Shown here: in pieces, positions 1 through 64,000 of the stretch | Layout: the number at the start of each line of letters is the position of its first letter | How positions within the stretch are numbered: position 1 is the stretch's first letter | Assembly (NCBI GenBank): GCA_021613535.1 | Contig: CP075496.1 | Span: forward strand, 3,224,001-3,288,000 | Source: Adineta vaga | Lineage: Eukaryota > Animalia > Rotifera | DNA length: 64,000 nt | Direction of reading: 5' to 3' | Made by a program: the position numbers and the translations under genes | Notes under the pieces: model-generated | Database searches by the model: none | Told to the model about the DNA's origin: nothing | The model's input: only the letters and a program-made list of their open reading frames with translations

Positions 1-2
1 TG

Positions 3-3000
3 TTTCCATCAGATTCAACGAGATCATCACCAGTACCTACAAATGTTACACTCATAAATCCAATTCCAACACGAAAACCAAGTCGTTTTCAAGTTAAATC
101 CATACGAAAATCTCAACAACATCACCTTCTATTATCTAATGCAACAACAGCTAAATCATCGAATGATGACGATGGTTCAGCATCCAATCAACGTACAAAA
201 ATATCACTAAAACAATCATTATTTGAACGTAAACATACGAATACGCCAACTACCGATGGAGAAAATTCGACAACTAATACCGATAATATTGTTAATGGTG
301 CCTTATTGACATTGAAACATGTTAAAAATGGAGGTATTGGTAATGGAAATGGACATCATCGTGTACGTTTTCACGTAACACAACATAAAAAACATGAATC
401 ACCTGCAGAAGAAGAAAAAATATCAGCTCCAGTAACACCTTCACCAGCAGTAGTTCCGCCTTCATCAACAACTTCAGCACAAGGAGAAGTTAGTTAATTT
501 GAATATGATATTTGATTCAGAAAAATATTCGTTTGTTTTTCGTAGGATGAAGAAGAAGAAGAAGCTGTTGCTAAAAGTCCCGATAATCGTTTTATTAAAT
601 ATGCAAAAGAAATCGGTCGTGGTGCATTTAAAACTGTATATCGTGGTTTAGATACGGAAACAAGTGTTGCAGTTGCTTGGTGTGAATTACAAGTAAGAAA
701 GAAATAATCACGAGATTTGACATAGAAATCCATTTTTCCACTTTAGGAATTTGCACAATTTGATAGACATGAACGTGCACGTTTTAAAGAAGAAGCTGAA
801 ATGTTAAAGAAACTTCAACATCAAAATATTGTTCGTTTCTATGATTTTTGGGAAGAAACAAATCAACGAACAAACAAAAAAGTTATTATACTTGTTACAG
901 AATTAATGACATCGGGTTCATTAAAAGGGTAAAAAAACAAAGAGACTTTTTGTATTGATATTCACAAATCATTTGTTTCATATAGATATATTCGGAATTT
1001 CAAAGGACAAAAGGAAGAAAAACGTATTAATGTCATGAAAAAATGGTGTCGACAAATTCTTAAAGGTCTTGCTTATTTACATAGTCGGAATCCGCCTGTT
1101 ATTCATCGAGATTTAAAATGTGACAATGTTTTCATATCCAGTACAACCGGTTGCGTGAAAATCGGTGATCTTGGTTTAGCAACATTTAAAACTCAAACAT
1201 TCGCTAAAAGTATGCGTGGTACAATGGAATTTATGGCACCGGAAATGTTCGATGAAAAATATGATGAATTAGTTGATATTTATTCATTTGGTTTATGTAT
1301 GTTAGAAATGATTACAGGTGAATATCCATATATTGAATGTAAAGGACCAACAGCTGTGATAAAACGTGTTACAGCTGGTTTAAAACCTGATTGTTATTAT
1401 AAAGTTGAAAGTGAAGATGTTCGAGAAGTCATTGATTGTTGTATAAGAACGAAAAAAGAAGAACGTTTATCTGTACATGATCTATTACAACATTCATTCT
1501 TTCTTGATGATAATGGTTTACGTATTGATCTTGTTCGAGATTCATCGGATGATTCTGTTGTTATGATGAAAAATGATTCAGTAGATTTAAAATTGAAAAT
1601 TGTTGATAAAGCAAAACGAAAAGCTTTATTTGCAGAAAAGAAAGTTTTATCAACGGTTTTTGAAGCCATACTTTTCCCATATAATCTCAATAATGATACA
1701 CCAGAACAAATTGCAGATGAATTAATTGGCAAAACTTATATTTTTGATGAAGATAAAAAATTTGTTATACAATCCATTAAAGATCGTGTTCGAGCATTGA
1801 ATTATGAGTCGATTGATCGACAAGCTGGTGTATACTCGGGAAATGTGAAACCAACGATCAATCAAACGCCACAACCATCTATTATAATGCAACAACAGCA
1901 GCAACAACAACAACAACAGCAACAGCAACAACAACAACAACAGCAGCTGCAACAATCTCATCAACAGCTATCTCACCAACAGCAACAACAAACGGCACCT
2001 TTAGTATCTGTACCTCAACTAACAAATTTTGCTCAAGCACCTGCAGTCGTTCAACAAATATCAGTTGAACAACAACAACAACAACAACAGCAACAGCATG
2101 TAATCAAACCATCCACTGAAATCCCATCAGTTAAACCAGTTGTTCAAACTGAACCAACACCCATCACTCAAATACCTGAACTTAGTCCGAATGTGCCAGG
2201 TTCAGCTGTAAGTCTCGAAGAATTAGAAGCGGCATTAAAGAAAACATTTACAAAAAATATTACTCAAGGTTCTAATACAACTACCAGTGTTGTTACTGAA
2301 ACTAATGAATCCTCAGCACCATTAATTAATCAAGAAGATCCATCTATAGTAAAACCTATGACTAATACCAATATTATGGAACAACTTTCAATTGAAGAAC
2401 CTAGCTTACCACTGACTACTGAACCTTTATCAAGTAAATAATCTCATTTATGTGATTGATTTTATTTTTATCGAATCTCTATATTTAGATAATATACAAT
2501 CATCAACATCGACGATAGTACAAACTCAATCTCAGCCAACAACAATGTTGACGAATCAACAACAACAACAAATGCTTCAAAATTCTCATCTTTTATCACA
2601 ACCTTCTCAAAGTTTCTCGTATTCAACAGTTTCTCCTCCTTCTCAACATTTGATTCCTAATACTATGCCTAATGACACTATTAAAACAATTATACCACTT
2701 TCAGTGACGTCTGCTCCTCCAACTGCAGAACCTACTGAAAATATTCATACATCGATATCACCTTCAAATACACCTTTATCTCTTCCACATACGAGTGAAG
2801 CTGTTCAACCGTCAATTCCGTCAGATACTCAACCACAAGTAGGATTTGATCAGCGATTATTTTTTTACAGTCTCAATGAAATCTTTTAGGTATCAGGTAG
2901 TTTACAACAACTTGAAGTTCTCCTGATGAATACGTTTAAAAAGCCAAATAAAACGACTGGAACAGCACACAGTAGTGATGGTGAAACAGTTACGACCAAT

Positions 3001-3621
3001 ACTTCATGTATAACTTCTGTTCCCATATCAATAAATGATGATAAAAATGAAATGGAAACCGTTTCTACTGATTCATCATCCTTAGTTCTTGATGATAAAA
3101 AACATCAATTGAATGATACATCGAATATGTCTACTCAATCATCTCAACAAACAATCAAACCTCCACAACAACAACAATTAAGTGAATCAACACATTTCGA
3201 TCCATTAATATCAACTGATAATGGTAATTTACAAGAATTAGAAACTCTTCTTAAAAGTACATTTCAAAAATCACCGAATAGTACTGATACAATCACTATA
3301 TCTCCTCAAATTCCAACCTATGATGAGTTTACTGACTTGAAATCAATGATTATGGATATGAGTCAAAATCTCTTGACTAAAATGAATGTAATTGAAACAA
3401 AAATCGATGAACATTGTTCACAGACAAGAAAAATAAATCATATGATTACAAATACCATATTACCATCATTAATGGATCTAACCGATATCATTCAAGAAAC
3501 ATCTGAAACATCAAATCTTGATTTACGTGTTAAAACAAAATTAGAAAATATTCAAACACGTATTCGTACAACACAACAACAGCACCAACAAAATGAAATG
3601 AAAAATCTAATGGATATTTAA
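3..3621 (+). CDS. WNK: WNK (with-no-lysine) Ser/Thr kinase, multi-exon; 5' end may lie at or beyond the window edge
   Basis: Exons about 3-488, 546-692, 747-928, 987-~2434, ~2489-2838 and 2891-3621. WNK hallmarks: GRGAFKTVY (Lys in subdomain I), VAWCELQ (Cys at the usual Lys position), [19 protein letters not shown]. These are followed by a CCT-like region, polyQ and a C-terminal coiled coil. Confidence 0.95.
1890..1990 (+). repeat. CAA/CAG polyglutamine tract in WNK
   Basis: Run of caa/cag codons encoding about 19 consecutive Q plus further Q blocks. Confidence 0.9.
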
Positions 3622-4199
3622 TTTATCTTTTCTTTTTTCGTTCTTTTTCAATCTGTATGTTTACAAACTCTGTCGTCTTTTCATGAAATTCACATGTACA
3701 GTTTCTTTCTTTTTTCTTTTTTGTTGTTGTTGTTGTTCTTCTTCTTCTTTTTCTGCTTTTTCTTTATTGTTCTTTATCTTTACTCTTACAATCATTGTCA
3801 TATTAGACATATACATGCGTATGAGATCGATGATACGAAAAAAACTAGCGAAAAAAAGTATAATTCTTTATGTGAATACCTCGATAGTAGAAATGACGAG
3901 AAGATGTTCTAGGATACCATCATTATTCATACAAATGATCATCGTCTCGAAGAGAAAATGTCGGAAGTTCAATTACGGCACTCATTCAGTTTTTAAAATA
4001 TTGACATACTTTAAATCTCACATAAATTCTATTACATAGATTGAGTAAGCGATGGATTACTTTACTGAATAAACTTTGTTCGATAGTATTACAAACATCA
4101 ATGATAAAAATACTTTATCACACGAGAAATAGTTTTATTAGTAGTGTTTTCATCAAAAAAATAAGCATATATATTATACAACAGAAATTGGAAAGATTA

Positions 4200-5366
4200 C
4201 TATTTTTGAGCACCAGCCTTAGCTAAACGATCTGCTTCATCATTACCTTTATTCGATGAATGACCTGGTACATATGTCTGAATAGAAAAAGATCTTTTTG
4301 ATTTGTAATCAAAAGTTTTTTAGAAATAAAAGTACCCATTTTAACTCGAGTTTCTGTTGAAGTTCATCAATTTTCATCATTAAATCTCGATTCATTACTG
4401 GTTTAGAATCCGTTTTCTTAATCCAATTCGTTCTTTTCCATCCAGGTATCCATTGTGTTGCAGCTAGATTAATCAAATAACAGTCATATTCATCATATAA
4501 ATCAATTTTCTATTGATTACATACATTGTATGGTATATTTACTATCAGTACGGATTTCTAAATGACTTATACCATTTGTTAACGCAACTTGCATAGCACT
4601 GATTGCTGCCTAAATGACATATAGCGAGAAAGAAGAATGATTAAATAAATTAAATATTTTCATACTGCTAGTTCAGCTCGTTGATTTGTTTGATCTCCTT
4701 GTAAACGTTCACTTGTATTCCTAAAGAATCATCACAGATACAATTCATTCAATAGAATCGAAATCTTTCAATACGTTTCGTTTACTTACCATGAATGATC
4801 ATCACCCCAATAAACTCCATAACCAGCTCTTGATCCTATTTGGCCATTTCCAAAACAACAACCATCCGAATAGACAACTGTATATTCTATTTTCAATCAT
4901 CAAATATGAATATCAAAATAAAATTCTTTTCTCTCTATTTACTTGGATCAGGATTAGTATCTTTAACGGTTAATTTTGCAAATGACGAAACTGCTTTTTT
5001 GGTTGAAAATTTGTTAATTGAATCTTCGATTAAATCTGATGGGATATTAGTTGAAATTTTTGATTTTTTCGTCGGACTTTTTTTTTCAATTGACTTTTGT
5101 ACGCTGCTCTTTCCATCGACAAAATCTTGAGCTTCACCATGTGTGTCAAATTTTTTATATTGTGCTGAATAAATATTAACTTATCAATAAATTCTCCAAT
5201 AATGAAACATTTCATACCTCCACTAAATCCACTGACTTGTTTTTGACATTCAGGCCTAAAAAATAAATTTATTATTTTGAAGAGAAAAAACAATTTTTTT
5301 TTCTTTTACAAACCATGTATTATAAATTCCAGGTTTTTTGCCTTGCCGTACAGCGTAATACGGCAT
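4200..5366 (-). CDS. RNASEH1: Ribonuclease H1
   Basis: N-terminal hybrid-binding domain (MPYYAVRQGKKPGIYNTW..CQKQVSGFSG) and RNase H motifs (QTNQRAEL, IRTDS, YVPGHSSNKGNDEADRLAKAGAQK*) across short introns. Confidence 0.93.
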
Positions 5367-5622
5367 TTGACGAAGAATAAATGATAAAAACACTTTCAAA
5401 TCTGATTTAACTAGTCTTGAAAAATAGTTGAATGCAACGAACGAACAGCTGCTTTAAAAAAGGAAGAAATGATGTATGTATCGATAGAGTGAGAAAGAAA
5501 GAGAAGGCTAAATGGTTAACTTTGTCCAATCAGATTGTTGTTGATGACGCATCTATTGAAAAATTGAAATTTGTTTTTTTCATCAGTGGGAATGTCTAAT
5601 TGTATTGTGATTTGATCATTCG
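5367..5622. promoter_or_regulatory. Putative bidirectional promoter between RNASEH1 and GGNBP2
   Basis: Head-to-head start codons 256 bp apart; CCAAT and TGACGC elements present. Confidence 0.5.
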
Positions 5623-8538
5623 ATGTCATCATTAAAATCATCCGTTCGACTTGTGGCTGTCTGTCAAAAAGAAGAAATCAATTCATTTGATAAACGCCAA
5701 ATACCAATCAATATAGACGAAAATTTAATTGTAAATCTTCGTTTTTTATAACAAAAAAAAAACATTCTTTTTTTTCGTTTATTTCTTACGATTAGATGAA
5801 ACTTCAACTAGATGATATATGTCTCCAATGTGATCCACAACGTTTGAATAATACAAATAAAACTTATCGAACATTTCTTCAAGCTTATGAACAATTAACT
5901 ATCGAAGAATTAAATGAAATTTTATGTGTATCATTAAGTCAAATAAAAGAATACATTCGACATTGTGTACCATGTATTGGCTGTCGAACAAGGTTTGTAA
6001 TGTCCTTCTTGCTTTAAATAATTATAATTCAATGATATATTTTGATTTTTAGTATTGAAAATTTTATTAAATTATTGATTGAATATCATCATCCAGGACT
6101 TGAACCACTTCTTATGAATGAAAAAGGATCAATTACAATTAAAGATTTGTATATATCCAATCCAAAGTATATTTATACATTATTTTATATTCATGGGTAT
6201 GAGAAAAATTACGAAATGATTTGATTAGAAGAGTTATTTATGTTTTTTATTAGATCGAAATTGAATTCATTTATTGAAAGTATTCCAAAATCGAAAAAGA
6301 ATCGTCGATGTAATATCCATTCATTAGATAAAACTCGATCAATGAGGTTAAAATTCTTTTGAAAAGCATATATTTATTTATAAATAATTTCATTCATTTA
6401 GTGATTGGGAGCTTGTTTGGGATATGATGAATGATGAATGTCGAGAAGAATTAACTCTAGTCGAAGCTGATGGTTTACTTGATACATTAGAAAATTATTT
6501 ATGTAAACATAAGTAAGAAACAATATCGAATAAATATGATATCATTCTGTTTTTATATCGAAAATAGATTTTGTATTGAATGCAAACTTAGAGTCTTAGA
6601 AGCTTATGATCTTTTAATAGGCGATAAAGATTATAAACCACAAGAAAGAAAAGGATTTTGTCCAGCATTATATGAAGGTAAGACAAATGTTTGAGATTCT
6701 CTATCTGTGTGATAGATTTTGAGAGTAATATCATAATTGTTCATGAAAGCAGACGTTTTTTTTTCTTTGATTTCTAGGTTTACGATCATGTACTAATGAA
6801 AAACATATTCATGTTGATCCAAAGAAAGAATTTCTTAGTAATTTAATCTTCCGAGCTGAATCAGAAATTCATGATAATCGACGTGAACGTCATGCCAAAA
6901 CGTTAGATATTGCTCAAGAAGAAATTCTAACTTGTATTGGAATTTATTTATTCGAACGATTTGATAAAATCTATCGTTCATTACGTTCCGAAGAACAAAC
7001 ATGGCAATTATTATTCTATATTGCAATTGATTGTTTACGATTAAGTAAGATATTTGTTTGTATCTTGTTTTTGATTGTGATGAACTATATCGATCGATTT
7101 AGATTTTGAAAAAGAAATTGATCGTAAACAAGATTTTCATATGACATTAAAAATTCTTTGTGAAGAATTATGTGAAACAGATGATGTTAAAACACAGAAA
7201 AAACAATCAAAACGTTCCAAACGAAAATCTCGTAGTGAAACTAAGACAAATGCAGTAAGTTTTCTTTTCTTTTCGAAAAAATACAAATTTTTTTCCATGT
7301 GAAATACTTCTTTCCAGAATAAATCACATCTATTCGATAAACAAACAATTCAATGGAAGAATTCCAATGAAAATAAGCAAGACGAAGATCTTAGCTATTC
7401 TTCTGTATGTCATTATTGTCTTCAACGATCAAACTCTTTATCGATTGTCTCAACAAATACACCACCGGTATCTTTGATAAAATCTCAATCATGTCCAACA
7501 TCGTTGCTATTCATACCTGAATCAATTCTAAATTCATCACATTCAGATATTGAGAAACAGAATCTACCAATATCAAGTTCATCAGAAACAGTATTTTCAT
7601 TGCCTTCAACCAAGGAATGTGTTTGTCATGAAAGACATTCAAGTAAATAAGAACTCTTGTCATTGAAGTCATATAAAGACGATCTATTGTTTTTTTTTGT
7701 TAAAGAAATGCAAGAAGTCTCATGTGATGAATGCCCAACAATATTACCCGTATTGTGTAGTCGTTGTTCTAGCACACGAACTGATATTGGTTATTCTTCC
7801 GGTAAAATTAAAAATACAAATTTATCCAATATTCATTTTTTCTTTCAGGACAAGATGATATGTCTTCATTTAGTCCTTGTGAATGTTCATTAATAACAAC
7901 ATGTGATACATATTTAACTGAACGTAAGACAAAAATCTAGTTAATTCAATATCAACTCTTGAATATTACTTTTCTTTAGTATCAAATGACTGTCCGTTAC
8001 ATGAAGAGGATGAGAGTGGTATATCTTTGTCTCCCAATCATTCCGAATTATCTAGTAGTTCTTGTAGTGATCATTGTCAATCTTGTAATATATTTATAAG
8101 TAAATATTTCTTTTATTTTACTTCTGAATTCAATACTTATTTCATTTCGTAGATGATGAGAAAACAATTGAACTCTATGATATTTCTCAGGAACATACAT
8201 TGAAAGTAATTGAAACTTTTCCATTCTTTTCTTTTGATCATCGTTGTCTATTTAGTTACAATTATCGGATCAATATCCATTTTTTAAAATTAATTTGAAA
8301 CAAACTTGGGTAAATTTTATTTTTCTCAACCCAAACGAATTCATTCTGAAGAATATTTCTTTTTTTTCAGGATGATAGTTCTGCAATCAATATTGAAAAT
8401 GAAGTTTACATATCCGATGCTGATATTTCTCAATTTTCTATGCTCAATAAAAATTTTCATTCGAAACGTATACAATTACATGAAACATTGAAGCTCAATT
8501 TTCAACTATGGAAACAACGTTTAGCATATCAAATATGA
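5623..8538 (+). CDS. GGNBP2: Gametogenetin-binding protein 2 (ZNF403) homolog, many exons
   Basis: N-terminus VRLVAVCQKEE..FDKRQIPINIDENL; VPCIGCR; KNRRCNIHSLDK; RRERHAKTLDIAQEEILTCIGIYLFERF...EEQTWQLLF. Confidence 0.9.
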
Positions 8539-10917
8539 ACAACTCTACATATCACTCAATTATCCAAGTGAATTTCTCGATTTTTATCTCATATTTTCAC
8601 CGAAGTTTTCTGCTTTTCTATCTTTGAGCAATGTTCGTTGTTTCTTTTTCTGCAATGTAGTTAAAGATAATTTTATAAAAGAACAAAACTATCTTAGTGA
8701 AACGTTTTTTTCCTTTCTTTAGTATTCATTATTGAAATCATGAAACGAATCTATTTTTTTTGTATCATTGTAAATCTTTGATTAACTGTTATTTCAATAT
8801 TTCCATTGAATTTGTTTAGATTGACTAAGTCAAGTCTAAAATATATGATTTTATTTGAAAAATATCAGTGAAACATTACCGTATTATACATACGTATGAT
8901 TCAAAGTCATGTTTATAAGAAATGAAATATTCGTTGCGTGAGTGTGGTCTGTTATTTTTCTTTGAATCATAAATTAGAGATGAATAATTTTCATTACGTA
9001 ACTTCTTGTTGAATCAATTGGTTATTATTCGATTCAATAATGATAACAGATCATTCACAAATATTCAATTTGATTTTCATGTTCGTAAAGAAACACAACG
9101 AACGTTCTTTTTATTTTGACCTATTTCATATAACTATTTGACGAAAGAAAATAGAGATTTGTATCTTTTATTCAAAGGAAAATTTCTTCACTGATTCGAA
9201 ACAGTTTTGTTTTCATAAGTCGAACACTTTTGTTCTCTTCAATATATCAATAATTATAATCATTTGCATATGATATCCATGACGTTTCACCTACATTCTT
9301 TAATATAATATTTAACTAAATGAGTAAAACATTGCAACATTTTTTTTCTCTCGCTCTTCTCTTCCATCAACCAGAAATAATTATTCAATTACCAATTTTT
9401 TAAAGGAAATTGTCGAACATGTTACGTATGAATAGACCTTTTTCTTGTTTGATATATATATATATATTTGAAACTGTAACAAATTATTCAAGCTTATATT
9501 AAGTAACAATCAAAATTGTTCATGTTAACTACAAATAACCCATATATTTTTTATTAATAATGAATTTTTCTTAATTAGAAATAATGATATGAGAAATCAA
9601 TATTAATTAGTTCGATCGTTGTTCTTTTCTATAAAAAAAATAACGAACTTATATGACATTGTATACTTCTACCAATTACATCCTTTTCTCCATTATGTTC
9701 CCTTTTGCAATTGATTTTTCTCCTCGTTTTGTTATACATTCGAATACTTCAACAACTTTTTTTTCTCTTCGTTTGTTTGTTTGCCTGTATTTAACGACAA
9801 TTATATGAACATCCATTGAAATATATGTTTGATAATGTATTCGAATACTTGATCAAGTGTTTTTCAATTCTATAACAAAAAAAAGAAAGAAAATGTACAT
9901 GTCGGCAAATAAAAGTTCTCTTTTCATTCTAATCGATATGTATAGAAATGTCTATAGTAACTAATCATCTTTACAGCCAACAGCAGTTGACAAGAAAGAA
10001 AGAAAGAAAGAAAAAGAAATTCAATTGTCTGTCTGATTCTCTGATTAAAAAACTAATAGTTCTAAGAAATGATTTAACGTTATGATGATAGTAAAAGATA
10101 TTTCAAACAAGGTTAGATCATTAATTATTACATATGTATATATATACCTCATATTGTTAACCTTCATCAGGACAGAAGGTGTGATGAAGATGTGCAAGAC
10201 TAGTTTTATTAAACAAAACATTTCGTATCTATTTGAGAGATTTGAAAAGAAAAATCAACCATCACTTCAACTTGTTCAATCTAATACTTGTTTTCATTCT
10301 TTACTTTCATTTCACCAAATTCTTTCTTTTTCTTTTTACGTCTCTTATATCAATATCTTCTCCTTCTATGGATGTAGGATGATTTATCTATGATTAAATA
10401 TCTCTCATTTCATTCACATATCCGAACAACGTATCATCCCCGATCAATCAATTTCTTTTTTAGCTCGCTTTTCGTCTTCAACCAATGTCTATTTTCTCTT
10501 TACGCTCATTGGCTTGTCGATCGTAATATACCTTCATATTTAAAAGAACGAAAGAGAAAATCGTTTATGATTACTACAAACAAGCACTTTTCTTTTTAAT
10601 ATTACTGTCACCTAGTCACAACCTATCTATACATATTCTTGCCTGGACATATATATCATTCTTCTTCTTCTTCTTCTTTTTTTTCTATTAAATATTTGCA
10701 AAACAATTATCACACAAGAAACTGACAAACAACGAGCATAGACTTCGTCACTGATTGGCGGAATAAAAAGAGAGAGAGAGAAAAAAAGAAGAGAGAGAGA
10801 AGGAGAGAGAGAGAAACGACGAACACGATCGATTAGCGACTACATTATTGACTACAGACTGTCAAAAGAAAGTAAGAGTAAGTGAAAGTGAAAACGACGT
10901 AACAACAAAACAAAACA

Positions 10918-13645
10918 ATGTATCAACTACCGCACTATTCAGATGCGCTCAAACAATTTCCTTCAGCTGCATTGACAGCTTATTTTGCTTCAGGTGGTGG
11001 AAATCCCAATGGTGGAAATCCAATGGGTGGTGGTGGTCATCATCATTCATTGGCCGCAGCAGCTGCAGCAGCTGCTGCTGTTGTTTCACATAATAATCCA
11101 TTTTCTATTGATAATATTCTTGGTACACGTCCACGTATACCAGTACATTTATCACCTTATTATGCTTCACCTTCCGCAAGTAGTGCTCAAGCTGCTGCTG
11201 ATTTCTATTGTAAGTATTTCTAGATCTATATTCATCTAGATTACTTTTTTCATTCATTTCGTTATTTTTCCTTTTGGTCGTTATTCCTATCTCGAATCAT
11301 CAATGAACAGTAAAGGTGTTAAAGCGAAAACTTATGATAGATACATAGACATATTCTTTTCACGTTTTCTTGCACTCGATATTTGCATATGTTAAACGTG
11401 TTTAATTGTTGGTATGGTCAGTGATTCATTATAACTAGATGTTTATTTCCGAATCGTCACCTGGTTTTAGTAATAACGTCAAGTTATTGATGTTATTAGA
11501 CTGAATAGGACAAAAAAGTTCAAAGAGAAAATGATTGTTCATGTAAACACTAAAAGAAAGTAATGCTATCGGGCATACTACATTGATATACATGCAGAGA
11601 AGATGGAAGTTAATTAGATATAAATATATATGTAGTCTTTTTCTTTGAATGTTAAGAATTAAAATAAATAACTTGTTTATTTTAAGCATATCCCGCTTTA
11701 CAAAATTTCTTTGCTGCTGCAACAATGGCTCAAAATCATAAACGAAAACGACGACATCGAACCATTTTTACCGAAGAACAACTTGAACAATTAGAAGAAG
11801 CATTTAATCGAACACATTATCCTGATGTTATGATGCGAGAAGGTAAGGCTATCAAAAATAAATTATTCTTTCATAGTTTTTGAAGATTGATTTCTTTTGT
11901 CTATTTTAGATTTAGCAATGAAAATTGATTTGAAAGAAGAACGTGTTGAGGTAAATATATGAAATGAGAAAAAAAAGAAAGGAATTTTTGCCTATTGGGC
12001 TTATTAAAGACCGTGAGAAGCTTTTATCAGTATGTATGTCTAATGGCAGAAAGTACTTGGATGACAATGTCGAGTGTTTTAAAATCGTATTCATTTGTCT
12101 CTTCTCAAAGAAAGAATAAAGTTGATTTCTTTCACTGCCTCGAGGTGACAATATACAATCGATCGTTTTTTTCTCGATTGTTGTTGTTGACATGACGACT
12201 TTTCTCTTCGAATTGTTAGTATTGCTTCTTGTCTGAAAGAATCATCTATACTTCTGTCTGTTTCTCTTTATTGACAGAAGCAATTGCACGATTTAGTTCA
12301 TCGTTTGCCAATTATCCGCTGATTGCTATCTAAATAAACTTGATTGAACCCAAATAAAAGATCAACTATTCTTTCTTCTTGAAAACTATGAACAATAGAA
12401 ATGAATGCGGGATCATCCAAAGACAAATCCTCGTATGCATTTCATGTTCGTACTCTTGATGTTGAAGAGATTTTTTCCATTTCCTTTTAACATCGCCTAC
12501 TTATCATTGAAGCTTTGTATTCCATTACATCCGATTGCTCTTTTCTTTGTATTAGTATGAAGAAAAAAAAGATCTCGATTGAACGATATGAAACAATAAT
12601 TTCTATTTGTTGTTATTTCGATTTTTGTTTTGTTCAATGAACCATTTCTTTTTCTCTGTCTATTGCCGCTAATAGGCTAATAATTTATACAAATACATCT
12701 TCATGCCATGAACACTACCGGTTAGATCTTCTGATCGAATGAATATCTATATATCATTTATATACTTCCGGAAAATAGTCAATTGTTTGTTGATATGTTA
12801 TCGATTCATGTATATAAATGATGTTCTAGATGGATAATTTGACTTGATTCATTTTTATGCATGAACACACATGAAAGAGAAGAAAAATGTACAATGGACA
12901 TAAATGAATGTACCGTAAGACATTATGACCAATCCGTAGACAGAAGAAAGAATATTGATAGGTTACACCTGCAATTTTAGAAATTTATTACTTGCAATGA
13001 GATAAAAGAAAATATTTACATTTCTTTTTCTTCCATCTAGGTTTGGTTTAAGAATCGTCGTGCCAAATATCGGTATGTATCAATATAAACATTTGTAATT
13101 TGATTAAATTTACATTGTCTTTGTAGAAAGAAGAAACGTGAAGCAACAGATCGATGTAAGTATTTGATGCATCATTGAATCGTTTTTCTGATCTGTTTAA
13201 TATAATGTATTAAGGTCGTCGTGAAACGCTCGATAAATCTCAACGAACTGATGGTGAAAGTACTGCAACAGGTTCATCAACACCAAGTGCAAATTCAAGT
13301 TCATCACTCAGTAGTGTGGGCCATGAAACAACAACAAATAATGATCATTCATCTTCAACATCACATAATCATGTTGGACGTCCTACAACATCAATTTCTG
13401 GAGCACATAGTACTAGTTCAAGATCGGAATTATCGCCTGGAATTTCATCAGCACATTCTCCAACATATACACAACAACCGTTAGCTTTAACAACATCGAA
13501 TACACGAATAAATTCCAATAATGATGATGATGATGACGACGATGATAATGATTTTCATAATTCGTCTCCTCGAAAAGAAACTTTTCCTATCAATCATATT
13601 CGACAACAACAACCATCGATTACTGGACCTTATGTTAAATTCTAA
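10918..13645 (+). CDS. gsc: Goosecoid-class K50 paired-type homeobox protein
   Basis: Exons 10918-11209, 11687-11842, 11910-11950, 13041-13072, 13127-13155 and 13215-13645. They encode an eh1 motif FSIDNIL and the homeodomain [62 protein letters not shown] (K50). Confidence 0.93.
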
Positions 13646-13698
13646 ATCCTTCCGAAAATAAAATATCGTTTTCTTTTCTTTTTCTTTTGTGTTATTGT

Positions 13699-13718
13699 TG
13701 TGTGTGTGTGTGTGTGTG
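13699..13718. repeat. (GT)n microsatellite in the gsc 3' UTR region
   Basis: About 10 TG units. Confidence 0.85.
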
Positions 13719-14294
13719 TATAGTATTTCTGCTAATGCGATTCTTTATTTTCTAGTTTTTTTGCCCTTGAACAGTGACATACTTCCTGTTGGCAATAAAA
13801 TCATTAAAAAAAACACATCAACTTTGATTTGTACAATTCATTGTTTTATCATATATGATCATTGATCCTGCTGTGATCGATTGCGTCTATTAATTAATTC
13901 GAAATCTGATTTGAACAAAAGAAGAAAGAAGGTAGCGTTTATGGTTGAATGAAAATTTAAAATATGGCGGTGTAAGGAAGAAGAGAAGGATATGTTTTCT
14001 TATGTCCATGGGAAAGACATTTGATTTTCTCAACTTGTATTTATTTATTAAAGAGATAGAAAAAAAATGAATTGAGAAGAAAAAGTCAAGTGAAGAGATT
14101 AATTTAATCATATTAAGCTTAGCTTTTTCAACTTTTAGAGTATGAAATAATTGGAAAGATAAAATGGCATTTCTAGTTTTTTCTTTATAACTGTGAAATA
14201 TCACTATAGTCTCTTTGAAGAACATTCTATAGTTTCGAATGAAATGTTTTTGTTTTATAATAAGACAAGATTATATTCAACAACATTGAAACTT

Positions 14295-15598
14295 TCATAT
14301 AAAAGAAATTCTTGTTTTTTCTGCTCGACAATTTTGATGATCATACCATTCATGTATAAGATCTACATCCATTGAGATAATATCATCAATCAATAATGGA
14401 TTAAGTAATTTGCCAATTTCTTCTCCAATTTTCACTGTTGTATTACATGCAAACGGTGGAAGATCATTTTTTTCTGCTTTACTATATCGTGCAATACCTT
14501 TCATATCTTCTTTCCAAAGATGAACAATAAAAGTAAATGATGATTTCAATGATTCATTTCTACGATGTAAATAAATAATTATAGATTTGAAAAAATAAAA
14601 TTTCCATCTTACTTGCAAAGATTTCCATCTATATTTACTTCGAATGTTTCAATTTCAGTTAAACTATGATTCGTTGGAATATGATGAAGACGAGTACGTG
14701 GCAATAATTTCAATGTTGTATTAAAAACTTCTATTCTGCTGTAGAGAACTTTCAATACAGGTTCATGAGTATCGCGTATATGTAAAGGTAGAATTGGAAA
14801 TATACATTGAATGATATAATCATATTTACATGAAACAAGTGTTTCATCAATATAGACAAGAAATCGACGTAATAATGATGCTTGTGTACCATAGATAACA
14901 AATGTTTCATTACTAAAAAGCGTAAATTTTGTTTTGGATATTTGATAATTCGTCGTATATTCCATTGATTTTGGATTACGTATATAACTTTGATCAATTC
15001 GCCAAATATTCGTTTTTGATTGATTAAATTGAAATATTTGTTCACTAGGAAATATCAATTGAATTTTATTATCTAACAATGTTGTATTATATTCTGATGA
15101 TTGAAGAAATAACATAAATGTCATTTCACCATTCGTTGCAATGGCAATATGTTGCTGTTGATTTTCAGTATTAAGATTGATTAATAATGCCCATCGTGAA
15201 CGATAATATGAATATTCATGATAAACATTTCGAATAAGATCATCAAGTGAACAAAGTTCAATACCATGTAAATGAAGTTGATTAACTTGAATAGATGTTC
15301 GAATTAAATGATTTAAATGTATACGAATTGTTCGAAAATATTCTTGATCCGTAGGACAAATTGATGAAAATGTTTTTTCCTGATTTTCAAGAATCAAATT
15401 CGATGATTGACAATCCAAACTTATTTGATCATATCTATTCGAATGGATTCGAAGACTAGAGAAATTGTATTGAAAATTTGTACAATTTCCACTTGAAGTA
15501 TATTTAGAATTAAAATGAAATAATTCATCGATAGATAACTGTCCATGAGTAACAACAAAGATAAGAAATAAGTAGAAAAGCATGATTGTATTCTTCAT
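14295..15598 (-). CDS. Secreted protein of unknown function with divergent NIDO-like and IPT/TIG-like segments
   Basis: Signal peptide MKNTIMLFYLFLIFVVTHG; one long exon plus a second exon after an intron near 14560-14612; segments IAIATNGEMTFMLF and FVIYG...VYID...C...IQCIFP. Confidence 0.65.
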
Positions 15599-16135
15599 AT
15601 GAAAACCTTTCTTTTGATTGTAAGATATTCGATCGGATGAAAACCTTTTTATTTTCATATGATTTTAGTGATATGAGATGAATGAATCAATATTCGATGA
15701 TTAAGTAGAAAGAAAAGAATTGAATAACATCCTGATTAAAATGCCATATTCTTAGTAAGGATTGAATCTATATACTTTAGATTAAATTTCTTCATTGTTA
15801 TATCAATCTATATATTCTGATTCGTCATAAAAAATATCAATAACATTGATAATGATATTAAAATAAAGAATATTCAGTTAATGAGAGATTTAATCAAAAC
15901 TTAGACATTTATTTGATAGGAAAAAAACAGTTTTCACCTTGATATTCATTATGAGTCATCTTCACTTTGATTATCATAGTTAAAATGTGATTGATAGAGA
16001 AAAAAATATCATACTTGTTTTTGTTGTTTTACGTCGATACAAATAAAAAATGGTTTGAATAAAGTTTTCATACTCTTACACTATTATACATTTATCATCG
16101 TTTTGCTTTTTGATCGTACTTTTAAATAGTTTACT

Positions 16136-17161
16136 ATGACGTCTACTGCAATACGGAGAGAATGTACAAAAGGTCAAGAATGTAAACAAGCCGGTGTTGC
16201 TCATTGTGAAGGATGTTTACAAACATTTTGTATTAAACATTTCAATGATCATCGTCGTTCATTAGATGAAGAATTGAATGTTCTATCTGGTGAATATGAT
16301 GACTTTAGGACAACATTGAATTTAGAAGCTGCTAGTCCTTTTATAACAATACGTCTTCGAGAGATTGATCAATGGGAAAGCAAATCGATTGAACAGATTC
16401 AACAGAAAGCAAATGATTTACGTGAAGAATTATTACAATTAAAAGCTGTTCATATCGAAAGTTTATCAACAAAATATCAAGGTTTAACTCAGCAAATCAA
16501 GGAAAGTAGAAATAAAGATGACTTTATCGAAATGGATATTGAACGTTGGTCTAAAAGACTTGAAGATATGAAATCGAATCTTATTTCATCGACAACGATT
16601 ATTCTTGCTCAACATCAAAATGTACCATTGATAGCAAATCTCTCCGTGGATTTTTTATGGACAGGAAACGAACTATTCGATCGGGTTCATAGTGATGACG
16701 TACAAATCGAACAAGATGGCGAAGTAGTTAAAGCTTTGAGTTTTTTCATGACAGCAAATGAAATACGCGGCAAAAATAATTATGCATTTGGTTGTCATAA
16801 GATTCGTCTACGAATTGAACATCTAACAAAACAATGGACATTCTTAGGAATTAATTCAGCACGAATTCCTTTACAAAAATCTTCCTACGAAGCAAAATCT
16901 GCATATGGATGGTGCAATAGTAATTACATCTATGTCAAAGGAAAATCTCAACTGAATAAAACAGATTCACCCATTGAAATGGATGTTAATGATTTCATTA
17001 CATTAATTTTCGATTGTGATAATCGTCAAATTTCGATGATTAACGAACGTACTGAAGTGAGACATAATTTGACTGTGAATACAAATCATTGTCCATTTCC
17101 TTGGCAATTACATGTTGCACTTCGAAATCGTAATACTTCGATTCGTATTTTATCAACATAA
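16136..17161 (+). CDS. RING-less TRIM-like protein: B-box, coiled coil and SPRY/B30.2-like domain; intronless
   Basis: C..C....HCEGCLQTFCIKHFNDHR; heptad region; C-terminal FLGIN...YGWC...NDFITLIFDCDNRQI...CPFPWQLHVAL. Confidence 0.8.
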   Translation: MTSTAIRRECTKGQECKQAGVAHCEGCLQTFCIKHFNDHRRSLDEELNVLSGEYDDFRTTLNLEAASPFITIRLREIDQWESKSIEQIQQKANDLREELLQLKAVHIESLSTKYQGLTQQIKESRNKDDFIEMDIERWSKRLEDMKSNLISSTTIILAQHQNVPLIANLSVDFLWTGNELFDRVHSDDVQIEQDGEVVKALSFFMTANEIRGKNNYAFGCHKIRLRIEHLTKQWTFLGINSARIPLQKSSYEAKSAYGWCNSNYIYVKGKSQLNKTDSPIEMDVNDFITLIFDCDNRQISMINERTEVRHNLTVNTNHCPFPWQLHVALRNRNTSIRILST

Positions 17162-17566
17162 ATTTTATTTATTTATTTATTAATCGTTTGAATAAAACTA
17201 TTCTTTTATCATATATTTGATTCTGAAAGTACTTAGAATATGTAAAAAGAAAACCATGAGATGTCTAGTCATGTTTAATAATTCTGACGATCACGAAGAG
17301 CTTCGAAATAAATAGAATTATTTTTTCTAGTCTCTATTCAATTCCTTTGAATATTACACGTCCGTCAGATTATCGAATATGTCGGATGCGTGAATACCAA
17401 ATGAACTTCTTTAAAAATGATGTCACGTTGTCAAAACTTCGTTTACTCATAATCCAACAACAATTCTATTCATATAAACTCATTCTAAGACAAATGATCA
17501 ATTCACATGAATGATTCATCGTAGTATTAATTAAAAAAGAACAATTCAGTCTCGAAACTATAATCA

Positions 17567-18423
17567 ATGGATTTCAATGATGAGCATACTATTAGCATAT
17601 CAGATTCAGTTGTAAACACGGAACCTTTTCGATTCGATTTTGAACATGTGAAATCGTCTACATCCTTAGAAATAACTCATACGAATTATTTACAAATGAA
17701 TATAAGTGAACCATTAAATCAGGCATTAATTTATGTCTTAATTTATCAACCACATGATGCTATTGAATTTATTGCTAGTAAGTAAAATATCGACTATTGT
17801 GTTTCTTCTTAGACAAACATTTTCTAATCTGATTACAAGAAGAAGAATAAGTATATATCTATTCATCAGCGATATTCACCTTCATTTAATCGGAAATAGA
17901 TTATTTCCGTTCGCGTGATAGAACTTTATAGTCAAAGGTCAGTATGTCAATCAAAGTTAATTTGTTAGATTTTCTTTCATGAATACTATTTTTAATTTTG
18001 TTTTTAAACCTACTAGATTTCTTAATCGATTGGTCACGTCGAAAAACGTATCAACAGTTAATAGCTCAAAATACAAATATCCCTTGTGAGAAACAAAATA
18101 ATAGCGAAGAAGAACAAAAGAAAAAATTGATTTTTCAATATGATAAACATGTTTTAACATCATATCAAGGTGATTGGCATGTTGATCCACGAACAGATGA
18201 TGAACGCGAACCATTGAATATAATTTTCGAACGAAAACAAGAAATCTATCGTCCAAATATTAAACAGTATATTCATACACATGATACAGCTAGTGAAACT
18301 GATCGTGATATAAGAAATAATTTCGATGATAATGAAACTCATATTTGTCATAATGATAATTTATCATCTTTGACATATTTCTCTCAGTTGAAGGACAAAA
18401 TCATCCGATGTAATGAATCTTAA
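17567..18423 (+). CDS. Dpy-30/DYDC-like docking-domain protein
   Basis: Joining 17567-17777 to 18017-18423 gives NYLQMNISEPLNQALIYVLIYQPHDAIEFIANFLIDWSRRK, which fits the Dpy-30 motif pattern (YL...L..AL.....P.D.IEF.A.FL). Confidence 0.65.
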
Positions 18424-19892
18424 ATCAAAAAAAATTAAAGATCATTTGTGATGCTAAGAACAATTAGATTCTTTTCCTTGTGTGTGTCAAACAGATGCTT
18501 TCAATCGATCATCTTTTTTTTCTTTTGCATTCACATATAAATATATACGATTATGTTCACATGCAACTGGGCCAAATGAGTACACATACGCGACATATAT
18601 ATATACTCAACGGAGGTTGTTGAATCAATATTAAACATAGATTAAATGGAATAATAATCAGAAAAGAAATATGTATTTTACAGATTAAATTTTCTCTTCG
18701 ATTTTCTTTCTCTCTACATACACGCATGATTTCTTGGTGTTTATACATTATAGTTCGAGGTCATGATTACAACTGTATGTTATGTTCAGTAAAGAGAAGG
18801 CGATAACATAAACCTATCTGCCTACCTATCTATCTCTCAGAAACAGACATGCAACGCGACAAATTACTCTCTTAACTGGAGGAAAAAAATACTTCTTACG
18901 AGAATTATGCAATTGAGCAATCCTATGGCTTCAGATCGTGTCAGTTTCTTTTTTTCTTCTTCTTCTTCTTTTTGTTAACGAGAAAAAAAAACTAAGTGAC
19001 GAAGAACAATCAGAACTGATGTTCTCTTTGGGGGTCATAATCTAACAGGATAGTGACAATGAGAACTTTTTTTTACTATAAACTATACTTATCTAACTCA
19101 ATAAAAAGAATAGAATAAAAATCAAAAGGAAACATTGTTTTATAATCTTCGGTTACACTCTTAACCTCGATAGATGATTATGTGTATATATATAAGCGTA
19201 AAACATTCACTTTCCGGTTATGGTGTATTTATGCCTCAAGCAATGGTATTATTTAAATATGTTGAACACATACCTATATAGTGTTCAACGAAGTTTTTCT
19301 AATACTTTCTATTTGTCTTCGCACTAGTATTTTGCAAAGAAATAGATTAATATGACGAAAAACTAGTCTTCACTTTGAAAATTATAGGAAATGAGGTGTT
19401 TGATCGATAAAAGCAAGATTCATCCTTGAAAATAGACATTGATTATCTGTTTGATATATTTGTATTGTATAGTTCAATGGATGTCATTCTGTCAGTTAGT
19501 TTCTATGTCTGTCTATAAATCAATGAACTGTGTATAGCATGTATGTATGTGCAGTTCAAGCGACAAGGTCGATGTTTTACTAATGCTGTTGTCGTTGTTG
19601 TTGTAAGCTTCTATTCATGAACAGAACACTGATTGAATAATTTCAGGATTCTGACGAGCGATGATGATTATCCTTTTTTTCTCTTTCTGACGACAAGCCG
19701 ATCATGATTGAGCCATACACTCTTTTCGTTTCTTTGTTTCTCTCTCTCTCTGTCTCTCTCGTTCTTGTCGTTCTACATTTCTTCTCTTGCTCTCTTTCTC
19801 GCGCGTCATCTTCTAACTATTGCGGTGTTCATTCACTCGCTAGTAGTGCCACCCACTAGGCCCTATTGAAACATCAATACGTCATTATCATT

Positions 19893-19923
<31 letters not shown>

Positions 19924-21952
19924 TTCTTCAGACAGCTTTTCAATATTATTTAAAAGAGAAATCTATCAACAAGAAAGGTAAGTTGTAATTTTTCTTTCTG
20001 AAACAATAGAATATCCAGCAGATGGTCTAATTGTTGATGAATTATTCTTTGCATCTGTGTTCCGGTAAACTACTTATAAAATACAGCTGAACTGAATAAC
20101 ACCTTTACTTCAAAAGAAAAGCGTGAGACAAGTGGAACGTATAGAGACGTTGTAGTTGATTAATTGACCTAGTCAGAAAATAATTGCCCATTGCTCTATC
20201 TTGATGCCAAACAATCACTGACATCCATGCAATCATGGAACTAACAGTGAGAAAAGAACAAAAAATGCCGCTCGTTTGACCAATTGACTTACATATGTAT
20301 ATAAACTACCTGTTCATATGAAAAGTGTGTGCGTGTGTTTGTGTTTGTGGAAGCAGATGGCCAGAAATACATATATTATGCAGTTCACTATGACCATGTC
20401 AAGACGTTTTTCTTGATAATTCTTTTTTTCTTTTATCATCTGACATTTGTGTACAAGACGCATTTACATAAGGTGAGTAGTTATTATATAGGCAAAAATC
20501 AATTTGTTTTTTGGGTACATCGATTGAGTGGTTCATTTGTTGTCAGCAGGAGAAGTAGTAACTTATGAAAATAAGGGAATATGTAAACATAAGTCAAGTA
20601 CAACCATGAAGGGTGAAGAGAAAAGAAGAGAAGGCGAAGACAACAGATGAAGAAGAACAAGCAGATATTGAGAAGAGAATTGATCATCATTTAGCAATGA
20701 AGATGCCAAAATTAACTGACTGACTGTTCAATAACTAAGCGCAATCATAATTCTGTATATACAAAGAGGAAAAAAGCGGCTGTCGTTACTGCTACCACTA
20801 GTACTAGTGCAAGTAGTAGTAGTACTACTACCACTAAAGCTCTGTTTAATGGACTGCGAACGGGATGTGATGTGTGATGCAATTCTCTTCTGACGACCTA
20901 ATTATCGACATAAGGTCGGGTCGAACAGATGAAACGGAAGAAAAAAAACGCGTGAGAGAAAAATAGCCTGATTGTATATACATATATATGTAACCACAAA
21001 TTTAGAACTTTCGTTAGATTCTTTTTTCTTTCCTTTTTTTTACATTTCAAATTTCGGGTTACTATTGTATCAATTGATTGTCTGTCCGCCCATCTCATAT
21101 TATGTCAATTGTGATTATGAATGACATTTTTATATTCGTTTATGAATAGAGTAACACGGAGTTTTTTTTCCTTCATTTTTTTAATATGTTCTAACGTGCG
21201 TGTGAACTCTAGATTTCAATCATTTTATATTCTTATCATACGCATTTGTGCGAACTAGAACATGTACTCTGTACATTGCTTCACATACATTTAGTAAAAG
21301 AAATTTGTAGAAAATACTTGAATGAATATATTCTGCGTCTCGTTTTTTTTACTACATAATCTGACACACTGCTCTGGTGTCACAATCGTTTCTTTCTTGA
21401 AGTTATTCAATGAATGTTGATCAAAGTAGTTGTTAATTGCGAACAGACCACTGACTTTGACCCTTCCGTCTCGTCCTGTACATATATATGTATATATATT
21501 CTATTTGATTTTATTGTTGCTAGCGAGTTGTTGAAGGAGGAGTTGCATTGATCGAGTCAGTGGCTTTGATGTGTGTACTACTAATGACGTTGATTGCAAT
21601 GCAAAAGCAAGACAAAAAAAAAGATCGATCATTGAATAGACTAAAAGTGGTCGTTGAACTGATTTCATTACACATTCACTCATTGTCGTCATTTTCGCCG
21701 ATAGGATACTTTGACGTTTATCAACACTTACTGATGACCTCTTGCCTCTCATGCTCTCTTCTATCTTTGAGATCGATGTATCAATCGTTTTGAACACGCA
21801 CACGAATGTTCACTCGCTCGAAATGGTTGTTTGACACGCATATATCTCGATTTGATTGTTTTATTTAAAATTTATATTAATATTCAGAAAGAGAAAAAGA
21901 ATCAATTTTTTATTATTAGATAAAGCGCATTATAAATTAATAGCATACGATT

Positions 21953-23261
21953 ATGAATTCGTGTTCGATTTTATTTTCATCATCATATTCTCTTTTTCAA
22001 ACATATCCATTTTTAAAATGTCGTTCTCAACATGAATTGCAATCACATAATTCGATGTCACCTATTTCATATGCTGAAGGTCTGAACTTTCGCCAATCAT
22101 TAGTTTATAAATAACAATAAGATATTCAAACAGGAACATCATGTAAATCTGAAGATAATTATCCATGTTATATCGATTATATGCTTTCATTGTATTATCG
22201 TGGTTATGGACAAGTACGAGAATTATATCTTGAAGATAATCATATGGGAGATCCATCTTTAGTACTTCAAGCTCCAAATATCACTATATCTCAAGCAGAT
22301 CTAATGGAAAATCTGGCAAAAGCTCTCAAATTATTTGCGAATGAAGGTATTCGAAAACGTTTTATGGTTATTAATTTTTCACATGGTGTTTATATTATCG
22401 GTGGATATCAATATATATCAAATAAATATCAACGACGAATAGCAAAATCTGATTATTTTTATAATAATCAACTAGATAAATTGATTCCTATATCACCATT
22501 ACCTGACGGACGTGTTAGTTTTGCAGTATGTACAGATGGACGATACATCATTTGTGCCGGAGGTTAGTGACTTATCAGAAATAATATGTACACGTGGATG
22601 TTATTTAGGTCATACCTATATGAATGTTGCATTGAATTCTGTTTATATGTTTGATATAGAGGAAAACATCTGGATACGTCTACCAGATATACCAGCACCA
22701 ACAAGTGGTGCTGGAATTGCTTTTCACAGAAATAGAATTCATTTACTCGGTGGTTTTGATATTATTCTGAATCGTTCGATTGTACACGGAGAAGTGTGCT
22801 TGAATTTAGCGTTTCGAATCTATTGATGAATTATTTTTCTTTAGTATATCGTATTAGATTTAGAAGAGAAAGATAAAGGTTGGATTCGTCGAACAGAAAT
22901 TGTTCCAGGTCGAGCACGACCATTACTTTTAGTCGTATCGGACCCTTTGGATGCAAATCAAACAGCAATCTATAGTGCTGGTAGAATTTATTCTAAGGGA
23001 TTCTATTTAAAACTGATACATTTTTCAGGTGGTTATGATATTGATAATCTTCATAAACCACATCCTACTCCTCGATTGGAATATTATAATGAACGATTTG
23101 AACGATGGGAATTTATGGATACTATTGAAAACTTAAAATTAGAACATGGTCTAACATATTCAAATAATAAATTAAATGTTATTGCTAATAATCAACGTTT
23201 ACAACAGTATGATTTTCGTACGAAAAAATGGACAAAAAGTATGGTAAACAATCAACCATAA
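21953..23261 (+). CDS. Kelch-repeat protein, no BTB domain seen
   Basis: Repeats VYIIGG, YIICAGG, IHLLGG and IYSAGG with downstream Y/F...W. Exons from about 21953-22079 onward. A probable non-coding first exon ends at the donor near 19978. Confidence 0.8.
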
Positions 23262-24529
23262 CCAGACGAAACTACTTGAATAAAGAATCACAAGTGTCTC
23301 TATCATCCTTTATATTAACAAATCAAACAATTGCTAACAACAAATAGAATGATGATCACATACATTTTCTTGAATCATTCATTTGTTGATTATCATAAAG
23401 TGCAAATGAGCATAGTTTTTCTTTGAAAATAGCTAAATTTCTCTTCAAGAAATTGTAAGAATGGCAAGTGCTTCTCTCGTTCCGTTTGTTCTTAATAGCT
23501 TTATCTAGATATGTAATTGATGCTGCTGCAAAAGCAAAACTTGACGATTATAAATCGTGTTCTTCTCTTTTTATTTTATTCGACCGTAAATGAATCATAG
23601 ATATACATCCGCAATTAACTTTTTTTTTGGTATGTATTGTTTCAAGTAGTTGAAGAGAGGAAAAAAAAGTGGCCATTGGCCGATGACAATAAGTGTAAAT
23701 GAGTTTTTTGCATGCAATGTCTGTATAGATAGTGAAAAGAGTGATAGACATCAAATCGACGATAGGTTTTTTCCCTATTATGCCGACACTATTCGCATGA
23801 TAGAACGAAGACGAACTAGAAGAGATAAAGAGAAACAGAGTTCCGGCGCCTTGAATCATTGTAAGGCGGAGTAGTGAATGATGGAACAGAGAGAGACAGA
23901 GAGAGCGAAGGAAGAGAAAAGCAAACTTGATGTTACTATTGTTGAATGAGAAGTCGTAGAAATTGTTGCACTACTTGCCGGAAGTTCCTTCACTCTTCTC
24001 TACATTACGCGATTTGAGAAAACGACTCTCGTCTCCTCTTACTGTCATTTTGAGATGAATAATGCATCACTTTTCATTAATGAACAAAGAATAATAGGTA
24101 AATGAGAATCATTTATATAAATTAAATTGTATAACTAGAAAAGATACGTCAGTCATTTTCTTCGAAGAAAAAGTTGAAAAACAAGTTAGATAAAATGAAG
24201 ATATTCTTCTCATTTCTTAATAGTAATGTTTTAAAATAAAATTTTCGCATTTCTTACACCATCCTTGAAAGAGATCCGTACACTCAGTAAATTTCACATG
24301 ACCTTCATTGGCATACCACATACTGCTGAAGTCATATCATTCTTACTTTTACACATGTTTCGAAACATAGATAATTCTTCTCGATACTGTTTATAACTTT
24401 TATCAAGCTCTTTTCGTTGTTGGTCACTAAATTTAGTCTTCTTTTTTAGATATACATAGATGAGGCAATTTAACAAGTCTGATTAAGAATAAGGTGTCTT
24501 ATTATTTAATAAAACATGAATCAACGAAA

Positions 24530-25580
24530 ATGTTATTGCTGAAAGGTATGTAAACTATTTAAATTAAATGATATTAAACATCTATCATTTTAGTTCTATG
24601 GATTTTTATTTCAACGGTTAACATCTCATGTTCAATGTATTATTTAAATAATTTCCATACCGACTATCCAGATGCTCATATAATTATTGCTAATTGTGGT
24701 GATACAATATCACTTTCTTGTCCGACAGAATTAGATAATGATCTTATTCGATCATCATCTCTTGTAAGATATATTTGTATATTTTTAGTATTATTTCATA
24801 TCGTTTTATTTTGTTGTCTTGTAGATTCCAGTAATGTGGTTTCGTTTGTATGAAAATGCTTATCCTCAAGCATTAATACTTGGTGATCGTCAATTAATTG
24901 ATGATCAACGTTTTATGTTACGTACACAAAATCATGATCGTCATCTTGAAATAGTCGGTGCAAGAAAAGATGATCAAGGTTATTATATCTGTAAGACAGG
25001 AAATATAGTTCGATCAAGTTATAATTTAACTATTGCAAGTAAGAATTTTCATTCGAATAAAAACAGAATCATTTGTCTGTTTTGTTGTTAGCTAATACAT
25101 GTATTGATATTATTCCCGATCATTTACATGTAAATATCAATGAGCCAATTCGTCTTGTCTGTCGTATACGTTCGACAGATGCATTTAATGAATTGAATAT
25201 ACGTGTACAATGGACACGAAATGATTATCCATTAATTAATATAGCTGAAAGTCTTTCGAATTATTCTTCAACTGATGGAACTCTTTACGAGACATTAACC
25301 ATACGAAAAGCACGAAAAGTTGATACGGGCATCTATACATGTCGATACGGTCAACTTTTAACTGCAACAGCACATGTTATTGTCAATCAATGTATGTTCA
25401 CGTTTCTTTTTCTTTTTTCTTGTTATTTTATTGATTATTTTAGATCCTGGTGGTAGTAAATCACGTCGTTTAATATCTCAAATAAATGGGAACAAATCTT
25501 CTTTGAAAGCATCTTTACGAACAGTAGTAGTCAGTCTTTTTTATATTGTATATCAACTTGTTTTCGTCTTCTCATCGTAA
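24530..25580 (+). CDS. Two-Ig-domain cell-surface protein (Dpr/IgLON-like), possibly GPI-anchored
   Basis: Signal peptide split over two exons; Ig motifs LSCP..VMWFR..DDQGYYIC and LVCRI..VQWTRN..DTGIYTC; hydrophobic C-terminal tail. Confidence 0.8.
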
Positions 25581-25648
25581 ATATATTCATAGATACAACC
25601 AGAATTTTATTCATTAATGTTTATCTTATTAAACAAAACAAAAATATG

Positions 25649-25896
25649 TTACTCAACTACACTTGTTTTTCCCTCAGGCGTTGTCACAGAAATTGATGGT
25701 AAAACAATAACTAAAAATTTCAAAAAGAAAATGATTAAATTCAAAAATAAAACATACGACTATTAGGTTTCATAGGTTTATCTTGAGCACGTTGTGAAGA
25801 TGCAAAGAATTTCAGAACTTGATCTACTATCATTGTAAATTGAAATCGTTTTGTTGGTGATGTCGTTGTTTTCATATTTGAGTCTGACAATGACAT
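25649..25896 (-). CDS. 66-aa two-exon microprotein of unknown function
   Basis: Exons 25896-25758 and 25710-25649, joined by a 47-nt GT-AG intron in frame: MSLSDSNMKTTTSPTKRFQFTMIVDQVLKFFASSQRAQDKPMKPNSLIVLPSISVTTPEGKTSVVE*. Confidence 0.55.
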
Positions 25897-27263
25897 GATT
25901 TCTGTCCAAGATACAATTATATATATAGAGAGAGAAACAAATATTAACGAACGTTCTTTTCTCTTACAATCAAAATTTACCTTGTGCCAACGATTAAACA
26001 TGAATACTTATATATTTATGACGTATATCTCTCAATGAAAAGTAAAAGAATGAAGAGAAGAAAAAAAAACCTTTCGCTTACAGTCACTATGTTTTTTTAC
26101 TATATTAACGAAGGGTTGGGTTTGTTTTTGATAGAAACTATCGATTCATATCTATTATTATTATTATTGATAAATACACGAGGTTGATTTTATGAGTAAC
26201 TAGAAAATATTCGACGGACATACAGAAGAGAAGAAAAAAAGATATATATCAAGACGTGATACAATAAAAATGTCGTTTTCTTTCATATGTAGACAGTCGA
26301 GTTAGTGTCAATCAAAATAAGTATAGCGAAAGTTATTATTTTATTTTAAATAGAATATATTGCGTGTAATAGTGACTAGTATGATGTGATGAATAAGAGA
26401 GATAAATCTAAAAATTCATCTGATAATAGACAGAAATATTCTCAAGTTTTTAATGATAGAGTATCTTGTCATGGAATCAATATTAAGTAACATCTTTTAA
26501 ACTTCATCTTTCTATGGAATTATTGTATTTGATTTCTTGAAAGATCACTCGTACACAACAATGAAATCATTTACTCTTTGCCATCAGAACTTGTTTTTGA
26601 GCTATTAACTCAAAGAATATTTCTAGATGAATGACTTAATAGAAATGAATGAATAAATGTCATTATATAAGGGCTGATAAAATGATGTTGTTTTTTACTA
26701 TGCCATTGAAAAAAGCATTTCCGAGTAATATAATTTATTATCACTTAAAGGCAATACAGAAACTGAAATTACTTCTAATTCTGTTAGAAATATTTATCAA
26801 TGTTGAAAAATAGAATGATACAAATGCGAATTGAACTATTCTCAATCAAATCAAGTATATTCTCAGACGATCTACTAACAATGTATGATGTTGAAGTGTG
26901 ACAATAGAGTTTCAGCTGTGCACTTATCTGTTATCTTAATTATTAACTTTTCATTTGTTAATAATTCTATTCTATGTTTTCTTTTGAATAATTTCCATAA
27001 TTAACAAAATTGTATTTATTTGTTTGCAATAGATCAGAATCAATAGTTCATGCCATATGATCTCTAATCGATAAAGAGAGTTAATATGTTCAATATGTCA
27101 TCTAATTTCATTTGTCTGACTCTTTCTCCGCACGAGAATATGGAAATGTCATGTAATATGATCTAGTTTTCTTGTGTAGCATTCAACATTCAAAAATCAA
27201 CTACATCTGTGAGTTTTATTTTTTGAAATCATTCATCTGAACAAAAAAAAACACAATGATTCG

Positions 27264-28569
27264 TTATTGTGATGTTGGATGTTTTGGTTTTTGAGCATCA
27301 TCTGATATAGCTTTTCTTCCTGATGATTTTTGTCGCATTCGTGTAATCTTCACATTTTCTTTACTATCAATACGATATTGTGTTAAATCTTCTTTGTGTT
27401 TTTCGATATCTTCATAAATTTCTGCTCGATCATCATCATGAATTTCTGTTCGATATTGTCTCATGATATCCCATTGACGCCATGGTTCACTATAACGTTG
27501 TGCTGCTTTACGTACACTTCTGGGTAATGATGGTAAAAGAACACCTTTCAAATCATGACGTTCCCATTTATATTGCCAATGAGTACTTGTAATTGGTACC
27601 TAAAAATGATTTGTAATGAATTAATTGATAAAAAAAAAGTCGTACTTGAATGGTGTTCAATGGTACACCCGAACCTGGTGGTAATTTTACAGGTTCCATA
27701 TCAAATGGAAATGTACAATATTCTGGTGGTGCATCACGTAAATAAGCAAGATTTTCATCTAAACGTCGTTCAAGTTTAAGAACTTCAATTTTCGTTATTG
27801 TTGGATTATATAATTCATAGACAATTTCAACACCTAGATAAATAGTTTGTCTTTCAAAAATCAAATTCTCAGTTAACTTTTATTTATTCTTACCAAGTCC
27901 ATCAACAATATTTCTCAAAGTAAATTGATGTTTAAGGCCATGTCTTTCACGTTGAATGCATATACCAACAAATCTATTACGTCGATTTGGTGAATATGGA
28001 TCAGCCGATGTTACAGCAAGTACACTTCCTATTGATATTGAAATTGAAATTGTTCTATTATTTAAACGATTTTTCTTTGTCGAATGATAAATACATACCG
28101 ACATAAAATTCTGGAATATCGATTTGTTGTCGTCGACGAAACATATCTTTACGTTCGAGTTTTTCTAATATACGATCGCGTAGAAAAGGAATTGGATTAG
28201 GTAGAAAATCAGGATAAACATATCTATGAAAACCAATCGATCATTCTTTTTGAATACAAATTTCTTCTCATCTACTTACTTGAAATCATGTGGTGTAGTT
28301 TTTAGATTTAAATTTTTATCATCTTTCGGTGGAAAAACACCTACACCTGCACCAGCTTTTGCTTTCCCTAATGGTGATTGTCTCTGACTTTCGACGAGAT
28401 GATCAGCAATATGTCCACGTTGTTTATAACGAACAGATAATATTAAGACTAAAACAAAATAAGAATCTATTCACTGAAAAAGAAGAAGTTTGTCTTGTTC
28501 CTAACCTGATCTTAATACATGCTGATTATTGAATAGAAATCGATTTGAATTAGAAAATATTAAAGCCAT
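27264..28569 (-). CDS. MRPL19: Mitochondrial ribosomal protein L19 (bL19m)
   Basis: [105 protein letters not shown]. Confidence 0.95.
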
Positions 28570-28620
28570 TTTATAATCAAATATTCATCTGAAAAAAAAC
28601 GATAACAAAACAAAATCAAT
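28570..28620 (-). promoter_or_regulatory. 51-bp intercistronic spacer with an unpaired 3' splice acceptor (candidate trans-splice site)
   Basis: Minus strand: IARS2 stop TAG-attgattttgttttgttatcg-T-run-CAG|atgaatatttgattataaa-ATG(MRPL19); AG at 28589-28590. Confidence 0.6.
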
Positions 28621-31600
28621 CTAAGAATTTTGTAAATGAAAAGAACATCGAGAACATAATTTATCTTCGATTTCAGATATCTGTAAACGACAACGAGGAC
28701 AACTATGTAATGAAGAATGTTGAATTTGCATTACATAATTAAATTTATCATCTAGAATTCATCAATCATTCGTTTCTTTTCCAAGATAATTCAACTTACC
28801 TAACAATGGTAAATCAACACTAGAAATATTTTCTTCTATTAGATTAGTTTCTAAATCAGTTAATGCACGTTGTTCTACACGAGAACATTGTAAAAGTTCG
28901 TCTAATGGTTGCCAAAAATTCAACGGAATCGTCTAAAAATGTATTCCCTTCTGTTTTAACTAGTCGTTTTGAAAGCATAGATTAACTTACTGATGAATGT
29001 TTTCCTAGAACATCAATAACTTGTTTTAACTAGAAAAAATGAAGTTACATGAAATCGAACTATTGTTTTAATAGAAATTCAACCTGAAGTTTTGCTTTGT
29101 CACTTAAATAAAGAATAATATCACATAAAATTCCTCGTCGATTCTGTAACATTCCATGAAAAGTATTACGTATATGAAATACAATTGCCATTGTTGATAC
29201 TAATTCAGGTGAAATTTCTGTATATTGTTTTTCCAGAAAAGTGAATGAATTCTCAAAAACATCCGTGATCTTATTCTCTTTCTTATCTAGAAGAAAAAGC
29301 GATTCACTTGTTAAACTAGTTGTTTAACTTACCTATCATACTCAATTCATTATGTAATTCTTGTGCGAGATATGGCATTACTGGTGCTAATCGTTCGTTA
29401 AGACATTTTAATAATAGATGAAAAACTGTTTGTGTGGATCGACGAAGATATGAATCTGATGGATTGCAATAGAGTCTAGTAAATAAAATGGAGTCATTTT
29501 GGAATCTATTTAAACTCAATTAGCATACCGATCTTTGGTCACTGAACAATAAAAACTTGAGATTTCTCCTTGAATAAAATTTTCGACCATAATTAAACCA
29601 TGATACATTTTATATTGATCAAAATCATCATGATACTAAAATATATCAACATTCAATGCAAAGAAGAAATTTTCATCAACTAACAGTTGCTAAAATTTGT
29701 TGCAATCGATAAACCATATATCGATCAACTGCTGATAGATTTTCCACGGCTATAGAATGTTTATTCGGTTGATAATCATATAGATTTCCTAATAAAAATT
29801 TCAATACATTTCTTATCTAAAAATAAATTTTTCATAAAAAAAACAACCAAATCCAAATAATTTCTATTCAACTTACATCATATACTCGTTTATAAGCATT
29901 AGTTAAATCTTCAACACTTGCTTTACATTGCTTTTTATAACTTTCTCTTGTCACCCATTCTCGACAAACATCGAAACCATTTTCAAGAAATTTCTCTTTT
30001 CCACCTCCATAGATCATGTGCGATGGTTCAATCACATTTCCAATTGATTTCGACATTTTTTGATTGTTTTTATCAACAACAAAACCATGTACAAATATAT
30101 TCGAAAATGGTGCACGTGATTGAATGCCTGTTGATAATAATAATGAAGATAAAAACCAACCATTGAACTGATCATGACCTTCACAATATAAATCTGCTTG
30201 ATAATTGACATCTTTTTTTTTCAATAACAAACAAAATCAAATCAACATATTATTTTCATTCAATTCAATTGATTACCTTTAAGAATCGAATAAAATGATG
30301 AACCACTATCAAACCAAACATCAAATATATCACTTCCACGCACAAGATTTTCTGCTTGATTATGCATTGATTCAGGTAATAATTCTTTAATATCATTTGC
30401 AGACCACCAAAAATCAATTGAACCTTTTTCTTGGACACATTGAATTAAATGTTCAATAATTTCTTTATTAATAACAAGTTCATTCTTTTCATCTTTTGTA
30501 TAGAAAACAGGAATAGGTACACCCCAACATCGTTGCCGTGATATACACCAATATGGACGTTTAGAAGTCATTGATAGAAAACTTTTTCCTGCGCCTTCAG
30601 GATAAATTTTAACTTCTTCCGAAATAGATTGACATGCCTTATCACGTAATTGAGTTGTATTAAGAAACCATTGTTGACTACCTAAGATTACAACAGGTTT
30701 CTTTGCTCGCCAATCATATGGATATGAATGAGTCAATTCATAATGATGTAATACATTAGAATTTAAATATTTTAAGATTGCTTGAATACCATCATTTGGA
30801 TTTAAGGCATTACGATTATGAAGAGATTCTATAGTTGGACAATGTAAATGACCAGCTAGATTAACAGCATTAACACATTGAAGATTATATTTTATTGATA
30901 GAAGAAAATCATCAGAACCATGTGCTGGTGCAATATGAACAAGACCAGTACCTAATTCATTCGTTACATGATCACTAGAAACAATCGGATAAGTTGCTGT
31001 TTGATCTTGATAAATTGGATGATAATATTTCAAATTAGATAACTGAGAACCTAAAGAAAAAGAAAAGATTTCTACTGTTAAAATAAATCTTATTTTGCTT
31101 ACCAAGACAATTTCCAATAATCTCAAATTGTTCACCAGAAAATGGTGGATATTGTTTAATGTTATTGAATAAAGATTCTGCAATGATATATGTATCATTT
31201 GTCGAAGGAGATTTTAAGAAGAGATATTTGAAATTTTCATTGACAGCTACAGCTTGATTGCCAACTAATGACCATGGTGTTGTTGTCCAAATTAAAGCAT
31301 AAATATTGTCTAGATTACTTTCTAAAAGAAAATAATGAGAAATGAATTATAAGAAGATTTCTTACGTGGTAAGAGTTTTGCTAAGGAATCATCATTTTTT
31401 AAACGAAATCGAACGTAGATAGCAATACTAAAATAATAGTAATATTTCTTTATTTATCAACCATATGAGTTTTGGGTTTTCGTGATAATTACCTTTTATG
31501 TTTATCATTATATTCTAATTCAGATTCAGCTAAAGCAGATTGTACTGTTGGTGACCAATTCACTGGTTTATATTGTCGATAAAGTAGATTCTTAAAGAAA

Positions 31601-32440
31601 AATAGGATTTATATATACAAACAAAAGTCTTCTATATGTACATACTTTTTCATATAATTTCCAAAATAATCTTATTTGATCAATAATATATTCTTTATCC
31701 AATGTTCGATAACAATGATTCCAATCAGCTAAGATACCCCATGATTGAAACTCAGCTTTCTGTTTATCCGATGTTTCAGTAGCAAATTGACGAGCTATGG
31801 AAATCAAACGATACGAATGAAAGTTATTGCAAATGAAATAAAAATAAGTATTTACCAAGTTTACGAATAGTTATTGGATCTTGATCAGTTGGTTTAGTTT
31901 TATTTTTTTGTAAAGCTTTTAATTCAATGGGTAAACCATGACAATCCCAACCAGGACGAAAATCTATTCGATGTCCGGCTAATAATTTATATCGAACAAT
32001 AATATCTTTTTGAATCTGTAAAAGATGAAAATCAATAATCGAAAAGCAACCGATTGAAAACATCGCTAACTTTATTTAAGAAGTGTCCAGTATGAAGAGG
32101 ACCATTGGCATAGGGTGGACCATTATGTAAGACAAATAATGGTCGTTGTGTTTGTTTCGATTGCCAATCCCACAATTGACTAACAGGAAATCTCTAAAAA
32201 AATACATGAAGTTTTCCATTTCAAGAAAATTCCATTCATCTTTTTCTATTCTCCTAATGTGAAAACACATCAAATTGAACAAACCTGTTTAATATCATTT
32301 TCTAATTTCACTCGATTTTTCATTGTACTCGCAAATTTACTCTTCGGCATATTGAGTGTATCTTTGTATGATATGCTTTTATTTGAGACATATCGTAAAT
32401 TTCTTTCGCAAAAATTTCGACAACCAAATAAAAGTCTCAT
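28621..32440 (-). CDS. IARS2: Mitochondrial isoleucyl-tRNA synthetase
   Basis: [15 protein letters not shown] (HIGH motif), [58 protein letters not shown] and a C-terminal CPRC..CSRC zinc finger. Confidence 0.96.
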
Positions 32441-32739
32441 CTAGTATACACAGAGAACAATATATAGATATATAAAGAAATATATAAGACTTAAATGAGA
32501 CAATAAATAAAATGAACACACACGGACAAAGACAATGTTTAAAAAAATGAGGCAATTGTATCCATCGCTATCGAAGGATATCCAATCTCAAATGTTTGTT
32601 TTGTTTTTTCTTTTTTTTTTCTACTAAAATAAATGAAACGAATGACTAGTTGACAATGTTATATTAAGAATGATGATTATCGAAAAGAAAAACAGAATAC
32701 AGTGTAAAAAAAAGCAAAGCGTATTGAGATAAGTTTATT

Positions 32740-33752
32740 TTATTTCGCTTTCGCATTTTTTGCTCGTTCAGCTTCATCAAGAGCAGCCATGTCAAGTGAA
32801 GCTGTATATAAATGAATCAAGCTGATAATTTGTTTTCCGACCATGATTGGTGTTACAGCATAGAGAATAACACGCCAAAGACCAATGGCATATTTACCAA
32901 TAGTAAGTACTAAAATCATGGAAATAATTGATAAAAAATCTAGCAGATAGAATGTTAGTGAAATTTACCGGCAGGACCTTCGCCGAAATGAATCATATAG
33001 ATCATTGAAAACCAAAGTTCATTTCCTGCACACATGGTAAAAAGCACTTTCTATAAATAGATTCATTGAATTTGATCTATTTCTTTGAAATGTTATTCTT
33101 ACGCGTGAGGTATAGTAAAGACGAAGTATTGGATTACCAGATAAATCAATTTTCTTATGACTTTCTGATCCTTTAACTGTCGCTCTAAAATCATAGCAAT
33201 TGAGATAAAAATCATTAGAAAATGAAAGAGAATTTACGCATGTAAATGAAGCCAATGACTGGCAACATCAATAGCAGCCCAAAGTTGAAAGAATAATGCC
33301 CATTTCGGATAGAACATGGCCAAAACAAAGCACAAACACATTGTTGAACATCGATCAATCAACATATCAAACATGGCACCGAATTTCGTGCCTAAAACGT
33401 ATTCCTCATACATTTTTCATCTCATTCATAATAGTAAGACTTACTTTGACCAAGTGCTCGTGCAGCATGTCCATCAAGTGCATCAAGTAATTCGCTTGTT
33501 AAATAACAGAATATTGTTATTTTCGGATGTGTTGGCATAAAATAAAATGATACAATTGAAAGAAAAACTCGTAGATAACCTAAGAAATACATAAGATATT
33601 GTATGATACTTGTAGGTAAAGGTTTTCATCTCACCAATTATATTCGGAATAAATAAAAAGATATTATTTGTTTTTAATAAAGCATCTAATGAATCAATTG
33701 TCTGTGTTTCTGATGAAACTTTTCTAACCGGTGAAGTAGTGGTACTTGCCAT
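32740..33752 (-). CDS. CDIPT: CDP-diacylglycerol-inositol 3-phosphatidyltransferase (PI synthase)
   Basis: NIFLFIPNIIGY..LLDALDGHAARALGQ..KFGAMFDMLIDRC..DVASHW..SHKKIDLSGNPILRLYYTSR..CAGNELWF. Confidence 0.95.
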
Positions 33753-33798
33753 TGTCTGTTTTATTACAAAAACAAAGATCTGAAAGACAAAAATAAAT
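33753..33798 (-). promoter_or_regulatory. 46-bp intercistronic spacer with an unpaired splice acceptor and an AATAAA
   Basis: Minus strand: METTL4 stop TAA-atttatttttgtctttCAG|atctttgtttttgtAATAAAacagaca-ATG(CDIPT). Confidence 0.6.
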
Positions 33799-35345
33799 TT
33801 ATGAGACACTTATTTCTTCAAATAAATCGATCGATTGATGTTTCAAAACCTAAGAGAATGAGAAAAGTAGGAAGCAGTGGTTTTTATCATCTTTCATAAA
33901 CATCTTTACTTCATTTCCTACAGATGTAAAATTTGGTAAGAGATTTCGTGCATAGATTTCTAAACAATGATCACTCTCATCGTTTGGAAACTGAATTAAA
34001 TTTTGAAATAATAAATGTAATGCTGGTTTTGTTGAATGTATCAATGCAGGCACCTAAATAAATCGTTGATTCGAAAAAAAGAAAGAAAGAAAGATATTGA
34101 ATACACTGCAAATGATTTTTGTTGTATTTTTTAATGTATCAAATCGATCATCATTGTCAGTATAACCAAGTATCAATGTTTCATAAGATTTTTTATCCGT
34201 TGAGGTTAAATCAAGAACTGCTTCACCAGAACGAGTTACCTGAAAAGCAAACAATATGTGTTTACTAATATTTCGTATAGAAGAGTAAGATTTCATTATA
34301 CTTTTAACCAATACCAAGTAGTTAAATATTGACAATTCCATTTCTTAAATAAATCATTTTTAATAAAATCTTCGATTCGATCACAATTTGTCGACCAACA
34401 ACAAATTAACGATGAATGTGTTCGATCAATTAAATTTTCGACTGGTAAATTTTTTATATCATCAAAATCTGACCAATGATATGGACGTTTTCGTCGTACA
34501 CTTTTATTTAACCATGGAGGATCAACAACAATAAATGAATATTTTCTTCCATCTGAAAAAGAAAGAACAAACAAATCATGATTTAATAACTAACTCAATG
34601 CTTACCATTTACGAGTAATTTCATATTTTTCATATCCGCCCATAAAAATCGACACTTTTCTGGTAGTACAATTTGTCCTGCAATAGCAGTATCAATAATG
34701 CTTGCATGAGGTTTATCGTGCGTATAAAGAAGATTTGTTTGTATACCCAATTTTGATGCACGAAGAAAATAATCTATCATGATTATGTATAAAAACTTAT
34801 TTTCAAAAATTCATCTTTTTACCAGTTAAAAGAATTTGTTGAATAGGTGGAATTCGATCATTTTGTTGAGTAGCGATTTCAGCAAAAGGAATATCATTAA
34901 ATGAATGTTCAGTTTGAATCAATGAAGTATCATGAATGAATGATAATTTATCTTTACAAAAGTTAGCTGCTTCATTCAACTATATATATAAACATAGTAT
35001 AAAGAAGAAGAGTTCGTCGATAGTCAATTCGTTTACTTTTGAAATTAAATCATTTTGAGTATCGTCGAATGCTTCATCGTGACTTCGTTTCTAAAACAAA
35101 TGATTGAAATATTATTTTTAACGTATGGAAAGAAAAAACAAACTATTTGCTACAGGCAAAGAATCGTATGATCCCAAGGTTGAATGTGAGTATTTTATGC
35201 CAATCACGTTAGAACATGTAGATGACGAAGAGATACATAAAATAAGTATCTAATTACTCGAAACGTTATGTTCTGGTGGGGAAAATATTTTCTTATCATT
35301 ATTTATCCTCCTTTTTTCTCTCACGTCAGATAATCTCATCGCCAT
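33799..35345 (-). CDS. METTL4: MT-A70 family N6-adenine methyltransferase (METTL4); 5' exon uncertain
   Basis: IVVDPPWLNKSVRRK, WSTN, TTWYWLKVT, KKSYETLILG, SVPALIHSTKP, LEIYARNL..GNE|VLKHQSIDLF; last exon 33849-33799. Confidence 0.9.
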
Positions 35346-36471
35346 CTGAACCGATTTGACAAGAATTATACTGAAAGCGTATAATTCCATCCGGATTTAT
35401 CCTTTTACGGCAAAGAAATAGATTCGATTGCGTGCTATAGATTGTCGTTAATGCTTAATTAGTATTTTGAAAAACAGGAAGTTCTGTGAGACTAATAGTT
35501 ATTTTTGAGAAAGTGCATAGGTTTTAGTTAATCTCTTGCTGATATAATATACTGTAGCTCAAAACTACTCCTACCGCATTTGTGTTGTTATCGTTCTTCT
35601 TCTTCTTCTTCTTCTTTTTCGCCATTTGTTCGTTATTTGTCCTCCGAAATGGTTGTTCTACATAAAACAAATCTTTCCTCCACGTCAAACTTCTTATACT
35701 ATCAGCTTCTACACTTTGTCTCCAGTTCTTGGTATGCGTATAAGTATGATTTAAAAATTTGATTTGATCAAGAATGACACATTCTTTGTCGTCGTGGCAA
35801 TGAATCATTACCAATCTAAAGAATATATGTAACGTGGCAAGTTATATTTATCTCTATGGAAGAAAAGAAAGAAAAACATGTTCATTGCTTGTAATTCATC
35901 ATGTTTTTGAAAAATGACAATCGAAGAAATAGAGAAATGAACAGAAATGAATTTTTGTTTGTTTTACAATGCAGAGAATTTCGAAGGAAAAAAAAGAGAG
36001 AGAGATTGAGAAGACACATGTTTCTGAAACACACTTCGTTGAAATATCCTCCTCCTTCGTATTTCTCTAAAACTTTTTCAGTAAGCTTGTCTTTGTTTTA
36101 CACAATACATTGACAAAACAATACATAATCTAGCAAATCGATAGAACAAAGATTAGATATTCATATGTCTCACTAGAAGATAAAGATAAAGAACTAAACA
36201 CACACACAAGGAAATTGTTTTCTCTCAATATAAGAAATCGAAATAATATATATATGTTCAAGAAGATGAAAAAAAAAGAGAATACCGCTTACCAAATAAG
36301 AGAAACAAATAAGAAAAAGTCAGAGAATTGACCTTGACAAGAATAAAGTGATACGCAGCCAGAATAAAGAGATGAAAAGAAATCAACATATACAAAAGAA
36401 AAGAAAAGAAGAAAGAAAGAAAAATGAAATAAATGGATTTGATTTAGTTCAAAAATGTTTAATTTTTTTTC

Positions 36472-37932
36472 TTATTTACGTGGTCGTAATTTTCGTGCGT
36501 ATTCTTCATTTGAGTCGGGTGTTGATGCTGAAGATTTTGGAGTTTTTCGAGTTCCACTTGTACGTGCTTTTTTCGTTGGAGTTTGAAGTGGTTCACTTTC
36601 AGCAGGAACAGCAGCAGCAACAGCAGCAGTACTAGTAGTTGTTGTTGATGGTGCTACTGTATTGTCTACATCCATTTGTTGTTCATCATTTGTTGTACTG
36701 GAAGCTTTTCCTTTGGGTGATACTTTTGCTTTTTTTGATGCGCTCACTGATGGTGAAGATGATGCACCACGTTTTCTTCCAGCAGCTGCTGACGTTCGGC
36801 CACCTTTACGAGGTGAGGGTGTTTCTTCTTTCGTTTTACTACCTGATGCATCATCATCATCATCACCTTTATCGGCTTCTGATGGAACTGCATCTTTCTC
36901 TGTTCGATCATTGACTTCATCTGTTGAACTACTACCTATAAATGTACCAAATAATAAGTAAACAACTTTTTTGTTGATTATGGAAATAGATTGCTTACCT
37001 GCTTGAATAGCATCTGCAGCTAATGCTGCTGCTTGCCGTTTTGTACGCTTCGGTGGAGATGAAGGTTCTGGTTGACTTGTTGTTGAAGTATCAACATCAT
37101 CTGTTTCTTTTTCTACTTCATCATTTTGCGATGATGATGTAACAGGTTTTCGACTACGTGTTGATTGACGTGTTGGAGTAGTTGATACTACTGGAGATTT
37201 GGCTTTACCACGAGGAGACTATATAATACAGAAAATAGATTTAAAAAAAAACAACAGAATATTTCCAATTACTTTGCTCTTTTTCTCTGGTGTTGTGGTC
37301 GCTTCAGCTAGAACAGTTGCTTTTGGAGCTGTAGCAGATGCAGGAACATTATCAATGGATGGTGTAATTGATTTCGAGTCTGCAGAAGAAGAAGGATTTT
37401 TTGTAGTAGTAACTGATGCCGATGATAAATCTTCTTTTCCAGCATCTACTGATGTTGATAATGCGGATTCGGGTTCAGTTGGTGCTGATGCATCACTTGG
37501 TGCTGTTGGTACAACACTATCCATTAGTTGATCAGAGTGTACTGGTAAAGGATCATTTTGACTTGATTTTTCAATCGGATCTGGTACTCCTGATTCTGAA
37601 ATAGATTCTTCTGTCGGATTGACATTATCTTTTGTTGTTGTATTGACAGCTGGAAGTGTTTCAATATCTGTTTTACCATTTTGACCATTAACAGGTCCAT
37701 TTGCTGAATTATTTGCACTCGCACTTCCACTATCTAGATTTTCATTTTTTTTATTATCATTTGAAATATCATTCTGTCCATTCTTCGTTAATTCTGGTGT
37801 TGCTAATTTCTCGCTTCCACCTAAATCATTATTCGGTTGTTGCTGTTGTTGAATTTTTGTATTTGATACTCCACTACCAAAGACAGGAATCGATGAGTTT
37901 GGATCTTGATCATCGACTGATTGCATCGACAT
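36472..37932 (-). CDS. Intrinsically disordered, basic-tailed nuclear protein (histone H1/AT-hook-like motifs)
   Basis: Three exons; S/T/P/E-rich N-terminus; SPRGK, SPRKGGR, SPKGK, TPTKK and KRTKRQAAALA motifs; C-terminal RKLRPRK. Confidence 0.7.
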
Positions 37933-39956
37933 TAGAATGTATTTTAATAAAATGAAGAAAATCTAAAAAAAATACCAAAGGTCATTCAGTTTATTCAGTG
38001 ATTTTTTTATCCGAGTAAACATTGATCGAAAAGGTAAAACTAGCTCCTATCTTATCATAGACAACTTTACATTCGAAAGTAAAGAAGAAAAAAAAGGTTT
38101 GTTTTATTTTGAATCACGTTTATTATTAACCTCTGAACATCTTTCTATTCTCTCTCGCGTTCTCCCTTTCCTTTTTTTTGAACACTTGCTACTCAGTCTT
38201 TGTTCAATGTAAAGTGCATAAGTATGTTAGATCGTAAAGGAAATGTAATTAACATGGAAAAGACATGTTCTTTATTGTTTTGTTCTAGCATGTCTTTAAA
38301 ATGAAGAGATAAGGCACAATAATAATCATTTGATCCATTTTATATTAATCAATATGTTTTAAAAGAAGACAGAAAGAATAAACGAAACGATTTTCATAAC
38401 AAAAATAAAATGGCAGACCACAACTATGAATTTGATATGATTATAGAAAGAAGGGAAATAAACAACAAATAACGAAAGCGACATCATTTGATTATGCGGA
38501 AATTCTCCAATCAACTATTTTTCAATTCACTCTATTGACTTTGAAGAGACCAATGAAACCAACCAAAGCTATTTACTTTCTCTTTCTTTCTGTCTGTCTA
38601 TCAATCAATATATACATACATTCAGCGACACCATATACTTTTGACAAAGATCTCAAACAAAGCATCAGTCGAATTTGATGTGTTTGTCTTTTTAAGTCAT
38701 TTGAGACTAAATCTTCGTAGTGTTTTCTAAATTAACTACAATAAACAATGACTATCATCGATAATCTTGATATTTCGCCGATCTCATTACTTAGAGTTCA
38801 TAAAACTTATGCTCAAACGTTTTTTGCATTTTAATCAGATGTCGGAAGTTTAATCTTTCCAAGCAAAAGGCACTAAATAATGAAGGTATATTTGTGTATA
38901 AACCACTTGCTAGTTGATGGTTCTTCTTTCACTCTTGTGGATACGTCAACGACTTTGAGCAGACATCAGTTCAGGCCAGATTATTCGGATCATCAGCAGA
39001 CAAACTTCATTGATATCGAAAGAGCTGGTCTAAATGATAGAAAGATTAAAGTTAATGTAAACAGACAGCAATTTTAATATATCTAATGGAATATACGACA
39101 ATAATTAGCAGATGCTATTATTGTTTCTCTTTCTTGTCTATTTATTTATGCTTCTGTAGAAGTAATTCTCCTTTCAAACTAACGCAAATAGAGTCATCAA
39201 GGCAAGGACAGTAAAAGAAAGCTGCATTTGTCTCTTTGCTTTTTCAAAATTATCGAGAACTTTAGATTTACACAGGAACAAATTTTAAACTAGCAAAGAA
39301 GTTCGATAGATCTGCATGTGTTTTCTAACAAAATATTGAATTCTACATAATAAAACTACGATGATATTGATGTTGTTCAGACGATTGAAATAGTGAAAAC
39401 ATCATGATTTGAATATTTGCAAAAATAAAAGTTATATTCTAACATGTTACTCATAGGTAATAAACATATCACGAGGCATCTTTGTCTGGATTTTTCAAAT
39501 TACCAAGAATAAAAACATATTTTCTTGTGAAATTCTATCTTGTTTCTTATACCTTAAGAGATATCACTAATGAACCCATTAATATGTAATCGGATGTCGT
39601 TATCCACATCATTATTGATATACATATTAAAGTATTTCGAATATATTTATCTCTACTAACGATGGCTGAAGTCTAAAATTGTCACAGTAAAGAAATAAAG
39701 ATTCTATTTATATATATATATATATATATTACAATCGCTGTTAGTATTTGTCGTTTTACCTGTATCGAATAGATTACTCAAGATAAATTTGATCGGAAGA
39801 GAAAACAACTGATCATTATCAATCGCTGAATCTATCAATCATAGTTTGTTTTTCGTCGATATACTTTTTTCTCTCTCTCTCACTTTCTATCCAATGAATC
39901 ATATATAATGTTTGTCTTATTTTCTTTTTTTGTGTATGTATAAATAAAATACAGTA

Positions 39957-41432
39957 ATGTTTACCACAACAAATAATCCAACTGTTCAAAATCTCGATGA
40001 ATTAAATCGACAAAAACAACAAGAAGAAATGATTCGACAATATTTACAGGTGACAAATATTGATTCAATAAATTCCCCATCGACCAAACCCTCGACATCA
40101 ACAGTCGAATCAAATCCCGTATCAAATACAACAAGTAAAATAGATTCAGATATTGAAATTGAATACGATCCTTTTCATATTTAGCAATAATGCCACCATT
40201 ATCTTCATTGAATTTAAATGAGCTTCGGAAAGATCTACAAATGACTGAGCAACGTGTTGAACATTTACGCGAAGAACTAAAAGAAATTCAGAGGAAACGT
40301 CATGATTTTTCTATTCGAGCACCACCACCACCATATGTGCCACCACCACCATCAATCAAACAGACAGTTTCAGAATTTGTAAATCATAATAGAACAAAAT
40401 CACCAATTATACACGAAGTAAAATATATGAAATATTTCCTTTTTGTTTTTGATAACATTCATCTTCAAAGTTTATATCATCGTCTCAACAACAAAATTTG
40501 CGACCAATTGTTACTAATACCGTTCCATCTTCAATGCCGTTATCTAATTTCAATCCTGTCAATCATTTACCAACAATTCCAGGTGAAGTAAGCGCTGCTT
40601 TAACTTATTCGTTGCTTCTGCAAATTTATTCTTTTTCAAAAAAAAAAATGCAATTTATTCATTTTTTTCTCAATCATTTAGTTGATGTATCTAAAGATCA
40701 TCGTCATCAACAATTCTTTATGACAATGCATCAACATCGTGAACAGCTTGTCATTCATCTTGATTCATTAAAACAAGCTCTCAACTCTCTCGAACGATTA
40801 GCTACATTAGAACCAACACGCACTGAACTTCATCTAGCTAATATGAAGTAATTGACAATTCGATTTTCTCTTTTCATGATTGACTTCTTTTTTATACTTT
40901 TTCTTTTTTAGATTCGATACAATTCAACAAAAAAGTCGACAGCTTCGTGCTTTAAAATCCAATCGTTCAAGACAACAATCTCCATTTATTGAATGCCGTA
41001 TACGTCAATTAGAACATGATTTAGTTTTTATGTTAAGTGAACATCAAAAAGATGTTCAATCTAAACTTGAATTAAATGAACAAAGAAGTCTTCTTGTACT
41101 TAAGATAATGCAAGTATCAGATGAATTATCATCTATTGATCAGCAAATACAACAGTAAAATCATAGTTATTAGTTCTTTTCTTACATCAATTTATATTCT
41201 ATTTAGATTATCACATAATAATAATAGCAATAGTAGAGACATGCAACGCATAAATTTATCTTCGTCATCTGATGAAATCTATCCACAACAACAACAACAA
41301 CAACAGCAATATTCGTTACGATCTCGTAATCCAACCAACAACGTCCATGATCAATGTGTTTCATTTCGAGATCGAACAGACAATAATCCATTGTCACGAA
41401 TATCTAATATTTATTGTCATCAACCTAATTAA
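39957..41432 (+). CDS. Coiled-coil protein of unknown function
   Basis: Successive ORF segments separated by short GT-AG introns; heptad-rich segments (LRKDLQMTEQRVEHLREELKEI; IRQLEHDL..LELNEQRSLL) and a PPPPY motif. Confidence 0.65.
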
Positions 41433-42367
41433 ATCGTAGTAATGGCTCTCAGACGTCTGATATGAAATCATCAACAACGTTCATTCAATTCTTTTCTTAT
41501 TTTTGTAATATTCCCATTTCTATAGAAAAGAGATTATTTTGCTTCTTTCACGTGTACTTTTGCAATTCTAATAAAATAGTGATTAATTCATGCTTATTCT
41601 CTCAAGAGATCTCTCACTACTAGTAAGGCTAAGAAACATTCTATGACAATGAATGATGACGATAGTCTACGAGTCACATAAGGAAAAAAAAGAAGATGAA
41701 GGAATAGAAAAAGAATGCGCATGCACATTTATAGATATATATATATATATATAGCTCAATTACAACACAGAAGAAAAAAGAATCTGGAAGAATAAGAAGA
41801 ACGGAAGAAAAACTGGGTCATTTGTTTTCTACTCTCAACTAAACTAGTATTTACGAAAGTAGGCAACGAGATAAGAAGAAATAGAGAAAAAAAAGAGACA
41901 CGAGACTGTTTGAGGGACATAAAAAAAAGGAAAGAGTAGCAATGTATTGTTACGTGTACAGTTCAGTAATCTCCGGTCAAATAATTAGATGAACGACGAC
42001 AACATCGATGCGGTAGGAGGTTGATAGGTGCACATACAATTTCTTTCATTCACGATTGATTTGAATCGTCAGTTTACATACATACATCAAATCAACGAAG
42101 AGACGGTTTACGCAATAAAGATTGATGTAAGTAAATCGTAGTCTTGTATCAAACTTAGATGATAACTCTCTAATCAGTAGAGATTGCTAGAAGGGAAAAA
42201 GAAATCTCAATAGTGATTTTGTTGTTTTCTTTCATCTCTGGAATTGATTATCGCAAAGAACAAATGAATAGGAGTCGGTTTATTATAAATAACCCAATTA
42301 TATAGGGATGTGATGATCATTCTCTTTCCTCCTTCTCTACTTCTTATTCATTTCTAGTTCGATTGCA

Positions 42368-42856
42368 ATGCGTAAGTCTGCGACAACAATTCTTCCACGT
42401 TCGTCATCGACTAATCTATCTTCTATTGAACAAAAAAATCATCCGTCAACAAGAATAACAACATCAACACGATTGTCACATAGTATCAGTCATTATGATT
42501 GTCGAAGAATACTATCGAATCCATCCATTCGTCCACGGATGAACTTTACTACAAGTGCAACAACAAAAGAATTATCTCGTTTTGAACCTATACTTAATCA
42601 TGATACTGATTCATTAAAAATTGGTGATCGAGTTTATGTCAATGGTCAATGGTCGGGTATTATATTGTATATTGGTGAAACAACTTTAGGTTCTGGTGAT
42701 TGGGCTGGTGTGATATTAGATGATGCAACATATGGCAAAACAAATGGTATCGTACGTGGACGATGTTATTTTCAAACAACGAATAATCGCGGCATATTTT
42801 GTCGTTTAACTAAACTTAGTCGAGAAAAAACGTTATCAAATGAACAAAATCGATGA
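42368..42856 (+). CDS. Small CAP-Gly domain protein
   Basis: LKIGDRVYV..GIILYIGET..GDWAGVILD...GKTNGIVRGRCYFQT..NRGIFCR. Confidence 0.85.
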   Translation: MRKSATTILPRSSSTNLSSIEQKNHPSTRITTSTRLSHSISHYDCRRILSNPSIRPRMNFTTSATTKELSRFEPILNHDTDSLKIGDRVYVNGQWSGIILYIGETTLGSGDWAGVILDDATYGKTNGIVRGRCYFQTTNNRGIFCRLTKLSREKTLSNEQNR

Positions 42857-43010
42857 AAAAAGAATGGAAAAAACAACGCAAACAACAAGAGAAAGAAAAG
42901 CAAACAGAGCAAAAGAACATATGTGAAGATTTTCATATTAAATAAAAATGAATCTACATAAAAGAAGATATCAGTTAAATTAAGTCATTCTCGTTTTTGG
43001 TTCTTATTTT

Positions 43011-45145
43011 CTACATGATTGAACAACGTACATTATTATTATTATTATTATTGATATTATTATTTTTGTGTAATTTGCTTTTGATTTTACTTTTATGTTC
43101 ATGTTTATGATTACCAAAACGTGTAAATAAACGTGAAAAATCATTCATAATTGATGAATGATGTGTTCCATGTTTACAATCTGTAATATAATCTTTAATA
43201 ATTGTTGAATTGTGAAGATAATCTTTTTCATTTGATGATGGTAAATGAACATCAATATCAGACGCATAAATATTTTCTTTAACTAACGAACTATCATGTT
43301 GATTATCATGATAATGAAGATTTTTATGTGGTTGAAATGTTGCTGGTAAAGGATTCGTTAAACCATATTGAATCCAATTTAACATCGATATTGGACGTGT
43401 TTGTTGCGTATCATGAACGATATCATTCATGGGTTTACAGAAACTAAAACTACGAACTTGTTCATCTTTTCTATTTGGACGAAGATTCACTTCCGAAAAT
43501 GGTTTCATAGGTATGGCATATTCTGGTTTGTGTTCTGAGGATGATTTTTCATTGATAATTAATTTTGCAGATAGAATAGGACTACTTTGAGGAACGGATA
43601 CGGATAGAAGAGGATTTTCATATGTTTTTTCTTCAATTTCTTTCTGTGTTGATATCTACAATGAAGAAGAAATGTTCGACAAGAATCAAAATCAAGAACA
43701 AATGAAACTTACATCAATTGTTTGCGTTTGTGCTTTACGTAAAAGTTCATCTAAGGTTGGTAATGGTGAAATAGATAGTTTAGATTTATGGAGTAATGAC
43801 GGTTTAACATAGATTAAATCTCCATTGGGATTATGTGAACGTAATTGATGAAATTGTCGATCTAATTCTTCAGTAACAGATGATTTCTTTGGTTTCATCA
43901 ATGATGCCGATGATGATGGTGATAATGGTTTAGTCATCACTTTTTCAATAGATTGTGAACTAGTAGATGGTTTTGTAAAAATTTTTTGTAATGGTTGTAA
44001 ATCTTTTGATTTGAATGTTTTAATTAAACGTCGAATTTCTAAACGTTCAAGTGATGTAAAACTTGATTGACTTCGACTACGTGATAATGATAATGTTGAA
44101 TGATGAGTAGAATTTGAACAAAGACTATCACGACTTAAATCTCGACGAGGAGAACTGAAATAGAAACAAAGAAAGAAATATATTTCATTGAACGACATGA
44201 GAACACATACGCGATTGATGTTTGTTGAGTTGGAGTATGACGAAGTTGTCGAAAATCATCCATAGCAGCACTTAATAATGGATCATTTCGTAATGAACCA
44301 TTTAAACGTTTTTGAAATGATGAATGACTACTATTGGAACTTGAAGGTGATGGTGGTTTCTTAAAATTTTTATGCTGAGTTTCATTTATTGGTTGCGTTT
44401 TCATCAAATTCGATGCAGCTTCTTGATAGATTGGATTTGTCATGGTTGGCATTTCATCATATGTTGATATACGAACAAGACCAGATGCATAGGTTTGTAT
44501 TGGTGAAGATGATGATGTTTGTTTTTTATGAGATTTTTTCTTTTGCTTTGGTGAATATTGATGATAAGGACGAGGAGGAGGAGGAGGAGGTGGTGGAGGT
44601 GGTGGTGGTACATGAGGAAGATTCGTATGATTGAACGGTATTTCGTTTGCATAATTGTAATTTAGATGTGATGGTTGAAAATGATTGATTGCATGCCATG
44701 AATGAGCTTTGGATAGATGTGGTGAACTTTGTTGAAAGAATTGATGTAAATCAGTGACAGATTTTGTTTTCATAGGACGATATTGATAATTTGGTGTAGC
44801 ATAACGTGATGAAGGTGATGATGTATCAGGAAAACGTTGTCGATTAAAATGATTACTAGTGGATTGTTTCAAATGATTATAACGAGTATTTGTATATGAT
44901 GAAGATGTATGTAAAGGTTTTGATGGTGGATTTGGTCTTGATTGTTGATGTTGTTGAGGAAGAACAAATGGTAAAGAATAGGTGATCGAAGATAATGCTG
45001 GTGATGTTTGAAATGTTGAAGGATATTGTTGTGCAGGTGGTACGGGAAAATGAAAAGGATTGGGAGACCACGGGATAGAAAAGGGAAGACGCGGTGAGTT
45101 CATATAGAATGGGTAAGGTATAGGTTGTTGCATTGTTAAATTCAT
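43011..45145 (-). CDS. Pro/Ser-rich disordered protein with a C-terminal CaaX box
   Basis: Three long exons (about 45145-44212, 44154-43712 and 43656-43011); polyproline; basic stretch followed by the terminal RCSIM*. Confidence 0.75.
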
Positions 45146-46210
45146 GTTTTCTTTAATATTATATAAATAGAATTCATTTGTTGCTTGAATTGTTTGAAAT
45201 ATGAAACAATAATTGTTCCCACTATATGATGTTTTGAAGTTTAATATTCCATGCTTTACGGTCAATTTTCATCACATCATATTGTAAAAAAAAGAACGAC
45301 ACTAGTGTTTTCTCCTTTTCTTTCTTTCTCTTCTTCGTTTGCTTTCGTTTATCAATGAAGATATGGACACGGTTAAAGCTCAGCAAGTGAACAAAATATA
45401 TGAATATAGACACTTTTAAAGGTCATACTCATCGTGTTCGTATGTTCAACGAACCGAAACCGTGGCAACAGAGACAACAATAGACAAAAGAAATGAAATG
45501 AAGAAATTTATACATATAGATAAGTGATGTACCACAATGTATATTTATACATATGCATATTTTTCATATCTAACTCTTATTCTTTGTCGAAGTAGATGAG
45601 AGATAATATATGAGACAGAAAGAGAGAAAGAAAGAAATCGAAAATGAGTATGTATGTTTCTGTTCAATGTCTTCTTCAAAGATATGCACATTAACCATTG
45701 ACATTGTCATTTTTAACTCGAAAGCACTTGGTCAAAGTCATTTTGGATTAAAAATGATAAATGAATAGACAATGAAATATTCACTGATTGACGATTTACT
45801 CACACTATCGAATATTTCGAAAAGAGGAAAAGTTCGCTTTTTCGAATTTTAAATTCTATCGTATATGTATGCCTCTTTTTTTCTCTGTTCGTTCAATGAT
45901 AATCATCAACATGAATGATTAATCACATTTATTTTCAAATCTGATTATTATCAAATGTAGACTAATTACATAGGAAATTCTTGTCTGATTCAGATCGATT
46001 GGAAGAGAGTATTATCTGAATAGACATCAGTTTGAATATCTTCAAGTATAAATCTTATGAACATCAAATGATTGACAGTCATTGCAATTTCAAAGGACAA
46101 GAACCTTTTATTAATTCATTCAGATAATCTATTACAAAGAAATAAAAGCAACAATCCAAAACAAAACAAATGAGAAAATGTTCTTTGGTGTTTTTGCTTA
46201 TGATTTATGT

Positions 46211-49040
46211 TTATAAAAGAAGACAATCAGTCTTTGTTAATGTATGACATGTATGACTTTGTCCAAGTTCACAACGACAGGTTGTCATACTAAATGCATA
46301 ATTTGTTGGACAGACAAAATCGTAACGAAGTAATGGTCCATCCGATGGTTGATTGTTAGTTGTACAAAAGTAAAATTTCGTACAATCGTACATATCTCGA
46401 TAAAGACCAGACTGACGTCCATTACAATCAAATACAGGTGAAGAACTACCTGATGTACGTAATAATTGACCTAAACCATTCAATGCAATCACTGCCGATT
46501 GAGGAATATTTGATGATATTGCAGCAAGTGTTGTTGTTGTTGTTGTACTTGCTGTTGCAGGTGTAGGTACAACACAAAAGGTTTCTCCTGTAGTTTGACA
46601 TGAACGACCTGATGGCCAATCACATGTACAAGCATCTATTGAGAATTCTAAACCGGGTGGACAGAAAAATATATGATAACGTAATGAATTTAAATCATTT
46701 CCTTCACAAACATAAAATATCGAACAATTCCGACGATCACGATAGATTCCATGTCGACCAGCTTGATGATTAGCACAAATATATTCAGCATTGTAAGTCT
46801 GATGTGCAAGTGGTGGTACTGCTGATGTTGTTGAGAGTGTAGATGATACTTGAATTGGTACCGATGGTGTCGTACCTGTTAATATACTAAGCGCATTTAA
46901 TAATTGTTGTAAATTATTAGGTAAAATAGGTTGTGGAGAAGTTGCTCCTGTTTGAGTTTGTACATTAATAAAACGAATTGGTGGACTATCAGTCACAGTT
47001 GTCATAATTGACGGAATTCTTTGTTGAACATGTGGTATTCGTGTACTTGTTTCAGGCACAGGTAGATTGAGAGTGGTAAAAGCTTGTCGAGTGATTGGAA
47101 ATGTTTCCGTATTACAAAAGAAACCGGAAAATTCTTAAATAGAATAATATATTTAGATGAAAACTCAACTTTTCAACACAAACCATCGTTATCAATACTC
47201 CAAATAAATAATCCAGCGAGTTGTTCTGCTTTAGCATATTGTGCCTAAAAATAAAAATATCGATCTTTTCAATTACTTGAGCTTTTGTTGTCAAAATTAC
47301 TTTCAATGCAGCAGAATCCACATCTTCATAACTGATCCATTGATCATCATTAGTCATATACCAGCCTTTTTCCGAATCTAACCAAACTCTTTGCCAATTC
47401 TGAGATTGACCTTTTTCACAAACCTAATGTAAACAAAAAGAATCAGTCATGCTTCTTCCAAAACATTCATAGAAAAATCATTCTTACTTCATAATAAGAT
47501 AGGAAACCTCGAGTTTTAGTATATTGTCCAGGATATCCAGGACCATTGGCTAACGAGAAAAGAATCATTAAAAAAACTAAAATTCAAAAATTCAATTTAC
47601 TTGGTGCATGAAGACCTTTCTGTTCTGTTGATAATGTATACGAACGACCATAAGCTGGAATACCAATAATTAACTTTTCACGTGATACACCTAGACTAAG
47701 CCATAGTTTAACTAGACCATCCTATAAAATTTCTTCGCATACAAATGAAATATTCTCACAGATTAAACATACGACATTTCGGAGTGATTCAGTTTCTATT
47801 TGATAATGTTGATGAAATAATGGTGCTGATATACCTGTTTTCTCATCCCATGGACCTGATTTACAAGCATTTTGAATAGTTCAATAGTTGTGTAAATATT
47901 TATACTTACCATAAAAATCAAACGTCATTAGATTAATATAATTCACCAGACTTAAAATCGAAACATTCCACTTAAACATTAGTTCTCATTTTTATCAATA
48001 TTACCTTTCAATTTTTCGGATATCATAAACTTTTAAAAGATTTTCGACATACGGTGCAGCTGTTAAAGTAATAACTGTTCTCAACATCAATCGTCTTTGT
48101 TTTCCAATTTCCTAAATAAAACACAAAAATTCATCTATACTTTCTTCTTCTCAAATCAATTTCAATCAACTTCAAGTAATGCTGTCAATGCTGCTTTCGC
48201 ATCTGGAATATCAGCATCAGGAAATTCAAGTGCAATATCTACACCATCAAAACCATGTGTTGCCATATACCTAAAACAGATATTGAAAGTAACAAAGTAA
48301 CTAGAAAGTTTGATCTTGAAAGAACTACCAAATTAGACTTCGAACAAGTTGAGTAGTCGTTGTAGAGAGTCTCAAATATCGAAGATAAAGAGAAATCTTT
48401 CCTCCTAAACGAATTAAGATTTTTAAATTTGGATTTGTTTTTTTCAATAGAGACAATTCACGATAATGTTCTGAAAAGAAAATTGACAATGCCTTTTCTA
48501 ATAGATTTCTTTTACGTAAATGCAAACCGAGATCATCTTTTTGTGCAGCAATTATCTCTGGTTTTTGAGCATCAACAGTTGCATATGCATAAATAATATG
48601 ACTACACATAAATGGATCGATGAATTCAATTTCAAATTTTGCTTCACCAGATCGATATCGAGACCAATTCGTAACATAACATACACGAAGCATTTTTGAT
48701 GGTTCTTCTTCAATTGGAGCTATCAAAAGACACAACAACAAACGAGAATTCCATGAGATTAGTTATTTGTTTTATTTCAAAAATAAATTCTTTTCATTGT
48801 TCCTTTTGAAAAACTCAACAAAATCTTCGATAATCGTGTTAAAGGAATTTCAATTGTTATGGTACAGAAAGAAAGAAAGAAAGAAAAAAGAACACGAATG
48901 ATCTAATCATTGATTCTTATCATACTCTCAGACATACTTATTCGATTTGCATTAACATTATTTCTTTGACCAACAATAAAGATGAGTAGGTTGAATGTGA
49001 GGTAATACATCAGCGATTGTAATGGATAATATTGACCCAT
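46211..49040 (-). CDS. GH18 chitinase-like protein with two C-terminal CBM14 (ChtBD2) domains
   Basis: Signal-peptide exon 49040-48938; RVCYVTNWSRYR, CSHIIYAYA, FDGVDIALEFP, MTFDFYGPW, GIPAYGRSY, GLFIWSIDND; Thr-rich linker and two Cys-rich CBM14 domains. Confidence 0.92.
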
Positions 49041-49866
49041 ATTCAAATTTTTTCTTCGTCTTAAATCTTACTTAGTAATAGAAAAGCATATAAATAACAA
49101 AGACAATGAGGATTGGCAGACACAATATAATATGACCAAATAATTCTAGTTGTAAGTTTGAGGACAAAAAGAAAGAGCAAAAAAAATGTTCACCAATCAA
49201 ACAATTTTAGTCTCCGTCGAAGTGCAGAAGATCCGCATGTCAATAGCTTATCCTATGTACACATACATCTGATAGATACTATACACGACTAAACGTCAAA
49301 TGTCATGTACTTACACAAATGTATATATACATATATACAAGACGTGTGAACAAGTTGATTTAAACTTAAGCAATTAAATAAACAATGGTCACCTATTGAA
49401 TACAAAACAAATGTTCACTGAATGTCTCCAATTAATAAGATGTAAAATTGAAATATGAGTAAGTAAAGAAAGGATCATTCTAGTTAAATATGATGAATAT
49501 CCTTGGAATTATTGACACATTGAATTCTTTCTTGTAAACATTGATCTTATTAAATGACAACTAAGGAATGTTTTATTGATTGCGAAATAAAATCTAAGTA
49601 TACAATCGTCTTAAATCATCTATTGATCTTTGTTATCATCTTCAAATACGATTCACCAATATATATATATATATTCAATGATGTAATCGAAATCTCATCA
49701 AAGAATGAAGAAAAAAAGGAACAAAATGAAATGGAAGAGAGAGAAAACGAACAAAAAAGAAGAGAGACAGGATATTGCCTTTCATTTGATATGATCAAAA
49801 GAATAATTGTATTGTTCAATTTTAGTATGATTATGTTTAGTCATTAGAAGTTCATTTATTCATCAA

Positions 49867-52247
49867 ATGATTTCTCAACAATTCAATTTCGTTTTCTTAT
49901 TATGTTTATGGTATTTATTTAAGAATTCTTCATTTGCTCATCATATCTCCAGTAAGATTTATTCATTTCTATACTCATTGTTAGTTCTATTTTAAAAAAT
50001 TCCTAGTTGATTTTCCACGTCTTTGTGTTTATCGTAATGATTCATCTCAGTATTATCCATGTGTATTAAATTATATTGGCCTTAGTAGTTGGTCATTATA
50101 TCGTTGTCCAGAACAGTCAACATTCGATGAAGCATCTCAACGTTGTTTAATTAAAGTTCCTGTTAATGATGCATTTGAACAATTTGCATCATTACCATCA
50201 ACAGAAATGGCACAATTTCATCGCGTAGCTAGTTTTATTGTAGCAACACCTGTACCTAACGAAGATCAAGATTTTCAACAACAACAACAAAAACGACTTG
50301 TTTCATTACCACCAACTATTGATAAATTAATGGAACCATTTTCAATGAAAAAACTACGAAAAGTAAAAAACATGTTTTTCTTAATCGAAATGAATAAATT
50401 ATTGAATATTGATATTTTTAAGCGAACTGAACGAGATATCATGGATCAATCAGCAGGCGTTTTATGGTCGCATGGCTCTCCATTAATGAAAATAGATAGT
50501 AAACCAATTGTTGAAGAAAAATCACCGATCAATGGAAAAATAAGTCGTTTTTCGATTGTCGAACGTCATCGTTCTCCTGTGAATGAAGGTAATGCTTTAG
50601 CACTACATCCAATTTCTTTTCTCACAAGTGAATCAGAGTTTCTAAAGTATCTTTATCTATTATAGACGAACTTAAATACAAAAAGATTTGTTATTTTACA
50701 AATTGGGCACAATACAGACTTGGCCCAGCAAGATTCGACCCCGAAAATATCGATCCATTTCTTTGTACACATATTATCTATGCATTTGCAAATATTGATA
50801 ATCAAACATTATTAATTACAAAAGTTGAAGATAACGATGAAGGTAATTATTAAATAAATCGATCTTTTTAAAGTAAATCTACGTTCGATTATAATATAGA
50901 TCTCTATCGACGTATCAATGCATTGAAAACATTGAATCCAAAACTAAAAACAGTACTTGCTGTTGGTGGATGGAATATGAAATCGTATGCGTTTTCTACT
51001 ATGGTACATAATCATGAAAAGCGACGAAATTTTATCTTTGATACGATTAAGTAAATTATCTATGAGTTTATTTTATTATCGGAGACATTCTTTCTTCTAG
51101 TTTCCTTCGAAAACATAATTTCGATGGTTTAGAAGTCGATTGGGAATATCCAGGTATTCGTGGGGGACAAACCAATGATAAATATTATTTAACTTTATTT
51201 CTTCAGGTAAGAAAAGTTATATTTGAAAAGGAAAAGATAATATATTTAAAATTTTGTTCTTAGGAATTTAAAGATGCAGCTATTGCTCAAGCAATAGTCA
51301 CAGGTCAATTACGATTGATCTTAGCAGCAGCTGTAGCTGCTAATCAAGAAGTTGTTGTAAATGCTTATGAAATTGGAAAAATTGCTAAGTAAACTTCATT
51401 TCATTTGTTCATTTTTCATTCATGATTTTGTTTCTTTTTAGAATTTTAGATTTCATCAATATAATGACATAGTAAATTGCTCGATCTTTTCATTCTCCGT
51501 ATGTTTTCATTATTTTCTAGCGATTTTCATGGTGCATGGCAAAATTATACTGGAGTTAACGCTCCATTATACAGACGTTATGATGAACTTGATAGAGATG
51601 GATCACTCAATCAGGTATTGGAAAGAAAAGAAGTTTCATTTGTATTTGAAACTCTCTCTCTCTCTTAATAGGATTTTGGTATTACCATATGGTTAGAAAA
51701 TGGTGCACCAGCTCATAAACTTGTTCTAGGTGTACCGTTATTTGCTCGTAGTTTTCTCTTAGCACGATCTGATCAAACTGATATTCATTCACCAACAGTT
51801 GGTAATGGTAGTGCAGGTCTATTTACACGTATTCCTGGTTTTCTTTCCTATTTCGAAGTAAAATTCTTCCGTAGTGTTTTTTAATAATATTCTATTGAAT
51901 TGATTTTTCGAAGGTTTGTCTCCTACAAACAGATTCTAAATGGCAAAAACGGACAGTAACAGATGGTTCAGAATCTGAATATATGTTTCGCGATCGAGAA
52001 TGGGTCTCCTATGAATCAGTGGATAATATCCGAAAACGTGCTGCTTATGTCGTTGCTAAGAATTTAGGTGGAATGTTTGTTTGGTCTCGTATGTCATCTC
52101 ATTTTATGATTTAATTTGATTTGTTTGAACATGACATTTTTAGTTGATATGGATGATTTCAATGGAGCGTTTTGCAATAATGGCACATATCCATATATAA
52201 GAAATTCGTTAGCACTTCTTCCAACATCTATGCCATCTTATGTTTAA
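49867..52247 (+). CDS. GH18 chitinase with a degenerate N-terminal CBM14-like segment
   Basis: Signal peptide [18 protein letters not shown]; [63 protein letters not shown]. Confidence 0.93.
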
Positions 52248-55200
52248 AACAATAACGATAGCAATCTGTACAAATAGATTAGAAATAAATTGATTATAAT
52301 GTAAAAATATTTAATTATTCATCAAAAAGTTCTTATAGATTCTAGAAAAACTGTGAATATAGGCCTACTTTGACATGTCGTTGTCTTTTTATAGTTTATA
52401 TTAAAATAAAATAAAATCTCTTAATCTGAACTCATCAAACATGTTAAAATACATAGTAAGTGCCCTGAACTAAAATATTAACCTATATTAAAAAAAGTCA
52501 AGTGGAACTGTACGTGAATAACCGACTTTCATGAGCTCGATTTATTCATGTGGAAATACATAGTTATCGACAAGAGATTGTTATTCAAAACTTCATCTAT
52601 GTAATGTTCTTCTCTATTAATAGCAATATTATTTTTTGTAAAAAAAGTGCATGTTAGCTGGAGCAGATCATTTTCCTAATGGCGAAGTCATATCATTGAA
52701 TGTATTAATAATTTTTTCGAAATTAAATGAATAATGACACGAGATATTGATGTGTGTAATACTATACTTTTTCTTTTCTCCAAATAAATGTCATGTTTTC
52801 ACACTTAAATCAGGTAAAAGACATTCTTTTCTCAGAAGGATGAATTTGACAACGACAATTTTTATGTTCATCGTTTTTCTCTTATTTATTAAATAAACTA
52901 CTTATGATTTCTTGAGAAGGTGATCCTGAAAGTATCTTTCATAATTGCAACTCATTTGTCTCTTTTTTATGTATAATTATATATTGCGTGTTTTTTTCTC
53001 AACTTGATGAACTTCGTTTAATAAAGGATTATCAATAAAAAGAATGTTTGCATGATCATTACTGCGTCTGTAAATGAATGAATATTCGTAGGTGGAGATA
53101 ATCTATTGACGGAAAAGAAAATTCCTATTGTATGTATCACTTTTCAATGTAGAATGGTTATAAATTAATTATCATTTCATTTCTCAGAATATGTAATGAT
53201 TGTTCGAGAAAATCTTAGAGAATTTTTTCTTATCTATTATTCATATGAATTTAGAAATGATGAGTAATTCTCAAAGAAATATTAGGAAAGTTTTGCGAAA
53301 TAATATTGTTCCACACTCATAATACTGTCAAACTATGATAATAATCATATGTTGAAATTCTTTCTATTCTAAGAACATTTTGAAATAGAAAAGATCTATT
53401 TCAGTCATGCATATTAATGAGTTTATTTTTGTAGTTAAATGATGAATGCTAAAATTAAATGTTAAAACGAATTTAATTCAATATATTATTGAGAAGAAAT
53501 TCTCATATAATATAATCATAGCTTTTGAGATCAAGATTTGGAATAAAGAAGACGATAAATTAGTTTTCTATGTGTATTATTAGTTTTCTTAACGGATATG
53601 AGAACTAAAAATAGGACATCTGCCAAGAGACAATTATCGTCGAGGGGTTGCTTTTTTTTCTCTTTCGATACTTCTATATTACTTATTTGAATGAAAGAAA
53701 GAATAGGGATAGAAATTTCTTTGGAAAATTAATCAAATGATTCGTTGCATTGAATAGGTATGTTTTTATCAGAAGCCATTTATTAGATAATATAAAATAT
53801 TAATGAATAGAATTTTTCAGGTATTTTGTTTTCCTCCTAGTAGTGTTATATTGAAAAATTAATCAACAACATACTATGGTCTATCTTCTTCTCACAGTAT
53901 TCTTTAATCTTAACAGATTAAAATAAGTCTAATCTTAAAAAGAAATAGATACTCTTGTTTGTTATATGAAGAGTTTTTTCATTTCTTGTTTCTAAAAACT
54001 AATAAAGCATTTTTTGCCCAATCGATTTTGTAAAGACAAATTATGTGACATACTTAAACATATAAGAACTTATAGGATTCTCTTTTTGCTCTCATATTTT
54101 TATTTATCTTACAGTTGAAAATCCTTCGTAGTTAGTCAGAACACTATAAATACTTAAAATCAAGAGAAAAACGTTCTTGTTATTTATATCTTAGAAACAA
54201 AGAAAAGAGAAGGAACTGTTTTCATTAGAACCAATCAAGAACTTCTTTATGTTAGATTCTTATATTAAATACACGGATATGCATTTTCATGTTTTTACAT
54301 GTTTTCTCATGCAGAAATGTATTTAGTTCTATATCGAGCATATTCTCTTTTTTTCTTATGAATGACATGCACGTTTTCTTTTCTCTACATGAATAAATAC
54401 AAACCATACTTAAATATACCTTCTAATTGTCGATGCGAATCGACTTTTTTCTTTCATTTTTTCTTGATAAGGTAGACACGATCATATTCCCTTATGCCAA
54501 TAGACGAATCGTGTATTGCTTAGTAAGTATTATTTTCTAACCGTTCAGGTGTTTATGTAAGACAACTTTTCATGATGACAGAATGTAGAGAGGAAAAAAT
54601 ATAGGAACAATATTTAATATAACTAATAGCTTAAAACAAAGATTGACAACAAATAGATTTCATCAATTTAATAGCGACCAAAATAGCTGTTGGGGGACAA
54701 TATTGTTTGAAACATATGGTCACAGATGTTGACAAAATTGAAATCAGAATCTTCATGATCGTTCTATTTTTCTTCGTCAGTGAAGTTTTTCATGAACGGA
54801 TATATTTATGTTTGAAAATAGAGATTTATCTAACGGAAACAATTTTATCTTTTCTTAGCTTTTTTATTCATAGTAGACCGGTTTTTGTAAGCAAATAATC
54901 ATTGTTACGTAATATACATCGCTACCGAAATAGACATACCGTATTACCTCGGTTCGAGTAGGGATATACATGGAGAGTTTCATGTATGTCTTTAAATTAA
55001 TTGATCAGAAAAGGGATCGTGTCGTTCTCTGCAACGATGAAGAAATACTTGAATGAAGTAGTTATTTCTAAAGCTGATTGTTTCGTTTCTTTCTTTTGTA
55101 TAAGTAGTTTTTCTTTGGTGACCTTTTTATTCTTATTTTTGAAAAATGGCCATACATCTCATAGAAAAAAAAATCATCATCATTATAATAATAGATGGAA

Positions 55201-56737
55201 AAATATTAAGGGTATTCTAAAAATATCCTTAAAAGTTCGACGGTATCGCTCGACGACCGGAAGAAACATTAAGAGAGAAGAAAAAAAAGCGAGAAGACGT
55301 ATTAGAGAAAAAGAGAATAGTTGCTACAGGTAAAAGCACGAGAACAGGCAACTCTCTTATATCATTCATCACCTTTATGTGTATACTTAGGCGTCTCATT
55401 AAGAAGATCTTATTTTCCAATTCTAATCATTTTTTTGGGATAGAACGTTCTAAAAATAATTTCTTGTTAATGACAACAATAATAACAACAAGCCTTTTTT
55501 TCAAAAAACAAATAAGTATACACTCTCATCAGTCACGCCAAATTGAAATACGTGGTTTTTCTCTATCTCTCCCTCTCTCATATACAAATAGGTATTTGAA
55601 TTTATATTTCGATGTGCTTAGAAATAGATAAACTCTGTCATAGGATATCAAAGTAAGTTCTTAAGAAGATATATATGAGCTGAGAAAAGAATAGGAGTCT
55701 CATGTATATACTGTTATATGCTTGATTCTCTTTCTGAAAAAGTGATCACTCGAATGAACAAGTATAAGAAGAATTTCCTTCTTGAAGATGTAATTATCGA
55801 ATAGAAAAGAGCTGAATATTTTTTATAGGTAAGTCTCAGATTATTTTCTAAAAATAGTTTTAATAAAAAGAAATACGAAACATCTTCTTTTTCTATAATA
55901 ATGCGTAGTCATTTGCCTGAGAGAATAAAGGAGAAAAGCGAGAAAAGAAAAAAACATGCATTAAAAGACAAGAGTTCATCTTAAGTTAGAAACATCTTTT
56001 TTTATCTTCCAGACAAAAGTCACGGAGGAAGATGAAAGGAAGAAAAAGAGAAAGATAAAAATAAATCTAAATAGTTCAATTAGACACTAATGCTAAGAAA
56101 CCTGGAATATGAAGAGAATAACAATGTTTAAATAACTTGCATGTTTGTTTTAGTAATCTATATCTATTTCTGGGATTCGATTTCAAAGCTTGATCTTTTT
56201 AATTAATGAGAATAATTAAAAGAAATCATATACATGTAGATTAGTTGAGAAGAAAAAGCTTTGAATACCAAAAAAAGACTGAATAGATGATTTTCTCTGT
56301 CAACAATGTCCTTTTATTCCCATCCGTCTTCATTAATTTAATGCTACATAGTTTTTTTTGAAAAGAAAAGAATAGAACTATACTAAGAATCTGTCTTTAA
56401 CAGAGATTGAAATTTCCTTTTGCTCATCAGGATAATAATTATTAATCATAAGCAAAAAGATGAAGAAGAAGAAGAAGAAATGTCGTCGTTTCTTTTTCTT
56501 TCTCTCTCTCTCTCATTCTTAGACATAATATTAATAATGATTAAGAAACAATTCTATCTGTATTAATCTATTTTAGAAACCCGATCAAGCTCAAGCAATC
56601 TGTTACCCATTCGGTGTTTTTTGGTAACAGCTGTTCATTTGTTAACCTAAATCAACAAGAAAGAGAGAGAAAAAAAACATTCCTAGTGACATTTTTTTCC
56701 TCTGATTTTATTGGTTTTACGAACTCATTCAGACGCT

Positions 56738-58295
56738 ATGTCTATAAATACTATATTGACGAATCTCAATCGAACGAATACAACGAAAATACCAGGTTTA
56801 TCCGAAGAGACTTCTCCTCCGGTAGAAGACATATTTGATTTATCATGGAATGATATTATCTATGATGGTGGCTTAGCAACATGGTTTACACGTTCATCAT
56901 TTCGCTGGCTAAATATAGCTGTTTGTTTAATCGGTATTATTGGTAGGTCGTTTTCGTATAATTTTTTTTACTAAAATTTATGCATATTTATTTTTCTCAG
57001 GTAATGTTCTGGCTGTTTGTACATTACTTCGACGTCGTATGCGTAACTTATCTACCTATGCTTATTTAACAGCATTATGTTTATCAAATACAATAACATT
57101 ATCATCTGTAATTATATTTGAATTAGAAGTTTTGTTCGCTCCGAATCGTTTCAATTGTATTCTTGTTGTATCAGCGAAAACACTTGCATCAAGTACATTT
57201 GCATTATCAACTTGGTATGTTCATGATTTTTCTGAATGAATTGAAATCGGATTATATTTAAATTTTTCTTTTTATAGGATTACGGTAGGTTTTACTGTTG
57301 ATCGATACATTATGATTTGCTATCCATTTACCGGAGAAAAAATGTGTACTCGTCGAAATGCTTTATTTGTCTTAACGACATGTTTATTTTTCGCATTAAC
57401 TTATTTAGTACCGCAAATGTTAGCCAATTCTTGTCACACAATGCCATATGGAAATTCGATTAATAGAACAAATACAATTCAGAATTTTTCAAGTCAAATC
57501 CTCAATCGAACTGACCTCTATTCTATTGTTTTTTGGGTATCTGGTCTAAGTGAATTCGGTAAATCTCTTGCATATCGTTCAACTATAACTTTATTTGTTA
57601 ATTGTTTTCTTGTTCGTATTATTCCATTTTTAATTGTTTTCAAATTGAATTTACATTTAATTCGTACACTTGCTAATGCCAAACGACGTCATCGACAAAT
57701 CAATCCCTATGAACAAAAGCGCAATGATGTTACATATATGTTAGTTATTGTGATATCAATTTATTTAATATGTATTACACCATCAATTCCATTTGCTGCT
57801 TTCTTTGCATATAATCCCGATAAATATGTTAGTATTTCATATCGTTATCGCGCCTTTCAACATCTTGATGAATTTGCGAAATTTTTGATGATATTCAATT
57901 CTGCGTCACAATGTTATTTGTATATCTTCTTCGGTAAACGTTTTCGTCGAGAATTAACACGTTTATTGTGTTGTTTCTGTATGAAATATTTCTATATGCC
58001 ATTACCACAACATTTAACAAATAATAGTGATCGAGAAACATTTCTACCAGATTTTGGAAATAATAATGAAACATTTGAACTTGTTCTTAGTGGTAAATGG
58101 TCATTAGATCAACGGCAAGATTCTATAGCTGGAATTGAATTTAGTTTTCATCATCCAAGACGATGGAGTCGATTAACATCATCATCAGCAACAACAGGAC
58201 GTTCAAATTCGGAATATAGTGAAACTCAAATTCGTTTTGGTTTATTACAACGTCTAAAAACTCGTGTTGAAAAATTTTTTGCTCGTTTTCATTGA
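56738..58295 (+). CDS. Rhodopsin-family peptide GPCR (FMRFamide/sex-peptide receptor-like)
   Basis: Three coding exons; GIIGN in TM1, STYAYLTALCLSN, TVDRYIMICYPF, ICITP, and TM7 NSASQCYLYIFFGKRFRREL. Confidence 0.9.
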
Positions 58296-58447
58296 ACGGA
58301 TTTCTTTCTCTTGTATATTTGTTTATACGGTCTCCGTCCATTTTATTTTTTTCATCTCAAAAATAAAGAATAACACAAGACATACAAGAAAGAAAAAACG
58401 AAGAATAAGCAAGCGCATGAATGTGTTTATAATTGGTCATACGTTCA

Positions 58448-58863
58448 TTAACATGTTCGATGTGATGATGGATTAAATGTGGTACCACCAATGTCATAAC
58501 AACGAGTAGCTGGTGTATCGAATTCTTCTTGAAAAATACGTTTTGTAACAGCAATAAAGACATAATTATCACACCAAATACGACCCCAGACAGCTTCAAA
58601 AGGAAGTTCAAGTGTGGAACATTGTCCGACCGGGTATTTGCCTGTTTCATAGGTACGAGTACGACCATCACTAGTTCTTGAGTCCAAACCACATTTAGCA
58701 ACGTAAGCTCCTCGATTACATACCTTAACTGATCCTTTATTCGATGAACTCACTTCTAGAAATGAAATATTTACAAATTCAATCTATACTTATCAAAGAA
58801 ATTCTCTTTACCTAAAATTAAAACACTACAAATGATCACGAGATAAGCAAACATCGACGACAT
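58448..58863 (-). CDS. Secreted 119-aa protein resembling a stand-alone cholesterol-dependent cytolysin domain 4
   Basis: Exon 58863-58812 (signal peptide MSSMFAYLVIICSVLIL), 56-nt intron, exon 58755-58448. Mature part: KGSVKVCNRGAYVAKC...STLELPFEA...IGGTTFNPS, against the recalled perfringolysin D4 pattern KGKINLDHSGAYVAQF...STVIPLEANA...IWGTTLYPG. Confidence 0.8.
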
Positions 58864-59302
58864 TTTACTCTTTGAAATGACAATTATATCGACAAAAAAA
58901 ACGTTCGAATTTATTAGCAAAACAAATCATTAATCCATATGTAATTGAGACTATCAATATATGTGTATGTGCACTCTTAAAGCCTATATGATTCGATTGT
59001 GGTCCGATAGTAACTAATACCAATATATCCATTATAAATATTGAAATTTTTATATATTTTTTTTCACAACAGAATAAAACAAAATTGCATGTAAAATCAG
59101 ATGTACATAAAGAAAAGTTTTCTTTAATAACAAATAACAATAGGTGATTAACAATAAAAACAGATCATTTTGCTCGATAATATCGCAGATAGAAGAAAAG
59201 CTTCTAGAAAAAGTTTACTTATGAAATTTATAATAGAAAAAAAAAATATATGGCTGTAGATAAATAGAAGCTAGAGTGCATTTCGTTCACTTTGATTATC
59301 AG

Positions 59303-60389
<1,087 letters not shown>

Positions 60390-60554
60390 TTTAATTGTTT
60401 AATGAAATGAAACAAATCTGAAAAAGAGTTTCTAGAATCTTAGTCTATACTTAGAAAAAAAAAGAATTTTGGATATTTAAAAGCGACAAAGAAACCGGAT
60501 GATATTGGTAGAATGATCATTTAAGAAAAAAAGGGGAAAGAAGGAATATTCAGT

Positions 60555-62056
60555 TTAGATAAGTCCTTTTTCTTTCAATTTACTAATCAATTCATCGACA
60601 CTCGCGACACGGCCACCACCTTGTCGTTTGGGTGGTTCTTCATATGAAAGATATTCTTGGTGAGGTTTGATATCAACACCTAAATCCTTTGGTGACATTT
60701 TTGCCATTGGTTTTTTCTTGGCTTTCTAGAAAATAAATCATTTAATTTCTTAAATTCAGATATGGAAACTTACTTGAATTGATGGAAGATTAGCAAAACG
60801 TGGTTGATTAAGACGAAGATCAGTAGTAATCACAGCAGGTAATTTCACACGAATTGTTTCGGAACCACCATCGATTTCACGCATTACTTCAGCCTTCTTA
60901 TCTTTTATCTCCACTTTCGAAGCAAATACAGCCTGAACGAAGAAAACAAAGTTTATTTTAAGAAAAAAGAAAATATAAAGTTTTCTACCTGAGGCCAAGA
61001 AAGAAGGCCAGCAACCATTTGACCTGTTTGATTTGAATCGTCATCAATGGCCTACATAACAAAATAATAATTCACACTACAAATTATGAATTTAGTAAGT
61101 ATCTTAGAATCTAAAGTTGAACCCATTTTATCTTGTAAGATGAAAAGCAAGTTCATATATTACTCGAATGATTGATGGGACTAATAACTATTCCACTGAT
61201 CGATCCTATATGTTTATGAAAGCTAACTATTACTTCTTCTTGACGTGACAAATAAAATTAACATATTTTAATATTATAGATGCTTGATAATAGTAGTCCA
61301 TATTATTTTGGGAAAGAATAAAGCATAAATATAAAAGATTATTAAGAAGTAATGTTTTTTTTTGTTATGAACAGATCGAATGAATGAACACAAATCATCT
61401 GTATGTATAGAATAGTTAAAAAGGTTGATGAATATTCAAAACGAATTAATATTACTAGAGAAGAGAAAGAACAGATGTTACTCTTTCTCAACCTTTACAA
61501 TGATCACTCATATTTTTTAGTTCATAAAGAAAAACAGAATCGGTTCGAATCAATCTTTTTGAGTTTTTCCTATCAACGACTTATTCATATATATATATAT
61601 ATATAAATTCAACTAACCAATTTTCCTAGAAGGACTAAATCAACATTTTCCTTCTTTGCAACAGCAGCAATTAATTTTGAAATAGCTAATGGTTGTAATG
61701 TTTCATAATCTTTGCCAGCAACTTCCACATGTATTGCTCGATCAGCACCTAATGCTAATGCTGTTCGTAATGTTTCCTTTAGAGAGAAGAAAAAAACAAC
61801 AACTCATATAGAAACTATCATGTGAATTCGTCAAGATTCCTACTTGACATTGAGCTGGTCCACATGAAAATGCGATAACTTCTTGAGCAACTTTTTTTTC
61901 TTTCAAACGAATTGCTTCTTCCACTGCGATTTCATCGAATGGATTCATTGAATGTTTAACTCCTTCAGTTACTACTCCACTTTTATCCGATTTTACTTGA
62001 ATTTTAACGGCATAATCAATTGCTCGTTTGACACCAACTAAAATTCGTATTGCCAT
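60555..62056 (-). CDS. ETFB: Electron transfer flavoprotein beta subunit
   Basis: [85 protein letters not shown]. Confidence 0.97.
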
Positions 62057-62174
62057 CTGAAAACAGAGAAAGAAAGACAAACAATTTCAATCATTGTTTT
62101 GTTTTTATTCTTCTAACAAACAATCAATATGATTTTATTCAGATTGAATAATAACAATAACAAAAACAACATCC
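62057..62174 (-). promoter_or_regulatory. 118-bp intercistronic spacer: two AATAAA, a U-rich tract, and an acceptor abutting the ETFB ATG
   Basis: Minus strand: BRIX1 stop ... AATAAA ... AATAAA ... ttgtttgtctttctttctctgttttCAG|ATG. Confidence 0.6.
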
Positions 62175-63289
62175 TTATTCCGAATCGTCATCGTCGTCAT
62201 CGTCATCGTCGTCGTCATCATCATCGTCATGATTGGGTGGTGGTGGTGCTGGTGTTTGAAAAATTTCATCAGTTTTATCATATGGAAAACTTTCTTCGGG
62301 TTTCTTTTGTTCATAAGCGAGTTTTTGATGAATACGTTGTTGATATTTACTTGATGCTTCAGCTTTCGCTAAATGACGTTTCAAATTCGGTGCAACATAT
62401 AATGGATTTTCATAGATCAACATTCCGGAAAAACTTTTCTCGAAAATACAATGTAAATTAAGAACAAATCTAAGTAAAAAACAAAATTTCAAGAAGATTG
62501 TTTAAAAAAAAACAAACAATCGATTTACCTTGGACCAATTTCAGCTAATGATCCATTTTCTTCAACAATTTGATAGTTTCTTAACCAAACTTTATTATCA
62601 ATGATAGAAAATGTTAGAACATGATCAATGAATGGTTGAGATTTGGGATGTGATTTTGGTGTACCGAAAATTTGTGTAAATAATTCTTTAATTAATTTCC
62701 AATGTGGTTCATCATCAAATTTCTTATCAAATGACAATAATGGTCGTGAACCACGTAAACAATTTCCAGTTAATTTCAATCCTTCCATTGTATGTAAATT
62801 TTCAACAAGAAATTTTACTGTTGGACCATCAGGTACTGAAGCCATCCATAAATAAAGATCACGTTTTTTTTTCATATCGAAAAACAGGATCTTATTACAA
62901 TTACGTAATTCAGCTATTTCATTAAGAACAGAGAAATTTTTACGTAATTCAGCTTTCGGTTCACTTTTAGAATGTGCCATTAATCCACGAAGATTTTTCA
63001 TCACATGACGTGCTAAATAAGATATTCCACGCGATGAAAATATCAACACACGTTGTTTATTAATCCAGGTTGATTTCATCGATTGAACCGTATCGGATGA
63101 ACGTGTTGATGGTAAACGTTGCACTATGGATGAAGTCGAAGTCGGTGCTGGACCTAAACGACGAATATTCAACGATTCATCATTGTTATCTTTATCGAGT
63201 TGTTCTTGTCGACGAAATTTTCTTGATCTTTTTTCAGGTCGATTTTGTGCAACTGTGGGAGCTGATTTACGTTTATTGGTTTTAGGCAT
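62175..63289 (-). CDS. BRIX1: Ribosome biogenesis protein BRX1
   Basis: WINKQRVLIFSSRGI, DLYLW..GPTVKFLVENLHTM..LTGNCLRGSRPLLSFD, SQPFIDHV, EIGPR|FVLN; acidic poly-Asp tail. Confidence 0.96.
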
Positions 63290-64000
63290 GATATGAAAAA
63301 TCTAAAGAATTAATTTTGATAAAAATTCTTATTTGTACAAATAAAAAAGAATAGAAATCTATCGAAAGAAGAAGTAAAGTAAGTAAGTACGATTAGTAGA
63401 TATTCAAAATTTCCAATCAAATTCTATGGAATAGACTTCATTTATCATTCATTTATATTGAGGTCGGATAGAGGTCAGTTGTAGACTGATCTACGACTTG
63501 CTATAGAATATTCTCGTCTTACAGATGTCATCACTAGACATGCGATAAGAAATACATTTGAAAGAAGTGTTCAAATAAGTTTTTTTTCATAAATATCTTT
63601 CTTTAATTAACATAATTAATACTAACTTTTTAGAATGAATTAATATTCTCATTATCATTCAGAATCGGGTTCAACCAATCCTATTTCGACAGTTTGAAGA
63701 ACTGCGTACATACCTATCGACCGTCCGTCGTCAGTTGTCGATTGCATACCTCTTTCTTTCTGTGATCATTCATATCACAAGACCTACAATGATTAATTGT
63801 TCGTATTATTCTTCTATATGATTGAAAAACATCATTTTTATTGTTAGTTTACAATAGAAAACAAGTACAGTATACAACACACTGGAATAAATGGTAGTTT
63901 TTTAAGTTTATTTTCGTTTCCATTGAGAAATAACATAATTAGCACTACGATTGCGCCGAAATTGTGGATTTAAATTAATATTATGCCAACGTGATCGACC

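Follow-up and report, generated by a model that had tools for sequence, protein, structure and literature searches.

That rotifers trans-splice a spliced leader (SL) has been known since 2005, and no rotifer operon is reported in the literature searched. The 'hybrid' operons of Caenorhabditis elegans have internal promoters. C. elegans operons are of SL2-type and SL1-type (PMC1488885, PMC1657053), and in both tunicates and nematodes the anatomy considered here, combined with SL trans-splicing, is regularly polycistronic (PMC1488885). Upstream cistrons in Ciona operons mostly lack AATAAA (PMC1488885). Chaetognath operons, for which the criteria in Paraspadella gotoi are location on one strand, spacing under 250 bp and SL evidence, are enriched for housekeeping genes and contain 18% of genes (PMC12460157).

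The window analyzed here, a stretch of 64,000 nt from the bdelloid rotifer Adineta vaga (contig CP075496.1, positions 3,224,001 to 3,288,000), carries four minus-strand genes head to tail: METTL4-like, CDIPT-like, a mitochondrial-type IleRS (IARS2) and MRPL19. Co-orientation and stop-to-ATG gaps of 46, 299 and 51 nt, as given in an initial annotation, were borne out when the minus strand was read with exon models built on RNA joints, and AG acceptors stand in all three spacers where that annotation had placed them (33781-33780, 32442-32441 and 28590-28589). These RNA-guided models close as open frames; gene models with minimal introns were dropped as wrong. The features, with the evidence for each in brackets, are as follows.

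37963..37964, minus strand: AG of a putative outron acceptor of the METTL4-like gene, TTTTTTTTAG-AT (sequence reading).
33799..37932, minus strand: MT-A70 (METTL4-like) gene, first of the run, stop at 33801-33799 (Pfam MT-A70, PDB match, conserved 5' blocks, open spliced path).
33753..33798, minus strand: junction 1 spacer, 46 nt, with a TTTCAG-AT acceptor (relatives, RNA contig).
32740..33752, minus strand: CDIPT-like gene, 6 exons, 246 aa, ATG at 33752 and stop at 32742-32740 (Pfam CDP-OH_P_transf, closed frame).
32441..32739, minus strand: junction 2 spacer, 299 nt (RNA contigs, relatives' alignment).
28621..32440, minus strand: IARS2-like gene, mitochondrial-type IleRS, 16 exons, 987 aa, ATG at 32440 and stop at 28623-28621 (Pfam tRNA-synt_1, RNA joints).
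28570..28620, minus strand: junction 3 spacer, 51 nt, with a TTTTTTTTCAG-ATG acceptor (relatives, transcript L033).
28577..28588, minus strand: mini-uORF in the MRPL19 5' UTR, ATG plus 2 codons plus TGA (directly after the junction-3 acceptor).
27264..28569, minus strand: MRPL19 (bL19m) gene, 6 exons, 338 aa, last of the run, ATG at 28569 and stop ending at 27264 (RNA joints, Pfam Ribosomal_L19).
About 24.6-25.5 kb, plus strand: Ig-domain gene, next downstream of MRPL19 (Ig domains).

The proposed gene identities hold at family level, exon by exon, in Pfam searches run with single exons one at a time (MT-A70, CDP-OH_P_transf, tRNA-synt_1 and Ribosomal_L19), although the name CDIPT goes no further than the family and the earlier reading because a solved-structure search with a CDIPT exon returned no match. 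The MT-A70 domain was matched on exon 34302-34550, which matches a single solved structure, chain 7cv6_B ('Methyltransferase-like protein 2'). All five CDIPT-like introns are seen as RNA joints, and the IARS2 model agrees with RNA joints and with contig record lengths. Relatives of the IleRS exon are named isoleucyl-tRNA synthetase by their sources (one of them mitochondrial), and those of MRPL19 are named bL19m. CDIPT alone among the four genes has a second copy in the assembly; IARS2 is single copy.

One boundary required correction, since the start of the METTL4-like gene is at 37932 and not, as first annotated, at 35345. Three upstream coding blocks (37932-37222, 36747-36475 and 35814 to about 35574) are conserved on the same strand in L022, L024, L025 and L026; in L022, a 63-nt in-frame intron links the last of them straight to exon 35090-35037, itself lacking a start codon; and a spliced path stays open all the way from ATG 37932 to the stop at 33799. 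Position 35345 therefore falls within an intron that, at about 480 nt, is unusually long. The gene is well modelled over its 3' exons, from 35090 down, and the part from 37932 to about 35574 is predicted from homology. With this correction the cluster spans 27264-37932. The putative METTL4-like acceptor lies 31 nt upstream of the ATG, with AT-rich non-coding DNA extending for over 1 kb before it. The run is flanked by a long non-coding region upstream and by the convergent Ig-domain gene downstream.

Trans-splicing in this organism, which the initial annotation took as established for bdelloids, is well founded. With the published 23-nt rotifer SL as query (PMC3795323, Table 1) and matches taken at 1-2 mismatches, at least 59 SL RNA genes were found in the genome, in which a GT donor follows the SL, as does a conserved part of the SL intron; the reversed SL gave 0 genome matches. 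The genes form one SL family with single-base variants, and the genome search returned no second, operon-specific SL class. RNA was surveyed as assembled Logan contigs from four runs over 28200-34100. Among the listed contig loose ends, none was SL-bearing A. vaga RNA at the three acceptors; short dead-end tips drop out of Logan contigs. In the fetched loci of relatives, the 14-nt SL core was not found at up to one mismatch, and the only SL trace is a 6-nt remnant at the very end of transcript L033.

This remnant falls at junction 3. L033, a spliced, Rotaria-like MRPL19 transcript (one metatranscriptome contig, with 92-96% DNA identity to a Rotaria sordida record), opens with CAAGAG-ATG where all genomes read TTTCAG-ATG; CAAGAG is the last six bases of the SL, joined exactly at the site homologous to the junction-3 acceptor. 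The Rotaria sordida genomic record L094 lacks the MRPL19 5' end. Transcript L089 begins 5 nt past the acceptor of its own genome, L026, and transcript contigs L090, L091 and L092 have incomplete or uninformative 5' ends. In A. vaga itself, an MRPL19 contig end at 28590 in run X1 fits an overlap with the ...AG of the SL, with no SL letters listed, and the MRPL19 contig in run X4 continues about 10 nt past the acceptor into the upstream gene. A mini-uORF (ATG, 0-6 codons and a stop) recurs at this position in 10 of 11 bdelloid lineages, including transcript L033 and Didymodactylos L093, which suggests that the SL junction serves translational control.

Comparison with other rotifers sustains the layout as first described: order, strand, short spacers and acceptors are conserved across bdelloids. 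Shared order and strand for the cluster extend to at least 5 bdelloid lineages. All four genes keep order and strand in L024, L025 and L026/L027, and the first three do so in L022, where the contig ends inside IARS2; identity of the big IARS2 exon to these loci is 73-81%. IARS2 followed by MRPL19 is found in nine lineages including the window (others include L034, L037, L047, L050/L077 and L051). The linkage is absent from a Didymodactylos carnosus record, from Brachionus calyciflorus and from L028, a locus of 46% identity. Such conservation of linkage goes beyond neutral synteny and supports an operon, without defining one.

The two tight junctions have the short distances of operons (46 and 51 nt, and 31-67 nt in relatives). 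At junction 1 the gap is 31-50 nt, with TTTCAG-AT in the same place, in L022, L024, L025, L026 and L027; at junction 3 it is 48-67 nt, with TTTCAG-AT(G), in nine lineages counting this window. Both spacers have diverged apart from the T-rich tract and CAG-AT. By chance alone, a YAG would not be improbable in an AT-rich spacer of 50 nt; its constant position in every lineage amid spacer divergence exceeds chance. Canonical AATAAA is absent from the junction-1 spacer in three of five lineages and from the junction-3 spacer in every lineage compared, and the AATAAA at 33765-33760 lies downstream of the junction-1 acceptor. The CDIPT RNA contig of run X1 continues 26 nt past that acceptor, to 33806, into the upstream gene.

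What the acceptors can say about co-transcription is a separate question. Cis-intron acceptors of the cluster genes are mostly TAG (27/31, with CAG in 2/31), so the spacer acceptors are of a distinct kind. The motif TTTCAGAT is not enriched in the window (7 found versus 10.6 expected); its seven occurrences include the acceptors of junctions 1 and 3 and one cis acceptor. An acceptor like those of the spacers precedes the unclustered CDIPT ohnolog on contig 1, and is therefore independent of clustering; one also stands at the METTL4-like start and before Didymodactylos MRPL19, despite the 1.47 kb of non-coding DNA upstream of the latter. Trans-splicing thus needs no operon, and the acceptors indicate trans-splicing rather than co-transcription. 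The initial argument from acceptors to an operon accordingly fails to separate an operon from an ordinary trans-spliced gene.

It could then be that there is no operon at all, only four independent, tightly packed units with promoters in the last exons or introns of their neighbors or in the 299-nt spacer, the SL replacing each short outron and a compact genome merely tolerating the spacing. Genes with the same acceptor design behind long non-coding regions fit this proposal, as does Didymodactylos MRPL19, which works without IARS2 upstream. It sits poorly with spacers of 31-67 nt in every lineage that has the adjacency, in which only the acceptor is conserved, with RNA contigs that cross all three acceptors, one of them spliced and joining CDIPT to IARS2, and with the precedent of tunicates and nematodes (PMC1488885). 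We regard independent units as unlikely, while noting that junction 2 and RNA depth, discussed below, lend them some weight.

Junction 2 differs from its neighbors. At 299 nt it exceeds the cut-offs for operons in Ciona (<100 nt) and chaetognaths (<250 nt), and its length in relatives, 226-305 nt, goes with conserved blocks at about 32566-32559 (GATGGATA) and about 32500-32470 (TGTCTCATTT..TCTTATATA). A conserved TGTTCTCTGTGT.TACTAG directly adjoins the IARS2 ATG, and the acceptor is kept in relatives as CTAG-ATG. AATAAA at 32739-32734 is followed by the CDIPT contig 3' end at 32706 in two runs, 34 nt past the CDIPT stop, and an IARS2 contig in X4 ends at 32527, 87 nt upstream of the ATG. An internal promoter here is plausible, because CDIPT has its own AATAAA and 3' end, blocks are conserved and an IARS2 contig starts 87 nt upstream; the blocks and the contig end would also suit independent units. 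Read-through also has a trace: X1 contig record 1, of 3692 nt, covers the whole spacer and has introns removed on both the CDIPT and the IARS2 side, though a contig over two genes, being assembled, is no proof of one molecule, and k-mers over the whole 299 nt occur in only one of the four RNA runs.

These observations weigh on the strict form of the original proposal, in which one promoter upstream of the METTL4-like gene yields one four-gene precursor and the downstream mRNAs arise by SL addition only. Co-oriented genes between opposite-strand or non-coding flanks, conserved gene order with acceptors at all three junctions and the X1 contig bridging junction 2 are what such a precursor would leave. 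A CDIPT 3' end of its own, spanning k-mers in a single run and a spacer conserved in both length and sequence blocks are not; nor is the Didymodactylos record, where CDIPT and MRPL19 lie 1.47 kb apart with no IARS2 between them. In all four runs contig k-mer depth, a weak measure, puts CDIPT 5-10 times above the METTL4-like gene and IARS2, and MRPL19 2-6 times above IARS2. IARS2 is the lowest of the four, yet MRPL19 behind it is higher, which again counts against a single precursor; depth greater downstream than upstream calls for differential stability or extra promoters, and favors independent units to that extent. A single promoter for all four genes is thus unsupported, and the strict form seems to us improbable.

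On balance we lean toward a conserved bdelloid cluster made of two tight, SL-resolved, co-transcribed pairs and a hybrid CDIPT-IARS2 link; this probably means two tight dicistrons of the Ciona type, and perhaps a single hybrid operon. Of the polycistronic reading, what stands is a run that is real, bounded and conserved, with conserved acceptors and the SL 3' end at junction 3 in a Rotaria-like transcript; what goes unsupported is the single promoter and the argument from acceptors. CDIPT, IARS2 and MRPL19 would each start at an SL trans-splice acceptor. The METTL4-like and CDIPT genes (46 nt apart), and likewise IARS2 and MRPL19 (51 nt), would most likely come from one precursor per pair, processed in the manner of Ciona or Oikopleura operons: the upstream mRNA would have its 3' end within the 19-32 nt between stop codon and acceptor, in most lineages without canonical AATAAA, after which the downstream cistron would receive the single rotifer SL. 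Given a separate AATAAA and 3' end for CDIPT and conserved blocks in the spacer, the IARS2-MRPL19 pair would probably draw on an internal promoter as well as some read-through, in a 'hybrid' arrangement where the SL replaces a short outron right at the IARS2 ATG.

A wider claim, that bdelloids have Ciona-type SL operons genome-wide, with one or two at this locus and a layout predating the main bdelloid family split, is more tentative, and we would put it just short of an even chance. If true, together with chaetognath operons it would make operons recurrent, and possibly ancestral, in Gnathifera. A documented rotifer operon would add one more phylum to the short list with SL-resolved operons, and would inform the question of whether operons in Gnathifera had one origin or several. 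It would also allow a connection of operons with recovery from arrest, proposed for nematodes (cited in PMC12460157), to be tested in desiccation-tolerant animals. In annotation the consequence is practical: gene finders built to expect a promoter and UTRs in each intergenic gap will merge neighbors like these or cut them short.

Among known systems, Ciona intestinalis and Oikopleura dioica offer a close likeness, with one SL for monocistronic and operonic genes, very short intercistronic DNA and member mRNAs that are not tightly co-accumulated (PMC1488885). Mutually exclusive processing is possible in both settings where the 3'-end signal lies past the acceptor, as AATAAA 33765-33760 does here, downstream of 33780. 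The rotifer cluster differs in its 19-32 nt from stop to acceptor and in one 299-nt junction with its own poly(A) site, and no dicistronic cDNA of the tight pairs is seen among the assembled contigs. With C. elegans it shares same-strand runs of unrelated housekeeping and mitochondrial genes and, probably, trans-spliced downstream genes, and junction 2 resembles the internal promoter of a hybrid operon supplementing read-through; in contrast, there is one SL family here, tight spacers measure about 50 nt against about 100 nt in the worm, and in most lineages the tight acceptors lack an upstream AAUAAA. Chaetognaths have several, different SL sequences and operons shown genome-wide with RNA data, whereas RNA support at the rotifer locus is indirect; the two are alike in belonging to Gnathifera.

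The window occupies positions 3224001-3288000 of contig 4 in a six-contig, 100.8 Mb assembly (G000), has a G+C content of about 30%, and encodes proteins whose relatives include those of the bdelloids Rotaria sordida and Didymodactylos carnosus. Introns are short, GT..AG, and about 45-65 nt long, as judged from RNA joints and exon models. The motif TTTCAGAT occurs at seven sites in the window, two of them (60416-60423 and 62055-62062) within 59303-63289 on the minus strand. Exon models for the gene cluster combine RNA joints with open-frame tracing:

Cluster genes (5' to 3') and the acceptors between them
37932-33799, minus strand: METTL4-like, spliced open path from ATG to stop
33781-33780, minus strand: acceptor AG of junction 1, gap of 46 nt
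Minus strand: CDIPT-like, 6 exons, 246 aa, model closes with no internal stop
32442-32441, minus strand: acceptor AG of junction 2, gap of 299 nt
Minus strand: IARS2 (IleRS), 16 exons, 987 aa, model closes with no internal stop
28590-28589, minus strand: acceptor AG of junction 3, gap of 51 nt
Minus strand: MRPL19, 6 exons, 338 aa, model closes with no internal stop

The junction coordinates and gaps agree with the initial annotation when stops, ATGs, and AGs are read on the minus strand, and the lengths of RNA contig pieces agree with the CDIPT, IleRS, and MRPL19 models. With each exon searched singly, the families matched are MT-A70, CDP-OH_P_transf, tRNA-synt_1, and Ribosomal_L19; the sole solved-structure match of the MT-A70 exon is chain 7cv6_B, "Methyltransferase-like protein 2," and relatives of the IleRS exon carry the source name isoleucyl-tRNA synthetase, one of them mitochondrial.

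One boundary has to be moved. The ATG at 35345, previously taken as the METTL4-like start, is ruled out: it lies within an intron of about 480 nt, and exon 35090-35037 lacks a start codon. Three further minus-strand METTL4-like coding blocks (37932-37222, 36747-36475, and 35814-about 35574) are co-oriented and conserved in all relatives, and in the related locus L022 a 63-nt in-frame intron links the last of them directly to exon 35090-35037; together with the open path to 37932, these observations extend the cluster to 27264-37932. The intron itself (35091-about 35574, minus strand) is long against the usual 45-65 nt, and its counterpart in another relative, L026, measures about 85 nt. The 5' flank of METTL4-like is AT-rich and non-coding for more than 1 kb, a convergent Ig-domain gene lies 3' of the cluster, and the co-oriented genes number exactly four.

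Relatives were found with a 257-aa IleRS exon as query (exon-level identity 66-81%), and their contigs were then fetched. Gene order is retained on one strand in L024, L025, and L026/L027, while L022 retains the first three genes before its contig stops; scanning metagenomes with a part of L026 MRPL19 that lacks introns added the IleRS-MRPL19 adjacency in five more loci (L034, L037, L047, L050/L077, and L051). Across all lineages compared, junction 1 measures 31-50 nt, and its sole common element is a T-rich tract ending TTTCAG/AT (the slash marks the acceptor); junction 3 measures 48-67 nt and carries TTTCAG/AT(G) as well. Of the 31 cis-intron acceptors in the four genes, 27 are TAG and two are CAG, so the CAG acceptors of the tight spacers (junctions 1 and 3) form a distinct class.

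The rotifer spliced leader (SL) is encoded in this genome. The published 23-nt sequence (PMC3795323, Table 1) has 59 genome matches at one or two mismatches, its reversed control has zero, and in each copy inspected a GT donor and conserved sequence follow. The SL RNA genes, at least 59 by this count, are often paired head to head in inverted orientation, 154 bp apart (e.g., L001, L003, L005, and L008). They also form local arrays and lie chiefly on contigs 5 and 6, and the SL exon of several copies contains single-base variants.

One transcript places the last six bases of the SL at the MRPL19 acceptor. L033, a spliced metatranscriptome contig of 1118 nt encoding the full 338-aa MRPL19 (DNA 92-96% identical to an R. 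sordida record), begins CAAGAG/ATGTATTTTTAA. CAAGAG is the SL 3' end, every genome has TTTCAG in those six bases, and the following sequence is homologous to what comes after the acceptor in each of them; a chance six-base match has a probability of about 1 in 4096, with about five transcript ends examined. A spliced transcript of the L026 lineage (L089, 98-99.7% identity) starts 5 nt past the acceptor in the L026 genome and carries no upstream sequence. Four runs from A. vaga, kept solely as assembled contigs, are confirmed as RNA by skipped introns with CT..AC ends. Measured from the first intron, MRPL19 exon 1 is 82 nt in run X6 (to 28587), 85 nt in X1 (to 28590), and 94 nt in X4 (to 28599), the X1 end being the value expected of an SL ending in AG. 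SL letters appear at none of the contig ends listed in the four runs, an absence that means little given that the assembler is expected to clip short dead-end tips.

A further feature begins at the first base past this acceptor:

28577-28588, minus strand: mini upstream ORF (ATG, 0-6 codons, stop)

It recurs in 10 of 11 bdelloid lineages, at the homologous place in L024, L025, L026, L033, L034, L047, L050, L051, and the Didymodactylos MRPL19 record L093; only L037 has ATA. The mature mRNA would carry it immediately 3' of the SL, a placement that suggests translational control or constraint on bases +1 to +3 of the acceptor.

The initial annotation inferred a polycistronic unit, a reading that is partly supported. 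A YAG/AT within 0-31 nt of the ATG also precedes the METTL4-like start (AG 37964-37963), the contig 1 ohnolog of CDIPT, whose upstream non-coding DNA exceeds 400 nt, and MRPL19 in the Didymodactylos record. These three genes lack a close upstream neighbor; the acceptors are therefore good evidence of SL trans-splicing but are not by themselves evidence of co-transcription. The argument that genes are co-transcribed across junctions 1 and 3 is instead that the spacers are too short for a 3' UTR plus promoter, are short across lineages, conserve only the acceptor, and are crossed by RNA k-mers; the X1 CDIPT contig, for example, passes its acceptor to 33806, within METTL4 coding sequence, although a contig spanning two genes does not prove a single transcript. 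We lean toward reading the two tight pairs as SL-resolved dicistrons. That all four genes are fully independent transcription units is less likely. In favor of independence, contig depth of CDIPT is 5-10 times that of METTL4-like or IleRS, and that of MRPL19 2-6 times that of IleRS, in all four runs. Depth is a weak measure, and members of Ciona operons likewise are not tightly co-accumulated (PMC1488885).

Junction 2 is of another character, at 226-305 nt, with TGTTCTCTGTGT.TACTAG strongly conserved and abutting the IARS2 ATG and other blocks conserved too:

Elements of the junction 2 spacer (window 32441-32739, minus strand)
32739-32734, minus strand: AATAAA
About 85 nt 3' of the CDIPT stop: near-palindromic TTG(A)CTAGTCAT (window, L022, and L026)
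About 120 nt 5' of the IARS2 ATG: GATGGATA
About 45-55 nt 5' of the IARS2 ATG: TATA-like TCTTATATA / TTCTATAAATA

The conserved blocks are candidate promoter elements. CDIPT contigs in X4 and X6 stop at 32706, 34 nt past the stop codon and just past the AATAAA, and the X4 IleRS contig stops at 32527, 87 nt 5' of its ATG; X1 holds a 3692-nt contig that contains the entire 299-nt spacer along with spliced exons 1-14 of IleRS and 3-6 of CDIPT. Junction 2 looks to be of a hybrid type: the spacer has a poly(A) site of its own and conserved blocks, transcripts read through it at a low level, and the acceptor stands right at the ATG. A strict four-gene operon transcribed from one promoter could draw on the X1 contig, and with these poly(A) and candidate promoter features between its second and third genes it is improbable.

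Synteny and spacing in other rotifers, a check proposed at the outset, are kept in the bdelloid loci listed above and broken in two records: D. carnosus has CDIPT, 1.47 kb of non-coding DNA, MRPL19, and then DcpS, with IleRS absent, and in Brachionus calyciflorus MRPL19 sits among other genes. An IleRS locus of 46% identity likewise has different neighbors. The cluster is not universal. CDIPT is its only member with an ohnolog (G000 contig 1, 9085650-9086680; L020 7650-8680), which shares 50-98% exon peptide identity and a 74% DNA match with the window copy; a DcpS-like gene, read from translated sequence, follows about 0.4 kb beyond (to about L020 9400). Set beside this neighbor, the D. carnosus order hints that the cluster was once longer and has since been thinned as different genes were lost. 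In a record of the monogonont B. calyciflorus (L095, 2036-6113), DOLK, an unnamed gene, and Med21 also sit close together on one strand, their annotated models about 120 nt apart.

According to a methods paper from 2021, operons have not been reported in rotifers (PMC7986045). The chaetognath genome paper of 2025 names rotifers, loosely and with no rotifer data, as one of the lineages that show trans-splicing and operonic transcription (PMC12460157); our literature searches for rotifer operon reports yielded nothing beyond these two. The AATAAA 3' of the CDIPT acceptor in this genome and L022 is not conserved in L024-L026 and, given that poor conservation, is no basis for a mechanism. Canonical AATAAA is absent from every junction 3 spacer and from three of five junction 1 spacers. 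The two tight pairs would most resemble the operons of Ciona and Oikopleura, in which one SL serves all genes, intercistronic regions are tiny, and upstream cistrons mostly lack AATAAA (PMC1488885). If it is an operon, the cluster would be a phylum-level addition to this known class of system.

Follow-up and report, generated by a model that had tools for sequence, protein, structure and literature searches.

The minus strand of a 64,000-nucleotide stretch of the Adineta vaga genome (the window) carries a gene whose product is a stand-alone homolog of domain 4 (D4) of the cholesterol-dependent cytolysins (CDCs), of the PF17440 type, and this gene is transcribed and spliced as two exons in the bdelloid rotifer. 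Domain 4 is the part of a CDC that finds the target membrane. In our opinion this single-domain product, which has a predicted signal peptide, is rather probably secreted and binds membrane surfaces without lysing them. A literature search at the level of records returned no relevant link between CDCs or cytolysins and rotifers or bdelloids, and no description of stand-alone D4 proteins or of such a family; a rotifer-wide D4-only family was thus not found in print.

Gene structure and transcripts

The features on which the argument depends are listed here by position in the window. Contigs are named by the sequencing run that yielded them, and P0001 is the translation of exon 2 (101 aa), to which all residue numbers refer.

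58864-58881, minus strand: short 5' UTR; the X5 contig turns adapter-like beyond 58881.
58863-58812, minus strand: coding part of exon 1 (52 nt), from the sequence, the spliced contigs of X1, X2, X5 and X16, and orthologs with the same leader.
58811-58756, minus strand: intron of 56 nt, phase 1, GT..AG; skipped exactly in four runs (four studies) and kept in X15 and X18.
58755-58448, minus strand: coding part of exon 2 (308 nt), with the whole predicted D4-like beta-sandwich (P0001 residues 1-101) and the TAA, from the translation, the AlphaFold model and the Foldseek and VIA matches.
58711-58697, minus strand: GAYVA, residues 15-19, which HMMER aligns with the same motif in D4 of suilysin and of pneumolysin.
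58567-58541, minus strand: NYVFIAVTK, residues 63-71, aligned to the CDC undecapeptide; two residues shorter, without its Trp and without the Cys.
58486-58469, minus strand: GTTFNP, residues 90-95, the aligned counterpart of GTTLYP in CDC loop L1, with Thr92-Phe93 in the place of Thr-Leu.
58318-58447, minus strand: 3' UTR of about 130 nt with a poly(A) site near 58318, from the loose end of one X5 contig.

In the list of open reading frames this frame starts at a GTG (58753). The preliminary description had instead placed the start at an ATG in an upstream 52-nt exon, joined to the rest through a 56-nt phase-1 intron, and both the sequence and the spliced contigs of four runs confirm it. The start codon lies at 58863-58861 on the minus strand. 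Exon 1 encodes a signal-like leader of 17 codons, made up of MSSM and then 13 residues that are hydrophobic or uncharged, plus the first base of a Glu codon (g|aa) that the intron interrupts after base 1. Translation ends at a TAA on the same strand (58450-58448), and the two exons together encode 119 aa.

That the leader exon is spliced to the domain was itself among the points to be checked, and the splice is present. Position 58755 is joined directly to 58812 in contigs of X1, X2 and X5, from three studies; the 56 nt skipped have CT..AC ends on the plus strand. The same join is found in a contig of X16, from a fourth study, where the short side of the junction is 24 letters. Contigs of X15 and X18, both from one sample, read through the intron. 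The RNA nature of the runs with spliced contigs is presumed and is not on record. The X5 contig that marks the 3' end has a run of T before 58318, which read on the minus strand is a poly(A) tail. At the other end the X1 contig extends to 58985, past the end of X5 at 58881, so the start site is not fixed. It is unlikely that the transcripts come purely from contaminating organisms, since the gene has metazoan neighbours and an intron.

The orthologs of Adineta ricciae, A. steineri and Rotaria magnacalcarata are 119-120 aa long and share the initial MSS and hydrophobic leader; identity across Adineta and Rotaria is 70-82%. UniRef names the A. ricciae ortholog 'Secreted protein'. We judged the signal peptide by eye from the leader sequence, and the 119-aa protein is on this ground probably secreted.

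Homology to cytolysin domain 4

The first check named in the preliminary description, against the Pfam model of the cytolysin C-terminal domain, failed: that model (PF17440) misses the protein, while profile-profile, transitive and structural searches succeed. With the window protein, hmmscan at E<=10 returned 0 Pfam families, PF17440 included, and none of the ten bdelloid-type (A1) sequences matched PF17440. Among PDB sequences there was likewise no match either by phmmer with the protein or by hmmsearch with the ten-sequence profile. Querying 1.84 billion proteins by phmmer with the exon-2 protein alone, however, gives 54 at E<=1e-3; PF17440 is recognised at E<=0.01 in 20 of the 51 matches that were scanned, and seven of the 51 reach its gathering cut-off of 23 bits. 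A profile of 22 relatives, no member of which has a precomputed Pfam family, matches 26 PDB sequences, and 25 of them are CDCs whose alignments span D4 from end to end; suilysin is the best (E 5e-6). When the ten bdelloid-type sequences are aligned by hhalign to 12 cytolysin fragments, the probability is 96.2 (E 2.6e-9, 89 columns).

The fold agrees with this. The AlphaFold model built on a 58-sequence alignment, which took in relatives labelled PF17440, has a pLDDT of 94.2 and a pTM of 0.84 and predicts the D4 beta-sandwich. The proposed comparison of such a model with CDC D4 gave a match: CDCs are all 27 of the Foldseek rows shown from ranks 1 to 32 (best 1.6e-8), and in VIA 97 residues superpose on pneumolysin D4 with an rmsd of 2.1 Å and a Z of 13.3. 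The top VIA Z values are 13.3, 13.1 and 12.9, where the first unrelated chain has 8.2. Without the alignment, the single-sequence model reaches a pLDDT of 60.6; CDCs lead its Foldseek list, none at E<=1e-3. In the ESM Atlas the top named cluster (score 0.94, 208 features) has PF17440 in 17% of its members.

It had been noticed from the letters that GAYVA precedes GTTFNP as loop L2 precedes L1 in the toxins, and HMMER alignments to CDC D4 return the same order and register. We take GAYVA of the rotifer protein to be loop L2 by perfringolysin numbering. The pair of motifs exceeds chance, judging by the E-values and Z-scores of the homology and fold searches. Among 58 relatives G90 is invariant and G15 is nearly so (at least 90% conserved), and T91 and T92 join these two glycines as invariant or nearly invariant positions family-wide. 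Residue 93 is F, L or I among orthologs. The window copy does have Thr-Phe, as had been stated, and Thr-Leu is present in several orthologs and in the entire second paralog group. In the toxins it is the Thr-Leu pair of L1 that is reported to recognise cholesterol.

The replacement of the undecapeptide was also correctly called, since what aligns there is the shorter, Trp-free NYVFIAVTK. AlphaFold models this segment as a tight beta-hairpin with its turn at Ile67-Ala68, between strands at residues 54-66 and 69-79. The local alignment around it is uncertain, because hhalign puts the gap elsewhere. All loop assignments are predictions that combine alignments, the modelled strand order and perfringolysin numbering.

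P0001 has six cysteines (residues 12, 21, 45, 61, 85 and 101), and a seventh lies in the signal-like exon 1. The pairs proposed earlier, C1-C3, C2-C4 and C5-C6, fit the co-occurrence of cysteines across the 58 relatives. C85 and C101 are found together in 53 of the 58 sequences, and a sequence that fills both columns has either both of them or none. As for the four extra cysteines, one relative retains only C21 and C61 and another only C12 and C45. We infer three disulfides, C12-C45, C21-C61 and C85-C101. The first would bridge the bases of loops L2 and L3, the second would join strand 2 to the strand entering the undecapeptide-equivalent hairpin, and the family-wide pair C85-C101 would sit at the opposite end from these two.

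The likeness to CDC D4 (of pneumolysin, suilysin, listeriolysin O, perfringolysin O and intermedilysin; PF17440) therefore consists of the modelled beta-sandwich, profile-level homology, and GAYVA and GTT[LF]xP in the same order and register. The differences are considerable. CDC D4 has a Trp-rich undecapeptide and Thr-Leu, whereas the rotifer copy has a shorter Trp-free hairpin and Thr-Phe; unlike CDC D4, the rotifer protein has three putative disulfides (the C-terminal one common to the stand-alone family) and a eukaryotic gene structure, and lies below Pfam detection. Identity in structural alignments is about 14-21%. The toxins also carry domains 1-3. Their absence here had been noted and is clear from a protein of 119 aa with a single domain and no PF01289 in Pfam, and without them oligomerisation or a pore is not expected.

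The wider family and its origin

Judged by sequence, the rotifer gene belongs to a large family of D4-like domains, stand-alone or in tandem, most of which escape the current Pfam models. We define the family by sequence-search matches to the rotifer protein or its profile. Its features, a domain of about 100 aa that has N-x-G-A-Y-V-A close to its start and G-T-T-[LF]-x-P close to its end, are all present in P0001. Named matches come from rotifers (including Brachionus), two hemipterans and diverse bacteria, which is a patchy spread. The gene lies inside a bdelloid clade with at least three paralog groups, and tblastn found no second copy within the window. In relatives the D4-like domain, often in tandem copies, is joined to Peptidase_C1, astacin/M10, Ricin-B, tectonin and PASTA domains; among the fusions found, none joins the domain of the bdelloid clade to a pore-forming domain.

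Among bacteria, the same domain family is represented by a secreted Streptomyces niveiscabiei protein of 124 aa (WP_409124008.1), a Saprospiraceae protein with Peptidase_C1 and five D4-like repeats (MBL7827008.1) and a Caldilineaceae protein with PASTA and a D4-like domain (MBW7885117.1). The rotifer protein matches them by phmmer with E from 7.6e-4 to 1.1e-6, over about 100 aa per domain. The aligned stand-alone member shares the C-terminal Cys pair and some members have signal peptides, but these genes are intron-less and their products are without the two extra disulfides. A Trp at the position equivalent to T70 is absent in the aligned Streptomyces member and present in many unnamed relatives. 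For these bacterial relatives we found no studied function.

The hemipteran members, Bemisia tabaci XP_072152574.1 (118 aa) and Parthenolecanium corni KAK7602708.1 and KAK7576292.1, resemble the rotifer protein in being animal-encoded D4-like domains of about 100 aa with a signal-like leader, on chromosome-scale contigs. They are 28-38% identical to it and have two Cys against its six. Expression is reported for a whitefly gene with the annotation 'Thiol-activated cytolysin' (PMC5426028), which may not be the gene of the 118-aa protein. Leafhoppers too have CDC-related genes whose products carry a signal peptide and are presumed to act without lysis: their CDCs are reported to be horizontally acquired, some of them non-toxic and gut-expressed (RdCDC9). 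These (RdCDC3, RdCDC9) are full-length proteins of 490-680 aa with a pore-forming region, reported to nest within Gram-positive toxins (PMC13670155), whereas the rotifer protein is D4 only, 119 aa long, and on another, non-toxin branch.

For the phylogeny, 184 domain matches were reduced to 167 by leaving out rows that covered less than most of the domain, and to 152 by removing 15 near-identical rows; the careful tree uses a hand-picked 66. In it a branch with support 97/91 parts the rotifers from the insects, the named bacteria and the toxin D4s. PF01289-linked (toxin) D4s form a clade apart from the rotifer clade (support 100/98); the rows of this tree do not include the leafhopper CDCs. 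Although the hemipteran proteins thus stand across a supported split, an AU test leaves a common origin standing: a tree with the 12 named animal rows opposite the 10 named bacterial or toxin rows is not rejected (p 0.635), and this constrained tree is even 6 log-units better. For this reason we no longer argue that rotifers and insects received the domain by separate transfers.

The preliminary description regarded the gene as a bacterial-derived domain that had been domesticated. The intron and the leader are real, and a bacterial origin is plausible because the named matches are patchy. What does not stand is a single piece of toxin: the toxin D4s are a separate clade, and the gene falls in one of at least three paralog groups that bdelloids have in a large non-toxin family, so it is neither a recent nor a one-off toxin fragment. 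ESM Atlas clusters with scores of 0.93 and 0.88 point to Mucoromycota; there were no fungal names among the HMMER matches. A three-sequence-alignment search of a prokaryote genome collection gave 172 pattern matches and no confirmed relative, and a metagenome scan yielded three short loci (L001-L003) with 29-48% identity.

Possible functions

If the protein is a membrane-surface binder, its conserved tip, made up of L2 GAYVA, L3 TGKYPVGQ, Phe66-Ile67-Ala68 and the Thr92-Phe93 of L1, would dock on target membranes, by analogy with the way toxin D4 does on sterol-rich ones. Since nothing is present to oligomerise or insert, the membrane so bound would be marked, coated or blocked, and not perforated. 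Microbial membranes, those of prey or the animal's own are the candidate targets, and defence or surface recognition would be the likeliest setting. A role as a binding module is suggested also by the fusion of relatives to peptidases, lectin domains and PASTA. Against it speak the Thr-Phe in place of Thr-Leu and the loss of the undecapeptide. Moreover, GTT[LF]xP and GAYVA may be structural and not sterol-specific, because they are kept in soil-bacterial relatives too. Sterol binding by the rotifer protein is putative. It is possible, though we hold it only tentatively, that natural D4-only proteins, secreted and hardened by extra disulfides, serve as sterol probes in rotifers and perhaps also in whiteflies, scale insects and certain fungi. 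They would coat the sterol-bearing membranes of prey or of pathogens such as fungi and oomycetes, or protect the animal's own membranes against bacterial pore toxins.

Engineered D4 fragments cut from toxins are standard laboratory cholesterol probes and bind without lysis. They retain the undecapeptide and Thr-Leu; the rotifer protein would be their natural equivalent, an isolated non-lytic D4, in a diverged and disulfide-rich form and as a putative binder. The gene in any case shows that natural, expressed D4-only proteins exist in animals, and its relatives show that D4-like binding modules occur stand-alone, in tandem, or fused to peptidases and lectins. If the rotifer proteins do bind sterols or other membrane lipids, they would add a new class to the molecules by which animals recognise or defend, with the targeting module of a toxin put to non-lytic use, and would offer a natural series of specificity variants (Thr-Phe, Thr-Leu, Thr-Ile) for the design of probes or membrane-lipid sensors. 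Beside the leafhopper CDCs described in 2026 (PMC13670155), they would then represent a second, different route of a toxin module into animal biology. If binding fails, the family is still an uncharacterised and widely spread extracellular domain.

Several other readings share part of this evidence. The D4-like sandwich could be a lectin that binds glycans on microbes, food or own surfaces instead of sterol or lipid, and we consider this unlikely, though worth taking seriously. The fusion of relatives with secreted peptidases and with lectin domains (Ricin-B, tectonin) is of the kind often seen for carbohydrate-binding modules. Foldseek also matched PDB entries that bear the titles 'Sugar Binding Protein Pneumolysin' and 'pneumolysin in complex with mannose', so a toxin D4 can hold sugars, and the Thr-Phe of the window copy fits this reading as well; one ortholog even has a weak CBM_19 match (E 0.078), probably by chance. 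On the other hand, the conserved motifs are those of membrane-facing loops, and lectin fusions could equally mean that D4 adds a different, complementary specificity. The protein might also be a decoy that blocks bacterial CDC toxins, either by occupying sterol sites on the animal's own membranes or by binding toxin monomers. Isolated toxin D4 is reported to compete with the whole toxin, the rotifer protein has the fold and the L1 and L2 motifs of toxin D4 without the lytic part, and bdelloids live among soil and moss bacteria. We nevertheless give this little credence: the family is distant from toxin D4, in clade and in identity, and three paralog groups together with bacterial relatives favour a more general binding role.

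Least probable of all, to our mind, is a pore former of two components in which the protein does the targeting for a separately encoded MACPF/CDC-like partner. What speaks for it is the analogy drawn in the preliminary description. None of the 72 window ORFs scanned has a MACPF or PF01289 domain, the fusions of this clade include no pore-forming domain, and the D4s that are linked to PF01289 belong to the other clade. There is, finally, the small chance that the sandwich has been re-used away from membranes, for protein binding, as a matrix or egg-shell component or as an inhibitor, with purely structural motifs. The beta-sandwich is a versatile fold, relatives from very different organisms keep the motifs, and the added disulfides would suit a stable extracellular structural protein. 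The membrane-surface binder accounts better for where conservation is strong, namely in the loops that touch the membrane in toxins and at the hydrophobic tip of the hairpin, where F66 and I67 are at least 90% conserved among 22 relatives.

Gene structure, splicing and surroundings

The gene for the D4-like protein (D4 is domain 4 of the cholesterol-dependent cytolysins, CDCs) encodes 119 amino acids. The preliminary description claimed that its frame, which opens at a GTG (58753) in the mechanical ORF list, gains an ATG from an upstream 52-nt exon through a 56-nt phase-1 intron, and this arrangement is confirmed in the sequence.

Parts of the D4-like gene and neighbouring genes in the window
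58863-58812, minus strand: exon 1, 52 nt, from the ATG at 58863; codes MSSM and 13 uncharged or hydrophobic residues
58811-58756, minus strand: intron, gt..ag, 56 nt; interrupts a Glu codon between its first and second bases
58755-58448, minus strand: exon 2, 308 nt, with TAA at its end
56931-58295, plus strand: rhodopsin/Srw-type GPCR gene, convergent with the D4-like gene; at least two exons (7tm_1 E 7e-12, Srw E 3.4e-10)
46214-48762, minus strand: ORFs with two CBM_14 (chitin-binding, peritrophin-A) repeats and the start of a GH18 chitinase
Other ORFs: OSR1-type kinase; Ig and Kelch pieces; class-I tRNA synthetase, split by an intron; MT-A70; CAP-Gly; ETF; Brix

The exon-2 translation (P0001, 101 aa, whose numbering we use for residues) carries GAYVA at 15-19, GTTFNP at 90-95 and six cysteines, at 12, 21, 45, 61, 85 and 101.

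Contigs from the sequencing runs X1, X2 and X5 (three studies) join 58755 to 58812, skipping exactly 56 nt with CT..AC on the plus strand, and X16 (a fourth study) shows the identical joint, with 24 letters on its shorter side. X15 and X18 derive from a single sample, and their contigs retain the intron end to end; taken together, the two forms show that the joined form is a processed transcript rather than an intron-less copy in the DNA of those samples. Thus the signal-peptide exon is indeed spliced in transcripts, provided that these runs are RNA, as an automated guess has it. A T run terminates one X5 contig before 58318, which places the poly(A) site about 130 nt past the stop, and a second X5 contig has adapter-like letters past 58881.

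The same leader opens the orthologs of Adineta ricciae (82% identical), A. steineri (80%) and Rotaria magnacalcarata (71%), all of 119-120 aa, and the A. ricciae protein is named 'Secreted protein' in UniRef. Secretion of the D4-like protein is predicted from the leader.

Between 58475 and 59000 the X18 contig differs from the window in 6 of 526 letters, one of them intronic; the differences suggest a second copy, allelic or homoeologous, or another strain. One of them, a synonymous A>G at 58601 in the third position of codon Pro51, recurs in one X16 contig. At 58598, in the coding exon, three X5 contigs (depth 86.7 of 796) are one letter short in a T/A run, probably a homopolymer assembly or sequencing error.

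The window has a G+C of 26-35%, and its remaining ORFs (72 scanned) are ordinary animal genes. The GPCR gene stops about 23 nt short of the poly(A) site inferred for the D4-like gene on the opposite strand, and the 2,235-nt X1 contig extends 1,605 letters past 58300 into it; the convergent transcripts may overlap, or this contig may merge both. The ORFs at 46214-48762, some 10 kb away from the D4-like gene, apparently belong to one gene for a secreted chitinase.

Homology to domain 4 and departures from it

The search for the Pfam domain of thiol-activated cytolysins (PF17440, which is D4), proposed earlier as a check, fails: P0001 has no match to any Pfam family at E<=10, PF17440 matches 0 of 10 sequences in our bdelloid-type alignment, and direct searches against PDB sequences return no match. 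More sensitive comparisons agree with the D4 assignment made at first. With P0001 as the only query against 1.84 billion representatives, phmmer finds 54 proteins at E<=1e-3 (10 at E<=1e-10), and PF17440 is present at E<=0.01 in 20 of the 51 matches scanned, 7 of which reach the 23-bit cut-off. A profile of 22 relatives, none with a Pfam family in a precomputed listing, gives 26 rows at E<=10 among PDB sequences; 25 of these are CDCs whose alignments span D4 from end to end (suilysin, E 5e-6; intermedilysin, 3.7e-3; pneumolysin D4 and listeriolysin O, 5.2e-3; perfringolysin O, 0.05-0.07), and the sole exception is triosephosphate isomerase (E 1.1). In hhalign, the 10 bdelloid-type sequences align with 12 metagenomic cytolysin fragments, which carry both PF17440 and the pore-forming PF01289, at a probability of 96.2 (E 2.6e-9, 89 columns). 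The top named cluster in the ESM Atlas is bacterial, with PF17440 in 17% of its members (score 0.94, 208 features); this placement is a lead that agrees with the other D4 evidence.

The fold points the same way, as a predicted model whose 58-sequence input alignment contained PF17440-labelled relatives (AlphaFold, pLDDT 94.2, pTM 0.84, eight strands). Foldseek finds 34 PDB matches at E<=1e-3, and all 27 of the rows listed within ranks 1-32 are CDCs, the best being listeriolysin O (1.6e-8); isolated pneumolysin D4 has TM 0.70/0.64. With VIA-align, among 48,161 chains, pneumolysin D4 scores Z 13.3 (rmsd 2.1 Å, 97 residues), two further CDC entries 13.1 and 12.9, and the next chain, unrelated, 8.2. 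The single-sequence model is poor (pLDDT 60.6); CDCs still lead its match list, none at E<=1e-3. The D4-only homology claimed at the outset is thus borne out by phmmer with PF17440, profile, hhalign and predicted fold alike.

Compared with the toxins, the rotifer protein has no domains 1-3 (PF01289) and no undecapeptide, its loop L1 in the copy studied here is without the Thr-Leu pair, and it stays under the PF17440 family threshold; we therefore file it as a divergent D4 homolog, in an undescribed family of stand-alone and tandem D4-like domains. Opposite the undecapeptide, HMMER alignments place NYVFIAVTK, two residues shorter and without Trp, which shares with the toxin motif just the Ala and the basic residue at the end; the replacement was correctly noted before, with the reservation that this local alignment is uncertain because hhalign places its gaps differently there. 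The model has a tight hairpin between predicted strands 54-66 and 69-79, turning at Ile67-Ala68, and Phe66 and Ile67 are at least 90% conserved among the 22 relatives. The Thr-Phe pair reported in L1 is present in P0001 and the Adineta orthologs; other orthologs have Thr-Leu or Thr-Ile, and a second paralog group has Thr-Leu in all but one divergent member. From strand order, the alignments and the loop numbering of perfringolysin we infer that L2 is 14-18, L3 37-44, the undecapeptide equivalent the 67-68 turn and L1 91-94. On this assignment all four would share one end of the sandwich.

Cysteines 85 and 101 are both present in 53 of 58 aligned relatives and never occur singly where both columns are filled. 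All six are found in 18 and the last two alone in 27; of the extra four, only C21 and C61 remain in a Rotaria sordida paralog and only C12 and C45 in one unnamed relative. This co-occurrence fits the putative pairs 12-45, 21-61 and 85-101, the C1-C3, C2-C4 and C5-C6 pattern suggested previously. A 12-45 bond would clamp L2 to L3 at their bases, and 21-61 would link strand 2 with the strand that runs into the hairpin; both would stiffen the presumed binding tip.

The family and its origin

Named members of the D4-like family
Bdelloids: Adineta ricciae, A. steineri, Rotaria sp., R. magnacalcarata, R. sordida, Didymodactylos carnosus
Monogonont: Brachionus calyciflorus
Sternorrhynchan hemipterans (two, on megabase contigs): Bemisia tabaci, Parthenolecanium corni
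Bacteria: Streptomyces niveiscabiei (secreted, 124 aa); Caldilineaceae MAG (PASTA + D4-like); Saprospiraceae MAG (Peptidase_C1 + five D4-like repeats); Chloracidobacterium MAG
Protist: one MMETSP fragment

The majority of matches are unnamed metagenome proteins. In fused relatives the D4-like domain, often as 2-5 tandem repeats, accompanies secreted peptidases (C1, astacin/M10), Ricin-B, tectonin, PASTA or LRR.

In a tree of 66 rows and 104 columns, 8 named bdelloid rows and 7 unnamed ones form a clade (support 98/92) with three groups. One holds the orthologs of the D4-like gene, another also has six Cys (100/99), and the third comprises Rotaria sordida and Didymodactylos (100/99). Just outside this clade lie Brachionus and several unnamed rows, a 97/91 branch sets the insects and named bacteria on the far side from the rotifers, and the toxin D4s linked to PF01289 are a clade of their own (100/98). 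Resolution is poor, and an AU test does not reject a tree in which all 12 named animal rows stand opposite the 10 named rows of bacteria or toxins (p 0.635). We conclude that the gene belongs to an old, duplicated rotifer family and is not a recent toxin fragment. Horizontal transfer is its likeliest origin, because the spread across animals is patchy.

In eight relatives (P0037, P0038, P0040, P0042, P0052, P0058, P0068, P0074) a Peptidase_C1, astacin/M10-like, Ricin-B or tectonin domain is followed by 2-5 D4-like repeats, and one tandem-repeat protein is encoded on a 2.4-Mb contig; this uncharacterised architecture suggests membrane- or surface-targeted secreted enzymes. In the Brachionus calyciflorus protein (P0039, 245 aa) some 130 residues without a family match follow the D4-like domain, and its source names it after a farnesoic-acid methyltransferase domain; P0041 (202 aa) combines LRRs with a truncated D4-like domain. 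Faulty gene models may account for both. Three metagenome loci (L001-L003, contigs of 1.1-1.7 kb) hold relatives of the rotifer-side clade, 29-48% identical. The ESM Atlas also offers clusters of hypothetical proteins of 118-152 aa, mostly Mucoromycota, by language-model features (score 0.88-0.93); no fungal name occurs in any HMMER search of the family, and a fungal branch is possible.

Proposed role and precedents

That this is an expressed, spliced and conserved D4 homolog with a leader peptide we regard as practically certain, and in its D4-only, secreted-type, disulfide-rich, spliced core the first interpretation was right. The reading as a whole, a secreted D4-only protein that docks on a membrane and does not perforate it, is in our opinion rather probable. 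The protein would be secreted and fold as a triple-disulfide D4 sandwich, and its conserved loop tip would dock on a membrane surface, like toxin D4 on sterol-rich membranes; by analogy it may work much as isolated D4 does. Once bound it would mark, coat or block the membrane without perforating it, because it has nothing to oligomerise.

The recurrent peptidase and lectin fusions of the relatives fit a targeting or binding module. That the protein is a lectin we consider possible, if doubtful, while a toxin decoy and a role away from membranes each seem to us unlikely. It could also be the targeting subunit of a two-part pore, but no MACPF or CDC pore-forming domain was found among the 72 window ORFs scanned, and we think this very improbable. 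Docking without perforation, the reading we prefer, is open to a clear and cheap biochemical test.

The D4 domain is known, and CDC domestication in animals has precedent; what is added here is a natural D4-only family in animals, overlooked by standard annotation. Literature outside subscription journals and supplements yielded nothing on rotifer CDC-like genes or natural stand-alone D4 proteins. In PMC5426028 (Table 4, an expression table) a whitefly gene is annotated 'Thiol-activated cytolysin'; we do not equate it with the 118-aa Bemisia protein. A 2026 paper (PMC13670155) describes 16 leafhopper CDCs acquired from Gram-positive bacteria, some toxic and expressed in the egg serosa, others non-toxic and expressed in the gut, and states that other insects yielded no CDC genes. 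These are the nearest animal precedent for the rotifer protein, although they are full-length (490-680 aa) whereas the rotifer protein consists of D4 only.
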